From Gemmatimonadota bacterium (GTDB lineage Bacteria; Gemmatimonadota; Gemmatimonadetes; Longimicrobiales; Gaopeijiaceae): a stretch of 64,000 nucleotides of DNA. Of this stretch, positions 1-64,000 are shown piece after piece; within the stretch, counting starts at the first letter, position 1; each line of letters opens with the position of its first letter. Under the pieces are notes generated by a model, which saw nothing but the letters and a program-made list of their open reading frames with translations, was not told where the DNA came from and did no database searches. A program made the position numbers and the translations under genes. The DNA is taken from the NCBI GenBank assembly GCA_034521595.1, contig JAXHMG010000003.1:1408001-1472000 (forward strand), written 5' to 3'.

Positions 1-478
1 CCCGGCTCTCGTCCGCCATCACCCCCGCGAACCGGGGAGTTCCATCGTCCCCGAGCGTGATCCCCTGCCGCGTCGGCGTCGTGTAACCCGCGACACGCAC
101 GAAGCCATCGTGCATGGTAACGACTCCGTACTGCCGGCGATCGAGCTCGTCGTCCCACTCGGGATCCGTCACTCGGCGAATCACCTCTTCGGCCGTCAGC
201 CCCTCCTGAATCGCCTCGAACACCCGGTTCCTGTTGTCGATGTCGAAGCCGGCCTGGGTCGCGGCCGCCCCCATTCCCGGGACGAGCGCCGCTACACCGT
301 CGCCGAAGGTTTCCACGCACGACGCCACGGCGACTCCGACATCGCCCGACTCCGGATCGACCCCGACGACCGACCATGTGGTCATGTCGAGCTCGGTGGG
401 ATATTCGGGCTCGGGCGTCGCGCACCCGGTCATGGCCACCATGGGTAGCGCAAGAAGGATCGATCGGGTCAGGCGCAT
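1..478 (-). CDS. DUF1028 (Ntn-hydrolase-like) lipoprotein, 3' end beyond window edge
   Basis: Not in the ORF track because it is open at the edge. Manual translation from ATG 478: MRLTRSILLALPMVAMTGCATPEP...TTWSVVGVDPESGDVGVAVASC...RRQYGVV. Lipobox, DUF1028 N-terminal TWS.V..D..G.VGVA motif, and GGAG RBS upstream. Confidence 0.75.
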   Translation of the reverse strand, partial: MRLTRSILLALPMVAMTGCATPEPEYPTELDMTTWSVVGVDPESGDVGVAVASCVETFGDGVAALVPGMGAAATQAGFDIDNRNRVFEAIQEGLTAEEVIRRVTDPEWDDELDRRQYGVVTMHDGFVRVAGYTTPTRQGITLGDDGTPRFAGVMADESR

Positions 479-699
479 CTTCGCTCACTCCGTTGAATCG
501 GGTGCGTGCGCGCCGACGAGGACCGGCGCGGGCGCAAAGTACCGGTGCCATCCCCGCGCCGCCACCTTCCAGGCGAGCGGCGCCTTCAGCCCTGCCAGCG
601 TCCCGATCAGCGAGCTCGACGACGCCGCAGCCGAGAGGCCCTCGGCTGGATTTCGCGCCGGAGGTGGGCCACCATGAAGCAGAAAGGAGGTCAAACGAG

Positions 700-915
700 A
701 TGAGTGAGCACTTCATCGCCCTGGCCGGGCTCGGAATCTTCTTCCTTGCATTCGGTGTCTACAACTGGTTTCACCCGTTTATCGCGGCGACGGGCTTGAA
801 GCTACGTGTCGATCCTCAGCGTCTCGACGTCGTGCGTCGGACCATGGGGCGAATGGTCGCGGTCGCCATGTCCGTGATCGGTCTGGGCCTGCTCGTGATC
901 GCCTTCGGGGGTTAG
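700..915 (+). CDS. Small two-TM membrane protein (71 aa)
   Basis: Strong AAAGGAGG RBS before ATG 700; two hydrophobic segments (MSEHFIALAGLGIFFLAFGVY... and MVAVAMSVIGLGLLVIAFGG). Confidence 0.65.
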   Translation: MSEHFIALAGLGIFFLAFGVYNWFHPFIAATGLKLRVDPQRLDVVRRTMGRMVAVAMSVIGLGLLVIAFGG

Positions 916-975
916 CCCCGCTCCCCCCTCGATCTTCATCGGGAGCGCAACGACGTAACCACCGTCTTCGGGCAG
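916..975 (-). pseudogene. Possible remnant of a cyclase/kynurenine-formamidase-family C-terminus
   Basis: Minus strand reads LPEDGGYVVALPMKIEGGAG, resembling the family's LP..G..vvAlPmKi.gGsG motif; no start or upstream domain. Confidence 0.4.
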
Positions 976-982
976 GGGCCCC

Positions 983-1216
983 TCAGGCGTTGTCCACGAT
1001 GGTGCCGACGCCCTCCGCCTTCGCGCAGTGCGCACAGCAGAAGAACCGCCCGTCCGATTCTACCCCATGGCCCACGATCTTGCATCCACAGTGCTCGCAC
1101 ACGGGCGCGAGCTTGTGGATGGCGCACTCGAAGCTGTCGAAAACGTGGGTTTGACCGGCCGTCCGGACTTCGAACGCTCCGTAATAGTCGTTTCCGCACA
1201 CTTCACACACTGGCAT
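983..1216 (-). CDS. Cys/His-rich prokaryotic metallothionein-like protein (77 aa)
   Basis: MPVCEVCGNDY...FDSFECAIH..APVCEHCGC..GHG..FFCCAHCA; CAGGAGG RBS before ATG 1216. Confidence 0.8.
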   Translation of the reverse strand: MPVCEVCGNDYYGAFEVRTAGQTHVFDSFECAIHKLAPVCEHCGCKIVGHGVESDGRFFCCAHCAKAEGVGTIVDNA

Positions 1217-1562
1217 GGGATCCTCCTGTCGCCGTTGCCCGGATCCGGCGGACCAGAGCAGGAACGCTGCACGCGGACCTTCACCAATGTGGCGCGACGG
1301 CGACGAGGGCAAGCCCTCGATCGTGGGTGCACGTTCCCGCGACTTGCAGCTCGGTGGGGTCGACGTGGAGCGGAAGCCCGACACGGGCGGAGGCGCTCCC
1401 TCACCCTGGGAGGGCGCCTGCTCCCGTCGTGGTTGCCCGGGTCACGAGGCCCGCCCTACCTTCGTCCCCGGAACACGAGAGCGCTCGCGGCCGGACAACG
1501 TTCGGATTTCAGATTCTCTTACCCGCTGTGCGCATTGCACCCGCGCGGAAGGTGAAGACGCC

Positions 1563-3698
1563 ATCGCCGACCCGGAAACACTGCGTCCTCTCTTCTTCCC
1601 GCGGTCAGTGGCCGTGATGGGCGCGTCCAGGGATCCCGAGGCCGTGGGCCACCGTGTCGTCACGGCACTCCTCCGCGCGGGATTCCAGGGGCCCATCTAT
1701 CCCGTGAACCCCAGTGCGGACGCCATCGGCGGCGTCCCGGCGCATCCCTCCCTCTCATCCGTCGGCCGTCCGGTGGACCTTGCCGTCGTCACGGTTCCCG
1801 CGACTCGGGTGTCCGACGTCGTGGAGGACTGTGCCGAGGCCGGGGTCCGAGCTCTCGTGGTCGTCACCGCCGGATACGCCGAGGTGGGAGCCGAGGGGAA
1901 GGAACGCCAGGCATCCCTCGTGGCCCAGGCCAGGTCGCACGGGATGCGCCTCGTCGGTCCCAACTGCCTGGGCGTCATGCGAACGGATGCGGAGGTGCGC
2001 CTGAACGCCTCCTTTGCCCCCGACTTACCCCCGCCGGGACGAGTGGCGTTCTGCTCTCAGAGCGGCGCGCTCGGCGTGGCCGTCATCGCCCTGGCCCGGG
2101 AGATCGGTCTGGGCATGTCCACGTTCGTGAGCATCGGAAACCGCGCGGACGTCTCCGGAAACGACCTGCTGGAGTACTGGGAGACGGACGACGGCACGGA
2201 CGTCATCCTCTACTACCTGGAGTCCTTCGGCGATCCACGACGCTTCGCCCGCCTCGCCCGGCGGCTCGGGCGACGGAAGCCCATCGTCGTGGTCAAGTCC
2301 GGACGATCGGAAGCGGGCAGGCGCGCCGCTTCGTCTCACACCGCGGCCCTCACGTCCCCGGACACGGCCGTCGAGGCCCTGGTGCGCCAGGCGGGCATTA
2401 TCCGCGCCGACACCCTGCAGGAGATGTTCCACGTCGCGAGGACGCTGGTCCACCAACCGCTTCCTCGGGGGCGGCGCGTCGCGGTGCTCACGAACGCGGG
2501 AGGTCCGGCCATCCTTTGCGTCGACGCGCTTCAAGCCGCCGGCCTGGAGGTCCCCGAGCTGAGCGACGAGGTGAAGGAGGCGCTGCGTCGCTTCCTGCCC
2601 CCCGAGGCCAGCGTCCGGAATCCCGTCGATATGATCGCGGCGGCCGGGCCGGAGGAGTATCGCAGGGCCATATCGGTGCTTTTGGCGGACAACGGGATCG
2701 ACGCTCTCGTCATCCTCCACACGCCGGTGGGTGTCCACTCGGCCGAGGCGATGGCCGGAGCCGTCTGCGAAGGGCTGGATGAGGGCCGTCGCCGGGGCGG
2801 AGACGGCAAACCGGTGCTGGCGTCCATCGTGGGAACCGGTCCGAGGTCGCACGCGCTGACGTCGTCGGAGGGCGAAGTGGTCCCCGCATTCCTCTTTCCC
2901 GAGGAGATCGGGGCGACGTTGGGGAAGGTCACGCGCTACGCGGAGTGGCGAGCCACGCCCGACGGCCAGTATGTAGCTTTCGGGGATCAGGCGCTGGAGG
3001 ACGCACGGGACATCTGCCGGCAGGCGATGGAAGAGCGCGGGTCGGGGTGGCTCGGAGCCGGGGAGGCCCGGGCCGTGTTGGAAGCCGCCGGCGTCACCAC
3101 GACACCCGGTGGGGTCGCCGGCACCGCGGGCGAGGCCGTCGCCCTCGCCGACGCGGTAGGGTACCCCGTGGCTCTCAAGCTGGCATCCACCCGCCTGGTC
3201 CATAAGACGGAAGTGGGTGGTGTGCGGTTGAGGCTGGAGGATGCCGAAGCCGTACGCAGCGCGTTCCAGGAGATGCAGGAGAGGTTGAAGGCGGAGGGAC
3301 AGGGGACACACATGGAGGGCGCCCTCGTTCAGCCCATGCTGGCGGGCACCGCCGAGATCATGATCGGCGCGCGGGCCGACCGCCTCTTCGGACATATCCT
3401 GGCGTTTGGACTGGGAGGGATCCACGTGGAGATTCTGCGGGACGTATCGTTCCGGGTCGCCCCCCTCACCGACCTCGATACCGCCGAAATGGTGCGGGAC
3501 ATCCGTGGCTTCCGCCTGCTCGAAGGCTACCGTGGCCACCCGTCCGCGGACGTGCCGGCTCTCGAGGACGCTCTTCAGCGGATATCGCGGCTGGTGGAGG
3601 CGGTTCCGGAGATCGAGGAGATGGACCTGAATCCGGTGTTCGCACTCGAGCCGGGACGGGGTTATCGGGTGGCGGACGTCCGAATCCGGGTCGCATGA
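1563..3698 (+). CDS. ADP-forming acetate/acyl-CoA ligase, alpha-beta fusion (CoA-binding, ligase and ATP-grasp domains)
   Basis: LFFPRSVAVMGAS, GPNCLG, SQSGALG, catalytic-His motif AASSHTAAL, TNAGG, HKTEVGGV, EMDLNP. Start is uncertain: homology begins near 1563 (ATC after GGAAGGTG), while the ORF track extends to 1215. Confidence 0.85.
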   Translation: MADPETLRPLFFPRSVAVMGASRDPEAVGHRVVTALLRAGFQGPIYPVNPSADAIGGVPAHPSLSSVGRPVDLAVVTVPATRVSDVVEDCAEAGVRALVVVTAGYAEVGAEGKERQASLVAQARSHGMRLVGPNCLGVMRTDAEVRLNASFAPDLPPPGRVAFCSQSGALGVAVIALAREIGLGMSTFVSIGNRADVSGNDLLEYWETDDGTDVILYYLESFGDPRRFARLARRLGRRKPIVVVKSGRSEAGRRAASSHTAALTSPDTAVEALVRQAGIIRADTLQEMFHVARTLVHQPLPRGRRVAVLTNAGGPAILCVDALQAAGLEVPELSDEVKEALRRFLPPEASVRNPVDMIAAAGPEEYRRAISVLLADNGIDALVILHTPVGVHSAEAMAGAVCEGLDEGRRRGGDGKPVLASIVGTGPRSHALTSSEGEVVPAFLFPEEIGATLGKVTRYAEWRATPDGQYVAFGDQALEDARDICRQAMEERGSGWLGAGEARAVLEAAGVTTTPGGVAGTAGEAVALADAVGYPVALKLASTRLVHKTEVGGVRLRLEDAEAVRSAFQEMQERLKAEGQGTHMEGALVQPMLAGTAEIMIGARADRLFGHILAFGLGGIHVEILRDVSFRVAPLTDLDTAEMVRDIRGFRLLEGYRGHPSADVPALEDALQRISRLVEAVPEIEEMDLNPVFALEPGRGYRVADVRIRVA

Positions 3699-4870
3699 GC
3701 GAAGTCTCCGTCATGACCCTCACCATAGGAGCTGTGCTCCTTCTGGGACTCGTGGCGGATGCTCTGGCGAGCCGGACCCCCCTACCCCGCGTGACCGTCC
3801 TCATGCTGCTGGGCGTCCTCGCCGGCCCCACCGGCTTCGACCTCCTCCCGCCAGGTCAGGAGACCTGGTTCACGGTGACGGCGGACATTGCCCTCGTGAT
3901 GATCGGCTTCCTCCTGGGCAGCGAGTTCACGAGGAAGCATGTGCAGGAGCTGGAAGCGGTGGTCTTCCGCATCGCCATCATGCAGTCGGTAATCACGGCA
4001 GCGATGGTGGGAGGAGGTCTCCTCGTCGTCGGCGTCCCGCCCGAGATCGCGCTTCCCCTGGGGGGGATCGCCACCGCCACCGCTCCCGCCGCCACCCTGG
4101 CGGTGGTGAAAGAGTCGGGAGCTCGCGGCCGTTTTGTGGATGTCCTCAAGGGGGTCGTTGCCGTGGACGACATCATGGGCATCGTTCTCTTCACCGTGCT
4201 GGTCGCCGGTTCGGGAATCTTGACGGGGGACGGTACCCATGCCGATGCCCTCGTCGAGGGCATACGCGAGATCGCGGGCTCCATCCTCCTGGGTCTCGCC
4301 ATCGGTCTCCCCGCTTCCCGTCTCACGGGCCGGATACGGCCGGGCGAGGCGACGCTGGAGGAGGCGCTCGGGCTGGTTCTTCTATGCGCAGGCCTCGCCG
4401 GTTGGCTCGATGTGCCGCCCATCCTCACGGCCATCGTCATGGGCGCGAGCCTGGCCAACCTCGCCCACCACCACGAGCGAGCCTTCCACGAGATCGAGAG
4501 GATCGAGTGGCCGTTTCTCGTGGTCTTCTTCGTATTGGCGGGGGCCTCACTGGAGGTCCGAGTCCTGGAGTCCGTGGGTTGGCTGGCCGCGGGCTATGTG
4601 ATCCTCCGCATCGCCGGGAAGCTTCTGGGGGCCGCGCTGGGCGCACGCTGGGCATCGATCGACGGTGTCATCGCTCGGTGGCTCGGCCTGGCTCTGCTGC
4701 CCCAGGCCGGAGTGGCACTGGGGCTCGCGCTGGCCGCGAGCCTACGGTTCCCGGAAGCCGGGACGACGGTCTTGAACGTCGTCGTGGCCGCGACCGTGCT
4801 GTTCGAGCTCGCGGGTCCCCTCCTTACCCGACTCGCCCTACAGCGGACGGGCACCATAAAACAGCCGTGA
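3695..4870 (+). CDS. Cation:proton antiporter (CPA2-like Na+/H+ exchanger)
   Basis: Many TM helices with ATAPAAT, VAVDD, FFVLAG and LLPQAGVALGL motifs; ATGA overlap with the ligase stop. Confidence 0.85.
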   Translation: MSEVSVMTLTIGAVLLLGLVADALASRTPLPRVTVLMLLGVLAGPTGFDLLPPGQETWFTVTADIALVMIGFLLGSEFTRKHVQELEAVVFRIAIMQSVITAAMVGGGLLVVGVPPEIALPLGGIATATAPAATLAVVKESGARGRFVDVLKGVVAVDDIMGIVLFTVLVAGSGILTGDGTHADALVEGIREIAGSILLGLAIGLPASRLTGRIRPGEATLEEALGLVLLCAGLAGWLDVPPILTAIVMGASLANLAHHHERAFHEIERIEWPFLVVFFVLAGASLEVRVLESVGWLAAGYVILRIAGKLLGAALGARWASIDGVIARWLGLALLPQAGVALGLALAASLRFPEAGTTVLNVVVAATVLFELAGPLLTRLALQRTGTIKQP

Positions 4871-4896
4871 CGGGCCCTTGCGGCCGTTTCCGAAGA

Positions 4897-5600
4897 CGGC
4901 CCGCTGGCGCGGGTCACCCGCTCGGGCCGCTCGGCTCAAACCCACTTTGCGCTCTCCTCCGGAGATCGCCGTGGGTTCGACGCCACGATGACTCGACCCG
5001 GCAGCTCGTAGGATCCTGCCGGTACTTTCAACGGAGGGGGTGGGATGGAGCTCCGGGCGCGCCTGCGGCGCGTCCTCGCTCGGCTCGCGGACCCCCTTGG
5101 CCGGCCCGCTCCGCGGGACACCCGCTCGGGCCGCTCGGCTCGAACCCACTTCGCGCTCTCCTGCGGAGATCGCCGTGGGTTCGACGCCACGATGACTCGA
5201 CCCGGCAGCTCGTAGGACCCTGTCGGTACTTCCAACGGAGGGGGTGGGATGAGCTCCGGGCGCGCCTGCGGCGCGTCCTCGCTCGGCTCGCGGACCCCCT
5301 CGCCGGGCCCGCTGCGCGGGACACCCCGCTGGGCCGCTCGGCTCGAACCCACTCGGCGCTCGCCTGCCGGAGATCGCCGTGCGGTTCGACGCCACGATGC
5401 ACCGACCCGGCGAGCTCGTAGACTCCTGTCGGTTACTTCCAAGCGGAGGGGTGGGATCGGAGCTCCGGGCGCGCCTGCGGCGCGTCCTCGCTCGGCTCGC
5501 GGACCCCCTTGGCGGGCCCGCTCCGCGGGACAGCCCGCTCGGGCCGCTCGGCTCGAACCCACTTCGCGCTCTCCTCTGGAGATCGCCGTGGGTTCGACAG
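4897..5600 (-). repeat. tRNA-Ser-linked tandem repeat, ~204-208 bp unit, ~3.5 copies
   Basis: CGGAGGGG(G)TGGGAT recurs at 5032, 5236, 5444 and in the tRNA itself at 5651. Units are near-identical, though the one ending near 5450 has many small indels. Confidence 0.95.
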
Positions 5601-5650
5601 TCAGGCGAGGAAGCAAATAAGCCTCTACCGACCAAAAAGGTCGGTCGAAA

Positions 5651-5734
5651 CGGAGGGGGTGGGATTCGAACCCACGTGGGCTTGCGCCCGCCGGTTTTCA
5701 AGACCGGTGCAATGAACCGCTCTGCCACCCCTCC
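5651..5734 (-). tRNA. tRNA-Ser (anticodon UGA), CCA not encoded
   Basis: GGAGGGGTGGCAGAGCGGTTCATTGCACCGGTCTTGAAAACCGGCGGGCGCAAGCCCACGTGGGTTCGAATCCCACCCCCTCCG: long variable arm, T-loop TTCGAAT, discriminator G. Confidence 0.95.
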
Positions 5735-5797
5735 AAGGTATTCGAACGATACGAAATTCTGCGGTCGAGCTGCAGGGCCGCGGCCGGGATACCACAC

Positions 5798-5829
5798 AAA
5801 AGCCTCCACGACCGGGAGGTCGTGAGGGC
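5798..5829 (-). terminator. Intrinsic terminator after the duplicated tmRNA 3' end
   Basis: Minus strand GCCCTCACGACC-TCCC-GGTCGTGGAGGC followed by TTTT. Confidence 0.65.
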
Positions 5830-5997
5830 ATGGAGGCGGCGGGCGTCCGCTGCGGTCGGCGCTTTGCGCCGATCCTTGCAGGTCTCGCGGGGAAACCGTA
5901 CCGGGCCATGCGGCGAACACCCGCTTGGCCGCTCGGTTCAAACGCCGCGTTCGGGGCGCTACGCGCCCCCGTGGGTTCGCCTCCCGCTGCCTCCATG
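5829..5997 (-). repeat. tmRNA-linked repeat unit with direct and inverted copies of the tmRNA 3' end
   Basis: CATGGAGGCGGCGGG at 5829 is identical to the tmRNA end at 6040 (211 bp apart); the inverted copy GTGGGTTCGCCTCCCGCTGCCTCCATG is at 5971-5997. Confidence 0.85.
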
Positions 5998-6006
5998 GGA
6001 CAAACG

Positions 6007-6040
6007 AAAAGGGCCCTACCGGATCTGACCGATAGGGCCC
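6007..6040 (-). terminator. Intrinsic terminator of ssrA
   Basis: Minus strand GGGCCCTATCGG...CCGGTAGGGCCC followed by TTTT, directly after the tmRNA 3' end. Confidence 0.8.
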
Positions 6041-6041
6041 A

Positions 6042-6394
6042 TGGAGGCGGCGGGAGTCGAACCCGCGTCCGCGAATGAATTCAGTAGAGCCTCTACGTGC
6101 GTAGAACGCTGAAAAATCTCGTCACGGCGAGCCAGCGATCAACTCGATCCGCGACCAGCCACCTTGAATCTCGTCTACCGGCTCGGCGGCACAACCGGAA
6201 GACCAGCCCGACTTATCGTCGCCTCAAGGAACGCCTCGGGCGGGCGATCCAGGAGACGGGCTACGTAAGGGTTACTTACGCGGCCAGCGCCATGTTGTTG
6301 TTGGCAGCTATTGAATTTCCCGAGTATTTACGAGGATCAGGACCTCGGCACGCAACTCCACCTTCACCAAACACGTCGAAGCCGTGTCGCCCCC
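6042..6394 (-). ncRNA. ssrA: tmRNA, tag (A)ANNNMALAA
   Basis: 5' GGGGGCG pairs with 3' CGCCTCC-A including a G3.U pair; T-arm GGTTCGACTCC; resume context ATAGCT-GCC AAC AAC AAC ATG GCG CTG GCC GCG TAA. Confidence 0.95.
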
Positions 6395-6546
6395 GTGTCG
6401 CGCGGACGAGCGAGCTCGCCGCGCTGTGAAGGCTCTTTCAAACAGCACCTTCGTTACCTTCGACTACATACTACACGGAGGCACCCTCAATGGTCCATAG
6501 TCGGGAGGAGATCCGAGCCCGATGAACGGTCGGCGGGATCCGTCGG

Positions 6547-7545
6547 CTATGCCGGAACGGCCGTCCGGTGCCGGTCGAGATATGCCTCGAGGATCCTCTC
6601 GACCTCCTCGAGCGACTCCGTCTGGAAGAGCTCGCTCCGGAGCTTCCGCCCGTCGGGAAGCCCCTTCGTGTACCACCCGAGATGCTTCCGGAAGTCGATG
6701 ATGGCCCGGTCCGGATCGTGCTCGAACGCGATGGCGTTGCGCGCGTGCTCCAGGCAGATCTCGAAGCGTTCCTCGACGTCCGGGTCGGGAGGCACGGGTC
6801 GCCCGTCGAGGGCGGCCCGGGCTTGAGCAAACGTCCATGGATCCCCGTGTGAGCCGCGGGCGATCATGATGCCCGCGCACCCCGTCTCCTCCCGCATGCG
6901 GAGGGCATCGGCACCCTCGACGATGTCCCCGTTGCCGATGACGGGAATATCGAGCGCCTCCACGACGTCGCGAATCTCGGACCACCGTGCCTCACCGGAG
7001 TACATCTCCGACCGCGTGCGCGGATGGAGGCAAAGCGCCCGGGCGCCCGCGTCCTGGCAGCGGAGCGCGATCCCGACCGGATCCCGGGTCGGCTCGTCGA
7101 AGCCCGAGCGGATCTTCACGGTGGTGGGAAGGTCGGTCGCGTCGTCCACGGCGCGCACGATGCGGTCCACGAGGTCCAGGTCGCGCAGGCACCCCGAGCC
7201 GCCGTTGCGCTTCACGACCTTCTTGACCGGGCATCCGAAGTTGATGTCGACGTAGTCGGGGCGGTACGCGTCGGCGACCAGCGCGGCCGCATCCGCCATC
7301 ATGGCCGGATCCGCGCCGAAGATCTGGACACCGATCGGCCGCTCGTCGTCGTCGAAGCGCAGGTACTCCCGCGACCGCCGGGAGCCCATCACGAGGCCGG
7401 CGGCGCTCACGAATTCGGTCACGACGACGTCCGCGCCGAACCGCCGGCAAAGCCGGCGGAACGGTGACTCGCTCACCCCGGCCTGGGGCGCGAGATACAA
7501 CGGCGTACGCTCGCTCCGGAGCAACTCGAACATGTCGAAGGGCAT
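6547..7545 (-). CDS. dusB: tRNA-dihydrouridine synthase B
   Basis: LAPQAGVS, QIFG, DINFGCPVKKV, TVKIRSG, PVIGNGDI, RKHLGWY; start taken as ATG 7545. Confidence 0.9.
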   Translation of the reverse strand: MPFDMFELLRSERTPLYLAPQAGVSESPFRRLCRRFGADVVVTEFVSAAGLVMGSRRSREYLRFDDDERPIGVQIFGADPAMMADAAALVADAYRPDYVDINFGCPVKKVVKRNGGSGCLRDLDLVDRIVRAVDDATDLPTTVKIRSGFDEPTRDPVGIALRCQDAGARALCLHPRTRSEMYSGEARWSEIRDVVEALDIPVIGNGDIVEGADALRMREETGCAGIMIARGSHGDPWTFAQARAALDGRPVPPDPDVEERFEICLEHARNAIAFEHDPDRAIIDFRKHLGWYTKGLPDGRKLRSELFQTESLEEVERILEAYLDRHRTAVPA

Positions 7546-7665
7546 GCTCGAAGCTACCCGCGCTCGCGGCACTGGTGAAGCCCGGGGATCGACGCGCTGC
7601 GCGCGATCCCCTATTCTCGTAACGATCATCCAACGAACATCCGACCTGTAGTTCGGAGGACATAT

Positions 7666-8118
7666 ATGCAGCTCACAGAGCTGTTCACGGCCGACGCCGT
7701 GAAGCTCCAACTCGAAGCGGAGACCAAAGACGATCTCCTGAAAGAGTTGATCTCCCTCCTCGACCTCGACGAAAAATCCGAGGCCATCCTTTTCAAGACG
7801 GTGAAGCGCCGCGAGAACCTGGGCTCGACGGGCATCGGCAAGGGCATCGCGATCCCGCACTGCCGCTCCCTGGTCGCGAACCGCCTGCGCCTCGCCTACG
7901 GTCGCAAGCCCGGCGGTATCGACTTCAACGCGATCGACGGCTCGCCGGTATACAACTTCTTCCTGATCGTCGCGCCCCCGCTCGAAGTGTCCAACCAATA
8001 CCTTCCCGTGTTGGGTAAGATCGCACAGTTCGCGAAGGATCCCGAGGTGCCCGACCTCCTGCTCGGGCTGGAGAGCCCGGAAGAGTTTCTCCAGCTACTC
8101 GAAGAGAGGTCCCGATGA
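7666..8118 (+). CDS. PTS EIIA component (Ntr/fructose-mannitol family)
   Basis: RENLGSTGIGKGIAIPHCR with the phospho-His, GIDFNAIDG; GGAGG RBS. Confidence 0.9.
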   Translation: MQLTELFTADAVKLQLEAETKDDLLKELISLLDLDEKSEAILFKTVKRRENLGSTGIGKGIAIPHCRSLVANRLRLAYGRKPGGIDFNAIDGSPVYNFFLIVAPPLEVSNQYLPVLGKIAQFAKDPEVPDLLLGLESPEEFLQLLEERSR

Positions 8119-8471
8119 ACGCACAACTCGTGGCCATGCTGGAGATCCAGGACCTGACCTCCAAGGCTCGCGAACTCGAAGGGGATGAGTTGGGCGACCT
8201 GGAACGGGCCCACTTCGGGGTGAATCCGGAGGAGGCCGCGTCGACGTTACGCCAGAAGGCCGATGAGCTCCTCGAAGAGCTCGAGCCCAGGATCCGGCAA
8301 CGGTTCAGGACGATTTCGGGACGGGTGGATCGAGCGGTGGTGCCGGTGATCGGCGGCACGTGCTTCGGTTGCTTCGTGTCGATCCCCACGGCCACCGCGG
8401 GCGAGCAGGACCCGAATGCGACGCTTCAGAGCTGCGAGACCTGTGGACGCTTCATCTACATTCTGGGGTGA
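8115..8471 (+). CDS. Short C4-type zinc-ribbon protein (DUF164/CT398-like)
   Basis: AVVPVIGGTCFGCFVSIP...CETCGRFIY; ATGA overlap with EIIA. Confidence 0.75.
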   Translation: MNAQLVAMLEIQDLTSKARELEGDELGDLERAHFGVNPEEAASTLRQKADELLEELEPRIRQRFRTISGRVDRAVVPVIGGTCFGCFVSIPTATAGEQDPNATLQSCETCGRFIYILG

Positions 8472-8504
8472 GCGAGAGGCGTCCGCCCCGGCCCGGTAGG
8501 GTAT

Positions 8505-8951
8505 CTACTTCAAGACGTACATCTTCCGCGTCGCGCTGCGGCCGTTGACCGTGAGCTGCATGAAGTAGATACCCGAAGCGACCTGCCGGCCGGAGAGGTC
8601 GTAGCCGTCCCAATATGCTTCGTAGTCGCCGGGCATCGTGTATTCGAGCTGACGGACTTCCTGTCCTTCTCCCGACGGATGCCCGAGCGCCACGGGGTGG
8701 GCGACGAGCTGTTGGAGCACGTTGAAGATCCTGATGGACACGACGACAGGACGCCCGTCGACGAACAACTCTTCCCCCAACGTGAAGGGAATGGTCGTCT
8801 CCGGGTTGAACGGGTTCGGATAGTTTTGTTCCAGTTGGAATCCGTTCGCCCGCTCGGGCGCCGCTTCCCTGGCTCTGTCCTGCGCCGCGAGAGCCTGGGG
8901 GCCGACGATCGAGAGAAGGAGGACGGACAAGACGCCGATGGTGCGTCTCAT
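8505..8951 (-). CDS. Secreted standalone FlgD-Ig/T9SS-CTD-like protein
   Basis: Signal peptide, then LEQNYPNPFNPETTIPF...WDGYDLSGRQVASGIYF...RKM. Confidence 0.8.
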   Translation of the reverse strand: MRRTIGVLSVLLLSIVGPQALAAQDRAREAAPERANGFQLEQNYPNPFNPETTIPFTLGEELFVDGRPVVVSIRIFNVLQQLVAHPVALGHPSGEGQEVRQLEYTMPGDYEAYWDGYDLSGRQVASGIYFMQLTVNGRSATRKMYVLK

Positions 8952-9043
8952 CAGGACCTCGGCACAACTGCTGTGCGGTAGCTAAGCGTCAATCGCGCTC
9001 CATTCGGTGAACCCTCGACGGCGTTACACGCCACCTCTCATCC

Positions 9044-9073
9044 ATAGTACGCTCCGGCAGGAGCGCGGGTCAA
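9044..9073 (-). promoter_or_regulatory. Sigma70-type promoter
   Basis: TTGACC-18 nt-TACTAT upstream of the 8505-8951 gene. Confidence 0.55.
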
Positions 9074-9157
9074 GCAACCTGCTTCCTCTTGAGACACCGA
9101 CGGGCCCTCGGAGGTTGCCCGGGTCCGTGCAAGGCCCGAGCGGCCCGCCCGAGGAGG

Positions 9158-11074
9158 TCAGTCCGAAGGCACGGACCGACCGTCCTCGCGCCGTAGCGTG
9201 ACCCCTCGCGTGTCGAGGTAGTTCAGAAGGGGGATGAGGTGTTTGCGCGTGACGTCGAGGGCATCCCTGAAGTCGGCGGGCCCCAACCCGACACGCCCCC
9301 CCAGCGACGCACGCACACGTTCCTCGGCCGCCCGAAGGTGATCCCGTCCCACATAGAGGTCGTCGGCGACCTGCTCGACCACCCCGCGCTCCTCGAGCCA
9401 GTAGAGGAGCGACCAGAGGTCCGGCCGGCCGGCGAGCGGCTCGGGTAGCTCGTCCACGAACGGGGGGGCCAATCCGCCGGCCAGGAGGACTTCCGTCAAC
9501 CGCTTCGACGCCTCCTCCTGATCCGTCGTGAGACGGGGCTCGTGCGCGGGATCGCGCACACCGCCGTCCTCCGAAACCAGCGCCTGATCCTGCACGAGCT
9601 CTCGTATGACGGCGTCCGCCAGGCCGGAGGGCGCCCACGAAGGGAGCGCCGAACGGACATGCGCCAGAGGAATGGCACGCCGCACGGGATCCCGGGCATG
9701 TTCGTTCGTCACCGCGTCGACCAGCAGGCCGCGCGCCCGCCCCCAGATCTCCGGGGCGAAGACCCGCTCTCCACTCCGCCTCACCTCGATGTCGGCGGCC
9801 ACCGGCTCGGCCAGGAGCCGCTCGGCGCCGGCCGCCGAAATCCCCGTGCGCACCGGCAGCGCAGCGATCTCGAGCCCCATCCACCCGCTCAGCTCGAGCA
9901 GCGCGACCAAGGTCTCGCCGTCACCCCCGTCCAGCACGCGGGCGAGTCGGGCACGGACGCTCTCGTCCAAACGGTTGCGCTTCGGTGGGTGCGTCTCGGC
10001 GACGATCCCCCCGGCGATGGTCGTCACGGGCGAATAGGACCGCAACACGAGCCGGTCTCTGCCGCGCACCACGAGCGGCTCCTCGAGTCGGAGCTGCACC
10101 CAACCCACGTCGCCGGACGCCAACATCTCGACTTCGTCGAGCAGCACGCACCGAGCCTGGACCTGGGCCGTGCCGTGGTGGACATGCACCCGCTGATTGT
10201 GCTGGATGCTCCAGTCCGAGTCCGAGAGCACCTGAATCCGTACGGTAAGCATGTGGCTGGTCGACCACGCCGGGGACGCGACCAACGTGGCCCCCCTGTC
10301 GACCACGTCACGGTCGGCGCCGCTCCCGGCGAGCGCCACGGCCGTTCGCTCCCCGGCCCGGGCCACGTCGGCGCCGCGCCCGTGGACCTGCAAGCTCCGC
10401 ACCCGGGCCTCGAGGTCCCGAGGCAGGATACGAACGCGGTCGCCGGTCCGCAGGGATCCGCTCCAGAGAGTGCCGGTGACCACGGTCCCCGTGCCCTGGA
10501 TCGTGAATACCCGATCGAGCGGCAGGCGCGCCAGGTCGACCTCGTCCCGCGCGGGAACCTTCGAGGCGGCTTCGGCCAACGCGTGCACGAGCTCTTCCAC
10601 TCCGGTTCCGTCCACCGCCGAGGTGGGCACCCGAGGCGCGTCCCCGTACGGTGTACCCGCGAGCAGATCGTCGACGTCGGCTTCGACCAGCTCCATCCAC
10701 TCCGCGTCGACCAGGTCCCGCTTGGTGTACGCCACGACCACTTCGGGCACGCCCAAGAGCCGCACGATCCCGAGGTGCTCTCGCGTCTGCGGCATCACGC
10801 CCTCGTCCGCGGCGACCACGAGCAGCACCACGTCCATCCCGGCCGCTCCCGCGAGCATCGAACGCACGAAAGCCTCGTGCCCCGGCACGTCGACCACCCC
10901 GAAGCGCGGGAGATCGTCGCGACTCAACTCCGCGAACCCCAGCTCGATCGTGATCCCGCGGGCTTGCTCCTCCTTCAGGCGATCGGTGTCGACACCGGTC
11001 AGCGCGCGCACGAGCGCGGTCTTCCCGTGATCGATGTGCCCGGCGGTTCCGAGGATGAACGGATGCGTGCTCAC
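9158..11074 (-). CDS. selB: Selenocysteine-specific elongation factor
   Basis: [27 protein letters not shown]-terminal winged helix [16 protein letters not shown] 11074 overlaps the recO stop. Confidence 0.95.
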
Positions 11075-11832
11075 GAAGGCTCGTCCGCGTCCGGAGGAAG
11101 TCGGTCCGCGAGGAACCGGAGGGCCTTCAGCGGCTTCTGTGCCACGTGGTGCGCTACGAAGTCCGAGATCAGCGCGAGATGGCGTCGCGGGTGCGTGAGC
11201 GCGCCCGGCGGGCTTCCCTCGAGAAGCGCCCGGACCTGGCCACGGGCGATAGGCCCGAGGCGCGGACCCGTGGGCCCATGCCCGCATGCCTCACAGCGCA
11301 GCCCCCCGGCTTCGAAGTCGAACCGACCGACCTCATCGTCGCCCAGGGACCGCCCGCAGTGCACGCACGCCGTCAGCTCCGGCTCGAAGCCGAACACGCT
11401 CGTCACCCGCCACAGCGCCGACAGAATCGCCGGCGGCAACTCGGAAGCCACCGCGGCGTCGAGGCGGTCGAGCTCCTCGTTCAACCGCTCGAAAAGCATC
11501 GGTTGCGGTTCCTGCTCGGCGTGCGAGAGCACCAACTCGACCAAGCAGGCCGCCCCGGCGAACCGCAGCACGTGGAGAGGAATCCGCGGTCTGGCTCGCT
11601 CGCTCGAGAAGTCCTTCATGGTGTGGAGGTCGCCGTACGGCTTCACATAGGCCACCAAGTCGCCCGAGGAGAAGCTGCTCACCGCGGACCCTCCCTTGCC
11701 ACTCCGGCCGCGCACGCCCCGGGCCACGACGCTCAAGAGCCCGTGGTCCAGCGTGTAGAACCGCAAGATGCGGCTGGTGTCCCCGTAGTCATAGCCCCGC
11801 AGGAGCACGGCTCGAGTGCTGACGGGCGCCAC
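11071..11832 (-). CDS. recO: DNA repair protein RecO
   Basis: YGDTSRILRFYT..HG..VARGVR, Zn motif CVHCG...CEAC; GTG start at 11832. Confidence 0.9.
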   Translation of the reverse strand: MAPVSTRAVLLRGYDYGDTSRILRFYTLDHGLLSVVARGVRGRSGKGGSAVSSFSSGDLVAYVKPYGDLHTMKDFSSERARPRIPLHVLRFAGAACLVELVLSHAEQEPQPMLFERLNEELDRLDAAVASELPPAILSALWRVTSVFGFEPELTACVHCGRSLGDDEVGRFDFEAGGLRCEACGHGPTGPRLGPIARGQVRALLEGSPPGALTHPRRHLALISDFVAHHVAQKPLKALRFLADRLPPDADEPS

Positions 11833-11833
11833 G

Positions 11834-13072
11834 TCAGGAAACCGCCTCCAGCTGTCGGAGTAGCTCGGCCCTTCGGGCCTCGTACGCGGCACGCTCCTCG
11901 TCGGTCGGCGAGGCGTTCGACTCGAAGGCTTCGTCGAGCCGGGCGATCTCCACGAGGACGGCCTGACGGTTGGCCCCGGCCGCCCCCACCGACCCGGCAG
12001 AGGGGCTCCCGCCCACGCCCGCGGCAGCGGGCGCCTGACGGCCCTTCAGCACGAAGAGCGCCGCGACCGCCAAAGCGAGTCCCACCAGGACCGTGACCCA
12101 CTCCATCGGAATCTCCCCTTCCTGCTCCGTCTCGATGACGGAGACCCGGCCCGGACCGACGTCGATCCCCGAGTACCGCCGGTACGTGGATCCCTGCTCC
12201 AGCTCGACCCGGCCCTGCAGCTCGAGCCCTTCCACGCCGACCCGGGGCGAAGGCTCCCGAACGAGGAGGTCGAACGCTTCGGTATTGCCCGGTGTGGGCA
12301 CGGGACCGAACGGGTCGTCGACGGCGTAGCGGAACACGAAAACACGCTCGCCCGGGGAGATCGCGGCCCGAACCGAGACGACGCCGTCCCGGAACAGCGT
12401 GCCGTCGATGGCGAACTCGCCCTGCCCCGAGCTGAAGTCCCGTGCGCCCTCGGGAAGCGGATAGCGCCACACCGCTCCCCCCTCCGGTGCGATGAGGGTC
12501 CGGTCCCCGTCGTTGCGGAGCTGGAAGATGTCGGTCACCCGCCACTCCTCACCGTTCGGCTCGAAGAAGATGTTGCGCGCCTGGAGGGGGATGTCGGCGC
12601 CTCCTTCCGCGACCATGGCGGTATCGTACGCCTGAATGCGGTAGATGGAGTCGAGCTGGGTGGTCGTCGCGAGCGCCGACCCGAAATAAAGGATCCCGGC
12701 GTGCCGTACCGAAGCGAAATAGAAGCGCTCCGCCGCGCGGTCCGGTGGCGAAGGAAGCCGGAACGAGAAGCTTCCCTCTTCTGAGACCCCGACGGAATCG
12801 ATCTCCCCTTGCTCGATGTCGGTGACCTGGTGCAGGACGACGGTCCCCGTGTCGAGAGGCGCGTCGCCGACCAACACTTCGCCGCGCAACAGAGGCTGCT
12901 CGGGTTCTTGCGCATGACCGTCGGACGCGCTTGCGAGGAAGGCGAGCGCCGCGGTCGCGACGAGGGCGTGGAGAGACCGGATCGAGCGCACGGCGGTGCT
13001 CCGATGGCGCCCCGAAAGGGCGGAAGTCGTGAGGGATGAAGAAGATCGGACGGGGCGTTCGGCCTGGGCCAT
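11834..13072 (-). CDS. Hypothetical exported protein with C-terminal TM anchor and short coiled coil
   Basis: Signal peptide, beta-rich body, TM segment, then EIARLDEAFE...YEARRAELL. Confidence 0.65.
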   Translation of the reverse strand: MAQAERPVRSSSSLTTSALSGRHRSTAVRSIRSLHALVATAALAFLASASDGHAQEPEQPLLRGEVLVGDAPLDTGTVVLHQVTDIEQGEIDSVGVSEEGSFSFRLPSPPDRAAERFYFASVRHAGILYFGSALATTTQLDSIYRIQAYDTAMVAEGGADIPLQARNIFFEPNGEEWRVTDIFQLRNDGDRTLIAPEGGAVWRYPLPEGARDFSSGQGEFAIDGTLFRDGVVSVRAAISPGERVFVFRYAVDDPFGPVPTPGNTEAFDLLVREPSPRVGVEGLELQGRVELEQGSTYRRYSGIDVGPGRVSVIETEQEGEIPMEWVTVLVGLALAVAALFVLKGRQAPAAAGVGGSPSAGSVGAAGANRQAVLVEIARLDEAFESNASPTDEERAAYEARRAELLRQLEAVS

Positions 13073-13612
13073 CTAAGGAGTGAAGCGGCCGAAATCCTCC
13101 GGATTCAGCTTCCGTAGATGTTCCTTGAGCTCGTCCGGCCCCATGGATTCGGGCTCCTCGACCACCGGCTCCTGGACCTCGAACGGAAGGTCCACGACCG
13201 ACTCCTCGTCGGCGACCTCGATGGACGCGTTCTCGAGCAGGTCGCCCTCGGCGAAGATCCGGGCATCGACCCGAAGCGCCACCGCGATCGAATCCGACGG
13301 ACGCGCATCCAGCGAGAAGACCTCGCCGTCGCGATGTACGATCAACTCGGCGTAGTAGGTGCTCTTCTCGACCCGCGTGATGATCACCTTCTCGAGTGTG
13401 CCCCCGAGGCCTCGCAACACCGAGCAGAGCAGGTCATGCGTCAGCGGCCGGGCAAACTCCATGTCCGCGAGCTGCATCGCGATCGCGCTCGCCTCACCCG
13501 GGCCGATCCAGATGGGGAGCACGCGCTCGCCCTCCGACTCCTCCAAGATCACTACGGGAGTGTTCGAGGAGCGGTCGAGCGCCAAACTCTGAACCTTGAC
13601 CTCTACCAACAC
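13073..13612 (-). CDS. Bifunctional nuclease family protein (DUF151)
   Basis: LPIWIG..EA, RPLTHDL, DARPSDSIAVALR. Confidence 0.9.
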   Translation of the reverse strand: MLVEVKVQSLALDRSSNTPVVILEESEGERVLPIWIGPGEASAIAMQLADMEFARPLTHDLLCSVLRGLGGTLEKVIITRVEKSTYYAELIVHRDGEVFSLDARPSDSIAVALRVDARIFAEGDLLENASIEVADEESVVDLPFEVQEPVVEEPESMGPDELKEHLRKLNPEDFGRFTP

Positions 13613-13744
13613 GACGCGGGAACCTCCGCACCGGAGTCATGGAATTCGGGGCCGTACGGCCCCACTCACCCCCCAATACTCCGAAGCACCGCCCGGGTTC
13701 TGTGACCCGGACGGTGCTTCGGATTCCCGCTCGCGCTCGACGGA

Positions 13745-14926
13745 TCAGCCGCCGACCGCGGTCTTCAGGTCGTCGACCCGGTTCGTCAGCTCCCAGGGGA
13801 AGAACTGAACCGGCTTGTCGCCACCGGCCGACGGAATCCTCTTTTCCGGCTTGCGCCCGAAGTGACCATACGCGGCCGAGGGCGTGAAGATCGCGTTCGT
13901 GAGACCGAGCGTCTCGATGATCTTGTTCGGCCGGAAGTCGAACACCTCGTCGACGGCTTCCGCGATCTTCTCCTCGGGAATCTCGCTGGTGCCGAAGGTC
14001 AGCACCCGAACCGAGACCGGCTCCGCCACGCCGATGGCATAGGCGAGCTGGATCTCGCAGCGCTGCGCCAGTCCGGCCGCGACCACGTTCTTCGCGGCCC
14101 ACCGCGCAGCGTACGCCGCCGAACGGTCGACCTTCGTCGCGTCCTTGCCGGAGAAGGCGCCACCACCGTGACGACCGACGCCACCATAGGTGTCGACGAT
14201 GATCTTGCGGCCCGTGAGCCCGGCGTCACCGTGAGGCCCACCGATCACGAAGCGGCCGGTGGGGTTGATGTGGAGGACACAGTCTTCGGGATCGAAGAGC
14301 TTCTTCGGCAGCACCGGCTTGATGACCTTCTCGAGGATCCCGTCCCGGATCGTGCGGTCACGCACGTCGGGGTCGTGCTGCGTGCTGACGACCACGGTGT
14401 GCACGCGCACCGGCTCGTCGCCGTCGAACTCCATCGTGACCTGCGACTTCCCGTCCGGGCGCACCCAGGGAAGCTCGCCTTCATGGCGCACCTCGGCGAG
14501 CCGCTGGGTGATGCGATGCGCGTAGTGGATGCTGGCCGGCATCAACTCGTCGGTCTCATCGCTCGCGTACCCGAACATCATCCCCTGGTCGCCCGCGCCG
14601 CCCGGATCCACGCCCTGAGCGATGTCGGGAGACTGCTGGTCGATGTTCGTCAGCACCGCACACGTCATCGCGTCGATGCCGTGCTCAGAGTTGGTGTAGC
14701 CGATGCGCTGCAGCGTGCCACGAATGACGTCGGGCAGGTGCACGTAGCAGTCGGTCGAGATCTCGCCCGCTACGAGGGCCATGCCGGTCGTGACCATCGT
14801 CTCGCACGCGACCCGCGAATTCGGGTCCTTGGCGAGGAGGTGGTCGAGGATTGCATCGGAGATTTGGTCGGAGATCTTGTCGGGGTGACCTTCGGTCACC
14901 GACTCGGACGTAAAGAGATTTTTCAC
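13745..14926 (-). CDS. metK: S-adenosylmethionine synthetase
   Basis: [28 protein letters not shown]. Confidence 0.98.
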
Positions 14927-14988
14927 AGGGATATCTTCCTGGGAATCGGCTGAGGTTCTACGAATGACGAGTCTTGTACCCTATGCAA

Positions 14989-16767
14989 TCAGTCGGGTAC
15001 CGACAAGCTCCACCGTCCGGCGAAGACCTTCAGATCGACCGAATCGCCGATTCCGTCGACCAGGCAATCGGTCACGTCCTTACTGGTCGGAGCGGCCACA
15101 GCCTTACGTGCCGCGGTGCGCGCATCCTCGATCCGGATGTCGCGGACGAACTTCTTGATCTCCGGCAACGACGGCCACGCGATCGACAGAGTGGTGATGT
15201 CGAGACCGAGCAGGAGGAACGCTCCGAGCGGATTCGACGCCATCTCGCCACAGACGCTCACCTCGATCCCGGCGGCCCGGCTCACGCGGGCCACCTGATG
15301 GAGGAGACGCACCACCGAAGGGTGGAACGGGTTGTAGAGGTTGCCGACCCGCGTGTTGGTGCGATCCACGGCCAGCGTATACTGGACCAGATCGTTCGTG
15401 CCGATCGAAAAGAAGTCGCAGTGCCGGGCGAGCTCCACGGCGTCGAGCGCGGCCGCCGGCGTCTCGATCATCACGCCGAGCTTGTACCCCGAGTTGTACG
15501 GGATGCCCCGGTCGTCGAGCGCTTCTTCCTCCTCCTCGAGCAGGGCCCGTACCCTACTGACCTCTTCGACGGAGTTCACCAGGGGAAGCATCATGCGCAC
15601 GTCGCCGTGCGCCGTGGCCCGAAGCAGCGCGCGCAGTTGGGTGCGGAAGAGCTCCGGTTCGTCCAAGCTGACGCGGATCGCCCTCCACCCGAGGAACGGA
15701 TTCTCCTCCGCCGGCATGCTGAGAAACATCGGAAACTTGTCGCCGCCGACGTCGAAGGTGCGGATGTAGACGGCTCCCTTCGGGAAGGCTTCCGCCACTG
15801 CACGATACGCCTCGTACTGCTCCTCTTCCCCCGGCATGGCCCGTCGCCCGACGACCAGAAACTCCGTGCGGAAAAGGCCCACACCGACCGCGCCGTGTGC
15901 CGCGGCCTGGGCGGCTTCCGACGGCAGGTCGAGATTCGCCCGGAGCTCCACGTACTGCCCATCCTTCGTCACCGCCTCGAGAGACGCGATGACGGCCATT
16001 TCCTCTTCCCAGTCGGAGAGCTTTCGCTGACGGTCGCGGAACCGCGCGTGCTCCTCCGGCGTGGGATCGAGCACGACGCGCCCGATCCGGCCGTCGAGCA
16101 CCGCCGGCTGGCCGTCGCAGGCGTCCCTGGAGATCGTGCCCAGCCCCACCACGGAAGGGATGCCGAGCGACCGTGCCAGAATCACCCAGTGGGCGGTTCG
16201 CGTGCCGTGATCCGTGGCGATGCCCCGCACGTGCTCCGGATCGAGGTGCACCGCGACGCTCGGGGTGAGGTTGGACGCGACGACGATCACGCCGTCGCCT
16301 TCGGTGGGGATGTCCGACGGATCGTGGTGGCCGAGCAGCCGTCGCAGGACCCGAATCATGAGGTCCTCGAGGTCGTTCATCCGGTCGAGCACCATCGGGT
16401 TTCGGGTCCGGCTCCACATCGCCTGGAGCTCGAGCATTCGCCACTCGAACGCTCGCTGGGCCGTCAGGCGGTTCTCCCGGATGTAGCGGATGGTCCCGTC
16501 GACGACCTCGACATCCTCCAGCATGAGGATCTGCGGCTCGAAGATGCGGGCTTCGATCGGGCCCAGCCGCTCTTCCGTGGCCCGCTGCATCTCCTTGAGC
16601 CGCTCCATGGCCCACGTGCGCGCCTCGTGAAACCGCTCGATCTCGGCGGCGACACCCTCCTCGGGCACGGTTGCGTGCGGGACGACCGGAACACCCCAAT
16701 CGAGGAGGAAGACCGTTCCTTCCGCGATTCCCTCCGAGCCCGGAGAGCCGTCGAGCGTCTTCGACAT
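14989..16767 (-). CDS. ptsI: PTS enzyme I
   Basis: GTRTAH phospho-His, GLFRTEF, ENPFLGWR, FSIGTNDL, CGEMA. Confidence 0.95.
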   Translation of the reverse strand: MSKTLDGSPGSEGIAEGTVFLLDWGVPVVPHATVPEEGVAAEIERFHEARTWAMERLKEMQRATEERLGPIEARIFEPQILMLEDVEVVDGTIRYIRENRLTAQRAFEWRMLELQAMWSRTRNPMVLDRMNDLEDLMIRVLRRLLGHHDPSDIPTEGDGVIVVASNLTPSVAVHLDPEHVRGIATDHGTRTAHWVILARSLGIPSVVGLGTISRDACDGQPAVLDGRIGRVVLDPTPEEHARFRDRQRKLSDWEEEMAVIASLEAVTKDGQYVELRANLDLPSEAAQAAAHGAVGVGLFRTEFLVVGRRAMPGEEEQYEAYRAVAEAFPKGAVYIRTFDVGGDKFPMFLSMPAEENPFLGWRAIRVSLDEPELFRTQLRALLRATAHGDVRMMLPLVNSVEEVSRVRALLEEEEEALDDRGIPYNSGYKLGVMIETPAAALDAVELARHCDFFSIGTNDLVQYTLAVDRTNTRVGNLYNPFHPSVVRLLHQVARVSRAAGIEVSVCGEMASNPLGAFLLLGLDITTLSIAWPSLPEIKKFVRDIRIEDARTAARKAVAAPTSKDVTDCLVDGIGDSVDLKVFAGRWSLSVPD

Positions 16768-16771
16768 GCGT

Positions 16772-17059
16772 CTACGCCTCGACCTCGTCGAAGCCGCTGT
16801 TCACGAGCTCCTTCAGCGCTCGCACGGCATCCTCGGCATCCTCGCCCTGGGCCGACACCTTGAGCCGGCTCCCCTGCCCGGCAGCCAACATGAGCACGCC
16901 CATGATGCTCTTCCCGTTCACGGACAAATCCTCCTTCATCAACGTAATCTCGGAGCGGAAGCGACCGGCGACCTTCACGAACTCCGCGGCGGGACGCGCG
17001 TGCATCCCGGCCCGGTTCACGATCTCGACCTCGCACTCGACGCGATCAGGCTCGCTCAT
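16772..17059 (-). CDS. ptsH: Phosphocarrier HPr
   Basis: GMHARPAA (His15) and GKSIMGV (Ser46); ATG 17059. Confidence 0.95.
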   Translation of the reverse strand: MSEPDRVECEVEIVNRAGMHARPAAEFVKVAGRFRSEITLMKEDLSVNGKSIMGVLMLAAGQGSRLKVSAQGEDAEDAVRALKELVNSGFDEVEA

Positions 17060-17808
17060 CCCACGGTCCCCCATATTGCCAAGACGCCGATCACCACCAC
17101 GACCACGGTGGCCGCGGGCCGCCACACCTGGTGTCCCACCAGAAGACCCACGACGAATCCTAACGCCGCCAGGGCGGTCCAGAGTACGCCGGCGTCGCCC
17201 AGTCCCCCGCTCCCCCCGAGGAGCGCCCCACCGAGAACGCCCAACACCACCACCCCCCACGACCTCAGTCGCGCCGTCCATTCCGTCAGACGCATGCCGG
17301 CCAGTCGTACGGCCACGTTCCGGCCCGCGTCGAGCCCGATGTGGAATCCCCAGAGGCGGAGGCCCACGTGCCCCGTATTGTACATCACGACGAAGCAGAG
17401 TGCCGCCCAGGGGCCGGGCAGCCCCAGCCAGTAGAGGGCCACGGACGACATCGAGACCAGTGGAAGCCAGGTCGCCCACACCAACGCGTCGCCGAGGCTG
17501 CCGAGCGGGCCCCGGACGGCCGTCTTGAACCGGCGCACCGTCTCCGGCGTGTCTCCTTCGGCCTCGAGGCGAAGAGACGCGCCGAGCGCCACGCTGGCCA
17601 GGTACGGATGGGCGTTGAAGTGCTCGAGATGCCGCTCGACGGCTGCCTCCATCTCTTCCGGACGGTCCCGGAAGAGGCGACGCAACCCGGGGAGCATGGA
17701 GAACCCGAAGCCCGTGCCGATCATGGTCTGGTAGTTCCAGGATCCCTGGATCAGCAAAGACCGCAGGAAGGTGGCCACGAGGGCCCGAAGCCAGAGAAAC
17801 CCCTTCAC
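17056..17808 (-). CDS. PTS mannose-class IID subunit
   Basis: QGSWNYQTM..GF, HFNAHPYL, GPLGSLGDAL.W; GTG 17808. Confidence 0.9.
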   Translation of the reverse strand: MKGFLWLRALVATFLRSLLIQGSWNYQTMIGTGFGFSMLPGLRRLFRDRPEEMEAAVERHLEHFNAHPYLASVALGASLRLEAEGDTPETVRRFKTAVRGPLGSLGDALVWATWLPLVSMSSVALYWLGLPGPWAALCFVVMYNTGHVGLRLWGFHIGLDAGRNVAVRLAGMRLTEWTARLRSWGVVVLGVLGGALLGGSGGLGDAGVLWTALAALGFVVGLLVGHQVWRPAATVVVVVIGVLAIWGTVG

Positions 17809-18473
17809 AGGAACCTCGCTCCGACCAGGCCCAGCGCGATGCCGATCACGAAGCCGATGCGGTTCTTCCGGAAGCCGCCGAAGTCCCGGAGCAAGATCCC
17901 CAGCGAGACGGAAGCTCCCACCAGCACCAACCCGACCGAGCCGCGCATGTCGAGCGGCCAGGCCGGAGCGAACGCCGTCAACGCGGCGCGGCCGACCACC
18001 AGGCCCGTGCCCACGACCAATGCCGCTCGTGCGAAGTCGAGGGCGATGGCGCCCACCTGCAGCGCCGTCACGCGTGACGGTGACCGGCCACCGTGCCGAC
18101 CCTGCCGAGACACGATGTGGCCGTTCACCTGCCGGAGCCACGAAATGGAGAGGCCTCCGACGTGCCCCCAGGCGAGGCCCACGGCGATCGCGAGCGCGAG
18201 CGCACCGCCCCCCTCGGCGCCGAGCCCCGCGCTCGAGCCCACTGCCACCACCGTCGCGGTGGCGCCCTCCGGGAAGCGCGAGCCCCCCGTGGGAAACGAC
18301 ACCAGCAAGTACACCTCGAAAACCGCGCCGATCAGGCCGCCGAGCAGAGGGTCCCCGACCAAGGCCCCGGCAAGCACGCCGGCCACGAGCGGGCGTGAGA
18401 TCATGAACTGTCCGACGGACGTGCCGTCGAGACCCAACAGGCCCCCCAACGCGGTCAATCCGAGCATGCTCAT
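17805..18473 (-). CDS. PTS mannose-class IIC subunit
   Basis: LD....GQFMISRPLVAG...GD...G...GA.FE; hydrophobic. Confidence 0.85.
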   Translation of the reverse strand: MSMLGLTALGGLLGLDGTSVGQFMISRPLVAGVLAGALVGDPLLGGLIGAVFEVYLLVSFPTGGSRFPEGATATVVAVGSSAGLGAEGGGALALAIAVGLAWGHVGGLSISWLRQVNGHIVSRQGRHGGRSPSRVTALQVGAIALDFARAALVVGTGLVVGRAALTAFAPAWPLDMRGSVGLVLVGASVSLGILLRDFGGFRKNRIGFVIGIALGLVGARFL

Positions 18474-18482
18474 GCTCCCCCC

Positions 18483-18965
18483 TTACTTGAATCCCAGCTC
18501 CGCCGCCAAGTCGACCTTGGGCGCGTCGGGCAGGTCGCGCGCTTGCACGCGCACCCCCTCATCGACCAGACGCCGCACGTCTTCGGCTTCGGACGGTGTG
18601 AGGTGGATGTAGGTGAGGACCTTCTTTCTCCCCGGTCCGTGGTGGAGGCCACCGACGTTGACGGTCCGCCCCTTCAGGGCCGCCCCTTCGGCGAGCCGCC
18701 GCATGGTGGCCACGTCGCGGGTCAGAATGACCGTGCGGGACGCGTCGTCGCCGTACTCCGCGAGCGCGGCCGCCGCCTCCGACGCGGTGAGGAAGACCAC
18801 GTCCGTGCCGCCCGCGCCCAGCCGGTACAGACCCTGCTCCCACTCGCTCTCGGCAAGCGTGTCATCCACCACCACGTACCGATCCGGACGCAGCTCGTGG
18901 CCCCATCCGATGACCACCTGCCCATGGATGAGACGCTCGTCGACCCGCAAGAGGACGATGGACAC
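18483..18965 (-). CDS. PTS mannose-class IIB subunit
   Basis: RVDERLIHGQV, VNVGG. Confidence 0.9.
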   Translation of the reverse strand: MSIVLLRVDERLIHGQVVIGWGHELRPDRYVVVDDTLAESEWEQGLYRLGAGGTDVVFLTASEAAAALAEYGDDASRTVILTRDVATMRRLAEGAALKGRTVNVGGLHHGPGRKKVLTYIHLTPSEAEDVRRLVDEGVRVQARDLPDAPKVDLAAELGFK

Positions 18966-18968
18966 CGC

Positions 18969-19376
18969 TCACCCCGCGGGCGTGCGGTCGGCCGACACCG
19001 GCCGAATCGCGCTCCGGCCTCTATCGACGAGCCGCTGCTCGAGCTCCTCGAACGGAAGCCCTCGATTGAACACGAAATCGAGAAGCATGGGCAGGTTCAC
19101 CCCGGTCACCACGATGCGATCGGCGCATGCGCGGCACGACGCGAGCGCCGCCGTGCAGCAACTCCCGGCTTGCAAGTCCACGAACACGATCGCGGCACCC
19201 TCACCGGCAGCCTCCTCGATCCGGGCCTGAACGTCTTCGGGTGACAGGCCCTCATTGGAAAGGGGCACGAGCGCATCCGCCGCCGAGCCGGCGATATGCC
19301 GAACCGCGTCGACCAGTCCGACGGCCATGGTGCCGTGCGCGAGCACGACCCCGGTGCGCGCCACCGGGTCACTCAT
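18969..19376 (-). CDS. PTS mannose-class IIA subunit
   Basis: VVLAHG, FVDLQAGS, GVNLPMLL. Confidence 0.9.
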   Translation of the reverse strand: MSDPVARTGVVLAHGTMAVGLVDAVRHIAGSAADALVPLSNEGLSPEDVQARIEEAAGEGAAIVFVDLQAGSCCTAALASCRACADRIVVTGVNLPMLLDFVFNRGLPFEELEQRLVDRGRSAIRPVSADRTPAG

Positions 19377-20334
19377 AGTCCTGCTCCAGGTACTGCCGCA
19401 GCCGCTTGTCGAACGAGTCCGCGGAGTGGATGCCCGAATAGGTCAGCAGATGGTTCATGGCCACGACCTCCGAGATCACCGTGATGTTCTTTCCGGGGTT
19501 CAGAGGCACGGTCACCTTCGGAATCTCCACCCCGAGGATCTCGTGGGTTTCCACGTCCAGACCGGTACGCGTATAGCGGCCGTCTTGGTCCCACGTCTCG
19601 AGCTGGACGACGACTTCGATCCGCTTCTGCTGACGGATCGCGGTCACGCCGAAGAGCGCCGAGACGTCGATGATCCCCACCCCCCGGATCTCCATGTGGT
19701 GGCGTTGCAGCTCGTGGCCGCGCCCCATCAGGACGTCGTTGCCGGTCCGCCGCACGAGGATGAGATCGTCGGCGACGAGCCTGTGTCCCCGTTCCACGAG
19801 ATCCAGCACGCATTCGCTCTTCCCGATCCCGCTCTCGCCGATGAAGAGCAAACCCACCCCGTACACGTCCGCCATCGATCCGTGGAGCGCCGTGGTCGGC
19901 GCGAGAACCATCTCGAGGAACGGCTTGATGCGGTGGTAGAACTCGCGCGTCGTCGCCGAAGAGCGAAGAACCGGAATCTCGCGAGCGCTGGCACACTCGA
20001 GGAAATACGTGGGAATGTCCTGGCCCTTGGTCACGAAGACCGCGGGCATCCCGAACGAGAAGAACGCCTCGAGCCGCTCCCTCGCTTCCGTCCGGTCGAG
20101 GGTCGCCATGTAGGTCATCTCGGTCTCGCCGAACACCCAAAGCCGTCCCGACGGCACCCGTGCCATGTGGCCGGCCAGCGCGAGGCCGGGCGAGGTGATG
20201 TCCGCGTCGTCGGTGGTGCCGTCGAGGGGCACCCCGTCGTTCATGACCTCGAGTCCCAGCGTGTCGCGCTTGACGTCCAGGACTTCCCGAACGGAGATAC
20301 GCTTGGATTCGGCGCCTTCAGACTCCTCCATCAC
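19369..20334 (-). CDS. hprK: HPr kinase/phosphorylase
   Basis: LHG, GESGIGKSE, LVADD, MEIRGVGII, PGKN. Confidence 0.95.
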   Translation of the reverse strand: MMEESEGAESKRISVREVLDVKRDTLGLEVMNDGVPLDGTTDDADITSPGLALAGHMARVPSGRLWVFGETEMTYMATLDRTEARERLEAFFSFGMPAVFVTKGQDIPTYFLECASAREIPVLRSSATTREFYHRIKPFLEMVLAPTTALHGSMADVYGVGLLFIGESGIGKSECVLDLVERGHRLVADDLILVRRTGNDVLMGRGHELQRHHMEIRGVGIIDVSALFGVTAIRQQKRIEVVVQLETWDQDGRYTRTGLDVETHEILGVEIPKVTVPLNPGKNITVISEVVAMNHLLTYSGIHSADSFDKRLRQYLEQDYE

Positions 20335-20340
20335 GTTCCG

Positions 20341-20667
20341 TCAGTCCCCGGTGACCCGGTCCTGAAGCGGCGGAGCCTGGTGCTCCCGCTCCTTCTTGCG
20401 CTGCTCACGCAGCATCCGGCCCACGCGACTGACCACCTGGTCCACGGCCGCCCTGAACTCGTCGGCCTCTCCGTGGCCGACCACAGGGGGCGCGCCGTCG
20501 GCATGCACGATCACCTCGACCTTGCGACTGACTCTCTCCTCCTCGAACACGACATCGGCCGAGGTGGCTCGAGGATGGAACTTGGAGAGCGAAGCCACCT
20601 GCTCGCGGGCCCGCTCGAGGACGTCGTCCGGCACGTCGCAGTGACGTGTGGCCATCTGGATTCTCAA
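20341..20667 (-). CDS. hpf: Ribosome hibernation factor (HPF/RaiA family)
   Basis: MRIQMATRHCDV...AAVD..V.RV.R.L pattern; lies upstream of hprK. Confidence 0.8.
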   Translation of the reverse strand: MRIQMATRHCDVPDDVLERAREQVASLSKFHPRATSADVVFEEERVSRKVEVIVHADGAPPVVGHGEADEFRAAVDQVVSRVGRMLREQRKKEREHQAPPLQDRVTGD

Positions 20668-20713
20668 GGCATCTCCTCATCTCGAATGATGAAGCTACCA
20701 TACCCTTCGGAAG

Positions 20714-21838
20714 TTAGCCGGCCACGGTCGGAGCGACCACCCGCTCGAGCACCCGCTCCACGCCGTCCGCGGTCGCCTCCCAGGAAAAGCCGTTTGCGAA
20801 CGCCCGGGCCTCTTCCGACATGCGGGACCAGCGGTCGTCCTCTGTCGTGAGGCTGATCAACGCCGAGGTGAGCGCGTCCACGTCGCCATGGGGCACGAGA
20901 ACGCCGGTTCGCCCCGCAACCACCGACTCGCGGAGCCCGGGAGCGTCACTCGCGACGGTGGGCGTTCCGCACGCCGCCGCCTCGATGTTCGTGATCCCCC
21001 ATCCTTCCTTGGCGGACGTCAGCACGTGGACCCGAGACTTCCGGAGGATGTCGACCTTGCGCTCTTCCGACACGAATCCGAGAAACGTGACCCGCTCGGA
21101 TATTCCGAGCCGTTCGGCGAGGCGTTCGAGGACATTCCGCTCGTCTCCGGCGCCCGCCACCAGCAGCCGAGCCCGCAGGCCACGGTCGGCCATGGCCCGC
21201 ACGGCCCGGAGGACGAGGTCCAGGCGCTTGTAGCGGTTGAGGCGCCCGACGAAAACCAACGTGGGCTCTTCGAAGCGCTCCTCCGGGGAGGCCGGCTCGA
21301 ACCGCTCGAGGTCGATCCCGTTGTGCACGACCGTGATCCGGGATTCATCGAGTCCCCGACCCACCAGGTCGTCGCGAGTCCCGTCCGAGACGGCGATCAC
21401 CGGAACGTCGCGATAGGCCCGTGGCACCGCGGACTCCAGAAGGACGGTCGCCAGCGCCACCGGCGCGGACGCGGCCTCGAACGCCGTGGCGCCGAACAGA
21501 TGGTGGACGAGCAAAGCCGTCGGGACGCCCGCGCCCCACCAGGGCGTGAAGACAGGCACCTTGTTCAGGTCCTCGACGACCACGTCGAACGCCCGCTGAC
21601 GAAGCTCGCGACGGAAGTAGCGCGGAGCGGCCACGGAGAAACTCAGACGCGTTCCGGTCCGGTGCACGTCGAGGCCGTCCAGCTCGGTCCTGGTGGCACA
21701 CCCGGGCCATCCGGACACGAGAGCGGTCACCGCATGCCCCCGGGACGCGAGACGTCCGAACGTCTCGTGCAAGTGGATCTCCGCTCCACCCGCCCGCGGA
21801 TTCTCGCGGTCCAGCCAGTTCACGACGAGAATGCGCAA
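20714..21838 (-). CDS. Glycosyltransferase family 4
   Basis: NPRAGGAE, FVGRL..YK, EGWGITNIEA.ACGTP. Confidence 0.9.
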   Translation of the reverse strand: MRILVVNWLDRENPRAGGAEIHLHETFGRLASRGHAVTALVSGWPGCATRTELDGLDVHRTGTRLSFSVAAPRYFRRELRQRAFDVVVEDLNKVPVFTPWWGAGVPTALLVHHLFGATAFEAASAPVALATVLLESAVPRAYRDVPVIAVSDGTRDDLVGRGLDESRITVVHNGIDLERFEPASPEERFEEPTLVFVGRLNRYKRLDLVLRAVRAMADRGLRARLLVAGAGDERNVLERLAERLGISERVTFLGFVSEERKVDILRKSRVHVLTSAKEGWGITNIEAAACGTPTVASDAPGLRESVVAGRTGVLVPHGDVDALTSALISLTTEDDRWSRMSEEARAFANGFSWEATADGVERVLERVVAPTVAG

Positions 21839-21854
21839 CGGGCGCGTGCCCCCC

Positions 21855-22334
21855 TCACGCTTCGTCCGGCTTTCGATCTCCCTCGTCTCGCTCCGGAAGC
21901 TGCTTGTAGAGGGCGTCGAGGACGCCGTTGACGAACCGCGGCGACTCGTCCCCCCCGTACGCCTCCGCGAGGCGGATCGCCTCCTGGATGCTGACCTTGG
22001 GGGGAATCTCGTCGTCGTAGAGGAGCTCCGCGGCGCCGATCCGGAGAATCGCCCGGTCCATCGCGGCCAACCGGTCCAATCGCCAGTTCTGGAGCGCCCG
22101 CTGGAGCGCTTCGTCGATCTCCTGCCCGTGCTCGTCCAGCGTGGACATGAGGTTGCGCACCTGCGGCACCCGGCGGGGTGAGACGCGCCGGGTCGCCATC
22201 GTGTCCATCAGGGCGTCACGCAGCGTGCCCTCACGACCGCCGCTCTCCCAGCGGTAGTGCACCTGCAACGCCCACATGCGGGCACGGATCCGGTCCAAGC
22301 GCTGACTCCGGTCGAGCCCCACCACGCCGCTCAT
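21855..22334 (-). CDS. nusB: Transcription antitermination factor NusB
   Basis: NWRLDRL..MDRAILR, EAIRLA..YG..SPRFVNGVLD; ATG 22334. Confidence 0.92.
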   Translation of the reverse strand: MSGVVGLDRSQRLDRIRARMWALQVHYRWESGGREGTLRDALMDTMATRRVSPRRVPQVRNLMSTLDEHGQEIDEALQRALQNWRLDRLAAMDRAILRIGAAELLYDDEIPPKVSIQEAIRLAEAYGGDESPRFVNGVLDALYKQLPERDEGDRKPDEA

Positions 22335-22822
22335 CGTGCGGCCATCCGCGTGAAGACACGGACCATCTCGACCGCGGTCGTGGCGGCTTCGAATCCCTTG
22401 TTGTCCGCCCCGTCGCCCGCGCGCGCCAACGCCTGATCGAGGTCGTCGGTCGTCAACACTCCGAACACCACCGGGACCTCCGACTGGACGGCCACCGACC
22501 CGAGGCCGTGGGACGCGTGACTGCACACGTAGTGGAAGTGTGGCGTCTCGCCGCGGATGACGCACCCGAGGGTGATGACGGCGTCGTGCCCGCCCGCCGC
22601 GACGACGCGGGCGGCCGCCTGGGGCAACTCCCACGCGCCCGGCACGGCGAAGACATCGACGAGGTCGGGATCGGCCCCGAACTCCTCGAGCGCCGCTCTG
22701 GCTCCGGCCAACAAGCGGTCCGTCACCTCGGCGTTGAAGCGAGACACGACGACGGCGATACGCAGGCCCGTCGCGTCGAGCGTGCCACGGTACGCGTCCA
22801 CCGCGGATCCTCCGGAGCTCAT
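22331..22822 (-). CDS. ribH: Lumazine synthase
   Basis: [32 protein letters not shown] 22822. Confidence 0.95.
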
Positions 22823-24030
22823 ATCAGGTGCCCGAGCTTGGAACGTTTGGTTTCGAGATACCGCTCGTTGTGCACCCCGGGCTCGACGCGGAGCGACTCC
22901 CGACCGGTGATCTCCAGGTCGTAGCCGTCCAGACCCACGATCTTGCGCGGATTGTTGGTGAGGAGCCGGAGGGAGTGAACGCCCAGGTCCAGGAGGATCT
23001 GCGCTCCGATTCCGTAGTCGCGAAGATCGGGCTTGAACCCCAGCCGCTCGTTCGCCTCGACCGTGTCGAGCCCGCCGTCCTGAAGGTGGTAGGCCTTGAG
23101 CTTGTTCCCGAGCCCGATGCCCCGTCCCTCCTGCCGCAAGTACACGACCGCTCCCTCCTCTTCCTGCGCGATGCGCTCGAGCGCCGCGTGGAGCTGTTCG
23201 CCGCAGTCGCAACGCAAGGAGCCGAACACGTCGCCCGTCATGCACTCGGAGTGCATGCGGACCATGACGTCCTCCTTGCCCTCCAGCTCTCCCTTCACCA
23301 GGGCGAGGTGCTCCCCTCCGTCGAGCTCGCTCCGGTACGCGATCACCCGGAAGTCTCCGTAACGGGTCGGAAGCTCCGCCTCGGCCACGCGAGTCACCAA
23401 CCGGGTCTTGGTGAGCCGGTAGGCGACGAGCTGCGCCACGGTGACGAATTTCAGCCCGTGCTCGGCGGCGAACTCGTGCAGCTCCGGGCGTCGGGCCATC
23501 GTCCCGTCGGTGTTGAGGATCTCGCAGATCACACCGGCGGGCGCGAACCCGGCGAGCTCGGCGAGATCCACCGAGGCTTCCGTTTGCCCGACCCTCCGCA
23601 ACACACCGCCCGACTTCGCCCGAAGCGGAAAGATGTGTCCCGGCCTCCGCAGATCCTCCGGCCGGCTCTCGGGATCCGTGAGAACCTCGATGGTCTTGGC
23701 CCGATCATGGGCGCTGATTCCGGTCGTGACGCCGAACTTCACGTGCGCGTCGACCGAGACGGTGAACGCCGTGCCCTGAGGGTCGGTGTTCCGATCCGTC
23801 ATGAGCGGCAGGTCGAGCTCGTCGGCGCGCTCGGACGTGAGCGCCACGCAGATGAGCCCGCGCGCGTGCTTGGCCATGAAGTTCACGTGGTCGGGGGTGA
23901 CCGCGGCTGCCGCCATCACGAGGTCCCCCTCGTTCTCACGATCTTCGTCGTCGGCCACGATCACCATGCCACCGCGGCGAAGCTCGTCGAGCGCTTCCTC
24001 GACGGTGTCGAATCTTTCTTCGGAGCTCAT
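22819..24030 (-). CDS. ribBA: Bifunctional DHBP synthase/GTP cyclohydrolase II
   Basis: [43 protein letters not shown]. Confidence 0.97.
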
Positions 24031-24638
24031 TCGGTCGGGCCCTCCCCTCGTGCGGCCAAAATCTTACCCACGTATTTTCCGATCAGGTCCCCCTCGACGT
24101 TCACCGGATCACCGGACTCGAGGGTGTGCAGGTTGGTGTGCTCGTAAGTGTACGGGATCAGCCCGACCGTGCAGGTGGACGCGCCGGGCATCTCGGCCAC
24201 GGTAAGGCTTACCCCGCTCAGCGCGATCGAGCCCCGTTCGACCGTGAGGACGGCGACGTCGTCGGGCAGCTCGAAGCGCATGCGCCAGAACGCGCCTTCT
24301 TTTACAACGTCCCTGAGGTAACCCAGGCCATCCACGTGACCCTGAACGAGATGGCCGTCGATGCGTCCAGTCATCTGCAGGGCCTGCTCGAGGTTCACAT
24401 GAACCCCTTCCCGGTACCCGGCCGCCACGGTCCGCTCCAGACTCGTTCCGATGACGTCGACGTCGAAGCTGTCCTCGCCCAGAGCCGAGACGGTGAAGCA
24501 GGCGCCGTCGACCGCGACCGAATCTCCCGGGGAGAGATCCGCGGCGAGATCCCCGCACGCGATCGTGAAGCGCCGGGTGCCGTCCCGGTCCTCCACCGCG
24601 CGAATCTCCCCGACGCGCTCGACGATACCGGTGAACAT
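24027..24638 (-). CDS. ribE: Riboflavin synthase
   Basis: [25 protein letters not shown]. Confidence 0.95.
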
Positions 24639-25753
24639 CAGGGCTCTGTCCGGTCGAAGGTGAGCAAGGTGTCACGACCGAAGATCGCGGGATCGGGGCC
24701 CGGCTCGAAACCGCTCCAATCCAGCCGGTCCGCGTCGTCCGTGAACGCCGGCAGGCCACCGCCCCCCAGAGTGAGGGGCGCGACGAAGAGATAGAGACGC
24801 TGCACCCGCCCCTCCGCGAGCAGGCGACCGGCGAGCTTCCTCCCTCCCTCACACAGCACCGAGCGGACGCCGAGGTCCCAGAGCACCCCGGTCACCCGCC
24901 CGAGGTCGAGCCCGTGGGCATCTTCCTCGACCGGATGCACTTCGATGCCCCGGTCTTCGAGCCGCTCGATCCGACGCGCATCGACCCCTTCCCCGGTGAA
25001 CAGGTGGACCGGCGCCTCCGGGTCGTCGGAATCGAGCACCGCGGCGTCGTCCGGAACCGAAGCACCCGGGTCGAGAATCACCCGACGGGTCGGCCGCGCG
25101 CCCCTCGGAGCCAGTCGGACCGTGAGCCGGGGATCGTCGGCCCGGAGGGTGCCGGCGCCGACCATCACCGCGTCGAACCCCGACCGGAGCCGGTGCACCT
25201 CACGCTCCGCCTCCGGACCCGTGATCCGCGTGCGGGTGCCGGGCGCGGCGGCGATGCGGGCGTCGAGCGACATCGCGAGCTTCAACGCCACGAACGGGGT
25301 TTCGTGCCGTGCCGTGTGGAAGAACGCCGGGTTCTCCCTCCGCCCCTCCCGCTCCGACCACAGCGGCCCGACGACCTCCACCCCCGCCGCTCGGAGCGTG
25401 GCCGCCCCCCCACGGGAGACGTGGCCCGGGTCGGAAGCGCCATAGACGAGCCGGGCGATGCCGGCCCGGATCAGCGCCCGCGAGCACGGCGGCGTCTTCC
25501 CCTGGTGGTTGCAGGGCTCGAGCGTGACGTAGGCGGTGGCTCCCTCCGCCGCGCTCCCCGCGGCCTCGAGCGCCACGATCTCGGCGTGGGGCCCTCCGAA
25601 GCGGGCGTGGAAGCCTTCGCCCACGACCCGGCCGTCCCGCACCAGCACGCAGCCGACCAGGGGGTTCGGTTGTACCCGACCCCAACCCTCGTGGGCGAGG
25701 TGGCGGGCACGCTCCAGGTAATCGAGGTCTTCCGGTGAGGTGGTCGCGCTCAC
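24638..25753 (-). CDS. ribD: Riboflavin biosynthesis deaminase/reductase
   Basis: PNPLVG, HAE, TLEPCNH...PPC, SLDARIA, EGG. Confidence 0.95.
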   Translation of the reverse strand: MSATTSPEDLDYLERARHLAHEGWGRVQPNPLVGCVLVRDGRVVGEGFHARFGGPHAEIVALEAAGSAAEGATAYVTLEPCNHQGKTPPCSRALIRAGIARLVYGASDPGHVSRGGAATLRAAGVEVVGPLWSEREGRRENPAFFHTARHETPFVALKLAMSLDARIAAAPGTRTRITGPEAEREVHRLRSGFDAVMVGAGTLRADDPRLTVRLAPRGARPTRRVILDPGASVPDDAAVLDSDDPEAPVHLFTGEGVDARRIERLEDRGIEVHPVEEDAHGLDLGRVTGVLWDLGVRSVLCEGGRKLAGRLLAEGRVQRLYLFVAPLTLGGGGLPAFTDDADRLDWSGFEPGPDPAIFGRDTLLTFDRTEP

Positions 25754-25769
25754 GGCATCGAGGGCCGGC

Positions 25770-26750
25770 TCATGGCGTGAACCGGAGCGAGAGCGAGCCG
25801 AACGGGGTCCCTTCCTCCGGGTCGAACGTCGACCCAGCCCCCCCGGGCACCGGCGCGTATCCGTCCGCCCATCCCCCTTCGACCGAGAGCTGGAGGAGCA
25901 GAAAGTTCAGCGCCGCTCCCACGAAGTACAGCTTCCTTTCGGCGTCGACCGACGACGAGACGCGCACGGATTCACCCCCCGCGCCGGGCACTTCCAGCAC
26001 GGCGTCCGCGGCGGCGTCCTCCCACCCGACGCCCGCGAGCACGCCGAGCCCGAAGAGGTCCTTGCCCACGGTCGCCCGGAGCGAGGTCACGGCCGGATCC
26101 ACCTCGAGCCTGGCGGGATCACCGAGCGAGGGGTCCCCCATCTCGAAAGAGCCGACGAACCGCCGCGCGACCGACACGCTCACACCGGGCAGCGTGAACG
26201 ACTCGCGAAGCAGGCCCACCCGGACTCCGACCGATGCGCCCGTCACGTTCCCCTGAAAGCCCTGGGAGGACGGAGGCATGACGAGCCCGGCCGAGCCGAA
26301 CACGTCCAGGGAGAACACCCCGCCGACGGTCGCGAGCGGCGAGAAGCCGTCCAGGATCCCCGCCGCGACCGCGAGATTCAGCGACGGCACCATGAACGAG
26401 ACTTCCGGAGCCCGTCCCGGACCCTGATCGAAGATGTCGGGCATTCCCACCGACATCCCCCCGGCGCGGAACGCGGCGGTGAACCGCGGCTGATTCCCGA
26501 TCCTGCGCCCGAGCGTGGACGAGGATCCCGCGATCTCCGAGCCCCATCCCACGAGCAGGCTCCCCTCGCCCGTGAGCGTCCGGGCGCCGACGGCGACGTC
26601 GGTGCACCGGTTCAGATTCCCCCCGAGCTCCACGCATCGGCCGCGGAGCTGTCCGGGCGTTTGGGCGCTCACGGCTTCGGCCATGAGAAGGGCGAGACAG
26701 ACCGCACAGGCCGACATCAACCGGCTCGCGCCGCACCGGCCCAAGGTCAT
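25770..26750 (-). CDS. Hypothetical exported, probably outer-membrane beta-barrel-like protein
   Basis: Signal peptide, alternating beta-strand pattern, ends in SLSLRFTP. Confidence 0.6.
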   Translation of the reverse strand: MTLGRCGASRLMSACAVCLALLMAEAVSAQTPGQLRGRCVELGGNLNRCTDVAVGARTLTGEGSLLVGWGSEIAGSSSTLGRRIGNQPRFTAAFRAGGMSVGMPDIFDQGPGRAPEVSFMVPSLNLAVAAGILDGFSPLATVGGVFSLDVFGSAGLVMPPSSQGFQGNVTGASVGVRVGLLRESFTLPGVSVSVARRFVGSFEMGDPSLGDPARLEVDPAVTSLRATVGKDLFGLGVLAGVGWEDAAADAVLEVPGAGGESVRVSSSVDAERKLYFVGAALNFLLLQLSVEGGWADGYAPVPGGAGSTFDPEEGTPFGSLSLRFTP

Positions 26751-27775
26751 TGGTAGCGCACTCCCGATCCGGGCACGACCGAGCCGATCTCGGCCGCGCC
26801 GACGTCCGCCGCCTCCGCGGCTGCGATCACGGCCCCCGCGTCGTTCGGGCGGGTCACGACGACCATGCCCACGCCCATGTTGAACACCCGGTCCATCTCC
26901 TCGCGCGCGACGTTTCCCGCCTCCTGGAGCGTGCGGAAGACGGTGGGCACCGTCCATGAGCCCGTGCGCACCTCCGCGCCCAAGCCGTCGGGGAGCACGC
27001 GCGGAAGGTTGCCCGGGATGCCGCCGCCCGTCACGTGCGCGAGCCCCCGGATCCGGCCCGCCTCGAGGAGCGGCCGGAGGAGCGGGAGGTAGCTCCGGTG
27101 CACCCGGAGCAGCTCTTCGGCGACCGACCGCCCGGTGCCCGGGAAGTCGTCACTCACCCCGAGGCCCATCACCTCGAAGACGATGCGGCGGGCGAGCGTG
27201 AACCCGTTCGTATGGAGTCCGTTGGACTCGAGCCCCACCAGGACGTCTCCTTCCCGGATCTCCGAGCCGTCGAGAATGCGCCCGTGCGGCACGATGCCGA
27301 CGATGAAGCCCGCCAGGTCGTACTCCTGCTCGGCGTAGAAATCCGGCATCTGGGCCGTCTCCCCGCCGAGCAGAGCGCAGCCGTTCTCCTTGCACGCCAG
27401 GGCGACGCCGTGGACGACGTCGTGCACGACCGCCTCGTCCATCTCTCCCGTGGCGAGGTAATCGAGGAAGAAGAGCGGCTTGGCGCCCTGGACCAGGATG
27501 TCGTTGACGCAGTGGTTCACGAGACACTGCCCCACCGTGTCGTGACGCCCCGCGCGGAACGCGATCTTCAGCTTCGTCCCCACCCCGTCGGCGCTCGACA
27601 CCAGCACGGGCTCGGCGACGTCGTCCGGCACGCGGTAGAGCCCGCCGAAGGCGCCCATCTCGGAGAGGGTGAACCGGTCGCGCGTCGAGGCGACGAGCTC
27701 CTTCAGGCGGTCCTTGGTGCGCTCCGCCGCGTCGAGGTCGACTCCCGCGTCACGGTAGCTCAGGCGGTCGGTCAT
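26747..27775 (-). CDS. purM: AIR synthase
   Basis: YRDAGVD, DGVGTK, GGETA, SNGLHTNGF, HVTGGG, FNMGVG. Confidence 0.97.
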   Translation of the reverse strand: MTDRLSYRDAGVDLDAAERTKDRLKELVASTRDRFTLSEMGAFGGLYRVPDDVAEPVLVSSADGVGTKLKIAFRAGRHDTVGQCLVNHCVNDILVQGAKPLFFLDYLATGEMDEAVVHDVVHGVALACKENGCALLGGETAQMPDFYAEQEYDLAGFIVGIVPHGRILDGSEIREGDVLVGLESNGLHTNGFTLARRIVFEVMGLGVSDDFPGTGRSVAEELLRVHRSYLPLLRPLLEAGRIRGLAHVTGGGIPGNLPRVLPDGLGAEVRTGSWTVPTVFRTLQEAGNVAREEMDRVFNMGVGMVVVTRPNDAGAVIAAAEAADVGAAEIGSVVPGSGVRYQ

Positions 27776-29469
27776 CGGTCTCGCTCCTCCGGGGCGTCAC
27801 GGATCATACGGGTCGGGGCCTCGATGCCCAGCACGGTCAGGCCGTTCCGGAGCACGATTTGCACGGCTCGTGCCAGCGCCAACCGGGCGCCGCGCAAGGC
27901 CGGATCGTCGACGAGCACGGCCAGCTCCGGATTTCTCGTGGGATTGCCCGCATGGTACCAGGAGTTGGCCGTCCCGGCCGTCTCTTCGAGGTAGTCGCAG
28001 AGCACGTGCGGCTGGGCGTGCTCGGCCGCGCGCGCCACGGCCTCGGGGAACTCCCCGAGCCGCTTGAGGAGCTCCCGCTCCGTGTCGGCCCGGAGCACGT
28101 CGAGGTCGAGGTCCGCCGCCGTCACGGTCTCCGGTTCGAGGTCGGCGCGCGCGAAGATCGAGCACATGCGGGCGTGCGCGTACTGGATCTTGTAGACCGG
28201 GTTCTTGTCGGACTGATCGAGCGCCACGTCCAGGTCGAACAGGAGGTGCGCGTCCGGCTTGCGCATCTGGAAGAAGTAGCGGGTCACGTCCACGCCGACC
28301 TCCTCGAAGAGCTCCCTGAGCGTCGTATACGAGCCCGCCCGCTTCGAGAACTTGACCTCCCTGCCCTCACGCTCGACCCGCACCATCTGGTGGAGCACGT
28401 ACTCGGGATAGCCCTCGGGCAGCCCCAGGGCCTGGAGGCCGCTCCGGACCCGCGCGACGGTCCCGTGATGGTCCGCCCCCTGCACGTTGACGACCTTGTG
28501 AAAGGCGCGCTCCCACTTGTTCAGGTGATACGCCACGTCCGGCAGGAAGTAGGTCGGCATGCCGTTGCCGCGGATCATGACGCGGTCCTTCTGGTCGCCG
28601 AACTCGGTCGTGCGCAGCCACGTCGCGCCCTCGTGCTCGTACACCAGCCCGGTCTCGCGCAGCTGGGAGACGGTCTGGTCGACCAGGCCCCGGTCGTAGA
28701 GGGAGGATTCCAGAAAGTACTCGTCGAAGTGGACGCGGAAATCGTGCAGATCCCGGTCCTGCTCGTCCCGCAGCATCGCGACCGCGAAGTGACGAACCAC
28801 GTCCAGGGCTTCGTCCGAGTCGTCGTCGAGGTAGCGCTCGCCCACTTCGTCGACGAACGCCTGCGCGATGTCGCGAACGTAGGCGCCCTGGTATCCGCCC
28901 TCGGGCACGGGCTCCGCCCGGCCCAGCAGCTCCCTGTAACGGGCCCGGACGCTGCTCGCGAGGAGCTCCATCTGGCGGCCGCTGTCGTTGTAGTAGAACT
29001 CCCGGTGCACCGCGTGTCCGGTCCACTCCAGGAGCGATGCGATCGCGTCGCCGAGCGCCGCCTGCCGGCCGTGGCCCAGGTGGAGCGGACCGGTCGGGTT
29101 GGCGGAGACGAACTCCACCATGGCCGCCTCCCCGCCCCCGCTGTCCGACCGCCCGTAGGCGTCGTCCGCCTCGAGAATGGTCTCGATCACCGAGGCGACC
29201 GTGCCCGACGACAACCGGAAGTTCAGGAACCCCGGCCCCGCCACCTCGACGGCCTCGACCCCGGCCGCGCCGAGATCCAGACGGTCCGCGATGTCCTGAG
29301 CGATCTCCCTGGGCGCCTTGCGCAAGCGCCCGGCCAGGGTCATCGCCACGTTGCTCGCCAAGTCGCCGTGCGACGGGTCACGGGGCCGCTCGAGTTGGAT
29401 CTCCTCCGGCTCGGCGCCGAGGTCGGAGATGACGGAGCGGAGTGCGCTGCGGATCGCGTCCTCGGCCAC
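27772..29469 (-). CDS. argS: Arginine--tRNA ligase
   Basis: EFVSANPTGPLHLGH, GADHHG, KFSKRAG, QYAHAR. Confidence 0.97.
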   Translation of the reverse strand: MAEDAIRSALRSVISDLGAEPEEIQLERPRDPSHGDLASNVAMTLAGRLRKAPREIAQDIADRLDLGAAGVEAVEVAGPGFLNFRLSSGTVASVIETILEADDAYGRSDSGGGEAAMVEFVSANPTGPLHLGHGRQAALGDAIASLLEWTGHAVHREFYYNDSGRQMELLASSVRARYRELLGRAEPVPEGGYQGAYVRDIAQAFVDEVGERYLDDDSDEALDVVRHFAVAMLRDEQDRDLHDFRVHFDEYFLESSLYDRGLVDQTVSQLRETGLVYEHEGATWLRTTEFGDQKDRVMIRGNGMPTYFLPDVAYHLNKWERAFHKVVNVQGADHHGTVARVRSGLQALGLPEGYPEYVLHQMVRVEREGREVKFSKRAGSYTTLRELFEEVGVDVTRYFFQMRKPDAHLLFDLDVALDQSDKNPVYKIQYAHARMCSIFARADLEPETVTAADLDLDVLRADTERELLKRLGEFPEAVARAAEHAQPHVLCDYLEETAGTANSWYHAGNPTRNPELAVLVDDPALRGARLALARAVQIVLRNGLTVLGIEAPTRMIRDAPEERDR

Positions 29470-29471
29470 GA

Positions 29472-29855
29472 TCAGGAGTCCGGCTTCGTCGACGACGCGC
29501 TCGATTCGCCCTTCTTCTCGCCGCCGCCCCCATCTCCTCCACCCGAGTCACCCCCACCGGTGTCCCCCCCGGACGAGGCTCCGTCTCCCTTGCCGCCGCC
29601 TTCACCCTTGCCCCCGCTTTCGGTGCCACCACCTTCCGCGGCCGGCGCCTCCTTGGACGCCTTCTCGCGGTACTCGTCCGAGCGGTAGTCCGTGATATAG
29701 AAGCCCTCCCCCCGGAAGAGGAAGCCGGCCCCGCCGGAGATCAGACGCTCCGCCGCCGCACCGCACTCTGGGCACGCCGCGGTGGGGTCGTCGGACATCT
29801 TCTGGAAAACCTCGAAGCGGTGCCCGTCCGGGCACCGATACTCGTATGTGGGCAT
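29472..29855 (-). CDS. FmdB-family zinc-ribbon protein with Gly-rich tail
   Basis: MPTYEYRC..GH.FE..Q....CPECG...F.GEGFYITDY. Confidence 0.9.
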   Translation of the reverse strand: MPTYEYRCPDGHRFEVFQKMSDDPTAACPECGAAAERLISGGAGFLFRGEGFYITDYRSDEYREKASKEAPAAEGGGTESGGKGEGGGKGDGASSGGDTGGGDSGGGDGGGGEKKGESSASSTKPDS

Positions 29856-29910
29856 CGTCGTCGCGACAGGCGTTTCGAGCGAAAAGGGACGGTGGAAATA
29901 GCCGCGAAAG

Positions 29911-31422
29911 TTAATGGTTACGCCGTGAGGCGCCTAGGGTTCGGACGGCTTCGCCGGCGACGAGCTGAACGGACTTGCCCGGCAGCCCGTGCTGGTTCAC
30001 CGCGGCCTGGATGGGAGCGGCCTTGGGCGAAACGGATTCAACCAACTCCTCCACCACGTCCCGGCCCATCCGGAACATGTCGTGGATGTGCGTATAGCCG
30101 AAGCGCGCGCTCCGCCCGGCGAGGCGAAGGTTCTCGAAGCCGTGGAGGTAGTCCAGGATCTGCTCGGCGCGCTCTTCGAAACCCACCTCGAGGATCGGGT
30201 AGGCGAATGGTGCCCGGTAGCTCCGGAACCGGAGCACGTCCTTCTCCCGAAAGAGGCCCGTTTCCTCGAGATCTTCGACCAGCATCCGCTCCAGCTTCCC
30301 CTCCTCCATGCTCCAGGCGGCATCCTCCGGCCCGCAGGGGAGTTCGACCACGATGGCGGTCCGGTCCTCCGGAGCCATGTCCGCGCTCCGGTTCTTCGAC
30401 TCGTAGATGCGTGTGTAGGGGCGATCCGCCTCCGGAAAATACAGGGAGGCATTCCGGGTCAGGTGCGGTCGGTCGAGGCAGAAGACGCCGAGGCGGAGGT
30501 GCCGGTAGCGCATGGACCCGGCCACGTGGAGGAGCTCAGGCGGCGGGGCCGGGTCGAGCAGCCGCAGCACGAGGGTGAGCGGCAGCGTGCTCACCACGAG
30601 GTCCGCCTCCACCTCGCCCGCCCCGTCCACCGTGAAGCTCCGGATGCGCCGGCCGTCGTGCCGGATGCGTGTGATGCGGCTGTCGAGACGGATGTGGTGG
30701 TGGCCGATCTCCTCCGCGAGCCGGTCGAAGATCATTCCGATCCCGTGCCTGGGGTAGTAGAACGAGCCGTCCAGATGGCGGCTGTCGCCGCCGCGCCCGA
30801 GCACGGCTTCGCGGAGGAAGGACCGTAGGTCCAGCCCTTCGAGCCGTCCGCCGGCGATCCCGGGGGAAAGCCGCTCCGTCCGCTCGCCCCACAGCTTCTC
30901 CGAGTACCCCAGGAGGAACGTCTCGGCCAGGGTTCGTCCGTAGCTCCGCACCGCGAGATCCCGGAAGCTTTCGGGCCGCGGGGTCCCGTGCAGCCCACCG
31001 GTGGCGAGGCGTCGGCCCGCGTTCTCCGCGGCGATCCGGGCGAGCATGCGCCACGGGAGCTTGGACGCGAGATCCACCGGAGCGAGGGGAAAGTCGAGGA
31101 ACCGTCCCTTCCAGAAGATCTGACTCGGCGCGTCCACGCCCAGGAGGTCGTCCCCGAGCAGGCGCCGGACCAGGGCGGTCACCGCCGGATCCTTGTCGTG
31201 CAACCGGTGGGCGCCCGTGTCGAAGAGGAACTCCCCGAGCCGCAGCGTGCGGCAGTTGCCGCCGACCCGGCCGTTCGCCTCGTAGAGGGTGAACGGAAGG
31301 CCGACTCGGCCGGCGTGGTGGGCCGTGGCGAGCCCCGCGGGCCCTCCACCCAACACGCTGAGCCGAGGACGACGCAGTGGCGCCGGTCTCGCCCCGGCCG
31401 GGGCATCACGGCTCGACGACAT
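29911..31422 (-). CDS. FAD-dependent oxidoreductase (HemY/UDP-galactopyranose-mutase-like superfamily)
   Basis: GGGPAGL, E...VGG..RT...FDTGAHR, YSEKLWG, FYYP.HG.G, AYP, GR...F.Y. Confidence 0.85.
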   Translation of the reverse strand: MSSSRDAPAGARPAPLRRPRLSVLGGGPAGLATAHHAGRVGLPFTLYEANGRVGGNCRTLRLGEFLFDTGAHRLHDKDPAVTALVRRLLGDDLLGVDAPSQIFWKGRFLDFPLAPVDLASKLPWRMLARIAAENAGRRLATGGLHGTPRPESFRDLAVRSYGRTLAETFLLGYSEKLWGERTERLSPGIAGGRLEGLDLRSFLREAVLGRGGDSRHLDGSFYYPRHGIGMIFDRLAEEIGHHHIRLDSRITRIRHDGRRIRSFTVDGAGEVEADLVVSTLPLTLVLRLLDPAPPPELLHVAGSMRYRHLRLGVFCLDRPHLTRNASLYFPEADRPYTRIYESKNRSADMAPEDRTAIVVELPCGPEDAAWSMEEGKLERMLVEDLEETGLFREKDVLRFRSYRAPFAYPILEVGFEERAEQILDYLHGFENLRLAGRSARFGYTHIHDMFRMGRDVVEELVESVSPKAAPIQAAVNQHGLPGKSVQLVAGEAVRTLGASRRNH

Positions 31423-32908
31423 ACTCGTAGACCTCCACCTCCGGCCACATCCGGTTCACGTAGGGGTTGTGGTAGAAGGTCGTGTGGTCCGAAGGCTCGA
31501 GCCCCCCGAACGGCACCGCACCTCCCACGCTGACGAGGCGCGCGGGCCCACCCCCGTCCACGAGCTCCTCGAGCGCCTCCACGTCCGTCGGGTCCTCCGC
31601 CGAAAGAAAGGTCCCGGAGACGCCTTGGGCGGAAAAGTAGAAATTCGCCAGCGGGATCGAGAAGACGTGGACCTCCGCTCCTCCGGCCTGCTCCTGCTCC
31701 CGCAGGTACTCCACGACCTGGGCGATGGCGGTGGGCTCGCGGTGCTGGATCACCAGCACGCCGGTGACCGTCACGTAGGCCAGCCCCACCGCCACCAAAG
31801 CCGCGCGCGCGCTCCGGCCCCATCCCTCCACGACCCGAGCCGCGCCCAGAGCCAACGGCAGCAGCACGAAGGGCAGGAGCGGTAGGACGTGGCGGCTCTT
31901 GTGGATGACGTTCTGGTACAGGGCGATCCAGATCAGGTACGTCCCCCAGCTCGCCGCCATCACCCCCATCATTCTTCCCGAAACGACCCTTCGGCCGGCC
32001 CTCAGCCCCACCGGCAGGAGTGCGACCACACCCGCGGAGACGAGCAGCGTCACGGGGTGTCGTCCCCACCAGTACCCACCGAGACCGTCCGCCCAGATCG
32101 ACTCCACCAACCGGAGAGACCGGCTCGCCGTATCGGGCTCGGTCATGATGGTTCCGCCGAAGTCCGCGAAATGTCCCTGGGTTTGACGTACGGCCGCGTT
32201 CATCAGCTCCGCGGGGCCGGTCAGGACGAGCAAGGGCACGAGCCAGACGATCACGCCCGCCAGCCCCCAACCCACGGCTCGGAGCTGCCTGGGGTCTTTG
32301 ACCAGAGCGGCCACGACGGGGGGAAGCAGGAAGGGGAGATAGGAGAGCCGGAGCCCCGCCAGCAACCCCGTGCCGAACAGGCCGATGGCCCGCCCGTGAC
32401 GCCCCTCGTCCACCATCAGGTGATAGAAGGCTCCCAGCGCGAGCGCCACCCCGAGCAGGTCCGGCATGTACCGGTTGCTCATGAGCCAGACGAGGGGGTT
32501 GAAGAAGACGCTCGCGGCCACGAGACCGCCCCGGAGGGAATCGAGCTCCAGCTCCAGGATCCGCAGCAGGTAGAAGACGATCCCGAAAACGGCCACGGCC
32601 CCGAGGAGGGAGAACGAGGCCGCGAAGCTCCCGGTGCCCAGATAGAGCAGCTTTCCCAGGAACGCGAACACCGGGTAGCCGGGGAAGTGCGGCTGCAGGT
32701 CCGGGATGCTGTACTCCCGGAGGCTCAGGGCGAAGCGCAGGCTGTCCGGATCCTCGATGGTGTAGACCGTGGTCGCGACCCTGCTGACCACGCAGAGCAG
32801 AAGGAACCCCAGCGCGATCCCGGCGGCGCGGCCGCCCCACCGCGACGCGGAGGAAGAGGCCTCGAGCGGCCCCTCCCTCCACGCTACGGCCGTGGACTGG
32901 AGATACAT
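31406..32908 (-). CDS. Multi-TM GT-C-fold membrane protein (DUF2723/GT39-like)
   Basis: DSLRFAL...QPHFPGYP first-loop motif, about 10 TM helices, C-terminal soluble domain. Confidence 0.65.
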   Translation of the reverse strand: MYLQSTAVAWREGPLEASSSASRWGGRAAGIALGFLLLCVVSRVATTVYTIEDPDSLRFALSLREYSIPDLQPHFPGYPVFAFLGKLLYLGTGSFAASFSLLGAVAVFGIVFYLLRILELELDSLRGGLVAASVFFNPLVWLMSNRYMPDLLGVALALGAFYHLMVDEGRHGRAIGLFGTGLLAGLRLSYLPFLLPPVVAALVKDPRQLRAVGWGLAGVIVWLVPLLVLTGPAELMNAAVRQTQGHFADFGGTIMTEPDTASRSLRLVESIWADGLGGYWWGRHPVTLLVSAGVVALLPVGLRAGRRVVSGRMMGVMAASWGTYLIWIALYQNVIHKSRHVLPLLPFVLLPLALGAARVVEGWGRSARAALVAVGLAYVTVTGVLVIQHREPTAIAQVVEYLREQEQAGGAEVHVFSIPLANFYFSAQGVSGTFLSAEDPTDVEALEELVDGGGPARLVSVGGAVPFGGLEPSDHTTFYHNPYVNRMWPEVEVYEYVVEP

Positions 32909-32923
32909 CCGTTGGTTCGGCGG

Positions 32924-34264
32924 CTACCAGGCCGCCATGTTGGCGTCCGAGAACCCGTACACGTCCTGCACGATGTCCTTCGCCGCGTTCAGATCCGCCA
33001 CCAGCTGATCGTGCGCCTCCGAGCCGGGGACCGCGTACGTCGGCGCGGTACCGAGAAGACCCGCCAAATCCTCCAGCTCGGTGTCGGAAACGAGCTTGAA
33101 CGGGTTGTACTGGAGCGCCACGACGAAGGACCGCGCTTCGGCCCAGTGCGCGTTGTAGCTGTCGTTGCTCTTGTCGGCGACCTCGTCCTCGGTCAGCTCT
33201 TCCACGTCCTCGAGGGAGTCGTTCAGATAGTGCACGACGTTGGCCGCGACCAGCTTCTCCCATCCTTCGGCCACCACCTGCCGTTCGGCGGTGACCTCTT
33301 GCGTGGTGGCCTCGTTCACGATGGCCGTGCGCCCGTTGAGGTACGCCTGGAAGATCTCGTCCGTGAAATCGACGTCGCTACCGCCGCTGTCGCGCTTCCC
33401 CGCGTAGCGGGCCCAGCCGAAGTTGTACTCGGACCGGAAGTCGATGAAACCGTCGCTGTTCGAGTCGGAGGTGAAGTCCGAGCTCTCACCGGCGAGGTCC
33501 GCGTCGCTGTACTCCTTGAAGTCACGCGCGGCGCCGAAGTACCCGAAGGATTCATCCCACTTGTGCTCCATGGAGGAGTACGGCTTGCCCTCTTCGGCCT
33601 CCGTATTGTCGGCCCCCAGGAGCACGTCGTCCGTCAGATAGACGCCGGTGCCCTGGTAGTAAACCACGGCCCCCATGAGGAGCTTCTCCACCATCTGACT
33701 CATGTGCAGACCGTCGTCGGTGGTGTAGACCGCCGGCGTGCCGAGCTTATCCGGGTCCTCGGAGTTCTCCGCGATGAGCTGGAACCAGTCGCGGATCAGC
33801 TCGTCCGCCGGGCTGCCGAACCCGATGACCGTCGCGTCGGAGATCTTCCCCGAGAGGTTCTTGTCCGTGGCGATGGCCGAGTATGCGGCCTCGAGCGCCT
33901 CCGCGCCGTCGATGCCCGTAAGCGTCTCCAGGTCGAGCTCGTCCCGGTAGTCGTAGCGGTCCAGCAAGTCCTGGACGGAGACGGGGCTGGCGTCCTCGGT
34001 CGCGAGGTTGTCGATCATGATCCTCAGGTCCTGCGTGAGCAGGTTGCGCACCGTCTGACCGGGATAGGCGACGCTAATCTCGCCGTCGACGAAGCGGCTG
34101 TCGAAGGCGTAGGCGTCCGGAACCGCGATGGGCTCGGAGCCCGGATCGTTCGGGTCGTTCGGATCGTCGGGTCCCACCGGGTTCAAGTCGTCGTCACACC
34201 CGGCGAGGCCGACGGCCGCCAAGGCGATCCCCGTCATGAAGGTCCTACGAGCGCTTCTCTGCAT
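32924..34264 (-). CDS. DUF4856-like acidic lipoprotein
   Basis: Lipobox LAGC, YPGQT.R, QMVEKLLMGA, MEHKWDESFGYFGA, FL/YL.GR.AI, WEK.VAA.VVHY.N. Confidence 0.75.
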   Translation of the reverse strand: MQRSARRTFMTGIALAAVGLAGCDDDLNPVGPDDPNDPNDPGSEPIAVPDAYAFDSRFVDGEISVAYPGQTVRNLLTQDLRIMIDNLATEDASPVSVQDLLDRYDYRDELDLETLTGIDGAEALEAAYSAIATDKNLSGKISDATVIGFGSPADELIRDWFQLIAENSEDPDKLGTPAVYTTDDGLHMSQMVEKLLMGAVVYYQGTGVYLTDDVLLGADNTEAEEGKPYSSMEHKWDESFGYFGAARDFKEYSDADLAGESSDFTSDSNSDGFIDFRSEYNFGWARYAGKRDSGGSDVDFTDEIFQAYLNGRTAIVNEATTQEVTAERQVVAEGWEKLVAANVVHYLNDSLEDVEELTEDEVADKSNDSYNAHWAEARSFVVALQYNPFKLVSDTELEDLAGLLGTAPTYAVPGSEAHDQLVADLNAAKDIVQDVYGFSDANMAAW

Positions 34265-34313
34265 TGTATCCGTCTCCTCATGTAAGATGATGTTGCTTCT
34301 GCGGCCTTAAGCC

Positions 34314-36800
34314 TCAGAACGCGATGTCCAACCCCACGTTGATCTGTCTACGGGGGCCGGGAAGGATGCCCGAGCTCAGGTTCGCCTGCGGCTGCCCGGG
34401 GTTCGAGTGGAGCCGTGAACCGATGTAGACCGCGTCGAGCAGGTTCTTGGCGGTGACCGAGAGAGTGACCCGGTCGTTCACGGCGTATCGGGCCGCGGTG
34501 TTGAAGATGTGGTAGGCGGGCACAGGACCCGTGTCGCCGCGGTTGTACGTCTCCGTAACGTTCTCGAAGTCCGTGAAGACCTCGTCCACGTACTGGACGT
34601 CCGTTCTCAAGGAGAGGCCCCACGGGAAGGTTCGGGAGAGTCCCGCCGTCACGGTGTGTCGCGGTGCGTACGTGAGCTCGTTGCCCGCGATGTCCACCTC
34701 GGCGCCCCCTGCGCGCACGGCGGAGCTGACGACACCCTTCAGGACTTCGGTGTCCAGGTAGGTGTAGCTCACGTTCAGGTCCGGCAGCACCGGGCTCAGC
34801 TCGGACGCCGCGAGGGTGGCTCCGAGCTCCGCACCCCGATTCCGGACTCGGCCCAGGTTCTTGAAGGCCGTGCCGCGGCCGGCCGCGACCAGGTTCTCGA
34901 CGGTCACGTGAAAGCCGGAAGCCTCCAGGGAGAGCCAGGGAAGGTTGGACCGGACCCCGAGCTCCGCGTTCCAGCTCTTCTCCGCGTCCAGGTCCAGCCC
35001 GCCCTCCGGCACGTCGTCGCCGAAGTTCACCACGCGGAGCGTGCCGCTGGAGGGCGGCGTGAATCCCCGGTGCACGCCCCCGAAGAGCTCATGGTCTCCC
35101 AGCCTGTAGTTGACTCCGAGCCCCGGGAGGAGCACGACGGTGGTCCGGTCCTGGTAGAGTGAGCCGCTGAGCCGATCCACCTGCTGCTGCTCGAAGAGCT
35201 CGAACCGGACGCCCGGCCGCACGGATAGGTTCCCGAAGCGGACCTGTTCCGAGGCGTGGAGCGCGAGCGCGGTCGTCTCGTAGTGGTGGCTCTGACCAAC
35301 GATGTCCACCGTCTCCGGCTCCTCCGGATCCCCGGTATAGTAGATCCCCTCGCGAGCGTCCGGAGCGTCGCCCCGCTTCTTGTCGTCGATGAACCGCTCG
35401 AAATGCACCCGGGCTCCGAAGTCGAGGGTCGCTTCCCCGCCGAAGAGCGTGTGCCCGACCTCGTAGCTCCGCTCGATGCCTCCCACGTAGAAGGTCCGCA
35501 GGATCCCGAGGTTCTGCCGGCCCCCGCCGACGCGCACCAGGTCCCCCGGCTGATAGGGAGGGACCGGCCGGATCTCGCCCTCCTGGTAGTCGGAAGCACG
35601 GACGAAGACGTCGTCTTCCCGCCACCAGCGGCGGTCGAAGAAGCTGAGGTAGAGCCGGGTGTCGTGTTGGAGGCGGGAGCTCTCCTGCTCGTTCATGATG
35701 AGGTCCAGCGACGAGCGGAAGACCCGGAAGTTGTCGTGCTCCTTGGGGTTGAACCTCGGGTTGCTGCGGAACGAGTACTCGGTGAGCCCGGTGTACGTGG
35801 CGTTGGAGTTCTCGTAGTTGACGTTCGCCTTGAGGTAGGCTACCCGGTCGTCGCTTCGCAGGAGCTGGGCCTTGAAGGTGCCGTTGGCCTGCTCGAAGGC
35901 GTTGTTCTGGCGAAAGCCGTCGCCCCGCTTGTAGAGGAGTTGAAGCTCCGGGCGAAAGGTGCGGCTACCGCCCAGCGGCAGGTCCGCCATGAGACTCGCG
36001 TAGCCGTTGTTTCCGGCGGTGAGACTCGCCACCGCCCTATCGGATCCACCGGGGCGGCTCGTCAGGTAGTTCACCACGCCGCCCATCGTCTGCGGGCCGT
36101 ATCGGATGGCGCCGCTTCCCTTGAGGACCTCGACCCGGTCGATCCGCTCCGCGGGGGGGTTGTAGTACATGTTCGGGTACATGTAGGGAGCCGGCTGGAT
36201 CGGGATCCCGTCTTCCAGGATGAGGACCCTGGAGCTCCGGCGCGGATTGAGGCCGCGAATGCCGATGCTCAGGCGGGAGTTCCCCATCCCGTCATCAGCG
36301 AATCCGTGCACGCCGGGCACGTACTGGAGGAGCTCCTGCGTCCCGATGGGTTGGAGCAGATCCACCGCAGGGGCGGAGATGTGGGTCGCCGTGCCGGGCA
36401 TTCCCTCCGATGCCGCCGAGGCGTCGGCGAGGATCCGGAGAGGGGCGAGAGAGATGGCTCTGGGCTCGAGTACGACGTCGAGGGAGGTGGCCGCGTCGGC
36501 GCGAACCACGACCGCCTCGCTCGTCCGGCCGTACCCGAGGAGCTCGAAGACGACACGCACCTCTTCGCCGGCCGGAAGATCCGCCACCACGTAACGCCCG
36601 GTCGGGTCCGTGATCGTCGACCCCAGGACGCGCCCGCCGGACTCCACGCTCACGGACGCTCCCGACACGGGCATGCCCGTGTCCGCGTCCACCGCCTGAC
36701 CGGTGATCTCGCCCCCGGATCCCGGCTGAGCTTGAGCGACGAGGCCGGCCGGAGAGATCAGGAGAAGCAGCCAGAGTCGAACGAGGTATCGCATGATCAA
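34314..36800 (-). CDS. TonB-dependent receptor (FecA-like, N-terminal carboxypeptidase-regulatory-like domain)
   Basis: IGIRGLNPRRS.R..ILEDGIP, EVLKG.G.IRYGPQT.GG.VN, AEKSWNAELG, terminal F. Confidence 0.92.
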   Translation of the reverse strand: MIMRYLVRLWLLLLISPAGLVAQAQPGSGGEITGQAVDADTGMPVSGASVSVESGGRVLGSTITDPTGRYVVADLPAGEEVRVVFELLGYGRTSEAVVVRADAATSLDVVLEPRAISLAPLRILADASAASEGMPGTATHISAPAVDLLQPIGTQELLQYVPGVHGFADDGMGNSRLSIGIRGLNPRRSSRVLILEDGIPIQPAPYMYPNMYYNPPAERIDRVEVLKGSGAIRYGPQTMGGVVNYLTSRPGGSDRAVASLTAGNNGYASLMADLPLGGSRTFRPELQLLYKRGDGFRQNNAFEQANGTFKAQLLRSDDRVAYLKANVNYENSNATYTGLTEYSFRSNPRFNPKEHDNFRVFRSSLDLIMNEQESSRLQHDTRLYLSFFDRRWWREDDVFVRASDYQEGEIRPVPPYQPGDLVRVGGGRQNLGILRTFYVGGIERSYEVGHTLFGGEATLDFGARVHFERFIDDKKRGDAPDAREGIYYTGDPEEPETVDIVGQSHHYETTALALHASEQVRFGNLSVRPGVRFELFEQQQVDRLSGSLYQDRTTVVLLPGLGVNYRLGDHELFGGVHRGFTPPSSGTLRVVNFGDDVPEGGLDLDAEKSWNAELGVRSNLPWLSLEASGFHVTVENLVAAGRGTAFKNLGRVRNRGAELGATLAASELSPVLPDLNVSYTYLDTEVLKGVVSSAVRAGGAEVDIAGNELTYAPRHTVTAGLSRTFPWGLSLRTDVQYVDEVFTDFENVTETYNRGDTGPVPAYHIFNTAARYAVNDRVTLSVTAKNLLDAVYIGSRLHSNPGQPQANLSSGILPGPRRQINVGLDIAF

Positions 36801-37027
36801 AAGATCCTGGGGTTCTGGTGGCGCGAGCGGACCTCGTGCGTCCGGCTCGAATCCGCGGGGGTCGCCTCCGTTCCCGAAACCTCGAGATCGAACATCATCA
36901 CCCCGTAGCTTCCCTCGTCTTCGGGCTCACGCTCTTGCGGCGGGAGGATCGGGTCGTCCTCGCAGCCGGGGAGGACGAAAGCCGCCATCCCGATCAGGAT
37001 CAGATGGCGTGCGTGCCGGAGGGCCAT
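36797..37027 (-). CDS. Small lipoprotein
   Basis: Hydrophobic stretch with lipobox VLPGC; ATGA overlap with the TonB receptor. Confidence 0.6.
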   Translation of the reverse strand: MALRHARHLILIGMAAFVLPGCEDDPILPPQEREPEDEGSYGVMMFDLEVSGTEATPADSSRTHEVRSRHQNPRIF

Positions 37028-37093
37028 GGGCGATTCCCTTTTCGGAGCGAATGCGTCGAGGCGCGGTGCCGCTCGCGCTGAGCAAGGTTATCC

Positions 37094-37134
37094 GGAATGA
37101 TTCTTATTAGATGAGATTGAAACCAATTCTCATC
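37094..37134. promoter_or_regulatory. Putative Fur-type operator(s)
   Basis: AT-rich GGAATGATTCTTATTAG plus palindrome GATGAGATTG-AAAC-CAATTCTCATC, just downstream of the promoter. Confidence 0.65.
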
Positions 37135-37142
37135 TGCGGCCC

Positions 37143-37171
37143 AAGCTAGGCGGGGTCGCTTGGGCGGTCAA
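37143..37171 (-). promoter_or_regulatory. Sigma70-type promoter of the TonB operon
   Basis: TTGACC-17 nt-TAGCTT. Confidence 0.6.
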
Positions 37172-37304
37172 GTGAGGGGCGTGAGGGAGCGGTGCCGCTC
37201 GCTTGGGACGTAGCGCCCACGCCACTACGGCACGATCATCGAGACGGCGGGACATGAACTCGTGGTGAACGACGCATCACGGGAGCCCGCTCCCGGCCGT
37301 CACC

Positions 37305-37709
37305 TCATCCGAGGATTCGGAAATCCACTCCCACCGCCTCGTACGTCGACACCGCTCGGCCGTCACGGGTGAGGAGCACGGCCCCGGCTCGCTTGGCCGT
37401 GGCCCCGATGAGGGCGTCGTACACGCTTCCCCCGGAGATGCCGCGACCGAGGGAAGACCTCAGCAGTGAGCGGTAGTCGCTTCCGGGAAGGATCAGGAGC
37501 TCCGGCTCGAATCGGTCGCCCAGGAACGCTTCCACTACCGCGGCCGGGGCACGGTGCGGCGGAGGAAGGCGCGTAAGAACCGAGTAGCTCTCCAGGAGGA
37601 CGTGGGCCGGAAGATGCGCTTCCCCCGGCACCGCCTCCCGAGCCGACTCGTGAGCCTCGTGCCAACTCGCGAACAGCGCCACCACGACGCTGGTATCGAC
37701 AGCGATCAC
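37305..37709 (-). CDS. vapC: VapC PIN-domain toxin
   Basis: VDTSVVV, E.YSVLTRLP, YDALIG..A, LLTRD. Confidence 0.88.
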   Translation of the reverse strand: MIAVDTSVVVALFASWHEAHESAREAVPGEAHLPAHVLLESYSVLTRLPPPHRAPAAVVEAFLGDRFEPELLILPGSDYRSLLRSSLGRGISGGSVYDALIGATAKRAGAVLLTRDGRAVSTYEAVGVDFRILG

Positions 37710-37951
37710 CGCCGCGTACGCTCCAGGGTCTCCCGCACGATCTCGTCGGTGAGGGGAGGAAGCTCCTCGTCCGGAACCGCGGCGCTGCCACCGCTTCCCT
37801 CGACCAGGGACATCGGAGTGGCCGCGGGTTCGATCTCGATCCTGCCATCGCGCTCGCGGATGTCGAGGAGCTCGCCGCCACGTAGGCCAAGTCGCTGGCG
37901 GAGAGCTTTCGGAATGACCACCCGCCCCGCACCATCAATGGTAGATCTCAT
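37706..37951 (-). CDS. vapB: AbrB/MazE-family VapB antitoxin
   Basis: TIDGAGRVVIPKALR..LGL..G; GTGA overlap with the toxin. Confidence 0.88.
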   Translation of the reverse strand: MRSTIDGAGRVVIPKALRQRLGLRGGELLDIRERDGRIEIEPAATPMSLVEGSGGSAAVPDEELPPLTDEIVRETLERTRR

Positions 37952-38084
37952 GGGTTGAAAATGGTATCACGCCGCCGCGACGGCAATGTATAACGGTTCG
38001 GGAAGCGGCAGCGGCTCCAGTCTTCGGTGCACACGTGGGACGCTTGCGGCCGGCTCAGCGATGCTCGTATGCTACGAGTGATCG

Positions 38085-38525
38085 CTTCGGGCTCGCCACT
38101 GGCCCGGACCGCTACCGGACCGACGCGGACGGCGACCCCCGCCTCCCGCTCGGCTCCCAGCTCCCGACCCGCTTCGCCATCCCGTCCCTACACCGCGCGC
38201 GTCCCGGGGTCATCGTCTTCTCCGCCCGCGGCGAGTACCGGGGCGGACACGTGCAGAGGCCGCCAACGACTACTGGTTCGACGCCGACTACTTCAAGCTG
38301 CGCAGCGTGTCCGCCACCGTCCCCGTCGGCTTCGCGTTCCCCGACCGAGTCACCGAGGCGCTCCTCACCGTCAGCCTCGCGCACGCCCTCACCTGGTACG
38401 AGGACGTGCCCTGGTGGGACGTCGAGATCCCGGGCAACGAGGGCGCCAACGACGACGGCGTCGGGACGTCCGAGCGCGTGCCGGCGCCGACGACGCTGAC
38501 GTTCAGCTTACGGGTGCGGTTCTGA
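38085..38525 (+). pseudogene. Remnant of a SusC/RagA-type TonB receptor C-terminus
   Basis: Frame-broken pieces: LGSQLPTRF...FSARGEYRGGH and DADYFKLRSVSATVPV...PAPTTLTFSLRVRF*. Confidence 0.65.
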
Positions 38526-38628
38526 GGCATGCCGGACGGCCCGGTCGAGCCGGCTTCATTGACCACCGGTCGCCACGGCTTATGCTTCGAGTCTCGCCCC
38601 ATCTCTCTAGCCGCACCCCGAGCGCCCC

Positions 38629-39858
38629 GTGAGCCGACTTTCGCTATCGAAGGACCGCATCAAATTCCTCTTGCTGGAAGGCATACATCCGGCGGCCCGG
38701 GAGGCGTTGCGCGAGGCCGGCTACACCAATGTCGAGTCGCACGCGGGATCGCTGACCCCCGACGAGCTCGAGAAGGCGATCGCCGACGCCCACTTCGTGG
38801 GCATCCGCTCGCGCACGCAGCTCACGGCCGACGTGTTGGATGCGGCGGAGAAGCTCACGGCGGTCGGCTGCTTCTGTATCGGCACGAACCAGGTGGACCT
38901 CGACGCGGCGGAGCTGAAGGGTGTGCCGGTCTTCAACGCGCCGTTCTCCAACACCCGGAGCGTGGCCGAGCTGGTGCTGGCCGAGGTGGTGTTCCTCCTT
39001 CGCGGCATTCCCGCCAAGAACGCCGCCGCGCACCGCGGCGAGTGGACCAAGTCCGCGGCTCACTCCTACGAGATGCGCGGCAAGAAGCTCGGCATCGTCG
39101 GCTACGGTCACATCGGCAGCCAGCTCGGCGTGTTGGCCGAGGCGCTCGGCATGGAGGTCATCTACCACGACGTCGAGAACAAGCTACCCCTGGGCAACGC
39201 CTCGGTCCGTGACCACCTGTCGGACCTGCTGGAAGAGGCCGATGTCGTGACGCTGCACGTACCCGAGACGCCCGCGACCCGGATGATGATCGGCCCCGCG
39301 GAGCTCGCGACCATGCGCGCCGGCACCTACTTCGTCAACGCCTCCCGGGGGAGCGTGGTCGACATCGACGCCCTGGCCGAGGCGCTGGAGTCGGGCCACC
39401 TGGCCGGCGCTGCCGTGGACGTCTTTCCCGAAGAGCCGGAATCCAACAGCGATCCCCTGGTCTCGCCGCTCACGGAGTTCGACAACGTGATCCTGACGCC
39501 CCATATCGGGGGCAGCACCCAGGAAGCCCAGAAGAACATCGCGCTGGAAGTCGCCGGCAAGCTCGTCAAATACTCGGACAACGGCTCCACCACCCAAGCC
39601 GTCAACTTCCCCCAGGTGTCCCTGCCGGAGAACGAGGAGTTCAGGCGTATCCTCCACGTGCACCGCAACGTCTCCGGCGTCCTCGAGAAGATCAACCACA
39701 TCTTCTCCGAAGAAGGCATCAACGTCGCCGCCCAGTATCTACAGACCTCCCCCCGCGTGGGTTACGTGGTGATGGATGCCGAAGTCGACGACGCCTGGGG
39801 TCTGGTCGATCGGCTCAAGGGGATCGACGGCACCATCCGCACCCGACTTCTCTACTGA
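38629..39858 (+). CDS. serA: D-3-phosphoglycerate dehydrogenase, short E. coli-type (one ACT domain)
   Basis: GIRSRT, CIGTNQVD, NAPFSNTRSVAE, GYGHIG, TPHIGGSTQEAQ, H.H.N..GVL. Confidence 0.95.
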   Translation: MSRLSLSKDRIKFLLLEGIHPAAREALREAGYTNVESHAGSLTPDELEKAIADAHFVGIRSRTQLTADVLDAAEKLTAVGCFCIGTNQVDLDAAELKGVPVFNAPFSNTRSVAELVLAEVVFLLRGIPAKNAAAHRGEWTKSAAHSYEMRGKKLGIVGYGHIGSQLGVLAEALGMEVIYHDVENKLPLGNASVRDHLSDLLEEADVVTLHVPETPATRMMIGPAELATMRAGTYFVNASRGSVVDIDALAEALESGHLAGAAVDVFPEEPESNSDPLVSPLTEFDNVILTPHIGGSTQEAQKNIALEVAGKLVKYSDNGSTTQAVNFPQVSLPENEEFRRILHVHRNVSGVLEKINHIFSEEGINVAAQYLQTSPRVGYVVMDAEVDDAWGLVDRLKGIDGTIRTRLLY

Positions 39859-39868
39859 CCACCGATCC

Positions 39869-41287
39869 ATGAGCCACCCCGACCACCAGCAGGCACTCGA
39901 CCGCATCCGCGCGACCGTCGGCCCGAAGGGCGTGGTCGACGACGACGCCCGAGAGGGCTACCTCGTCGACGAACGACAGCTCTACCGGGGTGAGGCCGTG
40001 CTCATCGTGCGTCCCGGCACCACCGATGAAGTCTCCCGAGTCATGGCGATCTGCTACGAGGCGGGTCTGGGCATCGTGCCCCAGGGCGGCAACACCGGCT
40101 ACTGCGGCGGCGCCACGCCCGACGATGCCGAGGGCCAGGTCCTCCTTTCGCTGTCCCGGATGAACGCCGTGCGCGGCATCGACCCGGTCGGCTTCACGAT
40201 GACCGCGGAGGCGGGCGTGGTGCTCGCCCATGCCCAGGAGGCGGCGGCCGAGAAAGACCTCCTGTTCCCCCTCAGCATGGCCTCGGAGGGGAGCGCCGAG
40301 ATCGGAGGCGCGCTGGCCACGAACGCGGGCGGGCTGGCGGTGCTCCGCTACGGCACCGCCCGGGAGCTGTGTTTGGGCGTGGAAGTCGTGCTGCCCGACG
40401 GCCGCGTCATCCACGGGCTTTCGGGGCTGAGGAAGGACAGCACGGGATACGACCTGAAGTCGTTGTTCTGCGGCGCCGAAGGAACCCTCGGCATCATCAC
40501 GGCGGCGACGCTCAAGCTCTTCCCGCAGCCGAACGCTCGCCAGACCGCATGGCTGGCCGTGGCCGACGCCGCCGCGGCCTGCCGGCTTCTCGGCCGGGCC
40601 CGGCGGGAGAGCGGCGACAGCGTCACCTCCTTCGAGTACGTCATTCGGCCGTCTCTGGAGCTGGCCCTCGGGTACAGTGACAGCCTCACGGATCCGTTGG
40701 ACGACCCTCACGAGCACTACGTCCTGCTCGAGCTCTCCTCCGGCCAGAGCGAGGAGCAGCTCCGCGAGGTGAGCGAGGCGATCCTGATGAGCGGCATGGA
40801 GGAAGGTGAGATCCTCGACGGCGTGATCGCCGAATCGAGTCAGCAGCGCGGCCAGCTATGGCAGCTGCGCGAGACCATTCCCGAGTCCGAGAAGCACGAG
40901 GGTGGTTCGGTGAAGCACGATATCTCGGTGCCCATCGACCGGATCCCCGAGTACCTGGCGGCCGCGTCGGACCGACTGGCCGACATCGCTCGATGCCGGT
41001 ACTCCATCTACGGTCACATCGGCGACGGCAACCTGCACTACAACCTGCTGGCGCCGGCGGGTGAGGACCCCGAAGCCTTCAAGCGCGAGCACGGTCGGGC
41101 GCTGTCGGAGTGCCTGCACGACCTCGCCGCGGAGCTCGGCGGCAGCTTCAGCGCCGAGCACGGGGTCGGAAAGCTGAAGAAGGGCGAGCTCGCCCGCTTC
41201 AAGGATCCCGAATCGCTGGCGACGATGCGCGCCATCAAAGCCGCGCTCGACCCGAAAGGGCTCATGAACCCCGGCAAGGTCCTCTGA
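39869..41287 (+). CDS. FAD-linked D-2-hydroxyglutarate dehydrogenase-like oxidoreductase
   Basis: PQGGNTGYCGGA, TNAGG..VLRYG, LRKDSTGYDL, GAEGTLG, KHDISVP, GHIGDGNLH, SAEHGVG, NPGK; ATG 39869. Confidence 0.85.
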   Translation: MSHPDHQQALDRIRATVGPKGVVDDDAREGYLVDERQLYRGEAVLIVRPGTTDEVSRVMAICYEAGLGIVPQGGNTGYCGGATPDDAEGQVLLSLSRMNAVRGIDPVGFTMTAEAGVVLAHAQEAAAEKDLLFPLSMASEGSAEIGGALATNAGGLAVLRYGTARELCLGVEVVLPDGRVIHGLSGLRKDSTGYDLKSLFCGAEGTLGIITAATLKLFPQPNARQTAWLAVADAAAACRLLGRARRESGDSVTSFEYVIRPSLELALGYSDSLTDPLDDPHEHYVLLELSSGQSEEQLREVSEAILMSGMEEGEILDGVIAESSQQRGQLWQLRETIPESEKHEGGSVKHDISVPIDRIPEYLAAASDRLADIARCRYSIYGHIGDGNLHYNLLAPAGEDPEAFKREHGRALSECLHDLAAELGGSFSAEHGVGKLKKGELARFKDPESLATMRAIKAALDPKGLMNPGKVL

Positions 41288-41300
41288 CCCCGGGGCTTCA

Positions 41301-41402
41301 TCAGGGGATCAGCTCCACCACGTCTTCATCCCCGGGCACGAGCGATGCGATCGCTTGGTCGAACGTGGCCAGCCTACCGCCCCGGTCGAGGGACAGCGCC
41401 AA
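41301..41402 (-). pseudogene. 3' fragment of a split vapC toxin
   Basis: LALSLDRGGRLATFDQAIASLVPGDEDVVELIP*. Confidence 0.7.
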
Positions 41403-41555
41403 TATTCGACGATTGATCGTATCGCGGGCGCGTCCAGGGTCGCTGTATCCCACACGACTTCGAGATCCACGGCGAATTAATCATGCACGATCTTGTGCCT
41501 GAGACCGGTCACCTTTCTCCAGGGAAGCTCCGGATGTTGGTCCGTGAGCCCGCGT
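41403..41555 (-). pseudogene. HEPN (DUF86/HepT) toxin fragment
   Basis: HPELPWRKVTGLRHKIVHD*FAVDLEVVWDT with Rx4H motif and a premature TAA at 41477-41479. Confidence 0.8.
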
Positions 41556-41569
41556 CATCAAAGAGGTCG

Positions 41570-41633
41570 TGAGACGAGACACGCCGTGTTCTCGGCAGAT
41601 CTGTGCCAAGCGATCGGAGTCGAAGTCAACCAT
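41570..41633 (-). pseudogene. N-terminal fragment of a minimal nucleotidyltransferase (MntA-like) antitoxin
   Basis: MVDFDSDRLAQICREHGVSRL, truncated just before the expected FGS motif; directly upstream of the HEPN piece. Confidence 0.6.
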
Positions 41634-41690
41634 ACGGGAATTCTCTATCCAGAGCCCGTCAGGGCCAACCAAACCCTATCGATAGCCACG

Positions 41691-41845
41691 TCATAACCTT
41701 CAGATGTTTCCGACGTGGCCACCACCGGCCGGTCCGCGCGGGCCTGATCGAGAATACGCTGGACCCCGCTTCCGGGCCACAACACCTTCGGGCCATGTAG
41801 AGGGAGCGACCGCAGGGAGCGGACCCGGAACCATATTTGTTATGG
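41691..41845 (-). mobile_element. attC-like site (putative integron cassette recombination site)
   Basis: Imperfect palindrome, minus strand CCATAAC-AAATATGGTTCCG ... CGGAAACATCTGAAG-GTTATGA, lying between two TA modules. Confidence 0.45.
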
Positions 41846-41884
41846 GACGTGTGCCGCCGCGCGACCCAACAAGAACGGTCCCAA

Positions 41885-42109
41885 CTAACGTCGTTCTCCA
41901 CGGATGATCAGGACCTCACCCGGCTGCAATCTTTCGGACGCTGCCACGGCCTCGTCCAAGAGAGGCACGAGATCAATCACTCGGTTCGTGACAGCGGCCA
42001 GCACGACGACCCGAATCTCATGATCCTTCAGACTTTGCTGGTACTGGAGGTTCTGGTCAGCGGTGAGGAAGACATCAAATGATGCAGCCGCACGCCGGAG
42101 GACTCGCAC
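41885..42109 (-). pseudogene. DUF5615-family PIN toxin with internal deletion
   Basis: VRVL|RRAAASFDVFLTADQNLQYQQ; the expected LDEN...GW..NGEL segment is missing. Confidence 0.7.
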
Positions 42110-42317
42110 CCGCAACCAAAGCTTCCTGGGCGAGCCTGAGCACGCTCATGGCCTGCTCTCGGGAAACGGACGGAAAGTCCTCCAGAAACTCATCGAGCGT
42201 CTGCCCGGAGGCCAGATAATCGATCAGGTTCTGAACCGGGACCCGCGTCCCGGAGAATACCGTTGTGCCGCCAAGAATTTCGGGATCTTGGCTCAAGAGT
42301 TCTGGATTCGTCTGCAT
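42075..42317 (-). CDS. DUF433 antitoxin
   Basis: DPEILGG..VF.GTRVPV..L.DYL..G.TLDEFLEDFPSV; GGAGG RBS before ATG 42317. Confidence 0.85.
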   Translation of the reverse strand: MQTNPELLSQDPEILGGTTVFSGTRVPVQNLIDYLASGQTLDEFLEDFPSVSREQAMSVLRLAQEALVAGASPPACGCII

Positions 42318-42404
42318 CTCGACCACCTCCGTGTCTCTCAATCTACACCGGGACGGTCGGCCAGGCTCCCCGCTTCCTCATCCCAAAGGCACATGTCCCA
42401 TAAC

Positions 42405-42695
42405 TTCCGATAGCCGACCACGCGACCGAACGGACCGGGCCTCTCGGTGGCGGCGGACACCTCGTCCGTCCAGAAGGTGTGGCCGTTGATGGCTCGCAGA
42501 CGACGCAGCAACGTGATCGCCTCCTGCGGGCTTCGCGCGTCGGGAATCGCACGAGTGTTGCTGGATACGCGCACGAACCCCGACTCGGTCAGGGGTCAGG
42601 TCGCCCACCCCTGCCCGTGGACGGTACGGAACCAGTCGAGAGCGCGGGCATGATGGATGTGGTTGGGCCACGAGCACGTTGACGTCGAGCAGCCG
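42405..42695 (-). pseudogene. 5' fragment of a split vapC toxin
   Basis: LLDVNVLVA, frameshift, WPNHIHH..A..WF...WAT*PLTESGFVRVSSN...HTFW.D...VVGYR. Confidence 0.75.
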
Positions 42696-42699
42696 GAAC

Positions 42700-42820
42700 G
42701 TCCAGGTCGTGCTGAACGGATTCGGGACGCCGCAGGGCTTCACGCACGAGCGACGAGATCACGGACCCCATACGTTCGCCCCGTTCCCGCGCGAGGCTCC
42801 GGGTTGCGCTCCGCAGCATG
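42700..42820 (-). pseudogene. Degraded VapB (RHH-type) antitoxin
   Basis: ATRSLARERGERMGSVISSLVREALR upstream of the vapC 5' piece; N-terminus lost. Confidence 0.55.
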
Positions 42821-42911
42821 AAGCCGTAGTCGTGACAGGGTTGGAGTGGCCGGGCTGTGTGCCGGACACGTGGCCCGGCGGCGTGGAGTGCTACTCGATC
42901 CGCGAGGCCCC

Positions 42912-45575
42912 ATGAGTTCCTTTCCGCACCTCCGCACCATCGGCCGACCTTTCCCGTCGATCCTGTCGGCCGGTCTCCTCGTGACCCTTGCGTCCGCCTG
43001 CGGCGACAGCTCACCTAGCGAGCCGACGCCGCCCGGCGGTGAGCAGGTCGCGGCCGTGGAGGTCCAGCCCGGAGCGGACACGCTCTTCGCGCTCGACGAT
43101 ACGGTGACGCTGACCGCCGTGGCCCGGGACCAAGCCGGCGAAATCGTGTCCGACGCGGGCATCTCGTGGCGGTCCTCGGCCCCGAACGTCGTCGTCGTCG
43201 ACGGGAATGGGACGGCAACGGCCGTGGGCAACGGCGCCGCGGTGATCACGGCCTCCGCGGCGGATGCCGAGGGCACGGCGGACCTGGCGGTAGCCCAGCT
43301 CGCTTCGAGCGTGCAGGTGACCCCGACCAGCGCGGTCCTCACCACCGTCGGGGACACCGCCCGCTTGAGCGCGGAAGGACAGGACGAGAACGGCAACGAG
43401 CTAGCGGGGGCCGACGTCGTGTGGCAGTCGGAGAACCACGCGGTGGCCACCGTGAGCCCGAGCGGGCTGGTCACCGCCCGGGGGAGCGGCGAGGCCGTCA
43501 TCACCGCCACCGTCCAGGACGTGCCCGGGCTCGCCGATGTCACCGTCGACCGGACGGTCGGGGGGCTCCGGTTCATGGTCGCCCCCTCCGACGCCGTGGC
43601 CGGCGAGGCCATCGACCCGGCGGTCCAGGTGGAGGTGGTGGATACCGCCGGGAACCGAGTGGAGGACCTGGAGCTCGCCGTCACCCTGGGGCTCGCCAAC
43701 GCCCAGACGCCGGCGACGCTCGAAGGCACCCGGACCGTAGGGGCCACCGCCGGCGTGGCCTCGTTCAGTGGCCTCTCGGTGGACCGGGTCGGGACCCACA
43801 CGCTCCGGGCCGTGGCCGGCACGGACACGGCCACGAGCGCACCGTTCGACATCGAGCCGGCCGAGGCCGCCGCGCTGCGCTTCGGCGCCCTGCCCTCCAC
43901 GGGGACCGCCGGCGAGGTCCTGGCGCCGGCGGAAGTGCGGGTGGAGGACGACTTCGGCAACCTGGTTCCGACGGCGAGCCCGACGGTGTCCGTTCGTCTC
44001 GAGGACGCGGACACCACCGCGCTCTCCGGCACCACGGCCGTGACCGCCGAGAACGGGATCGCCACCTTCGACGACCTGTCCGTGACCGAGGCCGGCGAGC
44101 ACGCCCTTACCACCGCGGTCGACAACGATGACAATATGGCCAGCGCGACAGGAGGGCCGCTCGAGATCACACCGGCCGCAGCGCACGGGCTCGCGTTCCG
44201 GGTTCAGCCGGATGCCGTGGAGGGCCACGAGTTGATGGAGCCGGCGGTAGAGGTGGTGGTCCGGGACACCTTCGGGAATCGGGTGCCGTCCGCGGATGTC
44301 GACGTCACCATCGGCCTGGGCCAGAGCCCCTCTTCGGGCCCCGATCCCGGCCTCGGCGGCACGTTGACGGCGGCGACCACCGACGGCGTCGCCGTCTTCG
44401 ACGCCCTGCGCGTCGATCGGCCGTACGACGGCTACACGATGCTGGCGAGCGCGTCGGGCCTGGAGTCCGCGGAGAGCACCCCGTTCTCCGTGAATCTGAC
44501 CTTCACCGATGTGGCCGTCGGTGGATCCCATACCTGTGCCGTCACCCAAGGCGGCGAGATCTACTGCTGGGGCGACAACGACTCCGGTCAGCTCGGGACC
44601 TCCTCGGTCGACGCCACGGCCGTGCCCGTGCGCGTCGAGGCGAATCTCAACTTCGGGACCGTCACGGCCGGCCGGTCGCACACCTGCGCGACCCTCCGGG
44701 CTCTCACCGTCCAGACCCCGTACTGCTGGGGGTGGAACGAGTTCGGCCAGCTCGGCGTCGGAGACCGAGAGGACCGGGCCGTCCCCACGGCCGTGGACGG
44801 CCCCGCCATGACCCGGGTGTCCGCCGGAACCGACCATACCTGCGGCCTCAACAGCGACGGCGTGTACTGCTGGGGCTCCAACAGCACGGGTCAGCTCGGC
44901 CAGCCCGGCACGTTCGAGGCGTCGCAGGTCAGCCCACGCCAGACGATCGGCGGGGGATTCCAGGCCGTCGCCGGGGGCGACCTGCACAGCTGTGCGGTGG
45001 ACACCGACGGCACCGCGTACTGCTGGGGCCACAATGACGCGGGCCAATTGGGCGACGGCAGTCATACCACCGCGACCTCCCCGGTCACGGTGGACGACTC
45101 CGGGGGGGCGGTCGTGTTCGAGACCATCACGGCCGGCGTCACGCAGACGTGCGGCACGTTTCCGGGCGAGGACATCGTGTTCTGCTGGGGAGCCAACAAC
45201 GGCGGCCAGCTCGGGACGGGCGATATGACATCCTCGACGACGCCGAGGCTGACCGTCGGCCCCGACCTCGTCGCGGTCGACGCGGGCTCCGGCTATACCT
45301 GCGGGATCAGCAACGCCTCGGAGGCCATGTGCTGGGGCGCGAACGGTCCCTGGCTCGGCCTGGGCGAGTCCGCCTACGCTGCCAACGTCCTGTCCCCGAC
45401 GGCCGTGCCGGTGGACGGAACCTTCACGGCCATCGAAGCCTCGCACGCCGCCGGGACGCATACTTGTGCGTTGACGACGGACGGGACGGTCTACTGCTGG
45501 GGAACGGGGCGGGCCGGTGAGCTCGGGAACGGCTCGGCCACCGACCGCTACAGGCCCACGCCGGTAATCCAGTAA
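42912..45575 (+). CDS. Surface lipoprotein with Ig-like (Big) domains and an RCC1/BLIP-II beta-propeller
   Basis: Lipobox LASAC, repeated W.S....VA.V...G and D..GN motifs, repeated HTC...YCWG.N..GQLG; ATG 42912. Confidence 0.88.
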   Translation: MSSFPHLRTIGRPFPSILSAGLLVTLASACGDSSPSEPTPPGGEQVAAVEVQPGADTLFALDDTVTLTAVARDQAGEIVSDAGISWRSSAPNVVVVDGNGTATAVGNGAAVITASAADAEGTADLAVAQLASSVQVTPTSAVLTTVGDTARLSAEGQDENGNELAGADVVWQSENHAVATVSPSGLVTARGSGEAVITATVQDVPGLADVTVDRTVGGLRFMVAPSDAVAGEAIDPAVQVEVVDTAGNRVEDLELAVTLGLANAQTPATLEGTRTVGATAGVASFSGLSVDRVGTHTLRAVAGTDTATSAPFDIEPAEAAALRFGALPSTGTAGEVLAPAEVRVEDDFGNLVPTASPTVSVRLEDADTTALSGTTAVTAENGIATFDDLSVTEAGEHALTTAVDNDDNMASATGGPLEITPAAAHGLAFRVQPDAVEGHELMEPAVEVVVRDTFGNRVPSADVDVTIGLGQSPSSGPDPGLGGTLTAATTDGVAVFDALRVDRPYDGYTMLASASGLESAESTPFSVNLTFTDVAVGGSHTCAVTQGGEIYCWGDNDSGQLGTSSVDATAVPVRVEANLNFGTVTAGRSHTCATLRALTVQTPYCWGWNEFGQLGVGDREDRAVPTAVDGPAMTRVSAGTDHTCGLNSDGVYCWGSNSTGQLGQPGTFEASQVSPRQTIGGGFQAVAGGDLHSCAVDTDGTAYCWGHNDAGQLGDGSHTTATSPVTVDDSGGAVVFETITAGVTQTCGTFPGEDIVFCWGANNGGQLGTGDMTSSTTPRLTVGPDLVAVDAGSGYTCGISNASEAMCWGANGPWLGLGESAYAANVLSPTAVPVDGTFTAIEASHAAGTHTCALTTDGTVYCWGTGRAGELGNGSATDRYRPTPVIQ

Positions 45576-45607
45576 GCGGGCGGGCCGAAGCTACGCCTCT
45601 ACCCGCT

Positions 45608-47164
45608 TCAGGCGTCGTAGCTTCCCCAGACGTCACGCAACGCGTCACTGATCTCGCCGAGGGTCACGTGGGCCCGGACGGCAGCGATGATCGGGGGCAT
45701 GAGGTTCTCGTCGGTCCGGGCGACGGAACGAACGCGCTCGAGCGCGTCGCGCACGGTCGAGGCGTCCCGACGGCCCTTCAAAGCCGCGAGACGCTCGCGT
45801 TGCCCCTGCTCGAGAGCCGAGTAGTCGGGCTGTTCGATGCGGGCCTCCGGCTGGCCTTCCTCCGCGTGGTGGTTGAGGCCGACGATCTTCCGCCGCCCGG
45901 ACTCCACCTCCTGCTGGAACTGGTAGGCCGCACGGTGGATCTCGTCCTTCATGAACTCGATCGCGCGCGCGGCGCCTCCGAGCTCGTCGATGCGCTCCAG
46001 ATACTCCCGGGCGCGGCGCTCGACCTCGTCCGTCAGAGACTCGATGAAGTGCGACCCACCGAGCGGATCCGCCGTGCGCACGATCCCGGATTCGGAGGCC
46101 AGGATCTGCTGCGTGCGGAGCGCCAGCGTGGCGGATTCGGTCGTGGGGAGCGCGAGCGCCTCGTCGTATCCGTTCGTGTGGAGCGACTGGGTGCCTCCCA
46201 GCGTGGCGGCCAGCGCCTGGACGGTGACGCGCACGACGTTGTTCAGGGGCTGCTGCGCCGTGAGCGTGGAGCCACCGGTTTGCGTATGGAAGCGCAGCCG
46301 GCAGGCCCGGTCCGAGCCGCCGAAGCGCTCCCGCATGATGTCGGCCCACAGCCGGCGGGCCGCCCGGAACTTGGCCACTTCCTCGAAGAGGTCGTTGTGG
46401 GCCGCGAAGAAGAAGGAGAGGCGCGGCGCGAACGCCTCGAGGTCGAGCCCGGAGGCGAGCGCCCGCTCCACGTATTCGATGCCGTTGGCGAAGGTGAACG
46501 CGATCTCCTGCGGGGCGGTCGAGCCCGCTTCACGGATGTGGTATCCCGAGATCGAGATCGTATTCCACTTCGGGACCTCGGTGGAGCAGAAGGCCATGAT
46601 GTCCGAGACCAGCCGGAGGCTCTGCTCGACCGGGTAGATGTAGGTGCCCCTGGCGATGTACTCCTTGAGCACGTCGTTCTGGAGCGTGCCGGCGAGCTTC
46701 TCCCGCGGCACGCCCTGCTCGTCTCCGAGCGCGACATAGAACGCCAGCAGAATACCGGCCGTCGCGTTGATCGTCATCGACGTCGACACCTCGTCGAGAC
46801 GGATGCCGTGGAAGAGGCGCCGCATGTCCTCGATGGAATCGATCGCCACGCCGACGCGTCCGACTTCGCCGGAGGCCATCGACGCGTCGGAGTCGAAGCC
46901 CATCTGCGTCGGGAGGTCGAAGGCCACCGACAGCCCGGTCTGCCCCCGATCGAGCAGGTAGCGGAACCGCTCGTTGGTCTCCTCCGCCGTGCCGAAGCCC
47001 GCGTACTGCCGCATGGTCCAGACGCGTCCCCGGTACATGTCCGGGTAGATGCCGCGGGTGTACGGATGGGCGCCCGGCTCGCCGGTCGGGCCGTGCTCCG
47101 CGGGTCCGTAGACCGGCTCGACCGGGATGCCGCTGTCCGTCCGGTACTGCTCGTCCTCACTCAT
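45608..47164 (-). CDS. Methylmalonyl-CoA mutase, substrate-binding subunit (no B12 domain)
   Basis: [14 protein letters not shown] (Tyr specificity residue), [27 protein letters not shown] 47164. Confidence 0.92.
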
Positions 47165-47169
47165 GCCGT

Positions 47170-47688
47170 TCACTCGTCCTCGGCGTCGGGAGACAGAAAG
47201 TCGACCAGCACCTGGCCCTTCTCGACCGTGTCGCCGGCCGCCACGTGGACCGTGCCCACGACGCAGGGCACCTCGGCCTTGAGCTCGTTCTCCATCTTCA
47301 TGGCTTCCACGATGACGACGCCCTGGCCCGGTTGCACCTCGTCGCCTTCCGTGACCTCGACCTGCACCACCAAGCCGGGCATCGGCGCCGTGACGGGCTT
47401 GGGCCCCGAGGCGGCACCGATGGCGCCCGTGAGCTCGCGGATCGCGCGCGTGCGCTCGTCGACGACCTCGGCCTCGATGGGGTGGCCACTCACGTTCAGG
47501 CGCCACCCGCCCCGCCCTTCCGGGTGGGCGACGACACGGTACGAAGCGCCGTCCAGCCGGAGCCCCCGCACGGGCGTTCCACCGAGGGCGGCGAGCTCCG
47601 CGTCGACTTGCCGGCCGTCCACCTCGATGCCGTCGGCTCCGAACTCGACCTCGAAGGTCCGCCCCCCCACCGTCACATGGTACAGCAT
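47170..47688 (-). CDS. Biotin carboxyl carrier subunit
   Basis: [13 protein letters not shown]. Confidence 0.92.
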
Positions 47689-48933
47689 TCAGCCACCCCT
47701 GCTCAGGTTCATCGTGACGACCGTCTCGACGTGGGCCGTCTGCGGAAAAAGGTCGAAGCACCGCACCCGCGCGACCTCGTAGGCGGACGCGAGGCCGGAG
47801 AGGTCGCGCGCCAGGGTGGCAGGATCGCAGCTCACGTAGACGAGCCTCCGAGGGCGAGTGTCCAGAACCGTCTCGACGACCGCGTCATCCACACCCGTTC
47901 GGGGCGGATTGAGGATCAGCGCGTCGGGCGCGGACAACTCCGGCAGGACGCGCTCGACCTTGCCCGTCCGTACGCGAAAGCCGGCCGGGGCATCGACCTC
48001 GGCCCTCTCCACGGCCTCGGGATCCATCTCGATCCCGATCACGTCGGCACCGCGCGCGGCGAGGGCGCGCCCGTACGGACCCACGCCGCAATACGCGTCG
48101 ACCACCGTCGCGGCCTCCCCCGCTTCTTCCATCACGTGCGCACGCAAAAGCTCCGCCGCTCCGCTGTTGACCTGCTCGAAGCCCGGCGAGGGCGACCCTT
48201 CGTCCGGCTCGTGAACGACGGAGGACAGCTCGGGCACGGCGTCCATGAGGGTCGCGGGCCGCCACGACGCGTCGCCCCCGGAGACGATCAGCCCCACGCC
48301 GCCGTCGTCGCGCACCCGGAGGGTCAGCCGCAAGCGCCCACCGTCCGGCAACGCCCGGGCACCGGGACCCCAACGCTGCCGGAGCTGTATCCAAGCGCGT
48401 TCGATCGGCTCCTCCGGAAGGACGCACTCGTCGTGGATCTCGACGACGTGCCCGGGGCGCTCCAGGCCGTGCAGCCCGGCCACCACCCGTCCCCCACGGA
48501 GGCGCCGGAGGGTGAACGACATGCGGTTCCGGTAGCGCACCGGCTCGGGCGAGGCGACGACCTCGGGCACGTCCACGCGCCCGAGCCCGCCGATGCGGTC
48601 GAACGCTTCGACCACCATGCTCCGCTTCCAGGCACGTTGCACGTCTTCGGGGAGGTGCTGGAGCTGACATCCCCCACACACGTCGTACCGGGTGCACAGA
48701 GGCTCGCGGCGGTCCGGCGAGGGCTCGAGCACCTCGAGCAAGGTCCCTTCCGCCCACCGCGGCTTCACGCGCGTCAGCCGGAGCCGAACCCGGTCACCCG
48801 GTGCCGTCCTCGGAACGAACACGGCACGTCCGTCCTCGAGCCGCCCGACGCCGGCCCCCCGGGACGAGATCCCGTGGACGTCGACCTCGGCGACGGTGCC
48901 CTTTTCCGGGGCGGCCGTGCTCAACGAGCCCAT
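47689..48933 (-). CDS. rlmD: TRAM-domain RNA m5U methyltransferase (RlmD/TrmA family)
   Basis: [11 protein letters not shown]-x5-[48 protein letters not shown]. Confidence 0.85.
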
Positions 48934-50420
48934 GGCGCTCCGGCCTTCCGCCACGCGGACATCTCCGTTCCGGCGGCCGTCCCGACGCGCGGCGTGCGGT
49001 GCCGCTGGCGATCCTCGTGCTCGAGCAGCGCGGCGCCCACGGCCGCGGCCGTCAGCACGTCGTCCGAGCGCTCCGGCTCGACCACCTCCGGATGCTCCTC
49101 CAGATACCGGATCGACAGATCGCCCGCCCGGAACTCCGGCTCGGCCATGACGCGGCGATGGAAGCCGGTGCAGCTGTCCACCCCGACGATGACCAGCTCC
49201 TCGAGCGCCCGCTTCATCCGTTCGATCGCATGGTCACGGTCGCTTCCGTGCACGATCAGCTTCGCGAGCAGCGGATCGTAGTGGAGCGTCACCTCCGAGC
49301 CTTCGAGCACTCCGCCGTCCCAGCGCACGCCGGGGCCGCTGGGGAGCGAGAGGTGCGTGATGGTTCCCGTCGACGGGAGGAAGCCGTGCTCCGGGTCTTC
49401 CGAAGTGATCCGGCACTCGATGGCGTGACCCGTCAGCGTGAGGTCCTCCTGGCCGAACGGGAGCGCCTCCCCCGAGGCCACGCGGAGCTGCCAGTCGACG
49501 AGATCGATGCCGGTGACCAGCTCCGTGACCGGATGCTCGACCTGGATGCGGGTGTTCATCTCGAGGAAGAAGAACTCACCGTCCTGGTAGAGGAACTCGA
49601 TCGTGCCCGCCCCGCGGTACGACACCGCCTGGGCCGCGCGCACCGCCGCCTCGCCCATCGCCGCGCGCTCGTCGGGGCTGAGCACCGGAGAGGGGGCCTC
49701 CTCGACGAGCTTCTGGTGCCGACGCTGGATCGAGCACTCCCGCTCCGCGAGGTGCATCACGTTCCCGTGCGTATCGCCGAGCACCTGGATCTCGATGTGG
49801 CGAGGACGGTCGAGGTACCGCTCGAGGTACACCGAATCGTCGCCGAAGGCCGCGAGCGCCTCCCGCTGTGCCGCGTCGAACGCACGCGGCAGCTCGTCGG
49901 GCTCCGCCACGACGCGCATCCCCTTGCCTCCCCCGCCCGCCGCCGCCTTCAGCAACACCGGGTAGCCGATCTCCTCGGCCGCTTCGACGGCGGCGTCCGT
50001 GTCGGCCACCGCTTCGGTGAGGCCGGGCACGATGGGGACCCCGGCCTCGGTCATGCGCCGGCGCGCCTCGGTCTTGTCGCCCATGGCCGAGATGGTCTCC
50101 GACGTCGGGCCGACGAAGACCAGACCGGCGTCTTCCACGGCCTGGGCGAACCCGGCGCGCTCGGCGAGGAAGCCGTAGCCCGGATGAATCGCTTCGGCGC
50201 CGGCCTCGCGGGCCACCTCGATCAGGCGATCCACCTTGAGGTAGCTCTCGGCCGACGGCGCGGGGCCGATCAGATACGCTTCATCCGCCGCCAACGCGTG
50301 CGGGGCCATCCGGTCCGCTTCGGAGTACACGGCGACCGTACGGATCCCGCGCTCGCGGGCGGCCCGGATGATGCGAACCGCGATCTCTCCACGGTTGGCG
50401 ACGAGTAGCGACCGGATCAC
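48921..50420 (-). CDS. accC: Acyl-CoA carboxylase biotin carboxylase subunit
   Basis: ANRGEIA, HPGYGFLAE, GGGGKGMR, RECSIQRRHQK, EMNTRIQVEH. Confidence 0.93.
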   Translation of the reverse strand: MIRSLLVANRGEIAVRIIRAARERGIRTVAVYSEADRMAPHALAADEAYLIGPAPSAESYLKVDRLIEVAREAGAEAIHPGYGFLAERAGFAQAVEDAGLVFVGPTSETISAMGDKTEARRRMTEAGVPIVPGLTEAVADTDAAVEAAEEIGYPVLLKAAAGGGGKGMRVVAEPDELPRAFDAAQREALAAFGDDSVYLERYLDRPRHIEIQVLGDTHGNVMHLAERECSIQRRHQKLVEEAPSPVLSPDERAAMGEAAVRAAQAVSYRGAGTIEFLYQDGEFFFLEMNTRIQVEHPVTELVTGIDLVDWQLRVASGEALPFGQEDLTLTGHAIECRITSEDPEHGFLPSTGTITHLSLPSGPGVRWDGGVLEGSEVTLHYDPLLAKLIVHGSDRDHAIERMKRALEELVIVGVDSCTGFHRRVMAEPEFRAGDLSIRYLEEHPEVVEPERSDDVLTAAAVGAALLEHEDRQRHRTPRVGTAAGTEMSAWRKAGAPWAR

Positions 50421-50525
50421 GCTTGCACACCCTCGGACTGCGGAGGAACGGGCCCGGGCGACCCCGGGGTTTCGAGGCCCGAAGTTTAGCAGTCCGTACC
50501 GAAAATCTGAACGGTGATCGGGACG

Positions 50526-51548
50526 TCAGCCGCCGACCCGGCCCGACACGTTCATCTCGCTCCCGTCGCGGCGAATCCGGAACGTGACGGCTTCTCCGTC
50601 TTCATAGGTCGACAGGATGTCCCTCACCCGCGCGGGGTCGTCCACGGCGCGCCCGGCGATCTCGAGGATCACGTCTCCCACCTCGAGCCCGAGCCCGTTC
50701 TCGCCGTGCTCGGCGGCGACCAACACGCCCCGGTCCGTCCCGAAATACGCGCCGAGATCGGGGTTGACGGCCACCAGCTCGAGGCCCGAGCGTCCCCCCG
50801 GACCGAGCCGGAGCCGGGACACGCCTTCGCTTCCCGGTCCGTCGAAGCGGAACCGGTATTCGCCGGGCGGCACGCGCACGGCACCGGGCCCTGGCGCGTG
50901 CGGCCCGTCCGGCGGGCGCACGTCGATGCGTCCGTGCAGATCCCGCATCCGGTCCGAGAGCGCGCGCATCCGCTCACCGAAGGCTTCCGCGTCCCACTCC
51001 GGAGCCATGGGTCCGGCGAGCCGCCCCCAACCGGTGAGGTTCTCGGCTTCGAGCGTGGCCGTGCGGGCCTCCCCTTGCCGGCGGTAGGTGAGCGTCACCG
51101 AGTCGCCCGGCTCCACGTCACGGGCCAGGGCGAGCAGGCGTTGCGCCGGGAGGGAGCGACCCGGGTCGAGCGCGCGCTCACGCTCGTCCTCGAGCGGCTC
51201 GGTCAGGGACCGTCCGTCCAGCCGGGTCACGACGTCGCCTTCCCGCAGGCCCGCCCGGGCGGCCGGTCCGTCCTCGAGGACGCCGGAGACCCGAGCGCCC
51301 TCGGGCACCCCCTCGGTCTCGGAGACGTCGACCGAGATCCCGAGCCGCGGCCCCTCGTGCCCCGGACCCCACGGCCCGGTCACCATCTGCTCGAAGCGGG
51401 GCGTTCGCACGCACACACAGTCCTCGAGCTCGTTCCCGTCCGCGTCCACGCACCTGCATTCGGCTTCCCGGTCCTGCGCGCTCGCCGTCGCCTGGACCAT
51501 CGCGAGCAGGCCCGCGAGCACGACGCCCATCACCCGACCCATCGTCAT
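50526..51548 (-). CDS. Exported double-PDZ protein
   Basis: Signal peptide, RLGISV...GPAARAGLREGDVV, second PDZ GLEVGDVILEI; no protease domain seen. Confidence 0.75.
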   Translation of the reverse strand: MTMGRVMGVVLAGLLAMVQATASAQDREAECRCVDADGNELEDCVCVRTPRFEQMVTGPWGPGHEGPRLGISVDVSETEGVPEGARVSGVLEDGPAARAGLREGDVVTRLDGRSLTEPLEDERERALDPGRSLPAQRLLALARDVEPGDSVTLTYRRQGEARTATLEAENLTGWGRLAGPMAPEWDAEAFGERMRALSDRMRDLHGRIDVRPPDGPHAPGPGAVRVPPGEYRFRFDGPGSEGVSRLRLGPGGRSGLELVAVNPDLGAYFGTDRGVLVAAEHGENGLGLEVGDVILEIAGRAVDDPARVRDILSTYEDGEAVTFRIRRDGSEMNVSGRVGG

Positions 51549-51663
51549 CGTATCGCTCCCGTGTAGAAGTGTGTTCACCTCTACGACGCGAGCGGACGTG
51601 GAACGGTTGCCCGGGAACGGCCGCGGCGCGCTCGAGATGCGCGGGGCGGGCCACCCCACGGTG

Positions 51664-53214
51664 TCAGAGCGGGATGTTGCCGTGCTTCCTGGGCGGATTC
51701 TCGTCGCGCTTGTTGCGCAGCATGTCGAGGGCGGAGATGAGGCGCGGACGGGTCTCCCGCGGATCGATCACGTCGTCGACGTAGCCACGCGCGGCGGCCA
51801 CGTAGGGGTGCGCGAACTTCTCCCGGTACTCCTCGATCCGCTCCTCCGTCGCGGCCTCGGGATCCTCGGCGTTGGCGATCTCCTTCCGGAAGAGCACCTC
51901 CACCGCGCCCTTCGGCCCCATGACGGCGATCTCGGCTTGCGGCCACGCGAGGTTCACGTCGCCCCGGATGTGCTTCGAGTTCATGACGTCGTAGGCCCCG
52001 CCGTACGCCTTGCGGGTGATGACGGTCACCTTGGGCACCGTGGCCTCGGCGAAGGCGTAGAGGAGCTTCGCGCCGTGGCGGATGATGCCCCCGTGCTCCT
52101 GGGCCACGCCGGGCAGGAACCCCGGCACGTCCTCCAGGACGAGAATCGGGATGTTGAAGGAGTCGCAGAAGCGGACGAAGCGCGCCCCTTTGTCGGACGA
52201 ATCGATGTCGAGGACGCCGGCGAGAACCGCCGGCTGGTTCGCGACGATCCCGACCGACTGGCCGCCCAGGTGCGCGAAGCCCACCAGAATGTTGCCCGCG
52301 TAGTCCTCGTGCACCTCGTAGAACTCGCCGTGGTCGACGACGTGCCGGATGACTTCCCGCATGTCGTAGGGTCGGTTCGGATTGTCCGGCACGAGGTCGA
52401 GGAGCCGCTCGTCCTGGCGGTCGTGCGGATCGTCTTCGTCGCCGGGCGGCGGGAGCTCCCGGTTGTTCTGCGGGATGAACCGCACCAGGTCCCGCGCCGC
52501 GGCGATGCACTCGGGCTCGGAGTCCGTGGCGAAGTGCGCCACGCCCGACGTCGAGGCGTGCACGTCGGCGCCCCCCAACCCTTCCATGTCGATGTCTTCG
52601 TGGGTGACGGTCTTCACCACGTTCGGACCGGTCACGAACATGTAGCTCGTGCCCCGGACCATGTAGACGAAGTCCGTGATCGCCGGCGAATAGACCGCCC
52701 CCCCCGCGCACGGCCCGAGAATCAGGCTGATCTGGGGGATGACGCCGGACGCGAGCGTGTTGCGTAGGAAGATGTCGGCGTACCCTCCGAGGCTCACCAC
52801 GCCTTCCTGGATGCGGGCACCGCCCGAATCGTTCAGGCCGATGAGGGGCGCGCCGTTCTTCAGCGCCATGTCCTGCACCTTCACGATCTTTTCGGCATGG
52901 GCTTCGGAGAGCGAGCCACCGAAGACCGTGAAGTCCTGGCTGAAGACGTAGACCAGCCGGCCGTGGATCGTGCCGTACCCCGTGACCACGCCATCGCCGA
53001 GGACCTTGCGGTCCTCCAGGCCGAAGTCGGTGGACCGGTGGGTGACGAACCGATCGAGCTCCACGAACGAGCCCTCGTCCAGGAGCAGATCCAGCCGCTC
53101 GCGCGCGGAGAGCTTCCCGCGCTCGTGCTGCGCCTCGACACGCTCGGGGCCGCCGCCTTCTTCGGCAGCCACGCGCAGCTCCTGCAACCTGTCCAGCTTG
53201 TCTTGAATCGACAT
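51664..53214 (-). CDS. pccB: Propionyl/methylmalonyl-CoA carboxyltransferase beta subunit
   Basis: [43 protein letters not shown]. Confidence 0.93.
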
Positions 53215-53218
53215 CAGC

Positions 53219-55096
53219 CTATGGGATGGGAGTCAACGTTCGATCTCGTATGCGTACCACATGTGTACGGCGCACCACCCGGCCGTCTACGACCGAGAAG
53301 ACCCCGGTCGCCCCCTCGATCTCCTCCACGCCCTCCAGGGCGTCGAGCATGTCCGACGGACCCGTCGCTCCCCGCCTGAACGCCTCCAGAAGCAACAACG
53401 CGGCGTCGTAGCCGGCCGCGGGAACCGAGCTCACGAGCGAGCGTTGGAAATGCTCCTCGTAGGCCTCCTCGAAGCGGCGATAGCCGGGTGCGTCGGTCCC
53501 GGAGCCGATCGGTGCCGTAGCGACCACTCCATTCGTATGCCGCGGGTCCACGCGCCGGAGCGTTCCGGAATCGGTCCATCCGGATGTCCCCAGGACCTCG
53601 ATGCCGAGCGTGTCCAGCCCGAAGTGGGTGAGCTGCGGCGCGATCAACTCCACGTCTTCGGCGGGCACCGGAACGAAGACCGCGACGGGCTCGAGCTCTT
53701 CCACGTGGAGGGTGTCGTCCTCGGTGAGCCCGAGCGCCTCGATCTCCGCGGCCCGCAGGGAGTCCCGGGCCGCCAGGATCTGCTGCTCGAAGAAGGTCGC
53801 GCCATCCGTGTACGAGAAGCGTCCCACGGTGCGGATGCCGAACCGCGCGGCCTCCCGCTCGAACACGTCGCCTTCTTCCTCCGACAGCGCCGAGGTCGAC
53901 TCGACGAACGCCATGCGCTGGAACCCTCGTGATGCGGCGTGCACGGCCAGATCGTGCAATCCGACCGAATCCACGCCTTCGAGCGTGTACACGCCGGAGC
54001 CACGGAACGACGTGGACCGCGCCGTCGGAGAGATCAGGGGCAAGTTACCGTCCCGCGCGCCGGCCGCGATATCGAGGGCGGCCTCCTCGAGGAAGCCCAC
54101 GACGCCGCTCACACCCTCCTGCTCCAGCTCCTCGACCAGCGCCGCGGTGCGCTCGGGATCTCCGGCGTCGTCGTGCACCTCCAGCTCGACCTCGAAGTCC
54201 GGGCCGAGCGCCGTGGCCGCCGCGACCTCGATGCCCTCGAGCACGAGGCCGGAGAACTCCGCGAGCGCCGGAGCCCCTTCCAGCGGCAAAATCGCCGCGA
54301 GCTCCAGCCTGCGGACCGTGAAGTACCCGTCGGGCACACGCCCGTCGAGCACGGCTTCGGCCAGAGCCGCGTCGTCTCCCGCGGCTCCGTGGTCGAGCGC
54401 CGCGCGCGCGAGCTCGGAGGCCCGCACGTCATCGCCGGACCTCAGGCTCAGCGCGGCGAGTCGTGCCTCGAGCACGGGCACGATCGGCGCATCCGCGGGT
54501 GCTTCGGCCAGCACGGTCTCGAGCGCCTCGGGGGCGGCATTCACAGCCGCCTCACGGCCTAACGCCACGGCTCGCTCACGCTCCGCCGGCGCGGCGCTCG
54601 CTGCCACGTCGGCAAGCGCACCGAGCACCTCTTCCGGGCGTCCGGACAGCGCTTCCGCGCGCAGCAACCGCATCTCCGTCGTACGCGGGTGGTCCGGACC
54701 CACGAAGCTCAGATAACGCGCCGCGGCCGCCTCGGCCGTCTCCTCCTCCCCCGCGCCGAGCGCCGCCCGCGCTTGTAACCCGAGCGCGCGTCCCGATACC
54801 GCGGAAGCGGGAAACTCCTCGACGACCCGCGTGGTCAGCCGAAGCGCCTCCTCGGCTCGTCCGGCCTCGTACGCGGCTTCCGCGTCGCGATACAGCTCGG
54901 CCGCCTCGGCCTGCCGCGCGTTCCCGATCGGCCCTGCCTCGAGGACGGGCTCTTCGGGTGCTCGCGGCGCGGGCTCGTCGCCACCGGTGCCCGCCGTATC
55001 GGGAGTGGCGCAGCCCGCACCCAACGCGAGCAGGAGCACCCAGACGAAGCGCCCGAACGCGGGATGCGTCCGGGCGCTCGCACGACGCGTCAGCAT
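53219..55096 (-). CDS. LpoA/LppC-like lipoprotein (TPR repeats plus periplasmic-binding-protein type 1 domain)
   Basis: Lipobox LGAGC, helical repeats, AILPLEG, GYDAA, EGATG; ATG 55096. Confidence 0.7.
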
Positions 55097-55130
55097 CGTT
55101 GGGCCGGAAGAGGAACGTCCTTCACCCTGG

Positions 55131-57263
55131 TCAGTCCTTGTCGTCCTCGGCTGCTTCACCGTCATCTTCTTCCGTCCCATCGCTCTCGCCTTCGGCCTCG
55201 GCCGCGGGCTTCGGCTCCACCTCGGCTTCGGTCTCGGGCTCCGTTTCAGGGGCGGCTTCGGCCTCCGCTGCCGATGCGGTCTCCGCCTCCGGTTCAGGCG
55301 CAGCTTCGGGCTCCGACTCGGCCGCGGGCTCGGGCTTTGTCTCGCTCGGGGCGGCAGCGGCCACCTCGCCCCCCTCACCACCTTCCTCCGCGGCCTTGAT
55401 CCGCGCGGCGTCGATCTCCTCCTGCGACTTCCGCTCGGGCACTTCCGTCACCTCGAGCACGATCCGGCGGTTCACGGCGTCCGACTCCATCACCCGCAAG
55501 GACAGGGTGTCACCCGAGCCGTAGTACTCCTCCAACCGGTCGGCATCCTCGATGCCCGTGTGCGAGGCGGGAACGAATCCCTCGATGTCGTCTCCGAGAT
55601 CCACCACGACGCCCTTGTCCTGGACGCGCGCCACCGTGCCGTCGAGCTCGACCCCCGGAGCGAGCCGCTCCGAGATCGAAGGCCACGGATCGTCGCTGAG
55701 CTGCTTCATGCCCAGGCTGATCCGCTTGTTCTCCGCATCGACGTCGAGGACCATGACCTCGAGCTCCTGCCCCTTCTGGACGATCTCCGAGGGATGCTCG
55801 ACCCGGCGGGTCCAGCTCATATCGGAGACGTGGACGAGCCCATCGATTCCGGGCTCGATCTCCACGAACGCCCCGAACGACGTCAGGTTGCGGACGGTGC
55901 CCGTGAGGGTGGTGCCGGTCGGGTACTTCACCGGCAACGCCAGCCACGGATCCTCCTCGATCTGCTTCATGCCGAGCGAGATCTTCTCGTCGTTCGGATC
56001 GACCTTGAGGACCACCGCCTCGATGTCGTCTCCGATGGACACGACCTTCGACGGGTGCCGAACGTTGCGGGTCCAGCTCATCTCGGAGATGTGGACCAGA
56101 CCCTCGACGCCCTTCTCGAGCTCGATGAAGGCGCCGTAGTTGGTGATCGAGACGACCTTCCCGCGGACACGCGCGCCGACGGGGTACTTCTTGTCGATGT
56201 CGGTCCAAGGATACGGAAGGAGCTGCTTGAGCCCCAGGGAGATCCGCTCTCGGTTCCAGTCGATGTCGAGCACCTTGACGTCGACCGATTGGCCGATGTC
56301 CACGACCTCGGACGGATGCCCGACGCGGCCCCAGGACATATCGGTGATGTGGAGCAGGCCGTCGAGTCCACCGAGATCGATGAACGCACCGAAGTCCGTG
56401 ATGTTCTTGACCACGCCTTCGCGCACCTGGCCGACCAGGAGCTCCTTCACGAGCGTCTCGCGCTTCTGCTCGCGTTCCGCCTCGAGGATCACGCGGCGCG
56501 AAACGACGATGTTGCGGCGGCGCTTGTTGAGCTTGATGATCTTGAAGCGATAGGTCTCGCCGATCAGGTCCTCGATGTTCGGGACCCGTCGCAGCGCGAT
56601 CTGCGACCCGGGGAGGAACGCATCCACCCCCATGAGGTCGACGGTCACGCCACCCTTGATCTTGCGGACCAAGGTGCCCTTGACCGGGCGGTCCGCGTCG
56701 TGCGCTTCCCGGATCTTCTCCCAGACCCTGAGGAAGTCGGCCTTCTTCTTGGACAACACGACCACGCCGTCGTCGTCCTCGAGGCTCTCGAGGAGAACTT
56801 CGACCTCGTCGCCGACTTCCGGAGGCTCCTTGAACTCGTCGAGCGCGACGGCACCTTCACTCTTCCCGCCAAACTCGAGGATGACCGCGGCATCGGTGAC
56901 CCGCACGACCGTCGCGTTGACGATCTCGCCTTCACGGATGCCACCGAAGTCGCCGCTGAACTCGGACAGGAGGGCTTCGAACTCTTCCTTCGAGGTCGAA
57001 AGGCGCTCCTCTCCGTAAGGGTCGTGGTAGAGCTCCGGTGAATGACCTTCGGGCACACCTTCCATGGCGTGCTCCTGGTCCGCCTTGTCGGCGGCGATCT
57101 CATCATCCGTCAGCGTGCGAACTTCACCGGTCATCGCGTCGACGACGACCGTGTCCTCGCCCTCTTGGGGGTCGGTCGGGCTCTGGTCTTCGGTCGCGTC
57201 GTCGACTGCGGACTCGGGAACTTCGGATTCCGTTTCCGGAACGGGGTTTTTCGTCTCGGCCAT
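55131..57263 (-). CDS. rpsA: 30S ribosomal protein S1
   Basis: Six S1 repeats (AFLPGSQ, ITDFGAF, GLLHITDMSW, RISLG); ATG 57263; acidic termini. Confidence 0.97.
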   Translation of the reverse strand: MAETKNPVPETESEVPESAVDDATEDQSPTDPQEGEDTVVVDAMTGEVRTLTDDEIAADKADQEHAMEGVPEGHSPELYHDPYGEERLSTSKEEFEALLSEFSGDFGGIREGEIVNATVVRVTDAAVILEFGGKSEGAVALDEFKEPPEVGDEVEVLLESLEDDDGVVVLSKKKADFLRVWEKIREAHDADRPVKGTLVRKIKGGVTVDLMGVDAFLPGSQIALRRVPNIEDLIGETYRFKIIKLNKRRRNIVVSRRVILEAEREQKRETLVKELLVGQVREGVVKNITDFGAFIDLGGLDGLLHITDMSWGRVGHPSEVVDIGQSVDVKVLDIDWNRERISLGLKQLLPYPWTDIDKKYPVGARVRGKVVSITNYGAFIELEKGVEGLVHISEMSWTRNVRHPSKVVSIGDDIEAVVLKVDPNDEKISLGMKQIEEDPWLALPVKYPTGTTLTGTVRNLTSFGAFVEIEPGIDGLVHVSDMSWTRRVEHPSEIVQKGQELEVMVLDVDAENKRISLGMKQLSDDPWPSISERLAPGVELDGTVARVQDKGVVVDLGDDIEGFVPASHTGIEDADRLEEYYGSGDTLSLRVMESDAVNRRIVLEVTEVPERKSQEEIDAARIKAAEEGGEGGEVAAAAPSETKPEPAAESEPEAAPEPEAETASAAEAEAAPETEPETEAEVEPKPAAEAEGESDGTEEDDGEAAEDDKD

Positions 57264-57457
57264 GTGACTCCGGGCTCGCGCGGAGAGCGCGATCCTCGTA
57301 TGCCGGGGCTCGGGGAAACGAGCGCCGGGCTCGGGTGAAAAAACAAGAAAGGCGCCGAGCACACATCCCGCGCACTCAGCAGCCTTTCGGCGAACAAGCC
57401 GGGCGACACCGGGACACGCGGCACCGGAGAACCTAGCCCTGAGAAGCTAGACGTCGC

Positions 57458-59518
57458 TCATTGGGCAGTCAACCGCCGGACCAACTCGACGACGGACTTC
57501 ACCTGACGGTCGAAAGGGAGCCCCGTGGTATCGATCCTGTGCGCGTCTTCGGACTCCCGCAGCGGCGCGTGCCGGCGTTCCGAATCGTGACGGTCTCGCT
57601 CCGCGATCTGCTCCATCTGGAGCTGAAGCGTCCGCTCGTCCGGATCGCGCGTTCCCGTCTCGGCCAACCGCCTGCGTGCGCGCTCCTCGAGATCGGCCAC
57701 GAGAAACACCTTCACCTCGGCGTCCGGAAAGACCACGGTCCCGAGATCCCGACCGTCCGCGACGAGGCGACCCCGTCGCCCGGCCATCCGTTGCAGTTCG
57801 ATGAGCGACGCCCGCGCGGCGGGAAGACCGGCCAGCATCGCCACGTGCTCCGTGACCTCCGGCGTACGGAGCTCCTCCACAACCGAGCGGCCCATGACCC
57901 GAACGTCGAACCCCTCTTCGGTCGGGATCGCGCGCACGTCGAGAGCGTCCAGATCCGACTCCGACAACGTGTGCCACTGCTCCGTCGGAATCTCGGACCG
58001 AAGGAGCGCGTAGGTGAGGGCTCGATAGAGCGCGCCCGAATCGAGATGTCGGAAGCCCAGAGCCTCGGCGACCGCGCGGGCCGTGCTCGACTTCCCCGAG
58101 CCCGCGGGCCCATCCAGCGTCACGATCGGGCCTTCCCGAGGCCCACCGTCGGCTCTCGGCCCACCGGGGTCGTTCGCCTCCCCGACCGTCGTGTTCGGGC
58201 GGTCACGCGATCCTGCCGCTCGAGGACCGGCGGCCCCCTCGCCCAAGCGCGCTAGCGCGGCCCAGAAGCCGGGGAAGCTCACGTCGGCCGCCCCTGGATC
58301 GTCGATCTCGATCTCGTTGCCCGGCAGAGCGCCGAGCACCCCGAACGCCATGGCGATCCGGTGGTCCCCGGCGGTGCGCACCTTTCCCCGCAGCGGCCCG
58401 TCGGCTCCCTCGACCTCGAGTCCGTCCTCGAGCTCCTCCGCCCGAGCGCCCACGGCGCGCAGGTTCTCCACCATGGTGACGATCCGGTCCGATTCCTTGG
58501 CCCGGAGCTCCGCCGCGCCACGAATGCGCGTCGTGCCGGCCGCGCGCGCGCCCAGAGCCGCCACCAAGGGCAGCTCGTCGATGAGGCGGGGGACCTCCTC
58601 CCCGTCGACGGTCGTCGCCCGGAGGGCACTCCCGGATGCGGTCACGGACCCGCGAGGCTCCGCACCGGGGTCATGCCGGTCCGCTTCCACGGTGAGGCGC
58701 GCGCCCATACGGTCGAGCACGTCGAGGAAAGCGGTCCTCGTGGGGTTGAGGCCGACGCGCTCCACGGTCAGCCCGTCCGGAGCCCCGCCCCCGAGCACGG
58801 CGAACGCGAGCAGGAACGCGGCGGACGAGAAGTCACCCGGCACCTCGAAGTCCAACGGCCGGATCCTCTCCGGTGGGTCCCGAAGCTCCACGCGCCACCC
58901 ACCCTCGACGGCATGGGAAATCACCCCGACTCCGACCTCGGAAAAGAGCCGCTCGGTGTGGTCCCGCGACTTCCGCGGCTCGGTGACGAGCGCGAACGCC
59001 CCACCCGTCAAGCCGGCCAGCAGGATCGCGCTCTTCACCTGAGCACTCGCCACCGGACTCTCCCAGTCGATCGGGGCGAGGGGGTGCCGCCCCCGAATGG
59101 TCAGGGGCAGCTTGCCGTCGATTTCGTGAAAGGTGAAGGTCGCACCCATCGCGTGCAGCGGCTCCGTGACCCGGCGCATCGGACGGGTGCGGAGCGAGGT
59201 GTCTCCGGTCAGGTGGACATGCAGCTCCGTCCCGGCCAGGACCCCGAGCAGGAGCCGCGTACCCGTGCCACTGTTACCCAAATCGAGCTCGCCACCGGGA
59301 TCTCGCAACCCGCCCAACCCGACCCCTCGCACCACTACCTCCCCTCCATTCCCGGGAATCGCGGGGACCGCCGCACCGAGGCGCGCCAGGGCGTCCCGGG
59401 TAGAGGCCGCGTCCCCTCCGTGGAGCAACCCACGGAGCCGGCTCTCCCCCGAAGCCAGCGCCGACAGGATGAGTGCCCGCTGCGTCAGCGACTTATCGCC
59501 GGGAACCGTGACCCTCAC
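57458..59518 (-). CDS. aroA-cmk: Fused EPSP synthase / cytidylate kinase
   Basis: PGDKS, GNSGT, SAQVKSA, RDHTER, KESDR, DHRIAM, then DGPAGSGKSS, DSGALYR, DGRDLGTVVFP in one frame. Confidence 0.93.
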   Translation of the reverse strand: MRVTVPGDKSLTQRALILSALASGESRLRGLLHGGDAASTRDALARLGAAVPAIPGNGGEVVVRGVGLGGLRDPGGELDLGNSGTGTRLLLGVLAGTELHVHLTGDTSLRTRPMRRVTEPLHAMGATFTFHEIDGKLPLTIRGRHPLAPIDWESPVASAQVKSAILLAGLTGGAFALVTEPRKSRDHTERLFSEVGVGVISHAVEGGWRVELRDPPERIRPLDFEVPGDFSSAAFLLAFAVLGGGAPDGLTVERVGLNPTRTAFLDVLDRMGARLTVEADRHDPGAEPRGSVTASGSALRATTVDGEEVPRLIDELPLVAALGARAAGTTRIRGAAELRAKESDRIVTMVENLRAVGARAEELEDGLEVEGADGPLRGKVRTAGDHRIAMAFGVLGALPGNEIEIDDPGAADVSFPGFWAALARLGEGAAGPRAAGSRDRPNTTVGEANDPGGPRADGGPREGPIVTLDGPAGSGKSSTARAVAEALGFRHLDSGALYRALTYALLRSEIPTEQWHTLSESDLDALDVRAIPTEEGFDVRVMGRSVVEELRTPEVTEHVAMLAGLPAARASLIELQRMAGRRGRLVADGRDLGTVVFPDAEVKVFLVADLEERARRRLAETGTRDPDERTLQLQMEQIAERDRHDSERRHAPLRESEDAHRIDTTGLPFDRQVKSVVELVRRLTAQ

Positions 59519-60360
59519 GCGCCCTTTCTCCAGCTTCCACCCTCGCGCATGAGGCGCTCGAGCACAGCGAGGTCACCCCGCTCCAGAGCCGACGCCGCCT
59601 CGGTCATCGTCTCCGCCAGCGTGCGCAACGCATCCGGCACCTCCGCCGGGACGTCCCGAAAGAGATCGAGCCACATGTCGGGGTTACTCGCGGCCAGGCG
59701 GGTCATATCGCGACCGCCGGGTCCCAAGGTGTCCAGGTCCACGTCCCGCCGGGACATTCCGACGGCCAACGCGCTCGCGACGAGTTGAGGAAGATGGCTG
59801 ACCAGGCCCATGATCCGATCGTGCTCCTCGGCTTCGATCGTCCGGGGATCTCCGCCGACGGAGCGCCAGAGCGCGTGCACGCCGGGCACCCTCTCTTCGG
59901 CCTCCGGAGCGGCCACCAGCCATACGCGAGCACCGTGGAAGAGGTCGGCCGAAGAGCGCGCGAACCCCGAGCCCTCCGACCCGGCCATCGGATGAGCCCC
60001 GACCCATCGATGGGACAGTCCCGCCTCCGAGGCCGCCCGTGACATGGGCGTCTTGAGGCTGGCGACGTCCATGATCGTCGCGCCGGGAGGGGCGAGGCCG
60101 TCGAGATCGGGCAGGATGCGGCGGCAGGCGTCGAGCGGGACGGCGAGCACCACCAGATCGGCCTCCTCGACCGCATCTTCCCAAGCGGACGGGGCCGCGA
60201 CGACCGCCCGTTCGCTCAGGGCCTGGTCTCGCTCTCCGAGTGCGGGCGACCACCCCACGACCTTCACGTCGGGAGCGGCCGCACGAACCGCGCGCGCCAG
60301 GGATCCACCGATCACGCCGAGGCCCAGCACGGCCATGGTTCGGAAGGGAATCTCAGACAC
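59515..60360 (-). CDS. tyrA: Prephenate/arogenate dehydrogenase
   Basis: GLGVIGGS, DVAS.K, HPMAGSE, HD.....SHLP, RDMTRLA; GTG 60360. Confidence 0.9.
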   Translation of the reverse strand: MSEIPFRTMAVLGLGVIGGSLARAVRAAAPDVKVVGWSPALGERDQALSERAVVAAPSAWEDAVEEADLVVLAVPLDACRRILPDLDGLAPPGATIMDVASLKTPMSRAASEAGLSHRWVGAHPMAGSEGSGFARSSADLFHGARVWLVAAPEAEERVPGVHALWRSVGGDPRTIEAEEHDRIMGLVSHLPQLVASALAVGMSRRDVDLDTLGPGGRDMTRLAASNPDMWLDLFRDVPAEVPDALRTLAETMTEAASALERGDLAVLERLMREGGSWRKGA

Positions 60361-60703
60361 CCGCCGCTCCGAACACGTACACGAGGGGGACCTGGGCGAG
60401 GACGGGGTCGGCCACCGCGGCGGCCATGAACCGAGCTTCCAGCTCCCGGTGACGGTCGAGATCAACGAACGGGACCTCGAGCACGAGCAGCCCCCTCGCG
60501 GGCCCGGCGGATCGCGGCGCGTGGAGCGAGCTGTCCGCCACGCCCCCGAACACGGCCTCAGCCAGCTCCCACGCCCGCCACTGGGCCGCGCGCACCGCCC
60601 AACGGGCCCGCAGCTCCTCCCGGTCGTGCCGGATCTCGAGGAGGTGCGGATGCTCCGGATCGGTTGGCGCCCCCCGCCCCTCCATGGGCACGAATCCGCT
60701 CAT
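60353..60703 (-). CDS. Hypothetical protein
   Basis: Overlaps both neighbours in operon fashion; plausible GC-rich codon usage. Confidence 0.55.
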
Positions 60704-61653
60704 GGCTCGGCCGACTCGGATCCGACGGTGGCCTTCGACGTCTCGGAGCGGAACGGCACCTCCACCACCTGTCCGTCACGCGCGACGCGCGCCCGGTCGA
60801 ACACCGCCCTGGCCTCGGCCTCGAGGTCGCGGGGATCGTCCGAATACCGCGCCGAGAGATGGGTCAGGAACAACCGTCGGGCCCCCGCGTCACGGGCCAC
60901 GGCGGCGGCCTCGGCGGCGGTGCTGTGATACGTCTGGCCCGCGCGGACACGTTCCTCTTCTCCGAACGTCGCCTCGTGCACCAGAACGTCCGCTCCCGTC
61001 GCGCTCCTCCGCGTTGCGTCACACGGGCGCGTATCGCCGGTGTACACGACCGTGCGGCCCGGGCGCGGCTCTCCCACGAGATCGGCCGCGCGGATCGTCC
61101 GACCGTCCACCTCCACGTCTTCACCACGGTGCAACCGTCCGAAGAGCGGACCCTCCGGCACGCCCAACAGCCGGGCACGCTCGACGTCGAAGCGCCCGAG
61201 CCGATCCTCTTCCACGAGGGCCCACCCGACCGCCTTGGTACCGTGGTCCACGGGAAAGGCATGCACGGAGTACCCGGTCCCACGGAACGCTTCCCCTTCG
61301 GCACACTCTTCGATGTCCACGCGGAAGCGAGGGCGGTCGTTGCCGAGCGTGACGGCGGTGCGGAGAACGGCGCTCGCCCCCGGCGGCCCGATGATGCGGA
61401 GCGGCTCGACGCGGTCCTGGAGCTGCATGGTCCGTAGCAACCCGGTGATGCCGAGGAAGTGGTCCGCGTGCATGTGCGTCACGAAGATGGCCTCCACGGC
61501 GAAGCCGGTGCCGTACCGCATCATCTGTCGTTGCGTGCCTTCTCCGCAGTCGAACAGGAAGAGCTCGCCCTCCCTCTGGACGGCCAGGCCGCTGACGTTG
61601 CGTCGCACCGTGGGCCGGGCGGCGGCTGTTCCGAGAAAGGTCAGACGGATCAT
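60700..61653 (-). CDS. rnz: Ribonuclease Z
   Basis: FLGT, DCGEGTQ, THMHADH, GP-rich exosite (GVPEGP), YTGDT, HEATF, HST, THLSARY. Confidence 0.95.
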
Positions 61654-61759
61654 GACGTACGAGCTTTGAAGGCTACGGGGTCACCGGGCGCGGGAACGGG
61701 CGGCGCCCGCCCCGGCTGTGTGAAATTAGCGGCTGTCCGACACGTGCTCCAAGCGGGAA

Positions 61760-64000
61760 TCAAGCCTCCTGCTCGATCCGTTTCGCCAGCGGTCGGTACA
61801 TCAGGCCGTAGAACATCTCCAGGTAACGCCTCGGCTCGTCGCGCTCGAGCGAGGAGATGTACTTCCAGAACCCGTAGATACGCGACAGCTCGAGGAGACG
61901 AGAGGCGTAGAGCGGCCAATTGTACCGCTCCCGGACCCGCTCGATCCCGTTCACGGAGATGCGATCCCACTCGTCCGGATCGTCCGCGAACGTGGCGAGG
62001 ACCTCGGCCATGCGTGCCGTGCTCTGTTCCCAGAGCGTGGGGTCGAGGTGGTATCCGCTCTCCCCGTCCTCCACGATCTCGGAGGGGCCCCCGAAGCACG
62101 TCGCGAAGACGGGAAGCCCGGAGCTCATGGCCTCGACGACGGTGAGCCCGAATCCTTCGAACATCGCGGGCTGGACGAACGCGCCCCGCGTATCGGCCAC
62201 GACCCGGTAGAACTCACCCACGCGGTTCTTGTCCGTTTCCATCTCGAGCCAGCGCACGCACCCGTCGAGCCCGAGCTCGTCCATGAGCGCGTGCATCCGG
62301 GCGATCTGCCGCCGCTCGCCCGCGTCCGAGGACCGCTCCTCGTCCAACGTCCCCCCGACGAGGAGCAGGTTCGCCCGCTCACGCAGGGCCTCCGAGCGAC
62401 CGAACGCCTCGAGCAGCCCCGTCATGTTCTTCACCTCGTCGAGCCGGGACATGGCGAACAGGAGGGGACGGTCGGGATCTTCGAAGGTCCCCCGCGACGG
62501 GCCCGTGGGAGACCCGAAGATCTCGGTCCGGATCACCTCCGTGAGCGGCGACTCGTCACGGTTCCCTTCCCAGTACGGGTAGAAGACCTCGGGATTCGCG
62601 CCCGGCGACACGATGTTGAACTTGGGGTCGAAACAGTCGATGCCCGAAACGACCCGGTACAGGCCCGGCATCGTGAACGACTGATAGCTCTCGTACTGGC
62701 CCACGCTCTCGTTGGTGCCCGCGATCTCCTGGTACGTGCTCGTGATGATGAAGTCCGCGGTGTTCATCGAGATCACGTCGGCCGTGAACTGGCAGGCGAA
62801 GTGGTGCTCGTCCTCGTGCTCCGTCCAGAAGAGGTCCGAGTTCTCGTATTTCGTCTTCTCGAGCGCGTGGGCGATGTTGCACTGGGTCACGTCCAGACGG
62901 TGGGAGAGGACGGTCGCGACCAGATTACCGTCGGAGTAGTTCCCGATGATCATGTCCGGGCGCCCGCCGAGCTCGGCGAGCAGCTCACGCTCAGCGTCGA
63001 CGGCGAAACGCTCGAGATAGGGCCAGATGCGGAAGCGCGAGACCCAAGGGCGCACTACATCTCCTTCCTGGGTTCGGAAGGGCACGCGTAGAATCCGTGC
63101 GTTCTCGGTACCGAGGATCCGCTCCATCCGGAGATCGCAAGTGGTGTCGCCGGCGTCGGGGATGAGTCGCGACAACACGACGATCTCGGGTTCGACGTCG
63201 AGCCCTTGCTCGTACAAGGAGGCCCGCATCGCGTCCTCCAGGGCTCGCACCTGGTCCAGGATATAGACGACCTGCCCACCCGTATCGGGCTTGCCGAGCA
63301 CGTTCGCCTGGCCGAAGTATCCGTGCGGGGAAACGATCGCGATCGACGTGATCATCGGCACCCGTGCCAGGAAATCCTGGAGATGCCGGGGGTCCGGCGC
63401 TTCGAGGATGTCGAGCAGGAGCTCCATGGTTTCCCGCGCCCGCTCCGCGGTCCGTCCCCACCCCGGCTCGAAGCCCAGCCGTCGCAGCTCTTTCCCCCAC
63501 CGCGCGCGCTCCGCATCCCCGGTTTCTTTTCCGAGGAGATCCACGGCGTTCCGGAGCGCCGTCCTGAGGTCCTCCGTGGACTCGATGGTCCCGTTCAACA
63601 TCAGCGGCTGGTCGCCCAAGGAGTGCACGCGCAGGAAGTCCACCAGCCGGGCGAGGCCTTCCCGCTCCGGAGGACGCATGCCCGGTGCGGGCCTGCTGGT
63701 TTTCGTGCGCCGTTCCTCGAAGAGCCGGCCCGAGAGGTAGCGGTTCAGGTGCTCCACCCCACGTCCGATCGATCTCGGTCGGCTGAGACGAGGGAACTTG
63801 CGCTCGAACGGCTCCAGGTCGATCTCGAGCACGAAGCGGTCTTCGCCACGCTCTCCGGTCACGAGGCGTTCCTTCACGTCCAGGTATTCCGACACCGAGA
63901 TCTCGGCGCACCGCATCTCTTCGGAGTTCACCTGCAGATATCGCCACTGGGCGACCCGCTCCCGAACGCTCAGATACAGCATGGAGTCCCGCACCACCGC
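61760..64000 (-). CDS. sus: Sucrose synthase (GT4), 5' end beyond window edge
   Basis: SPHGYFGQANVLGKPDTGGQVVYILDQVRALE, GNYSDGN, AHALEKTKY, TSTYQEIAG, EGFGLTVVEAM, YLEMFY. Confidence 0.93.
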   Translation of the reverse strand, partial: AVVRDSMLYLSVRERVAQWRYLQVNSEEMRCAEISVSEYLDVKERLVTGERGEDRFVLEIDLEPFERKFPRLSRPRSIGRGVEHLNRYLSGRLFEERRTKTSRPAPGMRPPEREGLARLVDFLRVHSLGDQPLMLNGTIESTEDLRTALRNAVDLLGKETGDAERARWGKELRRLGFEPGWGRTAERARETMELLLDILEAPDPRHLQDFLARVPMITSIAIVSPHGYFGQANVLGKPDTGGQVVYILDQVRALEDAMRASLYEQGLDVEPEIVVLSRLIPDAGDTTCDLRMERILGTENARILRVPFRTQEGDVVRPWVSRFRIWPYLERFAVDAERELLAELGGRPDMIIGNYSDGNLVATVLSHRLDVTQCNIAHALEKTKYENSDLFWTEHEDEHHFACQFTADVISMNTADFIITSTYQEIAGTNESVGQYESYQSFTMPGLYRVVSGIDCFDPKFNIVSPGANPEVFYPYWEGNRDESPLTEVIRTEIFGSPTGPSRGTFEDPDRPLLFAMSRLDEVKNMTGLLEAFGRSEALRERANLLLVGGTLDEERSSDAGERRQIARMHALMDELGLDGCVRWLEMETDKNRVGEFYRVVADTRGAFVQPAMFEGFGLTVVEAMSSGLPVFATCFGGPSEIVEDGESGYHLDPTLWEQSTARMAEVLATFADDPDEWDRISVNGIERVRERYNWPLYASRLLELSRIYGFWKYISSLERDEPRRYLEMFYGLMYRPLAKRIEQEA

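Follow-up and report, generated by a model that had tools for sequence, protein, structure and literature searches.

The window, as the whole stretch of DNA analysed here is called (64,000 nt; 64 kb), carries an intact tmRNA gene and an intact tRNA-Ser(UGA) gene on its minus strand, with repeat units downstream of both (Table 1). An RNA-family scan of the window at curated thresholds found only tRNA and tmRNA, and a permissive Rfam scan of the 1401-nt region gave chance-level matches only. A strong terminator stands between the tmRNA gene and the single unit behind it (TM); of the four units behind tRNA-Ser (U1-U4), the first (U1) has no terminator-like site between it and the tRNA gene. Within the tRNA-Ser gene lies the palindrome CCCACGTGGG, and the unit extends it.

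Table 1. Genes, terminator-like sites and repeat units of the locus, with coordinates in the window.
Feature	Coordinates	Strand	Remarks
tmRNA gene	6042..6394	-	ARAGORN; Rfam RF00023, 173.4 bits; tag ANNNMALAA; CCA not encoded
Terminator-like hairpin and T-run, between tmRNA and TM unit	6011..6040	-	
TM inverted copy of tmRNA 3′ end (acceptor 3′ strand and T-arm)	5971..5998	-	Repeat I1, 30 nt, 90%
TM direct T-arm 5′ half	5938..5948	-	Degenerate, ends TTTGA; aligned to RtT T-arm half by model R1
TM insert	5847..5937	-	91 nt, GC-rich, start ACCGAGCGGCC
TM copy of tmRNA 3′ end from T-loop on	5831..5846	-	Repeat D9, 19 nt, 95%, spacing 211
Second terminator-like hairpin, directly after TM unit	5803..5825	-	
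tRNA-Ser(TGA) gene	5650..5735	-	CCA not encoded
Ser unit U1	5444..5597	-	Inverted arm 5597-5588, hairpin, direct T-arm half 5562-5553, 95-nt insert 5552-5458, 3′ copy 5457-5444
Ser unit U2	5236..5389	-	Inverted arm 5389-5379, direct half 5352-5343, 92-nt insert, 3′ copy 5250-5236; best-ranked match of RtT-core model R1
Ser unit U3	5032..5184	-	Inverted arm 5184-5175, direct half 5149-5140, 93-nt insert, 3′ copy 5046-5032; Rfam RtT 14.6 bits at 5049-5098
Ser unit U4	4896..4980	-	Inverted arm 4980-4971, direct half 4945-4936; truncated inside insert

The initial annotation reported repeat units behind tRNA-Ser and tmRNA, and mapping of their modules at both loci confirmed that they are real. Behind tRNA-Ser(UGA) and a spacer of 53 nt lie three full units and one truncated unit of ~204 nt each, recognized by Tandem Repeats Finder as a tandem array (4898-5598, period 204, 3.4 copies, 91% matches). 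The modules of a unit are, in order, an inverted copy of the neighbouring T-arm, a hairpin, the 5′ half of the T-arm up to and including TTCGA, an insert and a 3′ copy; in the units of the window, the hairpin between the inverted and direct arms is 25 nt long, the insert is GC-rich and 91-95 nt long, and the 3′ copy comprises the last 14-16 nt of the neighbouring gene. The inverted arm and the direct T-arm half of the Ser units form a stem of 10 bp, and a 7-nt piece complementary to the 3′ copy (AGGGGGT) is placed inside the insert. The arms of U1, U2 and U4 bear indels and base changes, the direct half of U4 reads TTTGA, and one C is missing from the 3′ copy of U1. The unit cores are 91-96% alike; the spacer of U1 has ~50% identity, versus 84-94% among the spacers of U2-U4. 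RNAalifold found no covariation support in four units of the window (term +2.94), and the folding z-scores of the Ser units were unremarkable.

The TM unit is 170 nt long, with 43 nt separating it from the tmRNA gene, and its 3′ copy lies 211 nt from the true tmRNA end (repeat D9). An inverted copy of part of the T-arm had been annotated as an element of the shared design; on the tmRNA side the inverted copy is present, but it spans ~28-30 nt at the 3′ end of tmRNA and so reaches beyond the T-arm (repeat I1). It is complementary to the 3′ copy of its own unit (repeat I14: 15 nt, 93%), and the stem between inverted arm and direct half is weaker than in the Ser units. A search for relatives of the TM unit in ORFs anchored on tmRNA scored none of 46 candidates. 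The suggestion that such elements regenerate the 3′ ends of their target genes does not fit either locus: both genes are complete, with the units downstream of them and the TM unit beyond a terminator, and since the genes upstream of the units are intact, nothing has been regenerated.

Evidence from repeats, motifs, alignments and exact matches upholds the annotation of the Ser and TM units as one family in which the arms match each unit's own neighbour. The motif CCGAGCGGCC-N1-2-AGCGGG occurs five times in the 64 kb, always inside the units, and 0 of 100 shuffles match it. The proposed homology of the inserts stands for the inserts as wholes, since the score of the alignment between the tmRNA insert and the Ser insert was reached by 0 of 2000 dinucleotide shuffles, but not for what remains after removal of the first 22 nt (394 of 2000); the significance therefore rests on the insert start. 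For the 5′ part of the units, from the inverted arm to the T-arm half, 6 of 2000 shuffles reached the score of TM against Ser. No further copy of the unit was found within the 64 kb beyond the tRNA-Ser and tmRNA loci. Derivation of the insert from the 5′ half (D-arm) of the tRNA was considered and rejected, as 617 and 831 of 1000 shuffles did as well as the local alignments with tRNA-Ser.

The RtT repeats of the tyrT locus of E. coli have been known for decades. The RtT class is here understood to consist of these 178-bp repeats, the Rfam family RF00391 and the small RNA rttR. The tyrT repeats are tandem (period 178, 3.1 copies), and rttR (b4425) is annotated at 1567-1737 of the E. coli sequence L055, beginning 8 nt past tyrV and ending with the final base of the 3′ copy of the first unit. 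Matches to RtT were of three kinds: Tyr-cognate in E. coli (four matches, 133-137.5 bits), Pro-cognate in K. aerogenes (107.1 bits) and E. coli (100.4 bits), and Lys-cognate in Providencia (97.5 bits). Covariation support for the RtT helices is given in passages of PMC8250186 and of bioRxiv 10.1101/2020.02.04.933952; according to the rttR annotation and to passages citing Bosl and Kersten 1991, the rtT RNA of E. coli is freed from the tRNA transcript as a discrete small RNA, and a passage of PMC7542023 still calls the exact function of RtT unknown. In Thioalkalivibrio, too, RtT has been annotated, according to a passage of PMC8092127.

The order of modules in all five bona fide RtT units compared (an inverted 3′-end piece, the inverted T-arm 5′ half, the direct half to TTCGA, the insert, and the 3′ end from ATCC) is that of the units in the window, the sole departure of the Ser units being where the inverted 3′-end piece sits. 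The annotated splitting of the T-loop at one fixed place, after TTCGA, was verified by a table of junctions and extends to RtT: the position is the same in 9/9 units compared (TM and U4 read TTTGA). The insert start NNCGAGCG directly follows TTCGA in four of five RtT units and in 4/4 units of the window; the inserts (most of them, in RtT) start with ..CGAGCG and hold GC hairpins. Both kinds of unit directly follow a tRNA-like gene, share its strand and have cognate arms, with tyrT/tyrV, proK-type tRNA-Pro and tRNA-Lys as the partners of RtT (arms cognate to Tyr, Pro and Lys) and arms cognate to Ser and tmRNA in the window. The 3′ copy, which begins at T-loop position 58/59, is 18-19 nt long including CCA in RtT and 14-16 nt long in the window, where CCA is absent because the genes do not encode it. 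The inverted and direct T-arm halves form a stem of 7-8 bp in RtT (E. coli Tyr unit Ec_Tyr_a and K. aerogenes Pro unit Ka_Pro), against 10 bp in the Ser units. RtT is closed by an inverted 5′ copy of its 3′ end, which has a counterpart in TM (15 nt, 93%); the Ser units lack it and have only the 7-nt piece within the insert. The units of the window depart from RtT in their inner 25-nt hairpin between the arms, in the length of the insert (91-95 nt versus 66-68 nt, with an apparent extra hairpin module), and in their partners, tRNA-Ser and tmRNA, neither encoding CCA, in a genome of ~68% GC that is not enterobacterial by sequence. The initial annotation recognized no described family with this architecture, but the tyrT repeats of E. 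coli and the RtT units behind tRNA-Pro and tRNA-Lys share both the split T-loop and the cognate arms. The split-T-loop architecture is thus not new, being present in RtT; what is new is that one copy is linked to tmRNA and that the design extends beyond Gammaproteobacteria. Literature searches, with the original tyrT/rtT papers outside their scope, returned no account of the split-T-loop, cognate-arm design of RtT and no report of RtT-like units behind tmRNA.

As a match to a described Rfam family, the likeness holds in architecture but not in score: U3 scored 14.6 bits against RtT (E=2 over all families), below the gathering score of 45 bits for RF00391. RtT was the sole match at E<=10 among 4227 Rfam families for a 221-nt stretch containing U3, and the alignment covers model positions 35-91 with zero non-standard pairs in the core helices; RtT was absent from the five matches in the TM unit and the 17 in the 1401-nt region. 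When a purpose-built model of the RtT core without the 3′ copy (R1) was searched unfiltered against all 64 kb, the units ranked first (U2), third (U3), fourth (U1), sixth (TM) and eighth (U4) of 49 matches, and in the alignment of TM the T-arm half and the ..CGAGCG..AAGCG hairpin are both in register. Only the placement of these matches is telling, as the unit scores of 10.9-16.9 bits are no higher than background: an unrelated match in the window reached 16.4 bits, and 90.9 kb of unrelated high-GC loci gave matches of 14.4-15.5 bits. An nhmmer profile of seven RtT units found nothing significant in the window (best at the units, E=12), and when the E. coli insert was aligned locally with the Ser insert and the tmRNA insert, 1345 and 1998 of 5000 shuffles, respectively, did as well.

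Relatives of the Ser unit were found in at least six other organisms, within ORFs that had been called across tRNA-Ser in public protein sets; they were mapped by back-translation motifs in place of raw tblastn, which was too noisy. Unit motifs lie downstream of the tRNA in six of 13 ORF proteins anchored on tRNA-Ser, a sample confined to tRNA-Ser because the relatives are known from translated ORFs with this anchor. In two of them (P0007 and P0009) the T-stem of the tRNA is GCGGG/CCCGC rather than GTGGG/CCCAC, and the arms of the unit change likewise. Three mutations in the arm hairpin (in U4, in the TM unit and, by back-translation, in P0009) give G-T pairs on the tRNA-sense strand. The relatives keep the core motifs and do not keep the spacer behind the tRNA; the distance from tRNA to unit is ~51-54 nt in five relatives and the window, a constancy that suggests inheritance in place. 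In P0003, a split copy lies just 15 nt behind the tRNA with a 25-nt left flank and no inverted arm, and in Providencia an RtT insert, present as its 3′ half, sits in the T-loop of a near full-length copy of tRNA-Lys. A strict, context-free insert pattern searched in 185,579 species genomes gave chance-level matches only, at 54 single-match loci of scattered taxa that did not include the genome of the window; none of the 54 was confirmed by an nhmmer profile of the unit (best E=0.02). In a plasmid collection, 114 records matched, none at 80% query cover, and among the matches listed 15 of 15 fall on the tRNA-Ser gene.

By a slim balance of probability, the five units belong as distant members to the tRNA-linked trailer elements of the RtT class, or are close analogues of them. 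Besides the low scores, this reading has against it that the four window units analysed lack covariation support, that the Ser units have no closing 5′ copy, and that tmRNA and its unit are parted by a strong terminator. The Ser units would be transcribed as 3′ trailers of the tRNA, from which tRNA end-processing enzymes may release each unit as a stable RNA of ~200 nt with bounds like those of E. coli rtT RNA; such release is suggested by the end of the unit, which mimics the tRNA 3′ strand and is closed by a helix. Templating from the adjacent gene presumably keeps the arms cognate; candidate routes are duplication of part of the gene with subsequent gene conversion or unequal crossing-over, and the 3.4-fold array would be a secondary tandem amplification. 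By analogy, the function of the units may be that of processed trailer RNA; the idea of a source of processed small RNAs, put forward in the initial annotation, accords with their nearest known relative, as rttR is annotated over the first unit in E. coli. The bulge of the T-loop motif is described in a passage of PMC2615604 as an insertion point for extra helices, and the split in the window likewise comes right after the five-nucleotide motif; however, a true T-loop fold is doubtful, because the predicted pairing partner of the T-arm 5′ half is the inverted arm upstream of it (10 bp) and not the 3′ copy.

Elements of the REP/BIME type and those derived from IS200/IS605 are short, GC-rich, hairpin-forming, intergenic and gene-free, and are moved by HUH transposases. 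The units of the window resemble REP/BIME in their short, GC-rich, hairpin-forming and gene-free build, but no HUH transposase was found in the window, their five copies are confined to two adjacent loci within the 64 kb, and their arms are copied from the neighbouring gene. An unlikely but not far-fetched origin is a non-autonomous DNA element that enters the T-loop after TTCGA with the help of a recombinase acting in trans and survives in redundant partial copies; such an element could have given rise to RtT itself and is therefore compatible with RtT membership. It would account for one insert family at the same T-loop position of five tRNA-like genes (Ser and tmRNA; Tyr, Pro and Lys) and for three different contexts, among them the split copy of P0003 and the tRNA-Lys copy of Providencia; between two Erwinia strains, according to a passage of PMC7542023, one RtT copy was gained and another was replaced by a tRNA. 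On the other hand, the 13 + 38 ORF translations scanned in the window contain no integrase, transposase or HUH domain, the 64 kb hold no copy away from the two loci, empty sites were not observed, and from a reading of the sequence the insert has neither terminal inverted repeats nor a clear target duplication. The chance-level matches in species genomes and the apparent inheritance in place at ~51-54 nt from the tRNA also weigh against it. The integrase- or HUH-mobilized MITE of the initial annotation, and the co-occurring recombinase or transposase to be looked for, found no backing among the ORFs scanned or in extra copies within the 64 kb, and in the relatives the unit follows the same tRNA at a comparable distance; mobility is not supported by these observations.

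The possibility that the units are relics of integrative islands, the 3′ copies being displaced attR-type tDNA fragments left behind when tyrosine integrases crossed over at the 3′ ends of tRNA or tmRNA, the rest of each unit being the remains of attachment arms and the array the outcome of repeated integration, is very improbable. A copy of the 3′ end downstream of an intact gene is what Islander-type displaced fragments look like, and tmRNA and tRNA-Ser are typical targets; tRNA and tmRNA 3′ ends are the usual targets of islands, with a displaced fragment marking the far end of the island (a passage of PMC4383910), and phage Ms6 recombines in the T-loop of tRNA-Ala (a passage of PMC1762012). 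Each tmRNA 3′-end copy is followed by its own terminator, and an integrase fragment lies directly behind tRNA-Ser in another organism (P0014). However, the window has no island and no integrase (PF00589-type, 13 + 38 ORF translations), the "island" would be merely ~200 bp with 53-211 nt between gene and fragment, and the fragment is split in the T-loop with an inverted copy and an insert conserved along with it. Integration leaves unexplained the inverted arm, a T-arm 5′ half 91-95 nt from the 3′ copy, and arms that follow the T-stem variant of the tRNA in other species; the design is shared with RtT of E. coli, an expressed and annotated RNA, and tandem duplication fits better with a U1 spacer of ~50% identity beside spacers of 84-94% and cores of 91-96%. 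It is also quite unlikely that the units are neutral by-products of template-switching at the T-arm palindrome with local duplication and gene conversion, devoid of function as RNA or mobile DNA. The palindrome CCCACGTGGG in the tRNA-Ser gene, the indels and base changes in the arms of U1, U2 and U4, and the window copies without covariation support would be in keeping with such an origin, which is opposed by the retention of core motifs but not of the spacer in relatives, by the recurrence of the five-module design and insert start behind three other tRNAs in Enterobacterales, and by the single exact T-loop split position in 9/9 units.

With RtT-class membership as the preferred reading, the occurrence of the same design in a distant high-GC genome, with arms that track the neighbouring gene across species, makes a candidate general class of what had been a peculiarity of enterobacteria. 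A bolder proposal, which is tentative and rather doubtful, is that the RtT class may be one ancient cross-phylum family defined by a structured insert after T-loop position 58 in a palindromic 3′-end copy of the upstream tRNA-like gene. If so, it would have as its known partners Tyr, Pro and Lys (Enterobacterales) together with Ser and tmRNA (this genome), a unit linked to tmRNA would be seen here for the first time, and the family would imply either a novel copying or insertion mechanism that reads the T-arm of its target or a general RNA function linked to the processing of tRNA 3′ ends. The questions thereby raised are what copies the 3′ end of the neighbouring gene in both orientations, why the split always follows TTCGA, and whether the units are cut by tRNA-processing enzymes.

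A protein-coding reading of the region was rejected: a 400-codon open frame through it, belonging to no Pfam family, failed the codon-position GC filter, and a 253-aa frame had 0 matches among 1.84 billion representatives. Where gene callers translate such arrays, "hypothetical proteins" such as P0001 are the result.

The single unit behind tmRNA and the units behind tRNA-Ser(TGA) (U1 to U4) are arranged as listed below; Tandem Repeats Finder describes the Ser array (4898-5598) as having a period of 204, 3.4 copies and 91% matches. Each Ser unit consists of an inverted copy of the 5′ half of the T-arm of the tRNA (exact over 11 nt for U1 and U3), an inner hairpin of 25 nt, a direct copy of the T-arm 5′ half that ends in TTCGA, an insert of 92-95 nt, and the last 14-15 nt of the tRNA. 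The tmRNA unit is built likewise, from tmRNA sequence: it opens with 28 nt of the tmRNA 3′ end in inverted orientation and a hairpin, continues with a degenerate direct T-arm half and a 91-nt insert, and contains a copy of the tmRNA 3′ end located 211 nt from the real end. CCA is encoded by neither the tRNA-Ser gene nor the tmRNA gene, and is absent from the copies too; because copies and genes agree for one or two bases past the mature end, the copies must derive from DNA or a precursor rather than from mature RNA.

RNA genes, repeat units and terminator-like hairpins of the tmRNA/tRNA-Ser locus
Feature	Position	Strand
tmRNA	6394-6042	minus
Terminator-like hairpin, between tmRNA and tmRNA unit	6040-6011	minus
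tmRNA unit (single, 170 nt)	5998-5829	minus
Second terminator-like hairpin	5825-5803	minus
tRNA-Ser(TGA)	5735-5650	minus
Spacer from tRNA-Ser to U1 (53 nt)		minus
U1, U2, U3 and truncated U4	down to ~4896	minus

The 64 kb contain five occurrences of CCGAGCGGCC-N1-2-AGCGGG, all inside units, a result matched by 0 of 100 shuffles. The score of the alignment of Ser and tmRNA inserts was reached by 0 of 2000 dinucleotide shuffles, the inserts without their first 22 nt were equalled by 394 of 2000, and the 5′ parts of the units by 6 of 2000; therefore, homology between the Ser and tmRNA units within the window is secure solely across the stretch that runs from inverted arm to insert start. The cores of U1, U2 and U3 are 91-96% alike, and the spacers of U2-U4 are 84-94% identical among themselves and about 50% identical to the spacer before U1, a pattern that fits an origin from one unit, whose core was later duplicated in tandem together with the spacer downstream of it. 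The Ser insert itself appears to be internally duplicated, its start GTGGGTTCGA-GCCGAGCGG being echoed mid-insert by GGGGGTCCGCGA-GCCGAGCGA (U3 5049-5139; the same in U1 and U2).

The initial annotation took this design to be undescribed, which is refuted by the RtT family (Rfam RF00391), whose repeats at tyrT of E. coli show the same split-T-loop order. The 178-bp repeats of E. coli K-12 (period 178, 3.1 copies) correspond to four RF00391 matches of 133-137.5 bits, and each unit starts with the inverted 3′ strand of the T-stem and the acceptor start, followed by the inverted T-arm 5′ half, a loop of 4-5 nt, the direct T-arm 5′ half with its TTCGA end, a 68-nt GC-rich insert, and the last 18-19 nt of tRNA-Tyr. 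RtT also scores above its gathering score of 45 bits behind tRNA-Pro(CGG) in K. aerogenes (107.1 bits) and E. coli (100.4 bits) and behind tRNA-Lys(UUU) in Providencia (97.5 bits), with arms cognate to those tRNAs. In each of nine RtT and window units set side by side, the left-hand junction reads GGTTCGA (TTTGA for the tmRNA unit), and the right-hand one starts with AT(C)CC or what corresponds to it in tmRNA; the insert start NNCGAGCG is present in four of five RtT units and all four window units.

By the family's own test the window units are outside RF00391, there being no match to them at the gathering level and none at E≤10 in a 1401-nt region. A 221-nt stretch of U3 scores 14.6 bits (E=2) with RtT, the sole family listed of 4227, and the U3 core helices as aligned contain no non-standard pairs; the tmRNA unit has no match to the RtT model, and nothing significant emerged in the window with an nhmmer profile built on seven RtT units. 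Of 5000 shuffles, 1345 and 1998 did as well as the pairwise alignments of RtT and window inserts. A covariance model restricted to the RtT core (T-arm half through insert end, no 3′ copy; 7 sequences, 19 pairs) was run unfiltered on the whole window and gave 49 matches at E≤10, among which U2, U3 and U1 took first, third and fourth place (16.9, 16.3 and 15.7 bits), with the tmRNA unit in sixth (12.4 bits) and U4 in eighth (10.9 bits). These scores are at background level, because in unrelated high-GC loci totalling 90.9 kb the best were 15.5, 14.9 and 14.4 bits. Their placement is not expected by chance: five of the top eight matches fall, in the right orientation, on units that make up about 0.3% of the searched strands, where the three full Ser units, as mutual copies, count once. 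The second-ranked match (16.4 bits; 11863-11926, minus strand), located where the RecO orf overlaps the next orf upstream, has no tRNA close by and is taken as background. Within the Ser insert, the Rfam model and the core model alike place the RtT T-arm half on the second, degenerate copy. The window element is thus of the RtT class by architecture, and sequence homology to RtT is probable, not proven. This architecture belongs to a known family; as far as the literature searched shows, what appears to be new is the presence of units of RtT design in a distant high-GC genome, with tRNA-Ser and tmRNA as partners and an enlarged insert, and an explicit account of RtT as a split-T-loop palindrome templated by its target.

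A scan of species genomes with a pattern that imposed no T-loop gave 54 loci of one match each, spread across scattered taxa of high GC, and the unit profile confirmed none of them; the window's own genome lies outside the scanned collection. Since gene callers translate such arrays, relatives were sought through the open frame across tRNA-Ser and its units, which yielded three orf proteins from a first search and ten from a second, all anchored on translated tRNA-Ser; they are known as translations only, so unit motifs were mapped by back-translation. Unit motifs lie downstream of the tRNA in six of the 13 (P0001, P0002, P0003, P0005, P0007 and P0009), three of which (P0003, P0005 and P0009) have the T-arm half and the split 3′ copy together. 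The map showed no unit motifs in the other seven, of which P0010 is too short to judge and P0012 contains a near-match by eye. A tmRNA-anchored search and a search of the unit frame against 1.84 billion representatives gave no matches. In five relatives the spacer from the tRNA to the inverted arm is about 51-54 nt, and its sequence is not conserved. The tRNA of P0007 and P0009 reads TRVR versus TWVR in the window (T-stem GCGGG/CCCGC versus GTGGG/CCCAC), and the direct arms of their units are altered likewise (KRVR or ERVR), as are the P0009 3′ copy (SRPLR versus SHPLR) and the P0007 inverted arm (FEPA); because unit arms shift with the T-stem in these two, arms track the cognate tRNA across species. 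The Ser-linked insert of P0009 has an FPRD reading (TTCCCGCGAGAC-like) that in the window is typical of the tmRNA unit, and thus links the two insert types past their first 22 nt. Residues 7-36 of P0001 comprise a split Ser-type 3′ copy (QSHPLR) after an insert-like reading, about 130 codons upstream of tRNA-Ser; this organism may also have a unit ahead of tRNA-Ser, like the tmRNA unit of the window. In P0014, an orf protein of another organism, the tRNA-Ser translation passes directly into a phage-integrase domain fragment (PF00589), which is an ordinary island at tRNA-Ser with no relation to the units.

As to the origin of cognate arms, a near full-length copy of tRNA-Lys that ARAGORN did not call lies between two tRNA-Lys genes of Providencia alcalifaciens (positions 626-721 of the record). 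Beyond its T-loop come a stretch that can be aligned with the 3′ half of the RtT(Lys) insert and, after that, a 3′ end that has diverged. The copy looks halfway between a tRNA gene duplicate and an RtT unit. This copy and P0003, which has a 25-nt left flank without the inverted arm, suggest that units begin as partial or whole duplicates of tRNA genes that gain an insert, either through the T-loop-specific insertion activity proposed in the initial annotation or through recombination between related units. No integrase, transposase or HUH domain was found in 13 plus 38 orf translations scanned in the window (picked from 233 of at least 100 aa, 78 of which cleared a codon-position GC filter; two loci were entered twice).

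The annotated sRNA rttR of E. coli begins 8 nt past tyrV and stops with the final base of the 3′ copy in the first unit. Later papers describe rtT RNA as the product of one repeat unit, processed from the tyrT transcript, that may modulate the stringent response and whose exact function is unknown. Because no terminator-like site was found between tRNA-Ser and U1, the Ser units would be transcribed as a trailer of the tRNA, which may then be cut at tRNA-like ends to give RNAs of about 205 nt; the tmRNA unit, behind a strong terminator, would be produced only by read-through. The split of the units falls at the bulge after the five-nucleotide T-loop motif, described as a helix insertion point (PMC2615604); a true T-arm fold is argued against by the predicted pairing of direct and inverted arms. 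Three mutations in the stem of the inverted/direct-arm hairpin (in U4, the tmRNA unit and P0009) result in G-T pairs in the sense strand, which hints weakly that this strand is the one that folds. Covariation support has been reported for the RtT helices, and this signal may be partly due to arms templated from different tRNAs.

The neighbouring genes have housekeeping functions (ADP-forming acyl-CoA synthetase, a Na/H exchanger whose gene is convergent with the array, Dus, PTS components, SelB, RecO, MetK and others). The SelB-type selenocysteine elongation factor orf (9158-11287, minus strand) is 3.4 kb from the tRNA-Ser gene, and no tRNA-Sec was called in the window. A 400-codon stop-free frame (4841-6040, minus strand) spans every Ser unit as well as tRNA-Ser and the tmRNA unit; it matches no family and its codon statistics are non-coding. 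Similar frames from other organisms (P0001, P0002, P0011 and P0012) are present in public protein sets as 'hypothetical protein'.
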